In this document: positions 1 through 64,000 of the stretch, piece by piece
How positions within the stretch are numbered: position 1 is the stretch's first letter
Layout: every line of letters begins with the position of its first letter
Assembly (NCBI RefSeq): GCF_011745625.1
Contig: NW_027191456.1
Location: forward strand, 248,001-312,000
Reading direction: 5' to 3'
Origin: Cladosporium halotolerans
Taxonomy: Eukaryota
Length of the DNA stretch: 64,000 nucleotides
The notes under the pieces: generated by a model
Seen by the model: only the letters and a program-made list of their open reading frames with translations
Told to the model about the DNA's origin: nothing
Databases searched by the model: none
Program-made: the position numbers and the translations under genes

Positions 1-291
1 GTCACGTTTCACCCAAGGCGGGCGAGGCGAGGCCCACTGGGGCTGGAAGTCTTCTGCACTTGGCGAGCACATAGGGTCAAATACTCGAAGTCTAGTATAG
101 GCATGACATGAGGGAATACCACTCAAGCGAGATATTTGCGAGTCGCAGACATGACTAGAAGGGGAATTGAATTCATATCTGAGCATGTCTATCGATTCGG
201 TTGGCAGTCGAGTTGTCATCCAAGGTGCACCGTTCGGGCGTATCGTTCGAGATATATGCTACTGGGTATAAAAATACACGCTTCACGACAC

Positions 292-2535
292 CTATTTGGC
301 ACGAGCCATCGGCCCCCAGTTCTCTCTGGGGTTCTGCTGATATCTCACCAGCCTCCTTCCCTTCTTGTCTCTCCCGAGCGCTTCGTCGAACACCACCTTC
401 ATTTTCTTCACATCGCCGGCTTTGTTTGCCGCCGCTGCAATCTCGTCGACTTCGTGTTCCGTCACGATCTCCGGCGATCCAGCGCCCTCTCCTGTCTCTT
501 TCTCCGGCTCCCGCGCAGCCTGCATGATCCTGTAACCGGGCATATTCTCCTTCAGCTTGCCCTCCTTGATCGGGCTTTTTTGCCTGACCCATTCGCGCAT
601 GATTTCCCAGATTGCCGACCATGGTGCTTCAGTCTTGATACTACCAGGCCTGCAATGACTTCTTGTCGCCCTGTACCCGGCGTGTCGCAGTGCGCCCTTG
701 AAAGCTGCCTCGCTGGGTGCCTGCGAGTGGATGACCTTGGACAGAGTCGAAGGAATGACGAAGAATGGAGACTCATCGATCTGCTCAGGAATAGTCCTGG
801 GAATCAGATCTTCATGTGCCGGTCCCTTTTCGGGGACATAGTTGGTGACATAGATCTCGTCGAGGGCGGTGTCAAGCATACCCTCGATGCGCTCGGTCGT
901 GCCGTAGACATCCTTGTCCGCAGTCTCAACGTCCTTGAGCATTCTCTCAATGAATGCCGCATTGTGGATCGGACCCGCCCACATAGGACCTGCCACGTGA
1001 GTTTTGCTGCCGCAGTGATCGCACAGGCTGTTGGCACTCGGCGCCTGGGCGATAGAGTATTTCCAGAATGTATTGTCACCCTTTGACGATGGCTGCTTCG
1101 TGTTTCGCCCCAACATCTGAGTCTTCCAAGCCCCGCATCCGTAGTCGCAGTTGTATGTGAGCATGGTCTTGCCTGCCAGGAACTTTACCTCCGCCGGGCT
1201 CTTACGCACGCGGACGAAGACACGCAGGTAGAAGTCAATGCTCAGGGAAAGCAAAGGCTCGATCGCAATGCCCTGCTTGGCTGCTGCAGTGGCAATCGAG
1301 TGCAAGACCAGACGCAGGCCGCCTTCGTGCGAATGGCTGCCTTTGATGGGCATCCCACCGTAAAGCGAGAAAGTCTTCTCGGGATAGCCGCAAGAAGCGA
1401 ATACACCAGAATCAGTGCATGTGACGCAAAGCATTCCGCCATCGTTGATCGCATGGAGGGCAGCGTCAATGAACGGTGCAGCTGTGCCATACGGATCGAG
1501 GTCAATAACATCGTACTTGCCCGAGACGTGGTCAGGTCCGTGGGACTCTTCAGGAGGAAAGGCGACGTAGTACATGTGAGCAATCGCATTGCCAGTGTTC
1601 GCTGTGATCTTGTCCTCCAGCCCATTGTGCTTTATATTGACTGCCATGCTCTCGACAGCTTTGCGATCCATGTCGTTCGCAACAATGGAAGTCGCAAATG
1701 GTATCTCTTGCGCGTATCGCAATGCTCGCAGACCCGTTGCAGAGAGCGCATCGAGAATGCGGAATCGTGGTTGCCAGGGCTTTCCCTCGTCCGTCTCGCC
1801 GTTGGCCGGAATAGCTTCGCTTGTGGATTCACCATTATTCGCGGCTGTGGTGGTCTCCACGTCCATCTTCTCAGCGTCCGCAGCATTTCCGTTGGTGTCC
1901 TCCTGCACAGCTTCAGCACCAGCAGCCGGAATCTTGTTTCCATCTGAGCCTTTTACCATTTTCGCAGGAGCACCGCTCTCAACATCCTCTTCCCTCTGCC
2001 TCTTCAAAGTTGCCTGATCCGCCTCGGCCTTCTCACTTCCACCCTTCACATCCTCCTTCTCAGCAACCTTTTTCTCGCCCTTCCGCTCCCTCTTCTTATC
2101 ATTCTTCTGCTTCCCACCCTCCCTCTTCATCCGCCTCCTCTCACAGATATCCCGCCCAAACGTTCGGATCGCAAGGACACTCAAATCGCGGTTGAACTGC
2201 TGGATGGGGTTGTAGAAGACCTTCTGGTTCTCAGACGCCTCTTTCGCGACTCGCGGGTCCAGTTCCGTGCGCGCCTTGGGAGGTACGAGAATGTAGGCTC
2301 GGCCCTCGCGAATGGTTCTGTAGACTTTGCCGTCGTGCTCGACGAGCTGGTCGGCGGCGGGCGCCGCTGTCAAGGGTACTGCAGTGTTGTCGGACATGAT
2401 GTCGGCTTTTTTGAAAGAGCTTGCCGCGAACGCTCTTTTGCTGTATTTCTGGTAATATGAAAGTCGAGGCACGTGTGCAGTTGTGGGGGATCTGAGGAGA
2501 GAACGGAAGCAGTTGGACAAAATGAGATGCCGCAT
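292..2535 (-). CDS. TRM1: tRNA (guanine26-N2,N2)-dimethyltransferase
   Basis: 747-aa intronless ORF with Trm1 motifs VFYNPIQQFNRDLS, ILDALSATGLRALRY, DVIDLDPYG, GPMWAGPIH and C-terminal RYQQNPRENWGP. Confidence 0.95.
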   Translation of the reverse strand: MRHLILSNCFRSLLRSPTTAHVPRLSYYQKYSKRAFAASSFKKADIMSDNTAVPLTAAPAADQLVEHDGKVYRTIREGRAYILVPPKARTELDPRVAKEASENQKVFYNPIQQFNRDLSVLAIRTFGRDICERRRMKREGGKQKNDKKRERKGEKKVAEKEDVKGGSEKAEADQATLKRQREEDVESGAPAKMVKGSDGNKIPAAGAEAVQEDTNGNAADAEKMDVETTTAANNGESTSEAIPANGETDEGKPWQPRFRILDALSATGLRALRYAQEIPFATSIVANDMDRKAVESMAVNIKHNGLEDKITANTGNAIAHMYYVAFPPEESHGPDHVSGKYDVIDLDPYGTAAPFIDAALHAINDGGMLCVTCTDSGVFASCGYPEKTFSLYGGMPIKGSHSHEGGLRLVLHSIATAAAKQGIAIEPLLSLSIDFYLRVFVRVRKSPAEVKFLAGKTMLTYNCDYGCGAWKTQMLGRNTKQPSSKGDNTFWKYSIAQAPSANSLCDHCGSKTHVAGPMWAGPIHNAAFIERMLKDVETADKDVYGTTERIEGMLDTALDEIYVTNYVPEKGPAHEDLIPRTIPEQIDESPFFVIPSTLSKVIHSQAPSEAAFKGALRHAGYRATRSHCRPGSIKTEAPWSAIWEIMREWVRQKSPIKEGKLKENMPGYRIMQAAREPEKETGEGAGSPEIVTEHEVDEIAAAANKAGDVKKMKVVFDEALGRDKKGRRLVRYQQNPRENWGPMARAK

Positions 2536-2856
2536 TCGTGGAATTCACCAGAAACAATCTAGAAAATCTGGGAGAGGGAAAGGACTCATGTGCCTATCAT
2601 TGGTACATCTCGTGGGAATTTATTCGAGCATCTTCACATGTCAAAGTTTCCTGCAATGAAGCTAAGCTAATAGTTTGAAAGGCAGGTTTGCCGAGAGTAT
2701 ATGTTCAGCACCTGAGATCGCTTCCCTCATGGGCCATCTCGGAAATATGCTGTGGTTGCTTCTCCATGAAATGTGACGTGGGTGGTATTGTTCATGAGTT
2801 TTGGTAGCTATTTCATGTGCATTGCCGCCGAGATGCATATCTACACAGAGCATCAT

Positions 2857-5800
2857 CTATGCTCTATACTCCTCTTTCAACACCCACGATCCTCTTCCCC
2901 GACTGCCTTTCTCCAGCCTGGCGATAGTCTTGAGCATTTCCCGGAACTCCGCCGTCCGCTGTTCATTCCCACAGTACCGATTGAAATGATCGACCAACAT
3001 CTGAGTCGGGGCCGATCCTCCATGGGCGACGAGGAAGTCACGAATCATCACCAGGAAGTCTTTGCCTTTAGGCTGTTCGCGACCACGTGCACGGCCGCTT
3101 GGCGTGCTTGAACGGCTGGAAGACGCGGAGCCACCTTGCCTCGACTGCAGGTTTGCGAGCACCGATGCAGAACTTGGTCCAGCGCCGCCTCTTCCGCCTC
3201 GCATGCCGCCACGGCCGCGAGATGCAGGAATGCGCTCTTCAGGTCGTCCACTGGACCCAACTTGGCCGGTCCAGGTTGGAACACCGGCGGGAATCGTGCG
3301 AGCTACTGCGGCTGAGCGTTGGAGTTCTCGTGCAGCTTGTGCAGCGACGCGTTTGGCTTCGCGCGCGATGATCTCGGGATCGGCGCGAATCGTCTTCTTG
3401 TCTCCGTTGATAATCGCGTCATGTTCGAGAGCACTCTGAACACCGGTACGGGCGAAGATTGAGGAGAGTACGCGATCTTTTCGCTGTGGCTGATCCCCAT
3501 CTTTGCCTGAAGGTGAAGGCTGGTTTTCCTCGTCCGGATTGCCGCGATAGTCCTCCTGCCGAGAGATGCCAGTGATGGAGTTCATCTCTTCTGCAGTCTG
3601 CTGCTTTTCGGGAGCATCAGGCATCGCAGCGTCGGCTTGGTCCTCGCCGTTACCTTGCTTTTCGGTGCCTGAGAGCTTGACCTCAGTCCCCTTGAAGATG
3701 CTACCTGTCTCAGTCTGGCCATCTTCACTGCTTCCAAGCGTGAAAAGATCATGCAAATCCTTCAACTGGAACGTTTGCCTTTGTTTCGGATCCCGCAAAA
3801 TCTTGTTGGTCAAGAATTGCTTGAAGATTTGCCGATGGTAGATCTTCTCTTCAATCGTGCCGGCGGTCATCAGACGGTAGATTTCAACCTCGCGCTTCTG
3901 GCCCAAGCGCCATGCTCGCTCACGCGCTTGAATATCTGTTGACGGATTCCAGTCTGGGTCGTAGATGATGACCCTGTTGGCTCCAGTAAGATTGACGCCG
4001 AGACCTCCTACTTTCGTCGTCAGTAGGAAGACATGTATATCTGGATTATTGTTGAACTCGTCCACGAGATCCTGGCGGTCCTTAATAGAAGTATTGCCAT
4101 CCATGCGGCGGTATTGAAAGCCTTCCATGCCCGCCACGAACTCCTGCAAAATGTCGAGCATAATGCGGTGTTGTGCGAAGAGCAAAGTCTTGTGGCCATT
4201 GCGCTTCCAGATCTCGAGCAAGGCTTTGACGACCTGCATCTTGCCGCTTTTGGCACCGCTACCATATGCATAGCCACCCTTCTTCGAGAGCGTTTTGTGC
4301 TCCACCAGGTCCGGATGGTTGCAGATCTTACGGAGAATATCCACGCCGTACAGCGCTTGCCGTTTGCCGTCCAGGATGGATCGCATCTCTTCAGAGTTGA
4401 GAAAACTTTGATAATTGTCGAGTTGCAGCTTTGTCAGCTTGCAGAAAAGCACCCGCTCGCTCTTTTTGGGAAGGTCTGCTGCCACATCGATCTTGAAACG
4501 CTGCAAGAGGTACGGGCTGATAGCATCCTTGAGCGTCTCTGCACATTTCATAGCCGTCTCAACCTGCAAATTCGATGCGTTGGCGTAGCCACCCTGTTTG
4601 ATCGGGATCTCAAACTGATTTCGGAAGTCGACGAGCGTACCGAGTCTCATCGGGAAGACGAAATCAAACAGGGACCAAAGTTCGGTGAGATTATTCTGCA
4701 TTGGCGTACCAGAAAGGATCAGCCTGTTGTGAGTGCGCAGCTCTTTGCAGTAAATAGTGATGGCAGTGTTTGGGTTGCGGATCTTGTGGCCTTCGTCGAG
4801 GACTGAGTAACCCCATTCCGTCGGAATCAACAGTTCTGCGTAAGTTTGCAAGCCAGAGTAGGTAGTCACTAAGACGTGCCCTTCTCGCGCGACTTTGTCG
4901 ACAATCCGCTGTGCAGCCCTGTTACTCTTGCTAGACCTCCTTTCACGATTGTAATCGATCTCCTCCAAATCATCCTCGATACGCGCTTCGCGCTTGACGT
5001 CCAGCATTCCACTTCCAGATGTATGCAAGATAGAGACACGAAGAGGAGGCCACCACCGATGGAACTCATTGACCCATTGTTGCATGACTGTAGCCGGACA
5101 GACGACGATGATCGGCTTGGTGAGCTTCTTGGAGTAATGCAGACCGGCCAGGAAAGATATGACTTGTACTGTTTTGCCAAGACCCATTTCATCTCCTATG
5201 ATGCCGCCAACCTGCTGTGAGAACAACTCCCAGAGCCACTGCACGCCTGTCTTCTGATAGTCAAAAAGAGCGGGATATATGTCGCCAGGTATGTGTAATC
5301 CGCCCTCGAAGACAGTGTCTGTTCTCGTGGGATGTGGAAGATGCCATTCGTCCTCCTGCTCAGCAATGTTCGCAAGATGATCATCTGGCTCTTCGTCTTT
5401 GATCAACACCGGCTCCTGTGCTTCTTCGTTCTGCTGCGTTGTCGCCTGTTGATCTTTGTGCCGTTGACGTGCGGTCCTACGCCGATGCACCCAGCTGTTC
5501 AGTCGCTTCTTGTACACCGTCTCATTTCCATCATCGATACCAGCAAGATCTTCCTGCATGGAAGCATCTTGCACCGTCTTTTCCTTCTTCCCTTTACGGC
5601 CCTTTCGTTTAGGCAGAGGTGCTGTGTCCAGCGAAAAGCCACCCTCTGCCTCTTCATCTTCAGACTCATCCGATGCTCCAGCACGCCCAGCTGCGCGTAT
5701 GTCATCTTCAGGTACGTACACACCATCAGACTCGTCCGCAGGGGCGCTCGGCGACTCTGATCCGTCGCGAGCCGGTCTTCTGGTTTGTAGACGTCGTCGC

Positions 5801-6648
5801 TTTGCTGGCCTCTGGGATGCAAACTCTTCTTCCTGCAGCCTACGCGCCATTTCAGCGTCCGCGTCGGTAGTCGTTGCCGTATCACTTGTCTCCTCTTGTT
5901 CGAAGCCGGGCGCAAGAAGATTCCTGTGCGACATCGGTTCAGCAAGAGGCTCCTCGGGCTCTGCTTCATCCGGCATCTCCTCGTCTTCCTCTTCTGCATC
6001 CATAAGCACATCTCCCAGACTCGAAGAGGTCCTCAGAAGCTGTCTCCCAAGCTTCGAAAAGGGCGTGATCTTGCCCGTCCGGATCAAGTATTCGCGCTGG
6101 CTCTCACCAGGCATGCGCTTGGTGCCAGCATCCTCGAGCAAACTATCCCCGTTCTGCGTCCCTTCCCCAGTCTGCTTGCGATCGTCCATTCGCTTTTGTA
6201 TTTGCTGCAGGTCCTTATCGAAGCCCTCAATCTGCACCTTGTAGTGCTGCACCTCTGCGCGGATCTTCTGCTTCGTCGCATGGTTGCCGAACTCGGTGAG
6301 CTTCTGCTCCAGTCTTCGCACCTGTCCATCCAACCTGTCGCGGTCTTTCTGAGTCTTGTCAAGTCGCTTCTTGTCGCGCTCATTCGCTTGCTCCAGGAGG
6401 AGCTTGTCCGCTTGGCGGCCGATGTCGCGCTCGAGGTCGTCCTGGTCGCGGACGCCGGTCGCGAGTTCCGCCAACTGCGTCGCTTCATCCTTCTCGTCAT
6501 TACCGTTGTCTCCGTTCTCTTGACTGGCTCCAGAGGATGTGTGCTCGTCCGTCGAAGGCATTGGAGGCGGTTCGGCGGGATGTGTATTTGGGGAAGACGG
6601 CAGCGATTCACGGCTGGGCGCGGTGGACTCGTCTGTTGTAGGATCCAT
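2857..6648 (-). CDS. RAD26: SWI2/SNF2 ATPase for transcription-coupled repair (Rad26/Rhp26/CSB/ERCC6)
   Basis: 1263-aa ORF with LIRTGKITPF, GGIIGDEMGLGKT (Walker A), LDEGHKIRN, SGTPMQNNL, QARERAWRLGQ and a C-terminal winged-helix-like tail ending WVLKEEY. Confidence 0.95.
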   Translation of the reverse strand: MDPTTDESTAPSRESLPSSPNTHPAEPPPMPSTDEHTSSGASQENGDNGNDEKDEATQLAELATGVRDQDDLERDIGRQADKLLLEQANERDKKRLDKTQKDRDRLDGQVRRLEQKLTEFGNHATKQKIRAEVQHYKVQIEGFDKDLQQIQKRMDDRKQTGEGTQNGDSLLEDAGTKRMPGESQREYLIRTGKITPFSKLGRQLLRTSSSLGDVLMDAEEEDEEMPDEAEPEEPLAEPMSHRNLLAPGFEQEETSDTATTTDADAEMARRLQEEEFASQRPAKRRRLQTRRPARDGSESPSAPADESDGVYVPEDDIRAAGRAGASDESEDEEAEGGFSLDTAPLPKRKGRKGKKEKTVQDASMQEDLAGIDDGNETVYKKRLNSWVHRRRTARQRHKDQQATTQQNEEAQEPVLIKDEEPDDHLANIAEQEDEWHLPHPTRTDTVFEGGLHIPGDIYPALFDYQKTGVQWLWELFSQQVGGIIGDEMGLGKTVQVISFLAGLHYSKKLTKPIIVVCPATVMQQWVNEFHRWWPPLRVSILHTSGSGMLDVKREARIEDDLEEIDYNRERRSSKSNRAAQRIVDKVAREGHVLVTTYSGLQTYAELLIPTEWGYSVLDEGHKIRNPNTAITIYCKELRTHNRLILSGTPMQNNLTELWSLFDFVFPMRLGTLVDFRNQFEIPIKQGGYANASNLQVETAMKCAETLKDAISPYLLQRFKIDVAADLPKKSERVLFCKLTKLQLDNYQSFLNSEEMRSILDGKRQALYGVDILRKICNHPDLVEHKTLSKKGGYAYGSGAKSGKMQVVKALLEIWKRNGHKTLLFAQHRIMLDILQEFVAGMEGFQYRRMDGNTSIKDRQDLVDEFNNNPDIHVFLLTTKVGGLGVNLTGANRVIIYDPDWNPSTDIQARERAWRLGQKREVEIYRLMTAGTIEEKIYHRQIFKQFLTNKILRDPKQRQTFQLKDLHDLFTLGSSEDGQTETGSIFKGTEVKLSGTEKQGNGEDQADAAMPDAPEKQQTAEEMNSITGISRQEDYRGNPDEENQPSPSGKDGDQPQRKDRVLSSIFARTGVQSALEHDAIINGDKKTIRADPEIIAREAKRVAAQAARELQRSAAVARTIPAGVPTWTGQVGSSGRPEERIPASRGRGGMRGGRGGAGPSSASVLANLQSRQGGSASSSRSSTPSGRARGREQPKGKDFLVMIRDFLVAHGGSAPTQMLVDHFNRYCGNEQRTAEFREMLKTIARLEKGSRGRGSWVLKEEYRA

Positions 6649-7091
6649 GGTGCTGAGCCTTGACGCGCAACAGCGCCTGCACGCTGTCGCTCACAAAGGT
6701 AGAACTTAAATCGATCACAAGTGAGGATCAGATCTCGCGTGCGGTCACTTATGCTTGAACGAGCAGAGGAAGGCAAATGAGTGCGAATCAAGGTCGGCAG
6801 ACTCCACCAAAAGAAAGTAGATGGAAGGACTGAAGTCACTTGGATGCGACGTGCATTTCTTGGGAAAGCGCAAGGGAAGTGAAGGCAGCAGCGAGCGCAA
6901 ATGCGACAGCCGATGACGCAGGGCAAGCGATCGCCGACGCTGGCATCGGCGCTAGGATCGAGTCGCCGATTCTTTCTCATCATCACTTTGCGAACGACAC
7001 AGGAATACGCTTGGATGCACAAGTGAGAACTTGTGAAACTTTTCCCATTCATGAAGTATTGGTTCTGAATCTTGTGAACGTCAGACCTTCC

Positions 7092-8751
7092 TTACTCTTG
7101 GTCAATCGTTCCAAGTAAGCCCTCCGCCAGATCCTCCCAGAAGTCAACCGTGTCTGCCGCGTCCCTCTCCAACAACGCTGAAAGTGGGGGCATCTCTTCA
7201 AGAAGATCCTCCAGCGTCGAAAGCTCTTCATCCAGGCCATGGCGGGCTTTTTCGAGCGTAAGTAACTGTTTGAGGATACGCAGCGAGTAGATCGCAGCTT
7301 GGCACATTGCAGAAGCATGCAATTCCTCCCTAGACTCTGGACCATCTTTCATGAGGATTCGTATGATCTCCTCTTGAGATAGTACGTGGCCGCGCTCCGC
7401 AAACGCGGCAAGCGCATAGTACATAGCAATGTAATTGAACCGTTGCGCCGCAGTAGCTTTTCTCGGGGGCAGGAAGTCGCGCACGCCTGATATGATTGAT
7501 GTGTAATGCTCCATGTCTTCTCTCCAGGCTGGCTTCGATCGATAGGTCTCAGCATGTACGGAAATACCGCGACGCGTATACTCTTCGATGCAGCAGGACC
7601 TTGGCTGGTGTGAAAGAACCATGCGGTAGGCCGCATTACGGATATTTTGTCCTGATATCCATGCAGAGAACTTGCTGACGTCCTCTAACAGGGGAACTAA
7701 GAATATGTTTGCGGGTTGGTCGCGCGTTCGTGGAAATTCAGGCATCAGTTGATGAGCGAGCTCTGCGATCCTTGGGTCCATTTGTTCGAGCACCTCGACG
7801 ACCGATGCATTGACTTCCAGGGTACTGTAGTCTGGTTTTTCAAGTTCCTTTTGGAAAGACGCAAACTCCGTGTCGTTCTGAAGCGGTGTCTTTTTCGCTT
7901 TTGCGACTGCAGCGTCAAAGCTCAGATGATAATCCTGGCTCATGAAGAAGGCTGTCGGAATCAAGCTGTCGACATAAGCAGCAGAAGCTAGTTTTGCTGG
8001 GAAGAACACATTTGCCTCAGCTTTGACTGTATCAAGTTCGCGGTTTCGCACAAGCCCTGTTAGCAGCATAATGCGCGTTTGTCTACCGCTCGCTTGAACC
8101 AACAAATCCGAATCGTTCGTGATTATTGTTGCCATCTTGCCCGTGCGAGTTTCATACGCGATGGCTTCTTCTGCGCAGTAGCTGTCGGCTTCGGCAGGCA
8201 CAACTCTTACAGATTCCTTGAACCTGCTAGACTTGATTGCTTCGATTACAGCTGGCACGAGGAATGGCGGGTCCGGAAACCTGTTCCTGCTAATCACATT
8301 TGCAGTAATTGGTTGATTTGCCTCCTTCAACTGCGACATGATCTTCTCTAGACGTTGCTTTCTCGTGGCTAGTTTTGTATGTGGCAATACCCCATCAAAA
8401 TAAATAGCATGGCTTACCTTTAGTTAGAAATGCATACAACAGCCATGACAAAAGCTTCACTCACATGTTCAACCCTACCGCTTCAATATCCTCCAGGAAC
8501 TCGGTTGTACGCCTACCAATGTCGCGATAAGAAGGTCTTAAATCTGCGGCGGCGCCAGAGTTGTGGTCCTCGCGGTATCCGCCACATACATGATAGGCTA
8601 GCCCGGGACCATCAATGATGGCGATTTGGCCGTGTTGGTCGCGCTCATCCCGCTCGGCTTTGTCATCTGCTCCAGAGTGCTGCGGTCGTCCTTCCAATGT
8701 AGTCCATTGTCCACGGTTCAGAAGACGAAGGGTGAGTCCAGGTATACCCAT
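7092..8751 (-). CDS. Asteroid/XPG-like PIN-domain nuclease family protein (2 exons; intron ~8413-8464)
   Basis: Exon 1 starts MGIPGL and contains AIIDGPGLAYH. After the predicted intron (GTGAGT..CTAAC..AAG) the frame reads HAIYFDGVLP, then VPAEADSYCA and ITNDSDLLV, the XPG_N/XPG_I acidic motifs. Confidence 0.8.
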
Positions 8752-9837
8752 TGTGAGATCCTTGGGCACAACGTCCAGAGGTGCGAAAGGTGACTCAACA
8801 AACTTACGTCTTCAAATATTCGGCCATGAACGAACCCTGTTTCCGCGAATTGAACGACCTTGACAAGCCAGGAGAAATTCTCTAGTCGGCTCACTCTTGG
8901 TGTGACTGGATCCAGAATTCTTACGACCACATCACCTCCTTTGCAGTGTAAGGCGCGTAGGTAGAGCGCACAGATAGGAACACACCTCTCCGGCCGAGTA
9001 CAGAGAAGTGCTAAAAGGCAACGCAGAGGCGACTTAGCTCGTGACGCCACAATGTCAAACACGCGTTGCTTATGTTTTGTCTCGCCTCATAGAGAGCTGT
9101 CACAAGTCGGTTGGCGGGATGCAATTGACAGAGGACGAATCTGCGCTGCAAACATCAGTGGAAGGTCGGCCCGCTTCACCGTGGTTGATCGCTCCTCCGC
9201 CCGTTGCGCTGCGGTGCGAAGTCAGCGACGGTGTATGAGACACGCGGGACTCCTGGCTGATCTCTGCGCTGCGGGCGAAATCCGCGCTGCTTTCTGGGCT
9301 GCTGTGTGGCTCGAGCCGGACGTGCCCAGAGAGAAGTGCGGAGGTGGAGAACGCGCAAGTCTCCACCCGGGTCGTGGAGGGGTGGCGCTATAGACATTCG
9401 AAGAAACATCCTCTGTGCCACCTGCAGACGTCGTACAGTACCTTTACTACCGCACACGCCCCAGCCGTCGACCGAGACGAACAAACTCACGGCGAGCCAG
9501 CGTACTCGTGGAATCTGCTTCCTGTCACCGCGCCTCGCCTTTGCCCTAGGCCGCGGATGAGGTGCAGCAAGATTCGCTTGGAAAAATTGGCAGCGTGACA
9601 TTGGTGGAAATCCAAAGACCTTAGCCAGCCGCATCCTGTTCCTGCACGTCCGACTCCCTAACCCCCGCGATGCAGCCCTCTGTTGTGCTCACGGGATCAG
9701 ACCTTGTTGCAGGCATGGCACGCGTGGATTCATAACAGCCGCGGGTTACCTCTTCTTTTAGCACCAAGCACTCGGAATATAAAACAAGCATCACTCTACG
9801 CGGCCGCGGCGTCTCGCCACATACGACAACCAAGACA

Positions 9838-11669
9838 ATGGGTGCCTTTTACAATGTCCTACTTGCCCTTTTTGCGGCGACAGGGTGAGCGATCGGACAC
9901 TGCACGCCATGTAATCGTGATGCTGACTACCCGCTTCACAGGTCGTTCCTATTTGGATACGACTCGGGAGTGATGACTGATGGTATGTCATTTTTCAGCA
10001 TCCAGTCCTGGTTTCATCAGTTCAGCGATGCTCATCCTCTTCTGCAGTCATCGACTCACCTAATTTTCTCAATTTCTTCAATACCGACAAAACGAGTGCC
10101 ATTATTGGAGCTATTAATTCCACATTCTCGGGTGGAGCAGTTTTTGGATCTCTAATGGTGAGGATTTATTTCTTCGGCTCATAAGCAGAGCAATTTCAGA
10201 CTAACCCCGTCTGCTTTTCCCAGGGCGGCTTCACCATGGATAGATTTGGCAGAAAACGGACTGTTCAGATCGGTGCTGCTATTGCTACTGTGGGCGGTAT
10301 TTTGCAGGCCGCTGCTATGAACCTCGCCATGATCCTAGTTGGCAGAATCGTCTCCGGATGGGCAGTTGGCCTGATGTCGATGTCGGTCCCGGTCTACCAA
10401 GCAGAGTGCGCCCACCCTAGAATGCGAGGCATGATTGTCGGCCTGACTCAGCAAATGATCGGCATCGGCTTCATCATTTCTACCTGGGTCGGATATGGAT
10501 CCAGACACACATCAGATGCCAGCTCGTTCCAATGGCGCTTTCCCCTGGCATTCCAAATCATCCCGTCGGCGCTGCTTCTTGTGGGATTGATTTGGCTGCC
10601 TGAGAGCCCTAGGTATCTCATTGAGAAAGATCACGATGAGGAGGGCATGAGGATCTTGCGCAAGCTGCATTACAACGGCTCAAACGAAGAATGGATTCAG
10701 TCGGAGTATAACGAGATCAGGGCCACGCTTTCTGCAGAGAAAGCCATCACTGCTCCTGGCTGGGGAGTCATGTTTACCGTTCCGCAATGGAGAAAGCGTC
10801 TACTTCTGGGCACGCTCGTCCAAGTGTTTACACAGCTTACTGGTATCAGTGAGTATCCCTTTTACTGGCCACGGGCCACATTTGATTCGACACTAACACG
10901 TTCTTCTAGATGTCATTGGCTACTACCAAACCACCATGTACAACGCATTGGGCATTGTCGGTCATCGCGCAGTCCTCGTCGCAGGTATCTACAACTGCGT
11001 CGGACCCATTGCCAACGCCATCTTCATCTTCTTCATTCTCGACCGAGTTGGACGCAAGAAGCCACTCCTTTTCGGTGCCGCCGGCATTACACTTGCTCTT
11101 TTCGCGGAAGCTGGTCTGAACGCCGCGAATCCCAAAGGCACACGCCAGGGCTATTCGATCGGAGGCGTCTTCTTCTTGTTCCTAGTCTCGGTCATATTCA
11201 GTCTTTCTTTCGGCCCCATCAGCTGGGTCTACATGTCCGAAATCATGCCCATGCAAATCCGAGGCCGTGGATGTGCCTTTGCAACAGGCATCGGCAACTG
11301 GCTCGTCTCAACCCTGTTTGCTCAAGTATCTCCGATCGCTCTAGGAGAGATCACCTGGGTGAGGATCCCTTTTCCCATCTGCGAACGGAAGAATTCTTGC
11401 AGCTGATACTTCAACAGAAATACTACTTCATTTTCGCTGCTTTCAACATTGTGGTAACGATCCCGACGATTTGGTTCGTGTTCAAAGAGACGTCTCGCAA
11501 GTCCCTTGAGGAGATTGACCTTTTGTTCGGGGAGCGCGCTTTGGGAACTCTGCCGGATCAGATTGGTGCCAAAGATGTCGATGATGCAGTCCGGAGAGAG
11601 AGCGTTGCTAACGAGAAAAGCGTTGAGGTCAATCAGGCGCAAGTTGCTGAGCACAACGAGCGGACTTGA
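9838..11669 (+). CDS. MFS sugar porter (hexose/quinate-type transporter), ~6 exons
   Basis: Spliced N-terminus MGAFYNVLLALFAATG-SFLFGYDSGVMTD (introns ~9885-9941, 9983-10047, 10158-10223, plus two later ones). Sugar-porter motifs DRFGRK, PESPRYL, DRVGRK and ETSRKSLEEID are present. Confidence 0.9.
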
Positions 11670-12459
11670 GCATGGGTTGCGAGTATAATGGGTCAACGAG
11701 AAGCTTGAAGCATGATCCTAGCACTCCATACAATAGATGAGCTCGCTACCTTTCCAGAAGGTATGCCTAACCGTAGCAAACATTTCACGACAGACGGGCA
11801 CCTGTTGCGTTTTGGACGACGTTTTGGCTACTAATCCAATCAATCTGGTTCCTCAAGCCGTCGTTTCGCGTTTACACATGCCCTTCAATTGTCATAAATT
11901 GCTCAAGCAGGAGATCTGAAGCGTCTTGCCCACCCAAAAGCATCGACTTCCCACTGCGCTCATATGACCATTCGTGCCTCCACCTTCCCCTCCGGTCACA
12001 AGCCGGGAACAATCTCGCGCGACCTGCACGCCGCAGACGCGCTGCTCGCCACCCGCCGTGAGGTCTAGCAGCGCACCGCGGTTCTGCCCAGTCTTCCCCC
12101 AAACTGTACCCCACGCCCGTCCCATAACCCCGCACCAACGGCCGTTTGACCCACCATCATCACTCTCCCCAGTAATGAGCCCTCCTGCGGGCCAGCCTCC
12201 GCCGAGAACGCAGCTCCTGCGGCTCATGTGCACACGCGAGCCTCACTACGCGCCCATACGGCAGGTTGGAGCGTCCTCGGGGGTGTGATCCGCCGGACGG
12301 GCGGGCGTCTCGCTGCATTCATGACGCTCGCGGATCGACCTGCGGTGCTGATTTGAGTTGCATAACTCCACTCTCGATGATAATGGAGAGGAGAGCCGCG
12401 TGTGCCGTTCGCGAGCCACAGGTCTGGGACGGTAGTATAGTGTAGACGGACGTATTTAA

Positions 12460-14473
<2,014 letters not shown>

Positions 14474-15512
14474 TAGAGACCATGTTTGGCTGGCTTTTTG
14501 CCTAATGATTACCGATGTGTATAATGACAACTTTCTTCGCTTCCAGATTCATAGGTTCCATTTTACAGCCCCTTGCGTGTTGCAAGACAATGTCTGCTGT
14601 CTCGTGGTAACGATAATCCGAGGCGGGGTAACGTCGGTATTTAGAACGTCGGATCTAGAGCCTAGACGATTTGAAACAAACCATCTGTGGTTCGCACTTT
14701 ATAGCCTGAAAGTGGATTCCTTCGGTCGAATGTTCTTGCGACAGATTGAAAGTCACGTGATGTGGAACATTCACAGACAGAGAGCCCGCAGCTAGCGGCG
14801 GCTCCAGCCGGGCGAATCAGCGGGCAGAATCTGTGGCTATCACACGTCCGTAACCTTCGAGTCTTCTCACAGTCGCCAATGATGTTGTAAGCGATCTTTC
14901 AAAGATAATCAGACTTGCCTGCGATCATCAGTATGTCTAAGAAATGGTTAGCAATTACTGCTGCACAATAGGCAGACCATGTTGACTGAATCGTGTATCC
15001 CATGCTGGGGAGACTCCCCACGTGTTCAACGAAGCTCGTTTTTATATCACGCAGTCTCCCTTGGCACAAGCTTGGCTCTGCACTTCGATGGAGCGAGGCC
15101 AGCGGGCAGACCACTGCGATGCGGCCCAGAAGCAGGAGAGGCCGAATAGGTGACAGGCCCGATAGTCTATTTGCCTGCCAGCGAGAATCGGGCGGCTGGT
15201 CGGGCACGTGCCGGGATCCTCCGTAACGTCGGAGATTCACCGGGTGAACTAAATCTGATAAGCGAGCTATCTCAACGCTCTCTGCCCACTCCCAGTGGGA
15301 ACGGGCCTTCTGGCTGCGAAAAAGAGCAGGTAGGCTACTCCTCAGGCTTTTCGCAATGCTTGCTAGCGCCACGTGGTGCAGAAAGTGCGAAAAATACGCT
15401 GCGCCCGGTACCGGAGTGTGGCCGGTGTACAAGATGTCGTGGAGAGCTCGCGTCTTTTGATTTCGTCTTATCAGATCATCTGCAACCCTAAATCCACCTT
15501 GGTCACACACAG

Positions 15513-17130
15513 ATGGCCACCACCGTGTCGTCAGTGCCTATTGGGCACGAGAAGGAAGAGCTGAAGAATGATGGCGAGGGCGGTACTGTTGTGGTCGCGA
15601 GAGAGGAGTCGCCGGCAGGTGATGGGGCAGCACACATTCCCCTTCGACTGAAGATCATCGCCGTGTTGCTGGTCTCAGCCATTGGGTTTGGAGCTCATTG
15701 GAGCAGCGGTGTCACGGGTGCTATGAAGTCGACTTTGAAGAAGGTGAGCTAAAGCAGTGCTTTCATGGTCCTCACTTCACTCGACTGACCGTATGTGACA
15801 GGAGCTACACATTGACAACACTAAATATGCCGCGCTCGAGGCCTCGTCAGATTTCATGACGACCGTTCTCATCTTGTTCGCCGGCTCCGTTACGGATCGC
15901 ATCGGAGGAGCTGGTGCCATGCTGTACGGCAACATCATCTTCAGCGTAGGCGCGATCCTCATCGCTGCCGCCACCACGGTGCGAAGCTACAAGTTCATGA
16001 TCGCCGGCGTGATCGTGCAATCTCTAGGCGACATTGCAACTCAGGTCGCACAATACAAGGTCTTCAGTTCGTGGTTTGCACCCTCGAACGGTTTCGCTTC
16101 GACATTGGGGCTCGAGCTGGGTATTGGGAGGATTGGCTCTTTCGTCGGCAAGGCCACCGCCAATATCATTGCAAAGAAGAGCGGCGACTTCATGTGGGTC
16201 TACTGGGCAGCTGTCTTCGTGAACCTCTTCACGAATTTTGCCACGCTCATCTTCTTCCTGTTTCAGCGTTGGACGGAGCGTCACTACGGCGATTGTTCGG
16301 ATCCTGCGACTGGTGAGGTGTTGACGGAGAAGAATAAAAGGTTCGAGTTCCGGAAGATGTTCCAACTGCCGTGGGCTTACTGGGGCATCATCTGCTTCTC
16401 GGTCTTTCAGACTTCCACATCGATCGTCTTCTCCCAGAATGCGACAGAGCTGGCTGAGCAACGCTTCAACGTCGACAGCATCACAGCTGGTTGGTACTCA
16501 GCTGCCTCGCAATACCTAGGCTTCTTCCTGGTACCTTGTCTTGGTGTCTTCATCGATCTGCTCGGAAACCGGGTCACGGTTCTGGCGGTATGTGGCACTG
16601 GCACCTTTGTCGCCATGGTCCTCGCCGCCTTCGGACCGAGCGTGTCCGGTACGGCCGCCAGTTTCGGTGTCTTTGCTTTCGCTTCTAGCCTTGGAGCAAC
16701 CGCGATCATCGATGGCATCCGCAACACCATCTGGTATCAAGATGTGTTCGGATTCGGGTACGCGGTTAAGATCGCCGTGAATAATTCGATGAACATCATT
16801 GTTCGTATCGTGACGGGTGTCATCCAGGACCGGGACGATAACTCCTACGACAGAGTTGTCATTGTGTACGTCTTCCTGGCGTCTGGCGCTATCATCGTTA
16901 CGGCTGCTTTGATTCTTGCAAGCTTCCTTACTCTCGACGTTGCAAAGCTGCAATGGACGAAAAAGCAGCGTATGCGGAACGGCGATCTGCTTAACGAGCG
17001 GAAGGAGGAGGTGGAGAAAGCGGGCGGGAGAGTAAAGGGTGGATATCTGCCCTTCTTCGCCCTCGGCTTTCTCGTGCTCGGAGGATGGTGTGCGTATTTT
17101 TGGGGCGTTGCCACCAACAATAACAAGTAG
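15513..17130 (+). CDS. MFS transporter (MFSD1-like; one intron ~15744-15801)
   Basis: Multiple hydrophobic helices and a GSVTDRIGG MFS loop motif. The 79-aa and 424-aa ORFs join across a GTGAGC..CTGAC..CAG intron. Confidence 0.8.
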
Positions 17131-18400
17131 CTAGGCGAGGATGTGTAGATCAGTTCTGTTCCCGTGCTCCTACTTTATCAGTATCAAACAACATCGCCAT
17201 GCGGAATGAACGATTGCGAGAGGGCCTAGATCCTGGCGCGATAGTTGGGTCGCTCGGCGGGGCCTTCACGAAGGCGCTGCCGAGCGCGAGGCCTCCAACA
17301 TTGCGAGTTGCGAACTTGCGACGTTCCCGAAGCAAAGCTGCTGCGCCCTGTTTTCGCGTCCACTAGCCACGTACAGTGAGGACGTGCACTTTTCTGCAGC
17401 GCCCTCTAATCAGGGGCAGCGTGGGGTCCAAGAGCCCGGAGCGTGTACGGTGCTGGGATGTCGTGCATGCGTGCCGCACGATGATCCATCGTATGGCTGG
17501 ACGTGGCCTGGTGTCAGTACGGTCGCTCGAGTGGCAGCGACCAAGGGACATGCCAGGGTCCCGCCATGTGGGACCGTCGCGTGGAGATGAGTTCGCGGTC
17601 GTCACAACGCCCTTGGCATCGAGACCCTCCTTCTGCCACTTCGTTCCTGGGCACGCGCTTAACATGTAGCGGCACAGCGATGATCTGCGGCGCCCAACCA
17701 AGATTGTTGGCGCGCGAGGCGCATTCGTGCGCCGCCGCAATCCCACTGTCAGGCCACATCTCCCGTCCGATGTGTCTTGCAGGCCTGGCTCGCGCTGCTG
17801 CGAAACGCGCGGCCGACGTACGCCATACGTCTCCCAAACTTCCACGTCCACGAAGTCGGCCCTGGAGGGGCCATTCCAATCTTAACCCCAGAGACCCTTG
17901 TCACGCCGCAGGAACCACGCGTTAAGGGTACGCAAATGTTTGCTTCTGCCAATCGCGGCTCGCTTGGTCGCTGAATTCGGGCCTTGAGCGAACAAATCGG
18001 CTAATTTGCGATTCCTCGGCGAGGTCCCTGCCTACGGCCAACATGCAGGTGCCGCGCTCGTGTGCGATAGTACGCTAGAATCATTCTCTGCGCCATTGGA
18101 GCGAGCAGGGACGTGCTAGTGGTATGGCGTCGTTGCAGGCCGCGTCTGGTGCTCTCGCCCGCTCTGAAGGCAGCTTGTTTCACCGCGAACGCTGCGCCCA
18201 CGATATGTGGAGTACCAGGTAGGATCAAGTGGCGTATCTCTCAAGAGAAGGGGGATCAGTTCGCAGGCGCGGCGGCCTCTTTGCCTTTTTCACATGTCGT
18301 TGAACCTCGCCCGTCGCTCGCTGTCGTTCCTTCACTTGCTGCTCTTTCACCCGCTGTTCCCTCTTTCGTTGTTCCCTCTGTCGTCGTTCTTTCGACGAAG

Positions 18401-20240
18401 ATGGCCCACAGTCGCTTTTTCAACAGGCAGCAAATCGAGGACCTAATCGCAGCTGGTCAAACGATCATTATTTTTCAGAACAACGTTCTGAAGCTCAACG
18501 ATGGTTGGAAGGACAAGCACCCAGGCGGCAGGCTTGTGCTTGACCACATGATTGGGAGAGATGCGACAGCCGAGATCGATGCGTAGGTTCCTCTATCTGG
18601 CTGCTCAATCGCTTCCCATGTATCAATGATACAACTTGATCACATCCACTGACCTTGTTCTCGAACTAGCATGCATACTCAGGACACCCTACGAACAATG
18701 GAGCGCTACCGTATCGGCAGAGTCGTTGGACCATGGCAAAATTTAAAACCTCCCATACAAGGTGGGCGATTTGAGACACCGGAGGAAGTTGGATCGAACA
18801 ATCACAATGCTGCTTGGGATGCCGATCCACAGGACTCGGGTATCGACTGCGACACTTCCTCAGATAGCAGTAGCATCGATTGCTCGCCGAAGTTGCAACC
18901 GTACAAACGCCTGCCTCACAATTTCGGACCTGCGATCGAGCGTCTCGATAGCGCAATAGACCTTCCGACGACACTACCGTCTGAGAATACAGCATGCTCA
19001 CCAGCTGATTATGTCGCAAACACCGTCCAGGATGAGATCGACGTCGACCTTGCCAAGTATCCCGCCCTCGACTTCGATACACAACGGAGCATCGCTCTCA
19101 AATTTCAGGCGCTACACCAGCGTGTCAAGGACGAAGGCTTTTACGAGTGTCGCTTCATCGAGTACGGCAAAGAAATGATTCGATATGCTGGCCTCTTCGC
19201 ACTGTTCATCCTCACCCTCAGGCAAGGCTGGTATTTCGTTTCGGCCTGCTTCCTCGGCCTGTTTTGGCATCAGATCATGTTCACTGCTCATGACGCTGGT
19301 CATCGTGGCATTACAAGAAACATAACCATTGACACCATCATTGGCATCTTCATTGCAGATCTGTGCTGCGGACTGTCGATCGGGTGGTGGAAGAGTAGTC
19401 ACAATGTTCACCATCTACTCACGAACGCTCCGGTACATGAAGTCGCCATCTCCGAAATAGGCATGCCGAAAGCTAACGCAGATCTCACAGGAACATGACC
19501 CAGATATCCAAAACATCCCCTTGTTCGCCACCGCACCCGCCTTCCTCCAGAACATGAAATCCTCCTACTACGACAACTTCGAATTCCTCTGGGACCGCGT
19601 CGCCGCCATCGCAGTCAGAATCCAAAAATACACCTACTACCCCATCATGGCCGTCGCCCGCTTCAACCTCTACGCCCTCTCCTGGGGCTTCCTGCTCTCC
19701 AAACGCTCCCACACGCGCGGCAAAACCTGGTGGACGCGCCCGACCGAGATCGCCTGCATCAGCGCCTACTTCTTCCTCTACTTCTACCTGCTGCTCTACC
19801 TCTGCATCCCGACCTGGACCGCGCGCGCCGTCTTCCTGCTCACCAGCCACCTGGTGACGATGCCGCTGCACGTGCAGATCACGCTCTCGCACTGGGGCAC
19901 CAGCACGGCCGACCTCGGGCCCGGCGAGTCCTTCGCGCAGCGGCAGCTGCGCACGACGATGGACGTCGCGTGCCCGGAGTGGTTGGATTTCGTGCACGGC
20001 GGGCTGCAGTTCCAGGTGGTGCACCATCTTTTCCCGCGGGTGCCGAGGCACAATTTGCGGAAATTGCAGGTCCTGGTTCGGAAGTTCTGCGCCGAGACGG
20101 AGATCGAGTATTTGATCCATGGGTTCGTGGCGGGCAATGGGGTGGTGTTGAGCAGGCTGGAGCAGGTCGCCGAGCAAGCGAGGCTGATGGCAGAGTGCCA
20201 GAAGCATATGGCTGCTACGGGCGAGAGCGGGCTGCATTAG
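18401..20240 (+). CDS. SLD1: Cytochrome b5-fused front-end desaturase, probably sphingolipid delta-8 desaturase (introns 18583-18669, 19433-19490)
   Basis: HPGG cytochrome b5 motif, histidine boxes HDAGH, HNVHH and QVVHHLFP, plus EHDPDIQ and HVQITLSH. Confidence 0.88.
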
Positions 20241-20542
20241 TCCATTCAGTTATGTTCACAAAAGCGAGCGTCAATTCATTAATTCAGTCACCTTCCATAT
20301 TCGAGAAGAGCACCAAGGCGAAGATAAAAGTCATGATTGGGTTGAATTATGCAAAACATTCAAAAGAAAAGAAGCCCATAGAGAAATCAGGAGGAGCCCC
20401 AGAGCCTTCCTAGTACTAGTGAGCCCTGTCCACCCAGCCCTTCCGACGAAACAATCCCATCCCGCCCCGTTCCTAAACGCAAAGAGCAAAAGCTCTTTCA
20501 ACAAGCACTCGCAACGCCTATTCGCCCAACGCCCTGATAACG

Positions 20543-22317
20543 TCAAACAGGATACCCGCTAAAGCCGATCTTCAAGCCCCCTCGCATGCCGCTGTCGGCC
20601 TCTGTGCCCCACTGCTTCTTCCAGCCGACCTCCGCGGCCTTGGCCTCCTCGAACGCTTTCCGGCAGTCGTCGGGGAGCTCGTCCAGGACGTCTGCTGGGA
20701 CGTTGCTGAGGCCTTGGGTGCCTGAGGTTGGGTCGGTGATTATGCCGTCTGGGCCGGGGAATCCGGCGTTGGAGATTGGTGGTGCCGAATATGTGGTGTC
20801 GACGACTGCGTAGTTGCGGCTTACGACGGGTGGAACGTCAGAGAAAATGGTAGGTGTCTGACGCTCTGTTGTTTGCTTTGAATCGATGGACATAGGATCG
20901 GTGCTGTTCTCTCCGCCGAGATGTGCGAGACCATTTGTGAGTTTTTGGGTCGATGCGCCGTGAGTAGGAACAGGGAGCTGCTCCCATTTTGCGTGTGTTG
21001 GCTGCATGGCCGTCGGATAGAACATCAAGTTTGTGTGAGGGTCGTAGACGCCGTTGTGTGTGTTGTGGCGTGTCGCAGTCATGATGGCGTTGAAACGGCT
21101 GGGACAGAGTCAGTTCGTCAGATCTCAAAGACACAAGATGAAATTTCAAAGACATACCTCGCTTCTTTCGCATGCATGAACTGCCAATTGCCGATCGTGA
21201 TGTTGTTTCGTCGCTTGCTGCCCAAAGGAGCAGGCTTACCAGCACCAGTTGCACCCGCACCTCCCGTGTTGCGATACACTTCACTTGCGCCGAACCATGC
21301 AACGTAACGATTGCGATTGTATGGTTCGCCTGCTGCAGGCAACAGGTCGTCCGGATCCGCAAGCTCGCCTTCGATCTCGCCGTTGGCACGAGCCTGAGAA
21401 ACCTTGTAGTCATCAATAACTCTCCTTCCGCCCACAATGATTCTAGCACCGAATTCGCGGAAGACGGATCGCGCAATAACGACACCGATGTTGCGTCCCT
21501 TGTAGCTACTGGGGAGAATGTCTCGGTCGATCAAATCCTTTTTCTCGGCATCGTTGACAAGGACCTTGTACAGTTTAGGGTGCTTGGTGAAGAACAAGTA
21601 GCTGTCGCGGAAGCCACAGCAGCGCGCCGGCTCTGTCGAAAGCATGTAGAGCTTTTCCCCTCGTCCTGAAATCGTGAAAGTGCGCACACGGTATTCTCTG
21701 CCGCCCTTCAAGAATCCATTCTCATCCACTTTCTCGTCACCCTCATCGTCTTGATCGATCTGTGCCTCGTCGTTGACCACGTCAATCTTCTGCCCTTCAA
21801 ATACGACATGCGGCGCCTCTGGTGGCGCGCCCTTTCTTCTCCCTCTAAACCCTCCGCGTCCTGAGCCGACCGGCCGACCCCTCTTCCTCTTGAACGGTGT
21901 TCCAGATTCGCTTCCATCGTCGCCGACCTCGGGAGTGCCGATGTGTCGAGTGGGCGGTCTACCAGGTCCCCTGCCTCTGCCTCGGCGACGGGGAATGGTT
22001 GTGATCTGAGGAGGGCTGTCGGCATCGTCGTCGTCGTCCTCTGGCGCAGATGTGTGGGCGTCGTCATCCTCGTCTCCGGCGCCTTCCTGGGGCGTCGCGT
22101 CGCGGGTGACCTCGGCGTCGGCATCGGCGTCGTCGCCCTGATCAATCATTTCCTCATCGGACACATCGTCTTTGATCGCGGGCGAAGCTGTTCCTGTAAC
22201 AAAGTTATCAGTTGCTGGCGCGGCGGGAAAGTGGTGGCAGCGAATGCGCCGAGACCTACTGCCAACGGATGAGCGGGATTTGCGCGGGTGGCCCTTGTGG
22301 CCTTTCTTGAAGGGCAT
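20543..22317 (-). CDS. NPL6: RSC/SWI-SNF chromatin remodelling subunit Rsc7/Npl6/Swp82 family
   Basis: CRC-subunit motifs GGREYRVRTF, YMLSTEPAR, GFRDSYLFF, ARSVFREFGA and YDPHTNLMFYP. N-terminal acidic region and AT-hook-like GRP motifs. Intron 21099-21157 and a probable intron 22194-22259. Confidence 0.85.
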
Positions 22318-22652
22318 TGCGCTTTGCAAGCCGCGGTCGGGCTGGTCAGTCAATCGGGCTGTGGTGTTGCTCGGCTTTGCGGGCGCTGGCTGGCTGCTGC
22401 AGTCTGGTGTGAGGTTCGCGCAAGCGCGACGGCCATCGATTGCTGGCGCGGAAGTGACACGCGCGGCGGATGTTCGGCGTTTTCTCGCCGGTTTAATGAC
22501 ACGCATTCACCGTTACAACATGCTACAACATGCAGTCACACTTGTCGAGACGTTTGTTCGATGGCGTTTATAATGTAACTTACGATGCCTTACGTATACC
22601 TGTGTCTGCTGAACAGAAACAATCAAATGCACGCTGGCTGGTATACGCTGAA

Positions 22653-24480
22653 TCAGACTTTGTTCCCTGCCGTTTCTCTCGACATTGTCGGCGCCTCCAC
22701 ATCCTTCGAAGACGCCTTCTCATCATCCCCATAAACCTCGTCCGTCTTGTCTTCAGCAGCATGGCCTTCGAGAGCCCTCTCAACTCCCATAGAGTTCACC
22801 GCTTCCTGATCACACTCCCCCTGCTCTTGGACCTGGTGATCTCCATTTCGCGCCTCCCCTTTCTCCAAATCCTCACCCGCCTGCCGTTTGCGAGCCTGCT
22901 CATCTAATCTCTCGTTCGTGTCCAACCTCCGCAGAGGATTCTTCTCCTCCACCGTATTCCCATCCGAGCTATTCGCGACCTTTTTCCTGATACTCCAGCC
23001 GCCCCGCCACCCAACCCACCGCGTCTCCCACGGCCCACGCAAAAGACAAACGACAAGCGCAGCGCCTATGCTCCCCACGCTATAGCTCCCGCTCGCGATC
23101 CAGCCCCCTCGATCGTACAAATTGCTCCCCACAGATGTGCCCGTCAGCTGGCCGCAGAAGGTCGCGACCATGAAGACCGTATTCACGCGGCTGCGGCCCT
23201 TGGGCTCGACGGCGAAGAGGGCGGTCCGGTTTGCGATCTGGCACGTCTGCATGCCGAAGTCGTTCAGGAAGGCCTGGATCACGGGCCCCGCGACGGTGAA
23301 GGTGCCGGTGTAGGTTCCGATCGTGATGCCGATGAGGCAGTAGATCATGCCGAGCAGGACGGAGAAGATGGGCACGAAGCGGTCGATTACGTAGCGCGCG
23401 TGGAAGGGCCCGATGCACATGGAGGCGATGCCGATGAGCGCGAAGAGGCCGATGACGAGGGTACTGTAGTTGTAGGGGTCGTCGGAAAGGAGGAAGGTCA
23501 GGGTGGTCCAGAAGTTCGTGAAGGTCGCTGCTGTGAAGAAGGTGATGAAGCAGGCTTGAACCAGGACTGGGTGCTTGGTGAGCATGACGAGCATGCTCCA
23601 TAGCATCTTGAAGTAGTTCAGACCGCCGGGGTTTGAGGAGGGATAGTCTGGCATGAAAAGGTATAAGAGGAACCAGACGGTGTATTGAAGACCGACAGAG
23701 AGCCAGAAGACGGCGCGCCATGTAGTGTACTGTGTCATGATACCGGAGAGCACACGCGCAATCAAGATTCCCATGGTGAGTCCAGACACCACGATGGCCA
23801 TGGCAGACGCACGGCGCTGGGGAGGTGCAAGGTCTCCCACTAATGGCAGCATCACTTGCGGCGTAACGGTGCTGACACCGGTCAGAAACGTGATTGCGCT
23901 GAAAGCCGCCAGACTTCCTGTAGTCGCCAAACCAATCCTACCAGTTTGTTAGCCGTGCTAAATTTACACAAGTAAAAGGATCTAATTCAACTTACGATAG
24001 AGATGCCGTAAAGAACACCAAATAAAGCACAAATGGTCTCCGCCTCAGAAGATCTCCCAAAGGACAGAGCGTTAACAAGCCCAGCGCATACCCAGCCTGC
24101 GCGAGCGTCGGAATCTCCGCGACAGCCACATAGTCGACTCCAAAATCTTGCGCAAGGATATCAAGAATCGGATGCGTGTAGTACAGATTGGCAACGGTGA
24201 ACGCGCCAGCAGCACCAAAGAGAAGATTCAGCCAGATGTTGAACTTGGGCGGCTCCACGGGATCCCAGCGGCAGCGTTTGGGAGTGAAGGATACCGCATC
24301 GTAAGCGCGCCATAAACGGGCCAAGCGCGAGTTCGATGCATTTGGGGAATTGGCGTCTTCGTTGTCACAGGTACCCGCAGCCCGCGACGCGTCCGGCGAG
24401 GTTGAGGACGACAGTGGCGACGAAGACGCGGAGTCCGCGTGCTCGGGCTTCCTTTCTCCCACTGGCCCGGGGGGTGTCAT
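22653..24480 (-). CDS. MFS transporter (YnfM/YdeR-like membrane protein; one intron ~23939-23995)
   Basis: VANLYYTHPIL, PLGDLLRRR, GILIARVLSG and 12-TM-like hydrophobicity across two ORFs. Confidence 0.82.
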
Positions 24481-25305
24481 GTTGCACCGTTCGTAGACAT
24501 GTTGCACGCAGGCGTAGAGAGTAGTAGAGAGCAATAAGCACCTACCAGAGATCTACAATTCTGCAGCTGCAACATCGTTGACGTCTCCCAACATAGCAAT
24601 CTTCGGTCTTCGGACTTCAGGTGTCCCCAATCTCAGTAGCGTCGAACGGCAAATCCCCTGCCGCCTCCATGTTGATCGGAAACGTTAACTCCAGGTCTAA
24701 GACCGACATCGGGGTGCGTGTTCAACGGCCTTGCATTTGACACTCGCGTTAGCTGAACCATAGAGACACTGTATTGAAAAGCTCAATTGAACAGAAAGTT
24801 GTCCTCTTCATTGATTCCGCATTTCACAAAGCCGATCGTTGAAGTGACCCCAAGTGATCGGCCTGCCCAAAGATTCCGTCTAGGCTTGGCATCGGCATTA
24901 CATCAGCCCGTTGCGAGGTCGGACTGAACCGTATAACCATCAAATGGAGTCGACGAAGCTGAAAACCGAAACATGTAAAAAATGTGAGATGTATTATTGT
25001 TTTCTCGACTTCGAAATCGATCCTTGATTCGGCCATGCACATGCCTAATTTCAACGAGTGAAAGCATGCCGATTGTCAATCAACGATACTCAACATTTAA
25101 GATAAACAAGTAGCGAGTTACCTTCAATATGCGGCTGGTCGAAAGTTGGGTATACGAAACAAAAGCAGGGCAAAACGCTCAAACAATCATTCTAAACGCC
25201 TTTCCTCCACTGTCTATCACCACGGATCTTGGCTTTCTTTCTGCCCGGCACAAGAAAAAGCCGTCTACTTCACTAAACGCTGGCTTGACTCGGCAAACGA
25301 GGTCC

Positions 25306-26498
25306 TCAGGCCTTAGCTGGCTCAGCAGTCTCAGCAGCCGCAGGCGCCACCTCAGGAACCGGTTCCGCCTGCGGCTGCGCCGGAGTCTCCGCCGTCGCGG
25401 TCGGTTCGGTGGTCGTCGTCGCGCTTGGCGTAGCAGCAGCTTCGTCGTACTTGACAGTCGAAGCCGAGTCCTCAAGAGCGGGACCACTTCCTCCGTACTC
25501 CTTCGGAACATCGGTACCAAGATACTGGCTGAGCGTGTTTCCGTAGGTCATCCAGGTCATCTTCTGAATGCTATCCTTCGACATGAGAGCCTTCATGGCG
25601 CCCATCATCCACTGCATGACGAGCGGAACGTTGACGAAGTACTTGTAGCTCACCGTCTCCGGGTAATAGCGTTGGAAGAGGTCGATGATCTTGCTGCTGG
25701 AGGCTTTGATCTCCGCCGGCTGACGGAAGAAAGAGACACTGAGGTAGTCGTGTACCTGGACGGCTTGGTGGGTGTCCGGACCTTGGCCGTAGTCGGGGAT
25801 CTCAGATGTCGAGTTGTTGAGATTGAGGTGAGATAGAGTGAGCTCCATCAAGGCTACCCTCCAGCGTACGAATCTACAAGTGATTCACGTTAGCAGGCTT
25901 GTCGCTTAACCAAATGTGTCGACGTTGTACCCACGCATCAGTGTCCCCAAAAGCCTTCTTGGGGTCCTTGGCCGCGGCGCCATAGATGTTGAAAGTGACA
26001 ACATCCGCCTCGTTGGCGCCCTCCTGAGCTCCGTGCTTGGCTCCCTTGACTTTCGTCACGTATCCAAGACCGCCAAATTTATCTTTACTGAACAATTCAT
26101 CTTTTGCTGCCAGGGGGTTGTACGACTTGCGCCACTTCAGAGCTTCCAGCAGTTGTGTCTTCGCCTTGGGCAGGTCGCCTGCATTCGCGCGGAGGAATTT
26201 CTGGAGGATGATGAGGGTGGTGTGTGGCGGTGTTGAGCTTTTCCAGCGCTGATTAGCTATGAGCTGCGTTGTCGAACAACTTGAAGTTTACTTACCCTTC
26301 CTCTGAAGCCACTAATTTGACTCCATACATCTCATCGTGAGCTGCCTCGTCCAGGATCGCCTTCAGCTCACCGCCAAAGCGGTAGAGGACATGGTCCTTC
26401 GAGAGGTCATTCCATCCAGCCATCTTGTCTTGTGCGTTGTGTTGAACCTCCACACTGTAGCTTTGATTGAGGTTCATGTTCAGCGGGTCGTCAGACAT
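25306..26498 (-). CDS. SFH5: Phosphatidylinositol transfer protein Sfh5 (CRAL-TRIO domain), ~3 exons
   Basis: HDEMYGVKL, ILQKFLRAN, VTFNIYGA, QVHDYLSVSFFR and FQRYYPET..KYFVNVP. A P/A/E/T-rich C-terminal tail follows. Confidence 0.88.
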
Positions 26499-27590
26499 GG
26501 CGGCCCAGGGTATTTGATGTTTCGAGCTTTTGATTTGATTGGGCACGTCACATGCGAACAGGGTCGTTGGGGCATATCTGATCGTTTCACTAGGGCCTGC
26601 GCTGGGCTCCGGGCGCAAGCGGAGGGCTTCCCCGACACGGATCTAGCCGGCGCCAGTGTCATTGCTGTCTGGTCCATCATGAGAAGCAAGTCGTTGCATC
26701 TTGCCTTCAGGCCTTCAGTCAGGCCATTCCACTATTGCCAGCCTCTTTGGTCATATTATGCTCATCGCAAGAAGGCCTCCAATATCCCAGTCGTGTTTTG
26801 TCCTGAGCTAATGAGAGGCCGCGTACCTGTGGCAGGCTCAGACGAAGGCTATGGCAATCAATCTTTCTCAACCGATCCATGAAAAGCACATCTGATAGCA
26901 CCTGATCGACAGACACGCTGCTACGAGACACGGGACGGTGTGACGAAGAGGGTACAAGGGCGAGGTGGTTTTATGGAACCTTCGCATGGCTTGCGCGGTG
27001 AGATGCACGTGGGACAGAGCCTGGAGCGTATCACAGTCGCCGCATGCTCTGACCAGAGCTCGAGCGTCCTCGACAGTCTCCGCTATGCGCTAATGCGCCG
27101 CATGGATGGCGTGGTGTTTCGTATGCTTGCGGCAGGAAAATGATGTTGCGAGGTCTGGATGTGCTCCGCTGTGCGGTTCAAGATGGCTGGGAAGTGGCTT
27201 CCCAGCCATCCCGGCTTGCCCAGCCACGGCCCGGTCTCACGCCAACTCGCGCGTCCCTTGTTCTACGCAGCGATTTCCTGCACCTTCGGCCTCTTGCCCT
27301 TTCACCTCCCATGCGCGCCACACCCTGGCAACCATGTCAACCGGCCACCGGTCTTACGCAAACATGCCACAGCTAAGCGAGAATAAAGTAGTCGCTGAGA
27401 TTTCTCTCGGCTTTCTACAGCACAATCCTTCGCTCAAGCAAACACTCACATATCGTTGCAAAGACATCGACATTCATCACATTGATCACACATATCACAC
27501 CCGAAGAGCTACACGACGACACCCCGATCGACGACCAGACGAATCTGCAGCTCGTTGTTCGACCGGCGTCCCGCCTTTCCCTTGAACGAT

Positions 27591-28844
27591 ATGCACTTCG
27601 CCGCCCGATCTGCTCTGCTTGCCTCGTGTTTGGCTCTCAGAGTGCACGCTTTGCCGTTGACTTCCTATTCCGTCGTCGATGTCGACGGCGGATCCTCAGC
27701 CGCAGATGCCGCAGACGACCAGCCTACGACAGTCTTCCAGACGGTGACAAAGTCTTCCGAAGCCGAGAAGTCTGAGCCCACTACAGTTTCCGTCACTGTC
27801 GTCGAGACCACTAGTGTCAAGCATTCCGACGTGCCGACTTCCCATGCCGCCTCTTCCCTGAGGACATCGGCCAACGCTTCCACAACTCCACACGCATCTT
27901 CCGCCGCCGCTTCAAGCTCCCTGGACGCCTTGTCTGTCCTCGCGTCGGCGCAGTCGAGCATCTTCGCGCACGGAACTGGCACTGCGTCGCCTGAACCGCC
28001 TCTCACCACCAAGGCCCCCGTTTACGACCTCCCCAGTGCCCAAGCGCCGGCTCCGACGAAACCCGATGGTCCCGGCGAGGACTGTGATATCCCTCAGACC
28101 ACTGTCACGGCTGACATTCCTGACTCGGACGAGGCTGCTGAGGAGTCTACCAAGGGACCACGCGAGACTGTAACTCTCCTCTCTACTACGACCGTAACTC
28201 CGGCTGCAGAGTCCACTTCCTACTACGATGATGGCATGTGGCACACTCGCTACGCTGTGAAGCCCTCTGCCGCTGCACCGGAGGCCGAGCACGTCGCGCC
28301 GACCGAGGAGAAGGTTGCTGCTCCTGTGGAGCAAGAGCCGCAGGAGAAGAACCCCTCCATCCCTACCTTTGCCAACAAGACCACTCCTCAGGGAACCGGT
28401 GCTCCTAAGATCCTCGTGCAGCCCTTGCTCCCGATGGCCACTGGCAACTCCATTGTCGCCCGCCAGCTGAACGAAGATGCGCCCTTTCCCACTCTCAGCC
28501 CCGTTCAGGGTACCGGTGCTCAGATACTTAGCAACCCTTTCAGGGCTGAGGCGACCGGAATTGCCGCTCGTGCCGCCGCAACTGGTGGCGCACTCGCGGA
28601 TCCTGAAGTTCTTGTCGCTGCTCGCGCTCCGGCCGCCAGTGGCATTATCGCTCGTGCTGCTCCTTCTGGTATCCTTGCTCGTGATGCCCCCTCTGGGGTC
28701 CTCGCTCGCGCCGAACCTACTGGCATCGTCGCTCGTGCCGCACCCACCGGAATTGTCGCTCGCGCGGCTGCTACAGGCATCCTGGCTCGCGGTGCGCCGG
28801 CCAGCTACAATGTTGTCAGCTGGAATGAGACTGCTGAGGCTTAA
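27591..28844 (+). CDS. Secreted Ser/Thr/Ala/Pro-rich protein with C-terminal 9-aa repeats
   Basis: Signal-peptide-like start MHFAARSALLASCLALRVHALP, strong codon bias, SYYDDGMWHT motif and tandem xAPxGILAR-type repeats. Confidence 0.75.
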   Translation: MHFAARSALLASCLALRVHALPLTSYSVVDVDGGSSAADAADDQPTTVFQTVTKSSEAEKSEPTTVSVTVVETTSVKHSDVPTSHAASSLRTSANASTTPHASSAAASSSLDALSVLASAQSSIFAHGTGTASPEPPLTTKAPVYDLPSAQAPAPTKPDGPGEDCDIPQTTVTADIPDSDEAAEESTKGPRETVTLLSTTTVTPAAESTSYYDDGMWHTRYAVKPSAAAPEAEHVAPTEEKVAAPVEQEPQEKNPSIPTFANKTTPQGTGAPKILVQPLLPMATGNSIVARQLNEDAPFPTLSPVQGTGAQILSNPFRAEATGIAARAAATGGALADPEVLVAARAPAASGIIARAAPSGILARDAPSGVLARAEPTGIVARAAPTGIVARAAATGILARGAPASYNVVSWNETAEA

Positions 28845-28892
28845 ATGAGCCTTGTGAACGGCCACATTGCCTTTACTACAATAAAGAAGCAC

Positions 28893-28926
28893 ACTGATTG
28901 AGCGAGCATACTGATTGAGCGAGCAT
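28893..28926 (+). repeat. 17-bp perfect tandem duplication (ACTGATTGAGCGAGCAT x2) in the presumed 3' UTR
   Basis: Read directly from the sequence. Confidence 0.8.
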
Positions 28927-29762
28927 GTCTGACTAAGTGACGGATAATTTGGAAAAACAAAAAAAGCAAACAATGAGCGATGGAGTAATTGAGTGTACAT
29001 TGCACAGCGACTGATGGGATTGGGTTGGCTGCATAGCGATGGGTTTTCGTTTTCTTCTCTTTTCTTTTTCTCGCCGATGGCCACCCTGCTAGTGCAGCAA
29101 TAGGGACTGTTCAGGTCACGAACTAATGATGGAGCGTGCATAGATAGACGGCTTTCCTGTAAAATGATTGTATGAAGTCCGATAACCACGATCTCGCCTC
29201 CTCAAAGGAGCAAACCCTCCGTGATTGATCCGTTCGAATATCTAGCCTTCGGAGTCTTCCTCAAGCTTGTTTCCCGCATCATCTCAACAACGGCCATCGA
29301 CCGTCGTCGACAAGCACGCGCCCACCTGCCTAAATCCCTCGCGGCTCTTGGCTGCTCCCGCCCGCCCCACACGCCCGCCAGCACGTGTCCCTGATCCAAC
29401 TTCACACTCGCTGCTGCGCTCCCGACTTCACGACAAACCGGCTGTCCTCGCCGATCACTTGCAGGTAAGGTAAGGTAAGGCAGGCGACTTCAATCAAGGC
29501 CGGCTCTGGGTATGCGACTTGGCGCACTGTTTGGGCGACGATTGCCCACACGTGCTGGCGTTCATGCGCTGCGGATCTCGCGAGGCGAGTCTCCGCGGGC
29601 TTGGGAGGGAGTCTAGATGGAATTAACAATGGGGACGGCGTGTTCCCTCTGCGTGGGTGGCGGCCTGCGTGGTATGAGGATATAGTCTTCAAGTGTCGCC
29701 GTTAGTAGGGCTGTCCTTCTCTCCCTCGTCTCAATAATCCTCTCCCTCGATACATTGACGCC

Positions 29763-30857
29763 ATGCACGTCACGCAGCCTTTCGTTGCCGCCGTCCTGGC
29801 CGCGGCAGCAAATGCTGCTCCGGCGCCTTACAGCTACGGCAAAGACAATCACACCTCGTCCTGCACCTACAATGGCACTTCCGGTGGCAAATTCGACTAC
29901 GATGCTCTCAGTCTGCGCGAGGTCGGTGCCCGCAACACGCTGGACTGGCGCATCTGGCTGCTCCACAAGTGCCAGCCGATCTCGTTCTGGCACGACGTTC
30001 CTCTGTACCCGTACGAGAACGACACCACCATCGTCAACGCAGTCGTCGAGATCCCGCGCTGGACGGACGGCAAGATTGAGATCGAGAGCGAGGAGCCGCT
30101 GACGCCCATCTTCCACGACGACCGCAACGATGCGCCGCGCTACGTCGAGTCCGTCTGGCCGCACAGGTCGTACCCCTTCGTCTACGGCTCCGTAAGTCTC
30201 GCGCTCTCTCGAAAAGAATTTCCTTCCTGGTACTGACAACATCAGATCCCCCAAACCTGGGAAAACCCCAACCTCGACCACCCCTTCACCAACGAGCCCG
30301 GCGACAACGACCCGATCGACTTCTTCGACATCGGCCAAGACATGGGCTACACGGGCCAAGTGCGGCAGTCCAAGGTCCTCGGCGCGCTTGCGCCCAACGA
30401 CGGCGGCGAGACCGACTGGAAAGTGCTGGTGATCGACGTGCGGGACCCGATCGCGCCGCTCGTCAACTCCGTCGAGGACGTCGAGAAGTTCCGCCCGGGC
30501 GTGACGGAGGCCTTCAGGGACTGGTTCCGCTACTACAAGGTCGCGCGCGGCGACGGCGTCATCCCGCTCGTCGGCGGCGACTACGTGAACGCGAGCTACA
30601 TCACCGAGCACGTGCTGCCGCAGGGCCACGAGTGGTGGATCGATCTGGTTTCTGGCAGCGAGGACCCGGATGGTCTTGATGTCAACCAGATCAGCATCGC
30701 GGAGTACGACGGGTACGTTGCGCCGAGCGAGGCGGCGGAGGAGCTCGAGATTCCGACGGAGGATGACATCCAGCCTGCCGCGCCGAGGCCGGCGGAGTAC
30801 GATGAGTGGTACTACCTGGATGAGGAATTCGGGCTCATCCAGCAGGGCCCTGAGTGA
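29763..30857 (+). CDS. Family I inorganic pyrophosphatase with a predicted signal peptide (intron ~30192-30245)
   Basis: ISFWHDVPL, VVEIPRWTDGKIEI, YGS|IPQTWE, GDNDPID, DGGETDWK and WFRYYK. Hydrophobic N-terminus MHVTQPFVAAVLAAAANA. Confidence 0.88.
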
Positions 30858-30929
30858 TAGAGTGGCTTCTACGAGACTCCTAGATTTATGCTAAAAGTTG
30901 CCGCTTGGTGTCAACTTCATTTCAAACCT

Positions 30930-31430
30930 CTGTTGACATGTGACAGTCCGAGCTTCACTCACGACTTCCTAATTCGGGAATCCCAACTTTGCTGTTTGAT
31001 GGCATCTTCGCATGTCAGTCGTCTGCCACCTCACTTACAAGCGTAGAAGCCGAAGCTCTCTCGCAACTGCCTAATTCGAAAATCCCAACTCGACGCCTGT
31101 CTCATGTCAGCAGCCGGCACTTCACTTGCATGCGACAGTCAACTTCACTCACACGCATGAAAACTCGCGACTTCCTATTTCGGAAATCTGAGCTCGAGTT
31201 TGCTATCCTGTGTGTCACATGCCAATCTGTCGGTCACTTCACTTACACTCATGAACACTCGTACCTTCTCCTAATTCGGAGATTGCAAACTCGACGTTCG
31301 ATGCCACTCGCTTCGCTCGCCTCTGAACCGAACCGAACCGGCACGTGACACCCGACGTCATCGGCCGGACTTCACTTACTCGCAGAGCGTGAAAACTCGG
31401 AACTGCCTAAATAGGAAATTTGGGTCGTTG
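30930..31430 (+). repeat. Degenerate direct-repeat array, 5 units of ~100 bp
   Basis: Core CCTAATTCG-like word at 30968, 31070, 31174, 31270 and 31406, each preceded by an (A)CTTCACT(T/C)AC-like word. Confidence 0.75.
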
Positions 31431-31439
31431 GAGTTCTAG

Positions 31440-31454
31440 AAAAAAAAAAAAAAA
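31440..31454 (+). repeat. Poly(A)15 tract
   Basis: Read directly from the sequence. Confidence 0.9.
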
Positions 31455-32512
31455 GTTGGGAAAATTTTCGGAGGCGAGTGCTGGATCACACTCGCGTTCG
31501 CGGAAGAGGGGGGGGACGAGCTCGAGGCGCTTGGATGGGCGCGAAAAGGTGCGTAGTCAGGGAGATGGGCGGCCAGACGCTGGATGGATGGATGGAGTTC
31601 TGCGCCTGCAGACAGAGTTGGATGGACGGTGCGCTGCGCGCTCGCAACGGGCAGGGAATAGCAGTAGGAAATTGCAGGGCCAAGGGATCAAAGACAGAAT
31701 AGGCGTGAGGGTCTCGGTCTGCGATCTGAGTGACGAAGGCCGGCTGGATGAGGTGAAAACCGTCTCTATTGATCTTCTCAAAGCTATCTGCCTGCCAGTC
31801 ATCCCATCCCATTCCACCCCGTCCGTCCAGTCAAGGGACCCGGTATTCAAAAGCAAGCTTCATCATTTGATATTGGAACCCTCGGCTCGGAGAGGGAAGC
31901 AAAAGCCAATTCGACCAAGTGAGAAGCTGAGCAAGAAAAGGCCAACTAAACTAGACTAACAACGGCATAAGCAAAAAAAGGTAAGTCCGGCCCCTTACAA
32001 AAAAACAAACATGAGGAGCCCTGGGGGTATACAACAGTAGCACACACACATAACATAAGAGAGACATGTGGCTTCGGGAGGGGAAGGAGCTAGGCCTTCT
32101 TCCCCTCCGAGCCGCAGTAAAAGCAAAAAAAGGAAGAAAAAAGAGCTCAAAACAAAATTAAACGCCCATGGGAGGGGACTTCTTCCCCTCCAAGCGGAGG
32201 GTTGCAGAATGTCCAGTCCGCTTGTGCCCAAACCCAAGTCCCGATTCCGAGGTTGTTGTTCCCTTTTCCTGATGATGGCATGATACAAGTACACCACAAC
32301 CCCCGCTTCCTCGATGCACTGTGTTTGAGAGGAGAAGGGGGGTTGAAAGAGTTGTCGCTAAGAATGTTGTGAACGCCGGCTGGAAACGTTGGATTTTGAC
32401 AAGTAAAGAGAGTCGTCAAATTTTTGGGGTTGGTTTGTCGTTAGGGGTGTTGTGATGGTGGTCGAGGCTCCCCTGCGAGAGGTGGTGTGGTGGGAGGAGG
32501 CGGGATGTTTCT

Positions 32513-35500
32513 TCAACGCATCGATTCTCGGTCGAGGCTTGAGGTGCGGCTGAGAGGGCCGTTGGGCTCGCATACACCTCCTGTGAATTGGTCACCGCGT
32601 TTGCGTCGCTCGCTCGGGTTGCGGCTGAAGATGCGGCGGGGCCAGGATCGCTCGCTGCGCTGCAGCGGTTCGATTGGGCGAGGCGACGAAGATCGGATTG
32701 AAGAGGCGTACATCGGTTCGATGATGCTGCTGCTGCTGTCGTCGTGCTGGAGAGTGACCGGGGGATCCTTGCGGATCTTGACGAAGAGCTTGGCGTCACG
32801 GTATTGCTCGCCGTTCGGGTTGAAGAGGGGCAGGTGGCGGTATCCTTGCTGAAGGCTATCGAGCTTGGCAGTGAATGTGGCGAGGAGCGTGTTGTTGGAG
32901 TTGGCGCGACGTCCATCGGGAGAGTTCCACACAGTCCACCTCACAAAGATGAGGCTGGTGTGCTTTGTCTCAACGGTCATGTTGATGGGCTGGTTGAACA
33001 CTGGGTCGAACCCATTGCCCTCGACGACACGGGTGCGCTTGCGCAAGGGAGAGCCGATGCCGAGCATACCGTCACGAGCCGATGCATCGATACCGCCTTC
33101 ACCGGAGGCGATGCCACGCGCCTTGTCTTCGGCCGAGTACATCTCAAACTCAATGTACGGATTCATCGGAGTTTCGGACGACTGGTTGCGCGGGCGCGGA
33201 AGTCTCTGAGCGGAAACGATGTCGACGTCAAACTTAACCATCTTCTTCCACTTCTTCTCCTTGGCCTCAGCATCGTCTGTGAGAACATCTGCGATGGGCA
33301 GGTGCTTGGCCTGGCGGAGCTCCTCGGGCTTTAGAACATAGCCAAGGCGGTCAGACCCAGCAGCGAACATGGCCTCATTGACCTGCATGTGCACGTCGTA
33401 GGTCTGCCAGTTGAGAGCGGCCATCTGCACACCGCGGCGCCAGGCTTGAAGAGGGTTGAAGTTGGAGGAGTCGATGCGCCTCGCGCCAGGGTAGACTCGC
33501 ATGAGGTAACGCATGTTGTGCTTCTCGAGCATGGCTTTGCTGTCGGAGTTCCTTGCGCACAGCTTGGCGAATGTGTTCTCAGAGAAAGAGAAGATGTGGT
33601 TGTATGTCTTCGCCTCTGGCGCATTGAAACCGCCATACTTGATGCCTTGCGAGTAAACGCCAAGCCGACCCAGCTCCAGCGTGATTTTGCTCGTCTTACG
33701 CCGCTTACCTTTCTCCAAGGCGGCTGCAGGGTGGTCGCTGTCCTCACTCGATGAGCTCGGCGACATGGTAGGTCCAGATGTTGTTGATCCCCTGGGCGTA
33801 GAAGATGCAGCAACAAAGCTGTCGGACGGGCTCATGTTCGGAGGACTGCCAACAAGAGGCGATGCTGAAACCAAGCTGGGGTCGGATGAAGGAGTGCGGG
33901 TGAAGGTCGAGGTAATGCTGCGCGCCCGGCTGCGGCCGTTGGGGGCGTCCGCGATTTGCATCCCAAAGTCGCTCTCCTCGGATGCTTTGACCTTGACCAG
34001 AATCTTATGCCTCAACTCCTCAGGCGAAGGCAGAGAAATAGAGTTGCTCATAAGTGGGTCGAGAATCATAACACCTTCCCAATGCGTTTTCATAAGGTCT
34101 ACCATCGCGAGCTGCTGGTCGACGCTGCAGTGCACCTCTAGAGAAACAATCAAAGGGTAAGGTGTGCTGTGGAATGCGTATTTCGAGATAACGGAGACAC
34201 AGTCTTCGAAAGGAATTTTAGTGGTCATGGTCCGGCCATGTGTGACCATCGGGCGGCCATTTTCACCGTCCCAGCAGTCGATTTCGATGCAGCGGCAGCC
34301 TTTAACAAGTGCGGAGATGTATCCTTCTACGCTTGATGCACCTGCGACTTGGCGACCGAGAAGGTAAGTGTTGTGCGAGCTTGAAACAAAGTACTCGTTC
34401 AGAGGGCGGTCGAGGGTGACCTCGCCCTTCTTTTGAACGAGAGGCGTATTATAAGAGGAAGTCAGGAAATTCTGGAAGCCCAGCATGTTCATGGTTCGTT
34501 GGCCAATGAGAGGCTCGGCGTCGGGAAGGCGATGTTGGTTAGAGGCATTCTTCGCAAATTTCTCGAAGACTGCTTCCCAGTGGCTGCGGTCCTTCTCAAC
34601 ATCAACGCGCTGTTGCTCTTTCAGGAATTCCATGAAGGTATCCTGATCCATCTCCAGGTCGGTCCCGAACTTTATGTTGCGATAGAGGTTTTGAATGTCC
34701 TTGCGCTCTTTGAAAGAATCGACGAAGTCACGGTACTGAGAGTAATCCAGGCTGCCGCAGCGCTCAACATCAGACCGAGTAAAGTGTGTCCGAACAGTAT
34801 CCTCTGAGCAGTTGATTTCAAGCTTGCGGCAAATCCATCGAGCATCGTCAAGGGTGAACGATTCGTCAGCATCAGAGGCCTTGCGAGCCATTGCCTGGCG
34901 CCATGCCATTGCAATGCTTTTATCGCTCTTTTCGACAGACGACGAAAGCGCATTCATGATTTCTATCCGTTCTCTGGTGACTCTGTTTAGCGCGTCGGCC
35001 CAGAGTTTGGTGATGTACGCGTCGTCCGTCATGAGGTGCATGTTCTTGATCGTCCGGCCTTTGGATCGTTCGGGAAGCTCGTAGATGATGGAAATCATTC
35101 GGTTTTCGTGTTCGTTGGGCACTTTGACATCGTCACGTGCGTTCCTAGAGTCAGCGCCAACGCGGATCTCACGAACATCGTCGATGAAGAAGGACTTCGA
35201 AGGGTTGGTGGCGTGCCAGCAGACTCGCGCTGAGTTTGGGTCCAGCCAGATTTTGATGCGTTTGATTTTCTTGGAGGTGTGCTTGTAGACCCAAGTTCCC
35301 TGCTCTAGCACGGCGGATATGGCGGGAGCAATGCCACCTTCGAAGCTACTCAGGGCACTCGATGCATTGCTAGGGCGGCCGACAATGTTTGCGAGTCCAT
35401 TGTGGCGGCCGCGTGCTCTCGAAGGAGCACGTGACGACGCTCGAGAGTATGACCTCTCTTCGATGACATCGTCCGGGATTTCAGGAGGGCTGTCGAGTTC

Positions 35501-36097
35501 GAGGTCCGAAACATCCTGGCCGAGATCCGAGTTGCCGTTGCTATCGCTTCGACGACGCATGAGAACCGGTCCGGCGCTTTGGTCACGCATCCGCATCGAT
35601 TGCGTTGTCGATGCTCGTCGTCTCAATTTGTTATGCGCGCCGCGGGACAATCTTCGGATCAAACCAGGGCTCTTTCCGGTCATGGCTTCGGCCATTGCGC
35701 TAGGAGGGACGTTGCGAGTGTGGGGCGATGGGGATCGTTCATGAAGAGGCCTTTCCAGCGCGGATGAGCGAGGCAACACAGATGGCGACATGCTCGGGTA
35801 TGTTTGAGGTGACAGGCCATTCTCCACAACGCTGCGGTCCTGGTGCATGAAGGAGCGTTTGGAGCGGAGGGAGGGAATATGGGAGATTGGACTCCCCCGG
35901 GTGGAGGAGGCAGCGCTGCTGAGAGCAGCGGCGGAGGCGGGTGTGACTGTCATGGCGACAGTGGTGCTGAGGTTCGGGTGTTTATTAGGCACACTGGAAG
36001 CGGCCGGCGCTCGCGGAGTGGCTGAAGGCTCGTCGACTAAGAGAGAGCCATTGGGGTGTTGGTACAAGGGGGAGTGCGGACGGGACGGGAGGTCCAT
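32513..36097 (-). CDS. PLC1: Phosphoinositide-specific phospholipase C (PH, EF-hand, X, Y, C2 domains)
   Basis: 1194-aa ORF with PLNEYFVSSSHNTYL, GCRCIEIDCWDG, SLEVHC, RVYPGARRIDSSNFNP, QMAALNWQT and QGYRHLPL. Confidence 0.95.
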   Translation of the reverse strand: MDLPSRPHSPLYQHPNGSLLVDEPSATPRAPAASSVPNKHPNLSTTVAMTVTPASAAALSSAASSTRGSPISHIPSLRSKRSFMHQDRSVVENGLSPQTYPSMSPSVLPRSSALERPLHERSPSPHTRNVPPSAMAEAMTGKSPGLIRRLSRGAHNKLRRRASTTQSMRMRDQSAGPVLMRRRSDSNGNSDLGQDVSDLELDSPPEIPDDVIEERSYSRASSRAPSRARGRHNGLANIVGRPSNASSALSSFEGGIAPAISAVLEQGTWVYKHTSKKIKRIKIWLDPNSARVCWHATNPSKSFFIDDVREIRVGADSRNARDDVKVPNEHENRMISIIYELPERSKGRTIKNMHLMTDDAYITKLWADALNRVTRERIEIMNALSSSVEKSDKSIAMAWRQAMARKASDADESFTLDDARWICRKLEINCSEDTVRTHFTRSDVERCGSLDYSQYRDFVDSFKERKDIQNLYRNIKFGTDLEMDQDTFMEFLKEQQRVDVEKDRSHWEAVFEKFAKNASNQHRLPDAEPLIGQRTMNMLGFQNFLTSSYNTPLVQKKGEVTLDRPLNEYFVSSSHNTYLLGRQVAGASSVEGYISALVKGCRCIEIDCWDGENGRPMVTHGRTMTTKIPFEDCVSVISKYAFHSTPYPLIVSLEVHCSVDQQLAMVDLMKTHWEGVMILDPLMSNSISLPSPEELRHKILVKVKASEESDFGMQIADAPNGRSRARSITSTFTRTPSSDPSLVSASPLVGSPPNMSPSDSFVAASSTPRGSTTSGPTMSPSSSSEDSDHPAAALEKGKRRKTSKITLELGRLGVYSQGIKYGGFNAPEAKTYNHIFSFSENTFAKLCARNSDSKAMLEKHNMRYLMRVYPGARRIDSSNFNPLQAWRRGVQMAALNWQTYDVHMQVNEAMFAAGSDRLGYVLKPEELRQAKHLPIADVLTDDAEAKEKKWKKMVKFDVDIVSAQRLPRPRNQSSETPMNPYIEFEMYSAEDKARGIASGEGGIDASARDGMLGIGSPLRKRTRVVEGNGFDPVFNQPINMTVETKHTSLIFVRWTVWNSPDGRRANSNNTLLATFTAKLDSLQQGYRHLPLFNPNGEQYRDAKLFVKIRKDPPVTLQHDDSSSSIIEPMYASSIRSSSPRPIEPLQRSERSWPRRIFSRNPSERRKRGDQFTGGVCEPNGPLSRTSSLDRESMR

Positions 36098-39000
36098 GGC
36101 TTGAGGGCCAGGGTCGAGGCAGGCAGTGCTACTCAGTGAGGATGGCGCGAGGCATTGTGGACCGCAAGCATGGTAGCCGTCCTGGGAGCAGAGCAGGTCG
36201 CACCAGGGTTGCCTGACGGAGCGGGAAGGCCGGCGACAGGCTTCAGATATGCAAAGCGAAGGAATCGATCGACCAGCGACGCGAGGTGTCTAGTGGCGGG
36301 ATCGCGCCAGCGCGACTGCGGACTGCGGATGACGGAGGATGGAGGGGCGCGAGGCACAAGGCGGCCGGTATGGCAGCAGGTGAGCTGTCGGGGTCTGCGG
36401 CTGCGACTGCTGCTGCTCGGGTGCTGTCAGGCTAGCGACGTGGAGCGAATGCGCATGCACGTCAGAGCATGCAGGTGCAAGAATGCAGTGCTGCGGCGCT
36501 GCTTGGGGCTGAATGCGTGCGTGGGGGCCGCAGGCTTGGGCTGCTGGGAGTGGGAGCTGGCGCGGGTTGCGTGGTGCTTGTGCTGGCGACGCAGGCCGGC
36601 GGCGGGCGGAAGTATGAGTGGACGAGAGGGGATGGCGCCGGGATGGTGAGATGAGAAGTGTATGACGGGCGAGTGGCGTGTATCTGAATGGTGCGGTCCG
36701 GGCGTGCGTCTACGGCGGTACGGTGGGCAGAGCGGAGCCAGGCGCGCGGTGGTGAGTTGGCGAGGAGGTAATGGTAAGGAGTGTATGCGGTCGGCGGCGG
36801 AAGGGCGCGGTGGTGGGAGGAATGGGACGGATGGGGATGGGATGTGGTGAGGAGCGAATGCTGATGAGTCGCCGTGCGTGCTCGATCGCTCCGTTCAGCG
36901 CAGGCTGAGGCTGCCTAAGGTACCTACCGAGCGCAACCGTGCGTGCGTGCGGCAGCTGGGTTCCAGAGACTCTGCGCGGCCTGCCACAAACCTTCGACGT
37001 CCCACTCCTACGCAAATTACCTCGACCCGCCGCGCCCGCCAATGCCAGGCACAACGGCCGCCCTAGCGCGCCGGACGTCATTCAATTTCACCTCGCCCTG
37101 CGACGGGCGCGCCGCCCTACGAGCCTCAGCGACCGCGCCGCGCCCTGTCCGCACCGCACACCGCACGAGCGCTCCTTGCGACGGGGACCACGGCGACCAC
37201 TGACCACCGACCACCACCGTCCACGCCTGCTGGTGAAGCGGTGATCGAAGCGGTGATCGCGTGCGCTCGCCCGCCGCCAGAGCCGCCCCCCGTCCGCGAT
37301 CTTCCGCCGGCTGCCAGACACCTGCAAACTCTCCGGCCTGAGTGTGGAGATGTGCGTCGCGCCCCCTGTCGCGCGCCTCAGCGGTGCCTCGCGGATCCCT
37401 GCCCAACGGCCCAGCGCCCGCTCCCATGCATCAGCCTCCACGCTGCCCACGCCCGGCCGCCCGTCACCTCCTCGCGCCAGCCATCCAGCCCTGCCCTAGA
37501 CCTGATACACCTGCGCGGCCTGCCAGCAGCCTGCGACGCGGCCCCCGACGGCGGGCGTCGAGGGCTCAGGGTCTCAAACGGCCAGCCCGCCGACTGCGAA
37601 CAGCGACCTGGAAGGGCGGTGCGAGTTGCTTCCATGCTAGTGGGCTAGTGGTTACCTGACGCTTGGCCATCCGGCAGCTTGGGACCAAGTGCCGGCACGA
37701 TGCACGTAGCCGAGCGCGGCTCGTCGAGGGAGAGACGAGACGAGAGTGGCAGCACCAGCCCGCGGTGCCCCCCGGTCCTTGGTCTGCCCTGTCCAGCTGC
37801 CCGTCCTCGCCAACAACCAGGCACTGCCAGCCTGCCAGGCCGATGCGTGCAGCCCGGCTGCATCTATTCTCTCGTATCCGCCTCGCTGGCGTCGCGACGG
37901 CGCTGCGGCTTCCGCACGCTTGGCGCCGTAAATAATAGCATCCAAGATTTTTGCACCGTTGGACCCGGGCCGTTGCCAGTCTACCTGTCTGCCCGCATGC
38001 GTCCCCCCACCCGCCAGCCGCCCGCCGTCATCGTTCGGCTTTTTCCCCGTGCGCGCGAGCACCACCCGAACTCGAAGCAGTCGAGCGCAGCCCGCCGCCG
38101 CCCGACTCGCAGCACGCTGTCTGCGCGCGCGCATGAGCGCCTATCTCATGACCATATGACCGTGATCATGGGGGTCACGCTCTGTACCGCATGCAGATGG
38201 GAGCGTGAAAAAAGCGGTGTGCGCCGCGACGGCTACGCCTGTTTGGCGACCTCAGTAGCTGCCCGACCGCTCACTAAGAAGCTGACTGCCTTGACTCGCC
38301 CGTTCCAGCACGAGCCACGCGTGATCTGGCATTCACCTCCCACAAGGCTGATACGCGACACAGCATCCTGGCGCGCAGCACCCGCCGCGGTTAATGCCTG
38401 CGGTGCTCGTTTCTAGAAATCTTCCGTCTCCAGCAGGGTACCTACAGTGCGCCTGTACACTACCGCCGCGCCACGCCTGCAAGGATATTCCGCGCCCGTC
38501 CCTTGACAGCGCTGAAGCACGAGCTGCGACCAGCGCTTGTCCCACGGCATCCCATCGCATCCGGCCACGCCTGCTCAGTTTCAGCGCGCATTCGTGCCCG
38601 AGCCCTGGCCTTCCTCTTCGATCACCGCCTTCCTGCTGGAATCACACTAGTCGGCGCCGACGACGGGCAGCCGGTGCCAGCTCGGCTACCTGGCAAGCCG
38701 TCCAGCAACCGAGCCACCGTGCAAACAAGGCGCAGTCTGCTCTTCCTTCTCAAACACGAGGAAAATCCGCCTCCAAAGTGGGGATGATGTGCAGCTGCTA
38801 TTTCTGACCGCCGTCCTAAAAGCCAACTCAGGTCGAATGGAAGCTATTGGCCGCCAATCGTATCCCGCGTCGCATGGGCAATCAATCAGCGCCCGCGCAT
38901 CTCCTTTTCCTCATCTCGTGTCGCGTGTGCGGTGAGCCCGATGATCCAGCACCATCCCACAATTTTCTTTCTCTCCCACACCGGTGTCGCTTAGCACGTC

Positions 39001-41240
39001 CAGCATCAATTTCCGAACAACGGGCCCTCACATCCTGCCCTCTGCCCTCCCCTACCCCAGCTCCTGACTGACAAAGTGCAATAATATGCGCGTGCGTTGC
39101 ATCAAAGGGTTCGCCACAGCTATCGTTATCCGTCTGCGGCTCTCCAAAACGGCCGTGGGGTGCAGAGAGTTTGTCCCCTGAGCGCCCTTGAAACGCCCGA
39201 AGTTCACCGCTCTCCCACGTGTCACGAAAATCGTCTGGTCCGCCGCAGCTTTGATCCCGCCGAATAGCCACCTCGCTCGCACCGCGGAAGGATGGAGGAG
39301 AGGAGAAATCCGGATTCAGCTGCCGTGAATAATCCTCGCGTCGCATCCTGCCACTGCCTGCATCGATCTAGTCGGGGCACCAACGCTGCGCTCATCTCGC
39401 TCCCTCGCCAAGCTGCTCTCCGGATAGCCGGAGCAGGCATGCACATAGCCCACGGAATACGTCTCCTGCATCCTTCGCAGCGCATGCTGTAAGCACGTTT
39501 TTCCGCAGTCATTACTTCGTGCCGTGGTTACCCACTGGTTCACGCGACTTCCCGCACGTCAGCACTTTACCGTACGGAGTCGACCGAAACGACGGACTGA
39601 CCGACCGACCCACGCCCGCATCTTCACGCCCGCGCGCCCCATCTCCCTGCGTGTCACAATCATCCCAGCGATAACACCCCTCCCATAGCACGATACGCGC
39701 GCAAACCCCATGTCGCCGAGCCCTACACCAAATGACAATCCTACGCATCCTCATCACACCACCGTCAGGTCGGACCAGTCGTAGCAGCAGAGTGCGATTC
39801 GCCGCCTCCATCCCATGCCCCTGATGCGCGACGCGCATCAGAAAAGCCGCCTCATCCATGCTTCCTCCCCCTCAGGCCGCGACGACGATCAAATCTACCG
39901 CGCAGCCAGGCACCAGGATTCCCCTTCTTCCCTTTACAAAGCCTCCAAAGCCTAGTCGCAGCCGCAGTAAAGGCGAGCCGAGTGCCCGTCCGTTCGCCTT
40001 TTCTTTCCTTGTCTCCCTATCTAAGCCGCCTATCTCACTCTCCCCCAGCCGGGCCAAGTTCCGCCGCTTGCTCGAGAAGAAAGGCAGACAGGCAGCCAGG
40101 GCACCGGCGGATGTCGCGGCCGAAAGTCTGCACGCTCGCATCGCCGTCCCACCGACCATCGATCGCGCGCACACCCGTGCATTGCATGAGCGCCTCCATG
40201 CACCTCCCTGCTGAATGATATAGTCACGTATGTAAGTCATGGGGGGATTTTGCGAGAACACCCCGACGCATTGCATCGCAGGGCAGGGCATGACCACTCT
40301 GCGCCGCTCGCTCGTGCGCCTTGCACATCGTTGATGTCGGCATGCCGCGCTGCGCAAAAGTAGCTCCAATCGCCGTGCGATTGCCCCTTCGTCCTCGAGA
40401 CACCGTAGGTTTCTGCGCGTTCACAGCCCCTTGATGTCTTGCAGGTGCACCCCCTCTCCACTGCCCCTCCCACACTACCACCTTACCCTCTGGTCGCTCG
40501 ACGAAACACCGCTTGACACCTGGCACTCGCTCGCACGCTTGCTCGAAGCTCCCTCCGTTCTGTAATCCTGCCTAACCTAAGGCAAGCTAAACCATCCCAT
40601 CCGTGCTAGTGGTCACAGCAGTGAGGTAGACAGAAAACGGCAAAGCAATGGGACCCAACCCCGCTTGCGTAGCACGAGCTCCTTACAGTAGCTTCGCAGG
40701 AACGCACGAAAAGCCCCGCGGACAGTAGGTATCATCATCGCGCATGGCCGCACGCATCGACACCTGAGGTACGGGTACAGCAGCCAAAGGTCACAGCTCT
40801 ACTTGCTCTTCCTCGGCTTCCTCGGCCTCTATGCTACTACCTTACCTTGCCTTGCCTTCCCTAGCCGCGACCGACCACGCGGAGCTCTGAAGGCGGCAGC
40901 TGTAGCGGGGCCGTCGCCAGACCTCACCAAGCCCATGCCACCGCATCAGAGGGAAGCCAGCCGCTACTGCAGCGTGCGCTGGCGGCTGGCGGCCACGTGC
41001 TGGGCGTTTTTCCCTTGGTTTCCTCCGTATCGGAACGCGGGTGGTGAGTGCATGCATGCGCGCAAGCGAGCGAGCGCGCGAGAGTCCCAGGAGATCAGGC
41101 GCCGCTTTTGCGCCGAGCTTCGCTTCTGCTGACTACTTACTGGCGCTGTGCTGTGCTGCGCTGTGCTGTGCTGGCTTGGTTTGGTTTCTGGTTTGTTGGC
41201 GGGGTGATGGGTTCGGAAGTCGGATGTGCGCGAGCCAGGG

Positions 41241-41270
41241 GAGTGAGGTGAGGTGAGGTGAGGTGAGGTG
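41241..41270 (+). repeat. (GTGAG)n microsatellite, with a neighbouring imperfect (GCTGT)n tract at ~41145-41172
   Basis: Read directly from the sequence. Confidence 0.8.
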
Positions 41271-41923
41271 GGGAGTCGGGGAGCGGGTGCGATGGCAGGA
41301 TGGGATGGTACGGGTGTGGTCACGCCACCTTTCGCTTGAGAGGGGGAGCCTGGGCTGGTCGGGTGGCGCTGGGGTTCTGTGCGTGGAAGTCAAAGCGGGT
41401 GGTACTCGAGGGAGGCTTTGGGGAGACGGTGAGTAAGCTGCTGATGTTGGCAGTTGGCTTCGAGGACCGTGAGCGAGGTTCGGGTTGTGATTGGCGATCT
41501 AGACGATGGAGGATGGGGCTCGAGCGAGAAGAGACTCGATCACAGTATCTGCGTTGTGCGACGGGTCACGCCAGGATGCTTCGTGGGTGGTTTCAAGATC
41601 AGGTCCAGCCGGGAGGCGGGGGGAGATGGCAATTCGAAGTCACTTTCGCATGTCGTGATTGTCACGTCTGCAGCGCGTTTTAGCAGCCGCGCCATCGTCG
41701 CAGCGTGCGGGTTGAGTTGGCGGCCAGACAAGAGAGTTGTGATGGTGCCCGCGGCCTTCTTTTGTGAAAGTTTAGAGCTACGTCTGAGAATTAAACTTTG
41801 GTAAATGCCAGGTTCGTCACGACTTGGGCATCAACCACGGATGTCTACGGACCCGGAGTTGGGGGGAGTCTCGATGCATGACTGAAGATCGGAAGTTGCG
41901 GGTGAGGAGAGCCAGCTGCTTCT

Positions 41924-41943
41924 TAACCTAACCCTAACCCTAA
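41924..41943 (+). repeat. Interstitial telomere-like repeat TAACCTAACCCTAACCCTAA
   Basis: About 3 units of the (CCCTAA)n complement of the TTAGGG telomere repeat common in Pezizomycotina. Confidence 0.7.
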
Positions 41944-43927
41944 TATACGATGTCTCAACCTCAGGGATGCATTCAACGCGCTGCGGGAGCAATTCTCAAT
42001 CGACTATAGGAAAATCGTCATGACTCGATATATGTCTGGTTGCCATGAAACGAGAAGATTGTCGTGAGCGGAATGGCCAGCGCCGGCGTGGTAGGAATGC
42101 TCAATGGCTTCATCGTCATAGAACGGCCGCGCTTACGGTAAACGGCGATGCTCATATCGCATGTTACGCCTAGTATTTCAGCCGCTCGCCTCTATAGCGT
42201 GCCGTGGCTTTTGCCTGGCGCTCACATTCTCTCGCTTCGTGAGCCTCCTTTATAGGGCGGCTGCTCTTTCGTGACGCCGTTTGCGTTGCTGAGGGAATCA
42301 CCCATATGGACCAAGGCGCCATTCTTACATGCTAGATGCTTATACTGATCCTGATGCCGACTCGCTTGGAGACTTCCTATAACTTGAGACGACTGGGAGC
42401 GTGTTCTCTACCTCCACGAGCTCCCCTTCGCGTATAGAGAAGTTTGAAGGCCTTGGAGGACTACAACGCGTCCTCGTTAAGTACGGCAAGGTAGGCTCTC
42501 CTGGTGATGATTCAGTCTCTCCAGCCGATGAAAGAAGATAGTACCACGAGCCTCATTCATAGGAAAACCGCTCAATTGTTCTGGTTCCATGCCCGGCATA
42601 CATGGAGTTTACCTTTCCAGCTTACCAACGGTCTCACATGGCTCGCGAGACAGCTCTTTATATGTACAGCAAGCATACCAGTCAAACGCTCCAACTCCCT
42701 CACCTGATGCTCCGGACAACTCACTCCAAGGACATCAATCACGTCCAGCGCTCACAGTGCATGCTCTTCAACCATGCCACCAGCCCCATTTGCATCTAAC
42801 GCTCCAGGCTATCTACCACAACTCCCTTTCACGCCGAACGTTGGGGTACGCGCGCTCCTACCGCACCAATGGCCTCATTCGGCGCCCAGGACCTCAAGCT
42901 TCGGTCATTCTAGCTCACTAGCGACGCTCGTGACGCTCATGACACCCGTGACAGCCGTCGTCTCGATTCCCCCATCTGATCCATTGCGGCCGATGTCACA
43001 AGTAACATCGCACCTAAACAATGACTACTGCTTCACACACTAGATGACGACGGTACCGACGCCGATCCATTCGAGTAGTCGACACATACACCACGGATGA
43101 CACGACCGAGCACCAGCTCGGATATTCACCATCACGCCCAGTAGCCACAAGCGCGACCAACTCAAGAAACACCCAGCCAGTATCATCAAAAGCTCGGTCA
43201 GCGCCCCGGAATCACGACAATGGCGACGACTATGACACTTCGAGCCTGCTATACTCCGCCCAGCAGCACACCATACAGAAGAGAGCACGGGGCGATGGAT
43301 TAAGCAGGGGCATGTAGCGCAGCGGCGACGACACCGATCCAATTCTCGCTCGAGAGCAAGCGACATCGTCAACAATGCAGCAGAGGGCAGCGATCCAGGG
43401 CGCAACCCAGGCAGCAATCCAGGCCTGCGAAAGGTCGACCATCCTGGGGAAGGGGTGTCTGGAGAAGCAATTACAGAAGGTCACTCCTATAGAGGGAGTC
43501 CGATGCTCCTGACCGTGAACGGGGCTGATGCCAGTCGAGTCCGGCACATACGCCCTACGAAGGTCGGGATGCCATGGCATGATCGCGTGAGGGATTGTCT
43601 GCCGACATCGATCCAGCCGTTGCTCCTACCGAGTGGCTTCGTCGACATTCGGACGCTCTTCGAGAAGCTCTCCAAGTTTCTGCCCGGCCCATTTCACTGC
43701 CACCTTCGTGTCTGCAAGGTTTAATATTTTGACTGCATTTTCGACTTCTTTCAACATATAGCCGACACTCAACACCACGTTGCTCTGTTGCCCCGCTCAC
43801 CCGACTGCCTATTCAGATTGATGGGATGCGATTGCATTGATGATCATGCCAAGGTCGGAACCGGGTACAGTCGTTACAGCTTCGGCTTGGACCATCACTG
43901 TTTTATGGGCCATGGACTGTACTGCGT

Positions 43928-45021
43928 ATGCGGACGGGCGTTCCAATCGCTACTGCAGCTTGCCTGCCATGTCACAACTCATCCACTCCAGAACACATCC
44001 CGCTGATCAACGAGTTAGTACCGCTTATCGACAGACTGGATTTATATCCACCAGAAAAGGACATATCGCTGTATAGTCTCTGCATTGATGACCGTTCCCT
44101 CACCGGCGCAATGATTATACCAGGCGCGTAGTCTGGGTCATCGCAGGTATTGGACGTCAAGCAGCAACTTGACCACCCTACATCGAGTCTTGGGCTTTCG
44201 CCGTATACTCAATCCTTCGCCATGCGGGTATACAGGGAAAGTGGTGATGGGGTTGCAATCGATCCGAGCAACGTATTTGGCAAGAAGCGGGACCGTCTGG
44301 CGGATGCTATCCTGGTGCACCATACTGCTTTCGTGGCCGATGGGGAGGATAACTGCACCTTGAGGATCACTGCCCCTTCGCGGACATTCCGATTGTCCCC
44401 CCGCCGCCCTTCGCCCGCTTATGAGGGAGCTTCTCAAGCACAACTTGACATCACAGTACGACCACATCGACGTCCTAACCTACGGCACAGCGCTACTCGG
44501 GTGAAACTCTTGCCCAGTCGCGCGCGAGATGGCCAGAGCGAAAGCCTACAATTGCAACAATCTCTGACGGGTTTACTTGCAGCTTGCCGGCTCTCGCGTT
44601 ATTCTGTGCAGTCACTGAGTCGTTCTGCTTTAATTGCTTCATACAAACACCGGAGCTGAAGAGGACTGCGAATACTATGGGTGAAATCGCGTATACCTGG
44701 GCAAGACAGATTGCAATGAATGACCCAGACCTTTATCCCATCGAAATGCCACATGACACATCGTTTTGACGTGATAGTCTGAAGCTCGGTCGAGCATTCA
44801 TTGACCCTGACTATGAGTCCTCTAGGCCAAACGCAATATTCTTATGTGCGACGAATTTTGCACAGAGCAGGAAGAACGAAGTCGTGTGTTACAAGCTGAC
44901 AATTACACAAGATGGAACTGGCATGGGACGAAGCGCAGCTCACAAAGCTGCCACAGGGGTATTCCGCGGTCTAGGAGAGAGCATCGTGCAGTACCTAACA
45001 CAGGAGCAGCCTCTGCTATGA
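43928..45021 (+). pseudogene. Possible decayed coding sequence of unknown family
   Basis: ORFs 43928-44131 and 44150-44659 share a frame and are separated by one TAG. Frame 44584-45021 is open except for one TGA at 44767. Confidence 0.3.
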
Positions 45022-46714
45022 GCCCGAAGCCCGGGCTGTGGGCTGCGATCAATAGCTGACCATGAACTGCATCTCGTATTGAAAGTAGCAATGTTATCAA
45101 GGTAAATGATAACAAGAGAGCAGTCGTATTTATGATAAACGTCGACAGTCTGAGACCGTGTATGAAATATGGTTGCTTGCCTGCTTATGTATCTAGTAAT
45201 TGCCTACTCGCTGATGAACGGTCAGAGCCTCGTACCTTATCCAGCACATGGCGCCTCCGGGACGTCTCATCCGCGATATGGTTTCCCGGCCCAGACCGCG
45301 ACATGCGATCTCTCGAGACGTGGCCTCTGCAGGCGTCGCGTCCGGGATCTCGGACACCATCCATTTCAATGCTCAGTTCAGATATCCGCGCGCAGTATTC
45401 GGACCGGTGGGTCGGCGAGCTCGGCGGCCAACCATCGCGAGCTCCTCAGCCATGTCGACGCGGGAGCCCTCTGATTCAGAATTTTGATAGCCTCTTAGCA
45501 CTGGGCACTGGACCAGAATATGGGTGTCCAGGTTGTTCTCGTCGCGCCATGCCAACGATCGCTCGGACGCATGGTAAATGCCCGCTCCGGTACCACCCCT
45601 GTCGACGCGGTTGATCATAGGGTGGTCGGCGAAAAGTCGTGCCACCTCCGCAAGTCCGTACGAATGTGGGTGATCGAATCCTTTGACCGTAAGGAGGACG
45701 CGGCGGGCTGCGTCGGAAGAAGTGCGAGAATGGCTGGAGGGTATCCTCGAACCTTGACTGGAGTTACGATGTATCGATCTCCGCGTTGAATTAACAGCGA
45801 ATGGAAATGAGTTACGCCATGTAAGCGATGGTTTTGGACTTCAAGAACTGCCGGGAAATGAGAGATGGCGCGGACAGGCTGCTCACTAGGGGTGCCAGCA
45901 CGAGCGCGAGGGCGCAACTGCTCAATCCATACGCCGTGATTCCTTGCTATTGCGTCAAGCTCTTCTTGAAGACAAATCAACGAAGGCCCGGCGGAGCCGC
46001 ATGAAGAAGCTCGCAGCTAGCCATACGAATCTCGTCCTCCTGCGGCGTGCAGTCAGATGGCCACTTCTTTCCACTTACGTTCACGTCAACATTCTCTTTT
46101 TTTTTTCTCTTTCTTGAGCATCTCGACTGAGAGGTGGCCAATGTGTCACAGGGAATCTGTCCCCGTATACTGCTTTCTTTATTTGCTCGGCGCGATGCCT
46201 TGGCAAGCCAGCGACGGCGTTTTCTCATGTAGACAATAGCAAGCCCAATCCGGTCTTCAGGAAACACGCGAGGAATGTCGTACATTCTGTGGCCATGCAA
46301 AACAGGCCATTGTTCTCAGGCTCACAATTATATTGTAAGGTGCACTCCGTGATAATTGTCTGCGGGCGAGACATGGAAGTGTGGTCACCCGCTGGTGTAA
46401 GCGCGCATTGGCATGTGATTGATCGGCGGTGCCCGGTGACGCATTTGCAGTCGGCAAGCAGCACAGCTCCGCCGGATCTGCTGCCTCGACCCCATGGAGT
46501 TGTTTGCGATCGCCACGCTCTTCTTTCACAAACCCCCCGCCGCGACTCGCGGACTCATTCTTTGTAGATACTTTTTACGATTGTTCTCCTCAAGCCAGAC
46601 CATCACTCTTCCGTACCAACAATCTGCAATAGCACTCTTCATAAAGCCTTAGCCCCAAGCAAAGCTTCCCGCATCGCGACTCAACCGACAGCTCTCCCGC
46701 TCACCCAGTGCCGC

Positions 46715-48184
46715 ATGTCAGCTGCAGCCTTGACGAACACGCAATCTAGCGACGCAGGATCTTCCGACTACGAAGCACCTGTCGCGACTCCGCACCATCC
46801 TGCCTCAGCCTCCACCCTGCCTCTCTCCACTACTCCCGGCCAAGAGCCGGATGGGCCTCGAAAGAGCCGTTTCATGGAAGAAGGAATAGGCAACCGCTCG
46901 GCCAGCTCTGAAGTGCCAAATATCACACCAGTCTTGACCTCTAAACGCGACTCAATTGACCCAGCGACGGTGCCTATGCGCACGAGCTCCTCGAGAGCTG
47001 TCTTGAACGGAGAATCAGGCCGCCCAACTAGCCCTCGTAGCCCGAAAGGTCGTACACTTTCGCCGAACGAATCCAAGAGAAGGCCACAAGTCAGTGAGAG
47101 CGATTGGATTGCCGCAAGTAAGATCAGCAGAGCATCGCCGCCCCTCATGAGAACCGAAGAGCAAGGAAGCATGTCTGCGTCGCAGGGAGAGCCTTCTTCC
47201 TATGTTGGAAAGGACTTGATCCATGGGGACGGATTCAGTTGGAGCGCGGAAAAGGAGAACATCGTGAAGGGGCCCTACGACTACCTCGAGTCGCACCCTG
47301 GCAAGGATGTACGAAGCCAGCTTATCAATGCCTTCAATCTCTGGCTCCAAGTGCCTGAGCCCTCCCTCGAGATCATCAACAAAGTCGTTGGCATGCTGCA
47401 CACAGCCTCACTCCTGATTGACGACGTGGAGGATAACTCGAACCTCCGCCGTGGCGTCCCTGTAGCACATCTCATCTTCGGCACTGCGCAAACCATCAAC
47501 AGCGCCAACTACGTCTACTTCTGCGCCCTGCAGGAGCTGACCAAGCTCAACAACCCTGAAGCCATCCGCATCTACACCGACGAGCTCCTGAACCTCCACC
47601 GCGGCCAAGGCATGGACCTCTTCTGGCGCGACACCCTGACCTGCCCCTCGGAAGACGACTACCTCGAGATGGTCGGCAACAAAACCGGCGGCCTCTTCCG
47701 GCTCGCGATCAAACTCATGTTCGCCGAGTCACCGTCCCACCAAAACCCCAGCACCACAACAACGGACTACGTGCCCCTTGTCAACACGATCGGCCTGCTC
47801 TTCCAGATCCTCGACGACTACCGCAACCTGTCGCACCCGACATACACGGCCAACAAGGGCCTGTGCGAGGACCTGACCGAAGGCAAGTTCTCCTTCCCGA
47901 TCATCCACGCCATCCGCGCCAACCCGGCCAACCTCGTTCTGATCAACATCCTCAAGCAGAAGCCCGCGGACGACGACGTCAAGAAGTACGCCGTCGGCTA
48001 CATGGAGTCGGTCGGCTCCTTCGCGTACACGCGCCGCGTCCTGCGCGGTTTGACCCGCAAGGCGCTGCTGCTTGTTGATGAGGTCGATGCGGGGAGGGGG
48101 TTGGGCGGCGGCGTCAGGGCGATCCTTGAGCTGTTGAAGGTCGAGAAGGGGTCGAAGGAGGCGAAGGCCGACGCGGTGCCTTGA
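46715..48184 (+). CDS. BTS1: Geranylgeranyl pyrophosphate synthase (Bts1/al-3 type)
   Basis: [19 protein letters not shown] (FARM), [25 protein letters not shown] (SARM) and [11 protein letters not shown]. Confidence 0.93.
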
Positions 48185-48929
48185 TTTGCAGTGTCAATGC
48201 TATGTGAAGATGAAGCCAACGGCACTGGCTTGTGATAGATGTCGGGTTTGGAGTTTCGGGCTTTTGGGATTGAGTGTTGGCAGCACATTCGGCACGCCAT
48301 TGGCGCTTTTGCATGGGCTTGGGTCCGTCGACAGACGTGACTTGCGATGATTCACGGTTTGGGAGTGGAGGATTTGAAGCGAGGGAGATTGAGACACGAG
48401 ACGACGGAGCTGGAAAATCGGGGGTCTTCAGACAGTACCCTAATATTCTTGCCAGCGCAACTGGCATTAAGGCAATCTCAACGCTTGCTATCATACGCTT
48501 CCCATATCGTGTGGCATAGACATGCCGAGTGACAACGGTCTCAGCCTAAGTCGTTTCTTACGATTTCTTTTTGACTGTCTCGTTGCCGTCTTCAATTTCA
48601 CAAGGATCTTTGCGATCCTGCACTTCATCTCTGGTGCCCGCGCCTATTCCTCTTCGAGCTTCCTTCGGGCATCACTGGATGTGGCGGGCCACACGCCGAC
48701 CAGAGGAAATAGATCGTGCTGGCGGACGTTTGTGATATCGCCACTGCAGCTTTCGAGGCGGCTCTTGAGCGCCATACCATCCCCATCAGCCAGCATGGGA
48801 ACAGAGGCCGAACGACGCCGCGTTGGTCTCTTGAAGTCCGTTTATGGCCAGTTACGTTCCCGGCAACTCTTGAACCCGCTACTGTAGCACTCGTCCACGA
48901 ATTGACGAAATTCTTTCCTTCGTATCCCT

Positions 48930-49817
48930 TTACAAGTAATCCTTCTTCTTAGCAGTGCGCGTGTACTGGTTCATGTGCCACTCGACGTCGCCGTCCTTGT
49001 TCTCCGCCGTGCCCTGCCTGATCTCGAACAGGCGCATGGTCATCCGCGGACCGACCTCAGCCAATTCCACGCTCTGGTAGCCGGTCTTGACGAACACGTG
49101 GTGTCGCACCTCGATGCTGTCCTCGATGTTCTTGAACGTCACGACCCTGCTGCCCAGCTTGGCGGAGCCGTCGCGCGGCGGGAAAAGATGTTGCAGGATT
49201 TTGACCACGCGCTTGCCGAGCGTTGTTGTGAAGCCCTCGAAGATCAGGTGCGGGTAGGACTCCGAGACGGTGCCGCGGGAGGCGTTGGGGATGTCGTGGC
49301 GGAGAACGACGTTGTGGAGACTGAAGGAGGCGGTCGGGCCGTGGGGCATGTGCGAGACGGTCAGGGCGGTGGGCGTGCCGCGGTGTTCGTGGAGCAGGAT
49401 CATGTCGCTGAGGCCGGAGGATTTGGCGGAGGAGACCAGGTTGGGCAGGATCAAGTTACCTCTGTTCAGGCGGATACCGGTGGGCAGGAGGAGGCGGATC
49501 TCTTTGGCGAAAGAGGCGAGTCGGCTGCTAGGGTCGCGGGAGGTGGTGACCAGGACACGCGGGTCGACGACGCCGGAGAGGTAGGAGTATTCGTCGTCGA
49601 GATCGAGCTCGTCGTCGGCGGTTCGGTCGGCGCGGGATTCGTCGTACTTGTAGTCCTGGCGCAGTTGCTTGTCGTTTGCGATGGCCGAGTCCAGTGGCTT
49701 GCCGGTTGCGAGCGACTGCTTCAGCTTTGCGCGCTTCTCGCTGATCTCGGCATCGCGAAGAGTGAGGGCGCGCCGGTAGAGGTAATCGCGCCGCTGGCGG
49801 GCCTGTCGTCGGATCAT
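48930..49817 (-). CDS. IMP4: U3 snoRNP Brix-domain protein Imp4
   Basis: [33 protein letters not shown] and [17 protein letters not shown]. Confidence 0.96.
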
Positions 49818-50207
49818 GGTGGTGTATGTGTGTGTATGTGGAAAGTGAGGTGGAGTGAATACACGGCCAGTCGCTGGCGGCGCAAGTCTGGCTCTCAGTA
49901 AATTCTCGGCCCCGTCGTCAAAAGTTCAGAGTTCCCCACATTTGCGACTCGCTCTTGCAGCACAACGCCCGCTGGCCGGCCGCCGCAAACACACTCCCGC
50001 CCGTTGCGGACACTCTGACACCACCCACCGCGACTGCAACAGCTGCGACGGCGTGCAGCGCAACGACAAACCGGTCACCATACCACGCTGACTCTGAATA
50101 GGCGTCCTCTGTCCGGTCGAGCTATCCGAATACATCGGGGTTGAGGCCAACCGCCGTCTCGGCCCCGCCACTGGACTTCTTGCGGCTCACGACCACGGGT
50201 CAATATC

Positions 50208-53200
50208 ATGGCCGCCGCCTTTGCCCACGCCGGCAATCACCTCGTTGGCGATTCTGTTTCGGCCATTAACGACGGCGACGATCTGTCAACCCTCGATGCT
50301 GGCGAGAGCGCCCTGGACAACGAATATGGACGCGGAAATCTGAACGGAGGCCCACGGCGCAGGCGCGTGGGTGACGATGACGAGACCGATCTTGGATTTG
50401 ACGATGATGATGCTGAGAGCCTCGCGAGCCATGCTGTGAATGGAGCGAACGGAGGAGCTGGTCAGCAGCCGGAGGAAGAGGAGGTTGAATTGCCGCCGCA
50501 CGCTTGTGCGTACTGTGGCATCCACAACCCGAGCAGCGTGGTCAAGTGCTTGTCTTGCAACAAATGGTTTTGCTCAGCCCGTGGCAACACTAGCTCGAGC
50601 CACATCATCAACCATCTTGTCCGCGCTAGGCACAAGGAGGTGCAGCTTCACCCGACTTCTCAGCTGGGAGAGACCACGCTTGAATGCTACAACTGCGGTA
50701 CAAAGAATGTCTTCTTGCTTGGTTTCATTCCCGCGAAGAGCGACACTGTTGTTGTGCTGCTTTGCCGTCAGCCTTGTGCCGCGATGCCGAGCAGCAAGGA
50801 CATGAACTGGGACACTTCTCGCTGGCAGCCGTTGATTGAGGATCGCTCCTTTTTGCCTTGGCTGGTTAGCGCGCCGACGGATCAGGAGCAGATGCGCGCC
50901 AGGCACTTGCCGCCTCAGGTGATCGCCAAATTGGAGGAGATGTGGAAGGACAACAGCAACGCAACAATTCAGGATCTGGAGAAGAACTCAGGGATTGATG
51001 ACGAGCCTGCGCCGGTATTGCTGCGCTACGACGATGCCTACCAGTACCAGAACGTCTTTGGTCCTCTCGTGAAGATCGAAGCGGATTACGACCGGAAGCT
51101 CAAGGAGTCTCAGTCTCAGGACAATCTGATTGTGCGCTGGGACTTTGGACTGAACAACAAGCATCTCGCCTCTTTCGTTCTCCCGAAGTTGGAGCTCGGC
51201 GATGTGAAGCTTGCAGTCGGTGATGAGATGCGTCTCCGCTACCAGGGGGAGCTGCGTCCGCACTGGGAAGGTGTAGGCTACGTGATCAAGATTCCCAACA
51301 ACCAGAGCGACGAAGTCAGCATTGAGCTGAGGGCGCGTGGTGATCACAAGAGCGTTCCGACTGAATGCACGCACAACTTCACCGCCGACTATGTCTGGAA
51401 GGCCACCTCTTTTGATCGCATGCAGCACGCCATGAAGACCTTTGCTATCGACGAGATGAGTGTCTCTGGCTACATCTTCCACCGTCTCCTTGGCCACGAA
51501 GTCGCCGCCGCGCCGATGAAGACGCAGATGCCTCGCAAATTTAGCGTCCCGGGTCTCCCTGAGCTCAACGGCTCCCAAATCAACGCTGTCAAGAGCGTCT
51601 TACAGAAGCCGCTGAGTTTGATCCAAGGGCCTCCTGGTACTGGCAAGACCGTAACCTCTGCGACTATCATCTACCACCTTAGTAAGATCAATGGTGGTCA
51701 GGTTTTGGTTTGCGCACCTTCGAACGTGGCTGTTGATCAGCTCACGGAGCGCATTCATCTTACTGGTCTCAAGGTCGTCCGTGTCACCGCCAAGTCTCGC
51801 GAGGATGTCGAGTCCAAGGTCGGCTTCCTTTCTCTGCACGAGCAGGTTCGCATGAACGACACCAATGTCGAGCTCAACAAGCTCATGCAACTGAAGAGCG
51901 AGCTTGGCGAGCTCAGCAGCCAGGACGAGAAGAAGTTCAAATCACTCACTCGTGCCGCTGAACGTGAGGTTCTGACCAACGCCGATGTCATTTGCTGCAC
52001 TTGCGTCGGTGCCGGTGATCCTCGCCTTGCTAAGCTCAAATTCCGCACGGTCCTGATTGATGAGAGCACGCAGTCTGCTGAGCCAGAGTGTATGATTCCG
52101 CTTGTGCTCGGCTGCAAGCAGGTCGTCCTTGTTGGAGACCACCAGCAGCTTGGTCCTGTCATCATGAACAAGAAGGCTGCCAAGGCTGGTCTGAACCAGT
52201 CCCTTTTCGAGCGTCTTGTCATTCTTGGTTGCGCACCGATCCGTCTGCAAGTGCAATACCGCATGCACCCTTGTCTGTCTGAGTTCCCCAGCAACATGTT
52301 CTACGAAGGTTCTCTGCAGAATGGTATCACCATGCACCAGCGCCTGCGCCGCGATGTCGACTTCCCATGGCCTGTTGTTGACAACCCCATGATGTTCTGG
52401 TCGAACTTGGGATCTGAGGAGATTTCCGCTTCTGGTACCAGTTTCCTGAACAGGACTGAAGCGCAGAATGTTGAGAAGATCGTAACTCGTTTCTTCAAGG
52501 CCGGAGTCAAGCCGGAGGACATCGGTGTTATTACGCCGTACGAGGGCCAGCGCAGCTTTGTCGTCCAGAGCATGCAGCAAAGCGGCACTTTCAGAAAGGA
52601 ATACTACAAGGAGATTGAGGTCGCATCCGTCGACGCCTTCCAGGGTCGTGAGAAGGACTTCATCGTTCTTTCTTGCGTGCGCAGCAACGAGCACCAGGGC
52701 ATTGGGTTCTTGTCTGACCCACGCCGTCTGAACGTCGCCCTCACCCGTGCCAAATACGGTCTTGTCATTCTCGGCAACCCTAAGGTTCTCAGCAAGCATC
52801 CGCTGTGGCACTACCTTTTGTTGCACTTCAAGGAGCGCAACACTCTCGTCGAGGGCCCTCTGAACAACCTGCAGGTCTCTCTACTTCAATTCAGCAGGCC
52901 GAAGACCTCCTACCGTGGCCCTCAGCGCTACCAGATGACCCACCAGACTGCGAACCAAATGGCTGCTCCCTCGAACGGCGGTCGTATGAACGGCGGCCCA
53001 GCACCCCGTGGCGGCGACGGTAGCGTGGTTGGATACATCCCTGACGATGTGAGCTCTGTCCATTCTTCTGCGCTCGGTGGAGGTGCTGCGCTTAACGCCC
53101 AGTACCCGCCGATGTTCCAGGGCTTCCAGGATACGTGGCCTGCGATCTCCGCCAGCCAGCGCAACCTCTCTGGCGGTGCTCCGGGAATGCCGCACCATCA

Positions 53201-53531
53201 CCACCATCACCCGCAGCACCGCGCTCCCGAATCTGTTGCCGGAGATAGTGTGGCCGGAACCGAAGTCACCGACATCACTACCAATGGCTCTTCTAAGCAG
53301 CCGGGCCAAGGTGGTGTGAGCCTTGCTGGCCTCAGCATCAACGATCTCAACAAGCAGGCTTCGCTGTCACAGTCTGACAAGCTTAGACGCTATGTCGAGG
53401 GTCAAGGCGCACCCCAACCGCCAATTGGCAGCGGTAGGGTGAACCGTTCGATGCTGGAGCAGGATGAGGATGCCAGGAGTGTTAGTACTGCTTTCGCAAG
53501 CCAAGTTGGCGGCGTTGGCGGATACGACTGA
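50208..53531 (+). CDS. UPF1: Nonsense-mediated decay RNA helicase Upf1
   Basis: CH domain ([19 protein letters not shown]), [35 protein letters not shown] and RLNVALTRA. Confidence 0.97.
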
Positions 53532-54657
53532 TTGAGAAATGGTCTGATAATGGTTCCAAGGCGCTTTTAGTTCCCGAGATTTTGGGATATGCGTTGAACG
53601 TCCTTTGACACGACTATTTCGCACGCTTACTAGGGACGATGCGACTCCGAAACGAATGCGACGATCATCCGCCAGATGAAACGCGTTCCTGAATCTGTCA
53701 ATCCGTCTGACACTCACGACGAAGACCGTCCAAGGATGAACGCCATACTCATGGATGCCGGGCATCTCGAAAGACCGCCAGTGTCACGCGCGTCATCCCA
53801 GCCTGTCGAGGGAGCTCTTCACGTATCACTTGCATGGAATTGTGGCAGATATCTCGCCGCAGTACTTCTCAGCTGGGCCCAGTCCTCGCAAACATCACAA
53901 CGGCCTACTCAGCACTGTTGTAGTGCGAGTTACGTCAAGTGCCCAGCAAGTCGGGGAACTCAGCCAATTGAGCTCGCCTATGTCAGTGAATGGTAGACAG
54001 AGGTGGATGATCAGACGAGGAAGGGCGCGCTCCGACCGAAAAAAATTGCACTATTTGCTGATTTCTTGATATTACTTTGCTTGCGTTCTGCAAATCGCGA
54101 TAGGCAAGGTTCTATCGTCCCCGATCTTCACTGCAAGAAAGGTGACGGCAGAGCTTGCTGTGTCACTCGCTTGACTTGTTGGTAGCTTCTATAGGGAGGT
54201 ATCAGATTGCTATCTGTTGATATCTCAGACGGCCTCTACTTTGGGGACCGATATCTCGCCATTCGAGCCACGACGACGTTGCAGTATCCGAATGAATAGA
54301 CGCTGGTCGTATATGGCTGCGCGTTTGATGTCAACTGAGGGTTTTGCTAACTGGCCATGATTGCTCTTGTCCGAACAAAGCTTACGCCCGCTGATAGATT
54401 GCTGCAGACTCCGTGACCGCCCGACAGTGTCACTGATCTTTCACGAGAGGCTGCATGAAGATATTGTTTGAAAGAAACGGCTCTGAAAGAAGCCTGGGAC
54501 ACCTCTGGAGCCTTGAGACACATTTCGTCAGAAGGTAGGTCTTTTCGAAGCGAGCCTGCAGCGCCCATGCATGCAGCGCGCGCGCAAACAATGTCTCACA
54601 GCCGTTTGCTCAGCAATTGAAGGCTCATACGGCGTGGAGCAATCGAGATTGTCGTCC

Positions 54658-54664
54658 TATAAAA
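54658..54664 (+). promoter_or_regulatory. Candidate TATA box of the Argonaute gene
   Basis: TATAAAA about 60 nt upstream of ATG 54723. Supported by position only. Confidence 0.4.
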
Positions 54665-54722
54665 CGTCGTCGCGGAATGGAGAGCAGCTTTGCTTACAGA
54701 CCTCTTCCGTCATCAACACACC

Positions 54723-57700
54723 ATGTCAGGATACGGCTATGGATACCAAGGTGGTGGTGGTGGCGGCGGACAACAAGGCCGTCACCAGAGCGGTCGGAAT
54801 CCCGCCAACCCGCCGCAATGTCACACCTGTTGGGGCTTTGGCCATGAACCAAGACATTGTCCAAATCATCAGATGTTCAACGGACCAGATCATCATACTC
54901 GGTGTTTTAATTGCGGCGGACAAGGCCACTCCGGACCAATCTGCATAGCTGCCGCCGGCCAACAACAACCATTTGTGCCGCCCGCCGTCCAAGGGTTTGC
55001 ATACCAACAGCCCCTTCCAGCACCTCAGCAACCTTTTGCGCCATCTCAAGGATACTTGCCAGCATCCCAGCCTCCTTGGGCAGCAAGGACATTTCCAAGT
55101 ACTGGTGCAAATGAGGGCGAACAACTCTCTCAAGGAGGCAACGGAGGCCACATGAGGGATTCAACGAGTTATCCATATCTATCGAACCCCCAGGGGTACG
55201 ATCCTAACGCACCAATCTTCATTCCTGCAACAGGCACCGCCCCAAGTGCTAACAATCGCCCTTGGATCGTCTCCAGTTCCGTCTTGAACACCAGCCACAC
55301 CTCCGAGCAACTCGTTGTTCAAACAGCAGTCAACAATCCATCTGAGAAATCGCAACTTGGCCTCTTGGAATCGCTCCAGAGCAATGGCTTCCGGACTGAT
55401 GTCGCATCCACCGGTGCCAGAAGCACAGTTCTCACCAACTTCTTGAGTATCAAGCAGCGCCCGACCACCCTTTTTGTTTACACCATCGAATTCATCAAAG
55501 GGTTCGATGATCACGAAAAGCCCGTAAGCGTGAAGCACAAGTTCGATAGACAGGGACTGTTTGACTCAATGGTCAACGACACTGCATACGTGCAGCTCCA
55601 GCAAAATGCCCACAAATGGGTGACTGATTTCTACAACATCTGGTCTGCCGTTCCCTTGTTCCACGACATCGACTACACCAGGGTTCCCAACGCCATTCCC
55701 ATCCAAGGTGCTCAGAATCCGAATTCTGGTAAGAGAATATCGAACGTGGAGGTTGCACAGATTATCTTCCATCGCACGATCGACCTGCAAAAGACCATCG
55801 GTCAACTGTACAGCAAAACAACCGGTGGCCTGAAAGGAAACACCGACGCGGCATTGCTTTCCCGCGGGCTAAATGCAATCATCACTCGCCATGCTACAAA
55901 TACAGCACGGCAAGCTAACCCAACCCTGATCCAATCCGGCGCCTATAAGTTCTACCAGACTGCTCGCTCATTCGAACTCGTCACATTTCGCTCGAATATC
56001 GTCAAGGGTCTGCATGGGTTCTTTGTCTCGGTCCGACCTGGCTCACAGCAACTCCTTCTCAACGTCAACCTTCGCTGCTCCCCATTCTTGAAGGGAAAGA
56101 TCAAGGCATGGGATGTCATCAATGCAGTCAACCGCGATTTCAGCCAAGCTTCTGCAATTCTCCGCGGTGTGAAAGTCAGCATACACGCGAGCCAACAACT
56201 AGAGTTCGTGACCAGTGTGGAGAATCGATTCAATGGCCGCAGCGTCAATGTTGGCAAAGACCCACGCAAGCACCCTGGGCGCGAACAATGGGAGTTCCCA
56301 GACAAGCTGCAGACCGCGGAGCTTTCCCCCTATCGGCAGCAATTGAACCCGGTGCAGACAAGCAAAATGATCAAAGAGGCTTTGAAGAGACCCAGCGAAT
56401 ACTGCGAGGATATCATGGGTAATGTGCTCGCAGAGTTGGGCCTCCAGCCTACCTCGACTTTCTCTTCTGATCTGGCGAGAGACTTCGGAATTGTTGTTGA
56501 AAGCAAGCTCTGCAGCGTTCCCTGTCGGTTCTTTTCTGCCCCCAAACTCCAGTATGAGAAGATCCTTGAGCCTCGTGATGGTAAAGGAGACTGGCAGTTG
56601 ACATCTGAAAAGCTGTTCTCCCCATGTCACAAATTGCAGGTGACTGTGTTGGACTTAACAGGATTGGCGGCATACTGGCCCAGGGAATATGTGCAACCGG
56701 CTGAGGATTTTCCGGAGCGGTTCGAAAAAGTCTTCCGAAAAGCCATAGCTTCCTTGGGCATCACACTGAGTTCTTGGAGCTATCCGAATCATCACATCCA
56801 GCAAGATTCAACAGGAAAACTCTCCGAGGACTCCATCTATCAGGTGTTGCAGCGCCAGCAAAGCCTTACGAGCAGCGAAAAGGGTATAGTGGCATTCATT
56901 TTCTTGATACCTCAAAAGGATTATGATCTTTACGCCATGATCAAGCGCGTCGCAGATCTCCGCATGGGAAATAACACCACTTGCCTTGTTGGTAACTCAA
57001 ACGTACTGAAATTTCACTCCAACACTTCACACAGTGTTCAACATTGCGCCAATGTTGGACTGAAGCTCAACCTCAAAGATGAAAGTGGTGTCAATCACTA
57101 TATCGAACGAGCAAAGTTCATCGAGCTCTTCACGCCCTCAGATTACGCCTGCCAATCCGAATGCGACACTATCGTCATCGGCGCGGATGTCACTCATCCC
57201 GTTGGCCACTGTGCCCCTGGCTGTCCATCGATCGCCGCTGTGGTGGGAAGTGTCGATGACAACTTCGCGACATTTCCCGGGTCGATGCGCCTCCAGCGCG
57301 GGAGACAGGAAGTCATCGCGAACCTGGCTGACATGGTTAAGGAGCGTCTGATAGACTGGGCGGGCAAGCATGAGGGGCGGCTTCCCGGTATGATGCTTTT
57401 TTACCGCGACGGTGTTGGTGAAAACCAGTTCGAAACCGTCCGTGAGAAAGAAATTTCCCAGGTGCAGCAGGCTTATGACATGGCTTACAAATATCTCAAC
57501 AAGGAGAGCTATGCTACTGGACCTGGGAAGAAGGAGAGCCTGTACCCATTCAAGGTGACTTTCATCATCGTCGGAAAACGGCACAACACTCGTTTCTTCC
57601 CTCAATCATTGAAGGACAGCATCCCCAATGGGAACGTGAAGCCTGGCTTGGTCGTCGACCAGGTCATTACGCATCCATACATCACCGACTTTTACCTAAT

Positions 57701-58100
57701 GTCGCATGCAGCGATCCAGGGTACTGGCAAGCCAGCTCACTACTTCGTCCTCAAGAACGGCATGGCGCTCAGCTCTGACCGCCTTCAGGAAATCACTCAC
57801 GCCTTCTGCTACAACTACGCCCGCGCTACCAGGAGTGTCTCGTACTGTGCCCCGGCATACTACGCTGACCGCCTCTGCGATCGTGGCAGAGCTTACATCC
57901 GTGACTGGCTTGTCGGCAGGGTCAATGCTCAGCCACACATGAAGCGCGACAACGAGTCATCAGAGGCGCACCGCGATCGTGTTGCATCTTTCCTCCAAGA
58001 CAGTCCTTACTACAACCACCACACAGCTTTGCAGAAGTACGGCCAGCCGCGTAAGAACCCGTGGCACCCAGATCTTGACAACAAGATGTTCTACTTGTGA
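54723..58100 (+). CDS. Divergent Argonaute (QDE-2-like) with two N-terminal CCHC zinc knuckles
   Basis: L1 GFFVSVRP..LLLNVN, MID YAMIKRVAD..NVGLKLNLK, and PIWI IGADVTHP, PSIAAVVGS, FYRDGVGE, VGKRHNTRFFP, GTGKPAHY, VSYCAPAYYADRLCDR. Intronless, 1125 aa. Confidence 0.93.
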   Translation: MSGYGYGYQGGGGGGGQQGRHQSGRNPANPPQCHTCWGFGHEPRHCPNHQMFNGPDHHTRCFNCGGQGHSGPICIAAAGQQQPFVPPAVQGFAYQQPLPAPQQPFAPSQGYLPASQPPWAARTFPSTGANEGEQLSQGGNGGHMRDSTSYPYLSNPQGYDPNAPIFIPATGTAPSANNRPWIVSSSVLNTSHTSEQLVVQTAVNNPSEKSQLGLLESLQSNGFRTDVASTGARSTVLTNFLSIKQRPTTLFVYTIEFIKGFDDHEKPVSVKHKFDRQGLFDSMVNDTAYVQLQQNAHKWVTDFYNIWSAVPLFHDIDYTRVPNAIPIQGAQNPNSGKRISNVEVAQIIFHRTIDLQKTIGQLYSKTTGGLKGNTDAALLSRGLNAIITRHATNTARQANPTLIQSGAYKFYQTARSFELVTFRSNIVKGLHGFFVSVRPGSQQLLLNVNLRCSPFLKGKIKAWDVINAVNRDFSQASAILRGVKVSIHASQQLEFVTSVENRFNGRSVNVGKDPRKHPGREQWEFPDKLQTAELSPYRQQLNPVQTSKMIKEALKRPSEYCEDIMGNVLAELGLQPTSTFSSDLARDFGIVVESKLCSVPCRFFSAPKLQYEKILEPRDGKGDWQLTSEKLFSPCHKLQVTVLDLTGLAAYWPREYVQPAEDFPERFEKVFRKAIASLGITLSSWSYPNHHIQQDSTGKLSEDSIYQVLQRQQSLTSSEKGIVAFIFLIPQKDYDLYAMIKRVADLRMGNNTTCLVGNSNVLKFHSNTSHSVQHCANVGLKLNLKDESGVNHYIERAKFIELFTPSDYACQSECDTIVIGADVTHPVGHCAPGCPSIAAVVGSVDDNFATFPGSMRLQRGRQEVIANLADMVKERLIDWAGKHEGRLPGMMLFYRDGVGENQFETVREKEISQVQQAYDMAYKYLNKESYATGPGKKESLYPFKVTFIIVGKRHNTRFFPQSLKDSIPNGNVKPGLVVDQVITHPYITDFYLMSHAAIQGTGKPAHYFVLKNGMALSSDRLQEITHAFCYNYARATRSVSYCAPAYYADRLCDRGRAYIRDWLVGRVNAQPHMKRDNESSEAHRDRVASFLQDSPYYNHHTALQKYGQPRKNPWHPDLDNKMFYL

Positions 58101-58656
58101 GGCACACGACTAGTCACTTCCTCGTCTCTTTTCGAGCTCACGCCACGGGCTTCACTTGGCCGACGTGATTTCTGTCTCTTTGCTTTTGCTTGGTGTCCCA
58201 GTTCGGCTGGCTGCCATTGTTTGTTGCGTTCGCGGAATCTTTGACAACGAGACGGCCTTGCTGTCGGAGAATAGATAGCCCGTAGATATCTGATACTTCC
58301 TCATTTTGTTGACCGAGTTTGGCCCTTCACTGCCTACAATGCTCTTCGTTGTCTGGAAAAATAGTTCAATTCATGAATTCGACTGACTTCATACAGGCTT
58401 CCATCATGTTCCTGATTGTCTTTGATCAAACTATTTGTGTACACATTTCATCGCGTCCCAAACCATCGTACAAACCCTGGCGAGAATTATCCGCGAGCGT
58501 CCTCCAGGACTCAGCTCAGCTCAGCCCTGCCTTTCTTAAGACACCGTAGACTATGTTACATCATAATACAAAAGCCTTGTAACACCTTCGCTAAAAAATC
58601 CATTCCCACCCTCGTAAAGCCGACAAAGGAGAAAAGTGCATGTCGTGATGCTGATG

Positions 58657-60101
58657 TCAATAGCCGTCTCTTGATCGTGACGGTTCCGGCATTGGAAGCG
58701 TCGTCTCGTTCTCTTCGCTCAATAAGTTCTTCATGCTGTCATTATTAGGATAAGGTTGCTGCGATGTTGTCACCAGTTTCTGGCCCTGGCTTTCCCGCCA
58801 TCGAGCCACTCGCTCGGGCAGTGATGACTTACGCTCGGGCAGCGAAGCTTTGCGCGCGTGCACCTCGGTCAACGGTGTTGGAGGGTGCGAGGTCAATGCT
58901 GTGAGATGCATGGTCTCCGGGTTATCATGCTTTTTGTTTGCAAGGAAGCTGAATGGCCGTATGTGTTGGTCGTTTCCGTTGTGGTCGTTGCTGATACGCT
59001 GGTCTTCAAGGTCGTTGTAACTTTGAGGCAGGGCAATTTCTTGGATGGTCGCACGTTTGGAGTCGTAGCCCGAGGAGTCCGGCTTGGTCTCTGTCGGAAC
59101 ACCGTGATTCGAGGAGGGGGTGGCGGGAAAGAGTCTGGGAAAAAGCCTGGTCATGCAGCTGCGAAGTGTCGGCAGGCATGAGCACAAGATGCCCACATTG
59201 AGCTCGACATTGCTCCAAAGAGCAGAAAGAGGACTCTCGTAAGTCACATCGGTGGTGATAGAGATGGGATAAATCCAGACAAGACGTAAGACGGAGACAA
59301 TGCAAGTGCTTTCAATTGTTAGCAAGGGTTGCCCGTGTACCATGCCAGGTCAACTCACCAGAAGCCAAAGCCAAAGACCACCATCAGCAGCATCTTTTGT
59401 TGTCTGGAGATAGGCAACGAGCTGACCAAGGGCAAAGGAAGGATAGCAGTGGCGAAATCAGTGGCAGCGTTGACTGCAGCAGCAGAATACCAGACACCCA
59501 ATCTGTTCATGCATTTGCCTTCAATGGTTCGCTCCCAGAAGTGTCGAACAGGAATGCACATGAAGACTCCGCTGAGGATTGCCCAAAGGCTACATGCTGT
59601 CACCATGGCGATGAGGGTGTAACAGATGACCCGGAAATGCTTCTGGACGAAGACTCTGAGATATTGCAACAGGATCGAAATCTTGACGCAGAAAAGGCCA
59701 GCGTAGTATATCCAGATGGACACCCAGAACCAGAAGAATCCATTTGTCCTGGCTTGCTCAGTGAGGTCCCAGTAGTGCTGTCCCATTCCGTGCCTTACTG
59801 TGATGAAGTTAGCCATGAAATGCTAGAATTTGAGTAGGGTTGACTTACGCCTTTCGCACGTGGTGACCGTATGCACGATAGCAAAAATCTTCAGATGGTC
59901 AGCAAATGGCTCTCAGGAAGTTTCCGTAGTCGTCTCGGAACATACACAACCAGCACAAATGATGGCATCATCCCAACCCGCTTTCTTCACGATTACAATG
60001 CGTGTGAAAAGCCGCGCAGCAACGGCAAAGACGCCCAGCAAAGTTCCGACTGTCATGGTCGCAATGACCGCTTGATCGGTAGTGTGGCCGGAAATCGCCA
60101 T
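58657..60101 (-). CDS. PTH11-like (fungal rhodopsin-domain) integral membrane protein, ~4 exons
   Basis: ARLFTR..GWDD, HGMGQH, KISILLQYLRVF, CIPVRHFW, TDFATAILPLP and WSNVELNVGILCSCLPTLR. No CFEM domain is visible. Confidence 0.88.
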
Positions 60102-63100
60102 GGTGCGCAGACGGGATGAGCGAGAGGCCCGCGAAAGTCACAAATGATCTCGATGAGAACGCAGAGGGACAGCAGAATTGGAGAGAGTTCAGATCATCGA
60201 GGGAGATATCCAGTCGATTGCGGTCGCACGCACAAGGTGCTCCTCGTGCCTTATAATGAGGAACTGGGGTTCTAGGTGCGGGTGCTGCCATGCCGTGTCT
60301 CTACTGTGTTTAGGTGCGCGTGTGGGCTTCGCCCCTCGCGGATGTGGAGGCGCTAAGCTGGAGCAGAGGTGCACCGTTGCGTGTTCCAACGGCCCGGGAC
60401 ACGGATAGGGATCAAACCCAGTTGGCGGGAGAGCAGTAGGCTCACCGAGCCGACGGTATATTACCTCAATGCCGACTGCTCCGGAAGACTTCTCTAGACT
60501 CCAATAGTGTGTCTGACACGTGAGAACAAGCCTCGTGTCCTAGGCGATTGCGCGTGTTGTCAACCACGATTGGCCTGAATCCCAGCACAGAACTTTCACG
60601 ACGCAGATGGATTGGGCATTTTCTCAAGGCTGCAGGCGTTCCTGCATGCGGGACAAGGAGCAGGGGTAGGGCCAGCTGCAGTGAGCTGATGAACATGGAT
60701 GCAGTCGAGCTCGCAAACAGTTAACTAGCTAGTGCTGCATCCTGGTCGCTGGGGACCGACCCGCCAGACTGGTAGCATGGCACCTGCAAAACGCGTCGAG
60801 CTCGAGGTCCTCTATGAGATCGGCTGGTAGTGCTACCATGTCGGGCGGAGTGGAGCAAAGATCAGATGTCTTAATGCTTCGCTAGCTATCACCCTTTGCG
60901 CGAACTTGAGTACTGTCTTAAACTTACCGCGACCTCGAAGAGATCTCGAGATCCGTACCTTGGAAGGTGGGTACATGCTGCATGCTGCGAGCTGGATGGG
61001 AGACAGCCACCGCATTAGCTTGAGGGAGCTGGGTATAAGGAGAATACGTGTCAGGCACATATAGATCTCCTGCATGCGCTCCGCCCGTCGCTCTCAGCTC
61101 CGGAAGCGTACGACAGTGCGATGTTGAGCAGACATGGTGAGGGTGGGATAGTAGTCCAGAACATACTAATGACGCGTGGTGCAATTCAATAGCCCTTCGT
61201 GTCTGCGACATTCTCATGGGCCTCGAACCAGCAGAGGAAAAGAGTTAGAGACAGGTTAGCCAACGCGATGTGATGAAGTCAGGCGTGCGGGCTCGACTGA
61301 CCGGGGTTCGGGATGTGCGGGCCGCACAAATGGCGCCCGCGGAGTTTGAGCACTAGTCTTGTCTGGGCCTATAGCACCTGGTGTCATATGTTAGCAGCAG
61401 CAGCTACGAAGACTCCTGTCTAGATCTTGCGCAGTGCAATATACAGAAAGGCACTGGATCTACCAGGCTGCATGAGTCTCCTCGTTCCATGCAAGTATGA
61501 CTGCCAACCTACAGTGTTCTGACGGACTCTGGTCGCATGCTCATCTTCAGCCCTGGCGCACGCAGACCAAGAAGCACTCAGCCTCGGCCTGTTATCACCT
61601 CAAGCTTCAATTATACCCCAACGCTCAGCCAATATACACCAGATCGAGCTCCTCACCAAGCCTCTCCCCCGGCTGCGCGGAGACGGACACGAACGCGGGC
61701 GGCGTGGCAACGCCCACGAGGCTTGCAGGCTTGCCATGACAATACGTTCTTTACCTTTCCGAGCACATGGTCCCTGCCTTAATACTCGTCACCATGGCCA
61801 GAAATAAGTGACACAGTGAAGTGATCTTGTGCTCGGTCGAGCCAGGAGCTCGTTCTGAAATGCTGTGGCGCGGAAAGGGTTGAGCCGACCGTTGCAGTCA
61901 CGGACTCACGTCAACCACAGTCCGAAATCGCATGTGCTGATGTCTAGGTACGATGATGGGAAAGCAAGCGATTCGCATCATGCTTGGTCTAGGCCGCGAT
62001 TCTGGAAGAGGAATACTGGGCGATCCTTGACTGCCCCTTCCATTGCATCGGAGAAGGGCCCGTCTAGCTGCATGCAAGTCCCCGGAGCGGGATACCGAAG
62101 GTCTGGATATGATATAGGCTGCCCTATTCCTCCTCAACCTTTTTTGATGCATCTCTTGCTGCAGGGGTTGGATCATGCGCGTTCGCAGCTATACCGAGCG
62201 TTCTCTCTCGAACCGAGGTCCCTTTCTCAACATGACCATGGCCCAACAAAAACTCAAGATGAATGATGATTCGCAGGCTCTACGGATAACGACAAATACT
62301 CATGAGGCATCAAGACAGCTAGGAGGCCTCATGGTAGTTTCTCCAGTCATGCGGCTTACTGTACCGATGCAGAATGCAGGTGGAGAGCCGGACCAGCACA
62401 GGAACAAAGGCCTGCACACAACAGACGAATAGACTGACTCGTGCTGTCAAATGACCGAGAAAGAGGTACGCCGTCTCGTCCTTTGTTCTCGAATGGCTGT
62501 TGCTGTGGTGTCCATTATGGTCAGACACCTCCCCTCTCCAGGCCATGAGAACCACCTTTCTTCGCTCTCGAAGCTAGCCCAGCCGTGAGAAGTTACCGGC
62601 TTGAGGATTCCCCCTGTGCATTCTCACATTTGAGCACATCCAGCATGTTCGATGTCATTCATGCCGATAGCTACCTCCAAGGGGCGACGACGGTCGGTAC
62701 CAGCATTTCACAGAGGGGCGGGAACTGACAAGACCGATTCAGTGCTCCTTCTCCGGATACTCAGGTCATCAGGTATGTAATTGAGAATACACGGCGCACT
62801 GCTAAGGTGCTTCCTAGTCGTCAGATGAATTTCGACCGCGTCGCGATGTTCATCATCGCCATTCTTTTATGTCTTTGATGCTCACCTGACTGCTGGTCGA
62901 AGAGGTCGAACATTGCATTGCAGGGATGTTTTGGTGATCTTGACGTTTGTGAGGTGGTGTGAGGGAGTGCCGTCCTGCGTAGAGCGTTTGTGCCACCAGA
63001 TATCACCACCAGATATCAGGTGACCAGAACAACCGAGGAACCCGCTCTTGTCGACGAGATTGCATGGCCATCAGATCGCAAGATTAACATTGGCCCTTTT

Positions 63101-63371
63101 CCGATGAGTACTTGGGCTGTTGAGATCACATACAAGTAAAGTTCCGTCAGATGTCAAATGCGCCCTACAACGTTCCTCTGACATGGACCCTTCCCAAAAC
63201 GGAAGTTAAATCCTGGCCTCGGCATGAACCCCATGCAACTGTATCTAGTGAGTATCATCAGGCGTGACTCAGATTGGTTGTTCTACTTCCATCACTCTCT
63301 CGATCCCGAATCTCGTAGTGCGACCAAGGATTGGTCTGAGGGACAAAACATCAAGCGCATCCAATCCGACT

Positions 63372-64000
63372 ATGGCCTATACCTATGCTATTGTGGCAAT
63401 CGCCGCCCTCATCTGTGCCTTCATCATTCAGAAGTACACAAGGCAAAGCGACCCGGGACACGAAGGCACACGAGAGAAAGACATCGAACAAGACGATGCC
63501 CTCAAGGCGTATCAAGATATTGAGCCACTCACTGAGCTTGATTGGCAGTCAACTCCACCAATGAAGCTCCGGCCTTTCAAGCCGAAATACCATTTGACAA
63601 TGGGTAAGTGAGAAAGAACATAATGATTTACTCAACTGACTCAGCACAACCATTGACAATCACAAAGGTCTCGAAAATGTTCCCCTCTCCGATCTTATTC
63701 AGATGGATAGCACCTACCTCGATCGTATCAAGCTCCGCCGTGAGATCATGAATACTCACACTGAGGCTACACTAGCCTGCAATGCTGTAGCCGAAGATGC
63801 TGCCATGGAGCTGTACACTTGGCTCGTAGAGGTCTACTTACCAAAACGGTTCCCGACCTGCTTCGCCGTCGTACCTTCAGCTGAGCAGTCATCCCATTCC
63901 GAAAAGCCGCAAACCCCGCATCGTCAACTGCTCAACAAGATCACCGGCGAAACAGTACCTTTGCAGCCTACAGATGGTCTTACTGGCCTACGTACACTCA
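63372..64000 (+). CDS. DUF3445/HRQ-family protein, 5' part (intron 63604-63667; runs off the window)
   Basis: N-terminal TM segment, then LRPFKPKYHLTMG|LENVPLSDLIQMDSTYLDRIKLRR and YLPKRFPTCF. Confidence 0.78.

Follow-up and report, generated by a model that had tools for sequence, protein, structure and literature searches.

The window analysed here, a stretch of 64 kb in all, carries on its forward strand a complete, single-exon Argonaute gene (54723..58100; 1125 codons plus stop), and the reading that we favour, and consider reasonably probable, is that the product (P0001) is an AGO-clade Argonaute made from Met1 with a leader of roughly 215 residues bearing zinc knuckles, that this leader is a hallmark of its clade, and that the knuckles are likely to provide a hold on RNA.

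The frame opens with an ATG at 54723 that has A at -3 and lies 60 nt downstream of an in-frame stop; its translated N-terminus begins MSGYGYGYQGGGGGGG. First comes a Gly/Tyr-rich low-complexity tract (aa 3-18; 54729..54776, forward strand, as are all features below), predicted to be disordered with a pLDDT of about 30, and a comparable 'MSG(Y/F/H)...GYGG'-like start is found in the relatives P0013 and P0193. Two zinc knuckles follow, the first of the form C-X2-C-X4-H-X4-C (aa 33-46; 54819..54860; CHTCWGFGHEPRHC) and modelled by AlphaFold with low confidence, the second of the form C-X2-C-G-X2-G-H-X4-C (aa 61-74; 54903..54944; CFNCGGQGHSGPIC) and the only part of the leader with a raised pLDDT, of 68, in the AlphaFold2 model. 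Beyond them lies a disordered Gln/Pro-rich linker (aa 79-130; 54957..55112), the pLDDT being below 50 at aa 79-103 and 108-181. The sequence-only reading from which this analysis set out had described two exact motifs of this kind, a Q/P-rich linker behind them and a single uninterrupted frame joining the knuckles to the Argonaute core, and we find all three: the motifs at precisely the positions claimed, the linker as Gln/Pro stretch and the frame open for its full length. Gly, Gln and Pro make up 0.13, 0.10 and 0.11 of the first 250 residues, respectively, and this same stretch holds 0 RG dipeptides.

The two knuckles are not there by chance. The spacing C-X2-C-X4-H-X4-C occurs twice, all eight ligand residues are intact, all 6 cysteines of aa 1-143 are knuckle ligands, and both copies have Gly at position 8, just before the His, with a further Gly at position 5 of knuckle 2. 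When the whole protein was shuffled 20,000 times, one strict motif or more appeared in 6 cases and two in 0, and for the N-terminal 143 residues the counts were 4 and 0, so that two motifs lie far beyond random expectation; six-frame translation of the entire window yielded no strict CCHC motifs besides these two. The Pfam zf-CCHC profile (PF00098), which is 18 positions long, scores the leader at 12.7 bits against a cut-off of 20.8, with its best stretch at aa 61-72, and a Pfam scan of the leader with E up to 10 returned weak zinc-knuckle families and no other family. Recent capture from a Gag protein was considered and set aside, as that scan (again with E up to 10) found no retrotransposon Gag domain in the leader, and a recent internal duplication was rejected because the two knuckles share their ligands, one Gly and little else. 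Knuckle 1 matches the first knuckle of a two-knuckle relative, L011, at 9/14 residues, and it is knuckle 2 to which the single knuckle of other relatives aligns.

The enzyme to which this leader is attached is a full Argonaute. The sequence-only reading had proposed an N-L1-PAZ-MID-PIWI core, and the AlphaFold2 model (mean pLDDT 80.2, pTM 0.81) bears this out, with a structured core N-L1-PAZ-L2-MID-PIWI over aa 220-1125 (55380..58097) in which 745/800 residues align with residues 24-859 of human Argonaute2 (rmsd 2.8, Z 41.8); a Foldseek match of the core has an E of 1e-57. From sequence, Pfam detects Piwi (PF02171; 210 bits against a cut-off of 28.9, 6e-62, aa 725-1059) and ArgoL1, with ArgoL2 sub-threshold and none of PAZ, ArgoN and ArgoMid detected. 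The PIWI domain (56895..57899) contains a DEDH tetrad, D822, E863, D896 and H995, aligning with the GADVTHP, RQE, YRDGV and SHA motifs of human Argonaute-3, and D822 is the same in all of 140 relatives, in which each of the other three is at least 90% conserved, so that P0001 is apparently competent to cut, a slicer by its residues. Y737, K741 and K781, which we take from the alignment and the human numbering to belong to the 5'-phosphate pocket of the MID domain, are likewise invariant or conserved in at least 90%, and the same holds for M1122 and F1123 in the MFYL of the C-terminus.

Where does such a protein belong? Among proteins of solved structure, human AGO1-4, AtAGO10 and QDE-2 match it best, and E values of 1e-42 to 1e-53 to these and KpAGO, against 1e-15 to 1e-19 to Piwi proteins, place it by sequence nearer the AGO than the PIWI clade. 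It shares with human Argonaute1-4 the fold of all lobes, the catalytic tetrad and a hydrophobic C-terminal ending, whereas the human proteins, at about 23-27% identity, have a short N-terminal extension without a zinc knuckle; the PAZ of P0001 has diverged too far for Pfam to detect. QDE-2, the quelling Argonaute of Neurospora crassa, whose MID-PIWI lobe is solved (2yhb), is likewise a fungal AGO-clade protein with PIWI and DEDH, and matches P0001 over aa 716-1097 (E 7e-50, 173 bits); P0118, a member of the QDE-2-like clade, matches 2yhb with 258 bits. However, both the tree and the missing RGG-type tail put P0001 outside the QDE-2 orthologue group. In the tree, computed on the C-terminal 720 residues, it lies within a 51-row clade (SH-aLRT 99) and outside the 8-row QDE-2-like clade, whose members have RG-rich tails and a CCHC motif in 0/8, the split between the knuckle clade and these RGG-tailed proteins having SH-aLRT values of 99 and 96. 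The named knuckle bearers are mostly Dothideomycetes, together with two Candelariomycetes. The suggestion that P0001 might represent an Argonaute clade of its own is thus right about its separateness from the QDE-2-like proteins (99 against 96) and wrong if taken as something peculiar to one gene. In the reading that we favour, the knuckle leader is the hallmark of a large, rapidly diversifying clade of Dothideomycetes, met with in Candelariomycetes too, which is well supported in the tree and sister to the RGG-tailed QDE-2-like Argonautes.

Just how common the architecture is can be seen from the 175 full-length relatives, of which 94 carry a CCHC-type motif within the first 350 residues and 81 have none, compared with 1 such motif in the rest of the protein and an average of 0.84 in shuffled N-termini; among the full-length representatives the figure is 58/111. 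The knuckles are therefore conserved, as anticipated, and the idea of a rare specialisation of this gene has to be given up. In the nearest clade a CCHC-type knuckle is present in 6/8 rows (in one case with X5 spacing), and of the two rows without, one is a truncated model and the other starts differently. C61, C64, H69 and C74 are invariant in an alignment of 10 knuckle-bearing relatives (A3), which were picked for having a knuckle. In metagenome DNA, 9/19 loci examined have the motif just after an ATG and in one open frame with the core, and two of these (L001 and L002) are positional orthologues adjoining UPF1. Pfam zf-CCHC reports 7 of 27 strict-knuckle relatives above its cut-off, with 4 just below and 16 not reported, and UniProt has automatically named two relatives "CCHC-type domain-containing protein"; SMS-2 occurs in none of the names looked up for relatives. 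A homologue search with P0111 returned itself, two grass Argonautes and nothing else. Full-text searches of the published literature found no description of a CCHC-Argonaute fusion, PMC6620828 and PMC6572790 yielded no clade assignment for the zinc-knuckle Argonaute family, and 'zinc knuckle' in PMC4556806 refers to separate Pfam enrichment lists. This clade of black and rock-dwelling fungi is so far undescribed, the motif being flagged automatically by Pfam or UniProt in a few members; in other words, the architecture has turned out to be common, and we have found no paper that had already described it.

What might the knuckles do? In what seems to us the likeliest mechanism, each would bind one zinc ion and touch single-stranded RNA, and, in a flexible leader of roughly 215 residues starting at Met1 and made up of the Gly/Tyr tract, the two CCHC knuckles and the Gln/Pro linker, the disordered linker would tether them as a second, guide-independent hold on RNA or RNA granules, so that targets or precursors would become locally concentrated. 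Units of the form C-X2-C-X4-H-X4-C, often near Gly/RG-rich tracts, are found on flexible tails of RNA-handling proteins such as CNBP/Gis2, Lin28, Air1/2 and retroviral nucleocapsid, and a knuckle next to a G/Y-rich or RG-rich tract is a combination typical of RNA-binding tails. The analogy that we draw is with the RGG boxes of other Argonautes and with the G-rich/CCHC tails of Vasa/GLH helicases, which have zinc-knuckle units beside Gly-rich or RG-rich tracts on a flexible tail (a passage of PMC8191739, where 'zinc knuckle' refers to Vasa). In none of Vasa/GLH, CNBP/Gis2, Lin28, Air1/2 and nucleocapsid are the knuckles known to be fused to a PIWI-domain protein, and the likeness to P0001 that we see is that of the motif.

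The most serious alternative is that the knuckles are translated and capture no RNA, serving instead as a zinc-dependent contact with protein or with DNA/chromatin, or as a signal that regulates the Argonaute or marks it for degradation. A long-loop variant, C-x-R-C ... H ... C, is present in many paralogues, and in P0050 it sits inside a domain of about 90 residues whose fold is predicted with confidence (pLDDT 73-93) and which resembles a docking domain more than a nucleocapsid-type knuckle, and an aromatic residue at position 2 is present in just 10/37 strict family knuckles. We nevertheless consider this explanation unlikely, since both knuckles of P0001 are classically spaced with Gly before His (as in 29/37 of the strict family knuckles, 11/37 having Gly at position 5), since G/Y-rich or RG-rich tracts adjoin the knuckles in P0001, L011 and P0021 alike, and since the attached enzyme acts on RNA.

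A second alternative is that the knuckles are a relic, an ancestral module that is on its way to being lost in this lineage and has little function today. Decayed knuckles do exist, in L007, L012 (the first knuckle), P0158, P0171 and P0176, P0004 has a one-residue insertion, and the 81 motif-free family members might be counted on the same side. In addition, amino-acid change in knuckle 2 is dense among roughly 95%-identical relatives, with a non-synonymous cluster of H58R, T59I, F62L, Q67R, S70P, P72T and A76P, and the region of knuckle 2 cannot be aligned with that of a relative of roughly 86% identity. However, the ligands have been retained while their neighbours vary: among the differences listed (190 further ones lie beyond these) none falls in a ligand codon, the probability of such sparing by chance being about 0.1. 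The full set of eight ligands in P0001, with no leader cysteine to spare, speaks the same way, and part of the apparent absence elsewhere is due to truncated gene models. Moreover, the identity between P0169 and L001 is 95% at aa 1-60 and 53% at aa 231-700, so that in the L001 group conservation is higher in the leader than in the N-PAZ lobe, a pattern which indicates that the leader is under constraint in relatives. Taken with this, loss in progress strikes us as distinctly improbable.

There is, finally, the question of where translation begins. The existing database gene model (P0002; 982 aa, 100% identical) starts at residue 144, a Met at 55152..55154 with C at -3, and so omits both knuckles; were it correct, 54723-55151 would be a 5' leader open by accident. 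The model for an 87% relative (P0003) likewise lacks knuckles, the leader is predicted to be disordered, and codon-usage log-likelihood by frame does not favour the knuckle frame, being uninformative or slightly against it in this low-complexity leader. We think that the database model is wrong, and infer translation from Met1 at 54723, in line with its A at -3, the in-frame stop ahead of it and the 'MSG.' beginning that it has in common with P0013 and P0193. The same database has removed the knuckles from another open ORF, P0167 being equal to L011 from residue 87. In a relative of roughly 86% identity, ten indels are listed ahead of 54723, of 1, 9, 2, 1, 1, 1, 4, 2, 1 and 1 nt, and just one of these lengths can be divided by three; the first ones downstream of it are a 3-nt indel and a 134-to-131 replacement, so that indels switch to multiples of three at 54723 itself; an overlapping alternative frame (54571-54948) is broken in a relative by indels of -2, -1 and +1 nt. 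With this switch, the shuffles described above, and a knuckle at the same place both in homologues of 34-50% identity and in uninterrupted metagenome ORFs, a start at Met144 appears very improbable indeed.

For the putative RNA capture by the knuckles and a possible antiviral or anti-transposon role, both raised by the sequence-only reading, the one piece of indirect support lies in the genomic neighbourhood of relatives. In close relatives the Argonaute of this syntenic slot is 62% identical in amino acids, next to a UPF1 that is 99.8% identical, and between two genomes compared the neighbouring UPF1 has a dS of 0.31 and the Argonaute core a dS of 1.8-2.3: the Argonaute at this conserved UPF1-AGO slot is an island of deep divergence. 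This resembles what has been reported for Zymoseptoria tritici, a fungus of the same class with Argonautes Ago1-Ago4, where Ago1, Ago3 and Ago4 are said to have 'highly distinct alleles' (Habig et al. 2021, PMC8303167); in the main text of that article zinc and N-terminal features have 0 occurrences. A protein of Zymoseptoria brevis (P0031) sits together with P0001 in a 35-row clade. A bolder proposal, which we offer tentatively and regard as somewhat unlikely in its entirety, would be that the CCHC module goes back to the ancestor of a whole superfamily of Argonautes, in Dothideomycetes and certain lichen fungi, that is engaged in genetic conflict, that the knuckle serves guide-independent capture of foreign ssRNA from mycoviruses or transposons, and that balancing selection or repeated introgression keeps the N-PAZ lobe, which handles guide and target, in the form of ancient, highly divergent haplotypes. 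Binding of zinc and RNA by the knuckles and any defence role are putative activities.

Descriptions of the N-terminal extensions of Argonautes usually speak of low-complexity or RGG tails, and a built-in zinc knuckle would be another way of coupling a slicer to RNA. Dozens of paralogues have the module, in stress-tolerant black fungi and in plant pathogens, organisms in which RNAi has barely been studied, and because automatic gene models clip it (as with P0001 and P0167), the architecture is under-counted in databases. Together, the knuckle Argonaute and the divergence at its conserved locus offer a testable system in which to ask if fungal Argonautes are caught up in an arms race with viruses or transposons.

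P0001, the Argonaute encoded here, is a slicer-type enzyme with a conserved, flexible leader (the N-terminal stretch ahead of the Argonaute core) that bears zinc knuckles. Its open reading frame runs uninterrupted for 1125 codons (54723-58100, +) and starts MSGYGYGYQGGGGGGG; the sequence-only reading had placed two exact CCHC motifs in this frame together with the core, and translation, coordinates and shuffle test all agree. Knuckle 1 (nucleotides 54819-54860, +; residues 33-46) and knuckle 2 (nucleotides 54903-54944, +; residues 61-74) both have the strict spacing C-X2-C-X4-H-X4-C, and all six cysteines in residues 1-143 are knuckle ligands. Among 20,000 whole-protein shuffles, one strict motif arose in six and two in none, shuffling the N-terminal 143 residues gave one in four shuffles and two in none, and six-frame translation of the whole window yielded only P0001's two. 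A 125-codon reading frame (54571-54948, +), in frame +1 relative to the Argonaute, overlaps the knuckle region with a slightly better codon-usage score; indels (-2, -1 and +1 nt) interrupt it in a relative, and the low-complexity sequence seems to have given rise to it incidentally. As for the core, Pfam gave Piwi (6e-62), ArgoL1 and ArgoL2 below threshold and did not detect PAZ in P0001, and the nearest solved structures are human AGO1-4, Arabidopsis AGO10, Neurospora QDE-2 and yeast Argonaute (E 1e-42 to 1e-53), with much weaker matches to proteins of the PIWI clade. The AlphaFold2 model, which rests on 62 relatives (pTM 0.81), is confident beyond residue 181, while residues 1-181 are predicted to be disordered, bar a rise at knuckle 2 (pLDDT 68). 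Residues 220-1125 of the model superpose on human Argonaute2 24-859 (745/800 aligned, rmsd 2.8, Z 41.8), so that all lobes are present, including a PAZ domain too divergent for Pfam. The catalytic DEDH tetrad falls at D822, E863, D896 and H995, positions invariant or at least 90% conserved among 140 relatives, and judged by these residues P0001 should be capable of slicing.

The knuckle-bearing Argonaute is real, and it is not confined to one gene. In a first census of 111 full-length proteins (at least 850 residues), mostly representatives from an exhaustive search, 58 have a motif of the CCHC type within their first 350 residues (strict in 21, near-strict in 9, with a longer loop in 28), and with named proteins added the count is 94/175 (30, 11 and 53); because the rows are mutually related, some being near-duplicates from duplicated genomes, these fractions describe the data set and not independent events. 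Outside the first 350 residues the motif occurs in 1/175, shuffled N-termini averaging 0.84. A check of metagenome DNA covered 19 of 37 loci, the remainder being without upstream sequence, and in nine of the 19 the motif lies in the core's own open frame directly after an ATG; one of the 37 loci, L011, has two strict knuckles with RG repeats between them, the first sharing 9/14 residues with P0001 knuckle 1. Pfam zf-CCHC scores above cut-off in 7/27 strict-knuckle relatives, two relatives bear the UniProt automatic name ‘CCHC-type domain-containing protein’, and no paper describing an Argonaute fused to CCHC knuckles turned up in our full-text literature search; databases label the architecture automatically only. 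Many paralogues (P0050, P0044, P0048, P0020, P0128 and about 50 others in protein alignment A4) open with a long-loop variant, M-x7-C-x-R-C-x9-H-x4-C, then LWxxF, another Cys and TKxxLExA, which in the AlphaFold model of P0050 forms a confident small domain (residues 1-91, pLDDT 73-93) with a disordered linker behind it, and which is possibly an undescribed zinc-binding domain of Argonautes.

Given the classical spacing, the Gly-His signature (Gly directly precedes His in 29/37 strict knuckles), the Gly/Tyr or RG tracts that lie alongside and the type of enzyme involved, the knuckles would bind zinc and single-stranded RNA. That they are translated and serve some role other than RNA binding seems to us unlikely. 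Decayed knuckles do occur among relatives (locus L007, the first copy in L012, and proteins P0158, P0171 and P0176), and we regard it as improbable that the knuckles as such are a decaying relic. It is very improbable that translation starts at Met144, leaving the knuckles outside the protein, as in the 982-residue database model of the same DNA (P0002), even if the codon-usage score is uninformative across the leader region and a 1-nt deletion at 55187, close to a contig end, is among the listed differences from relatives' contigs. Against this start, the -3 position of ATG 54723 is an A and a stop codon in the same frame lies 60 nt upstream, and among the differences listed from the contigs of a relative about 86% identical, ten indels lie upstream of 54723 (1, 9, 2, 1, 1, 1, 4, 2, 1 and 1 nt), the 9-nt one alone being divisible by three, whereas downstream the list begins with one of 3 nt and a 134-to-131 replacement; in that relative the alternative frame that overlaps the knuckle region is disrupted. 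Furthermore, relatives P0013 and P0193 share an ‘MSG’ start followed by a Gly/Tyr tract and a knuckle, P0001's nearest clade has a knuckle at the equivalent place, and the same database holds a second clipped case, P0167, which begins at residue 87 of the open L011 frame (L011:218-3871, +), past both knuckles. For these reasons we think that the Met144 model is wrong and that the leader probably belongs to the protein. Since gene models clip knuckle leaders (at window position 55152 and in P0167), knuckle-bearing Argonautes are under-counted.

Named Argonautes with the N-terminal motif come mostly from Dothideomycetes: Teratosphaeriaceae and other Mycosphaerellales (Friedmanniomyces, Hortaea, Elasticomyces, Recurvomyces, Vermiconidia), Cladosporiales (Cladosporium, Rachicladosporium), some Pleosporales and some Botryosphaeriales, together with two Candelina species (Candelariomycetes). 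The suggestion that they form a clade distinct from QDE-2-like Argonautes held up in a quick IQ-TREE analysis (61 hand-picked rows; 545 columns from the C-terminal 720 residues; two basidiomycete Argonautes as the root), where ascomycete rows fall into a 51-row clade (SH-aLRT 99), with the motif in 35 rows, and an 8-row clade (SH-aLRT 96) whose tails are rich in RG and in which no row has a CCHC motif; a FastTree of 111 rows gives the same split. The smaller clade is the QDE-2-like one: P0118, which belongs to it, matches the QDE-2 structure with 258 bits, in contrast to 173 for P0001. Single assemblies of Friedmanniomyces endolithicus, Hortaea werneckii, Elasticomyces elasticus and Vermiconidia calcicola hold several paralogues, both of those in V. 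calcicola LTR37 having strict knuckles, and the evidence suggests a lineage-specific expansion of the clade in black fungi.

Directly upstream of the Argonaute lies the nonsense-mediated-decay RNA helicase UPF1 (50208-53531, +; UPF1_Zn_bind 1e-75, AAA_11/AAA_12), and the order upstream gene, UPF1, Argonaute, membrane-protein gene is kept in metagenome loci L001 and L002. At the amino-acid level their upstream gene and their UPF1 are each 97% identical to the counterparts in the window and their membrane protein 59-79%, but the positional orthologues of P0001 (L001:5629-9024; L002:5602-8937) only 37-38%. Between L001 and L002, UPF1 is 99.8% identical, a downstream exon 95% and the Argonaute 62%, with nucleotide identity of 86-91% in the flanks and 67-78% inside the Argonaute gene. 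For UPF1 dS is 0.31; within the Argonaute it is 0.30 over the knuckle-containing codons 1-60 and 1.8-2.3 over codons 231-700. The locus is conserved, and the Argonaute core thus forms an island of old divergence within it, while the knuckle leader tracks the flanks; the pair P0169/L001 is a comparable mosaic (95% identity over residues 1-60, 53% over 231-700). For Zymoseptoria tritici, one paper describes ‘highly distinct alleles’ of three among its four Argonautes and proposes introgression (PMC8303167). Such an island fits conflict-type selection, which is no proof of a defence role.

In a slicer so equipped, the knuckles would let the complex hold on to RNA or RNA granules in a second way that does not depend on the guide. 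RGG tails do likewise for the Argonautes of the sister clade.
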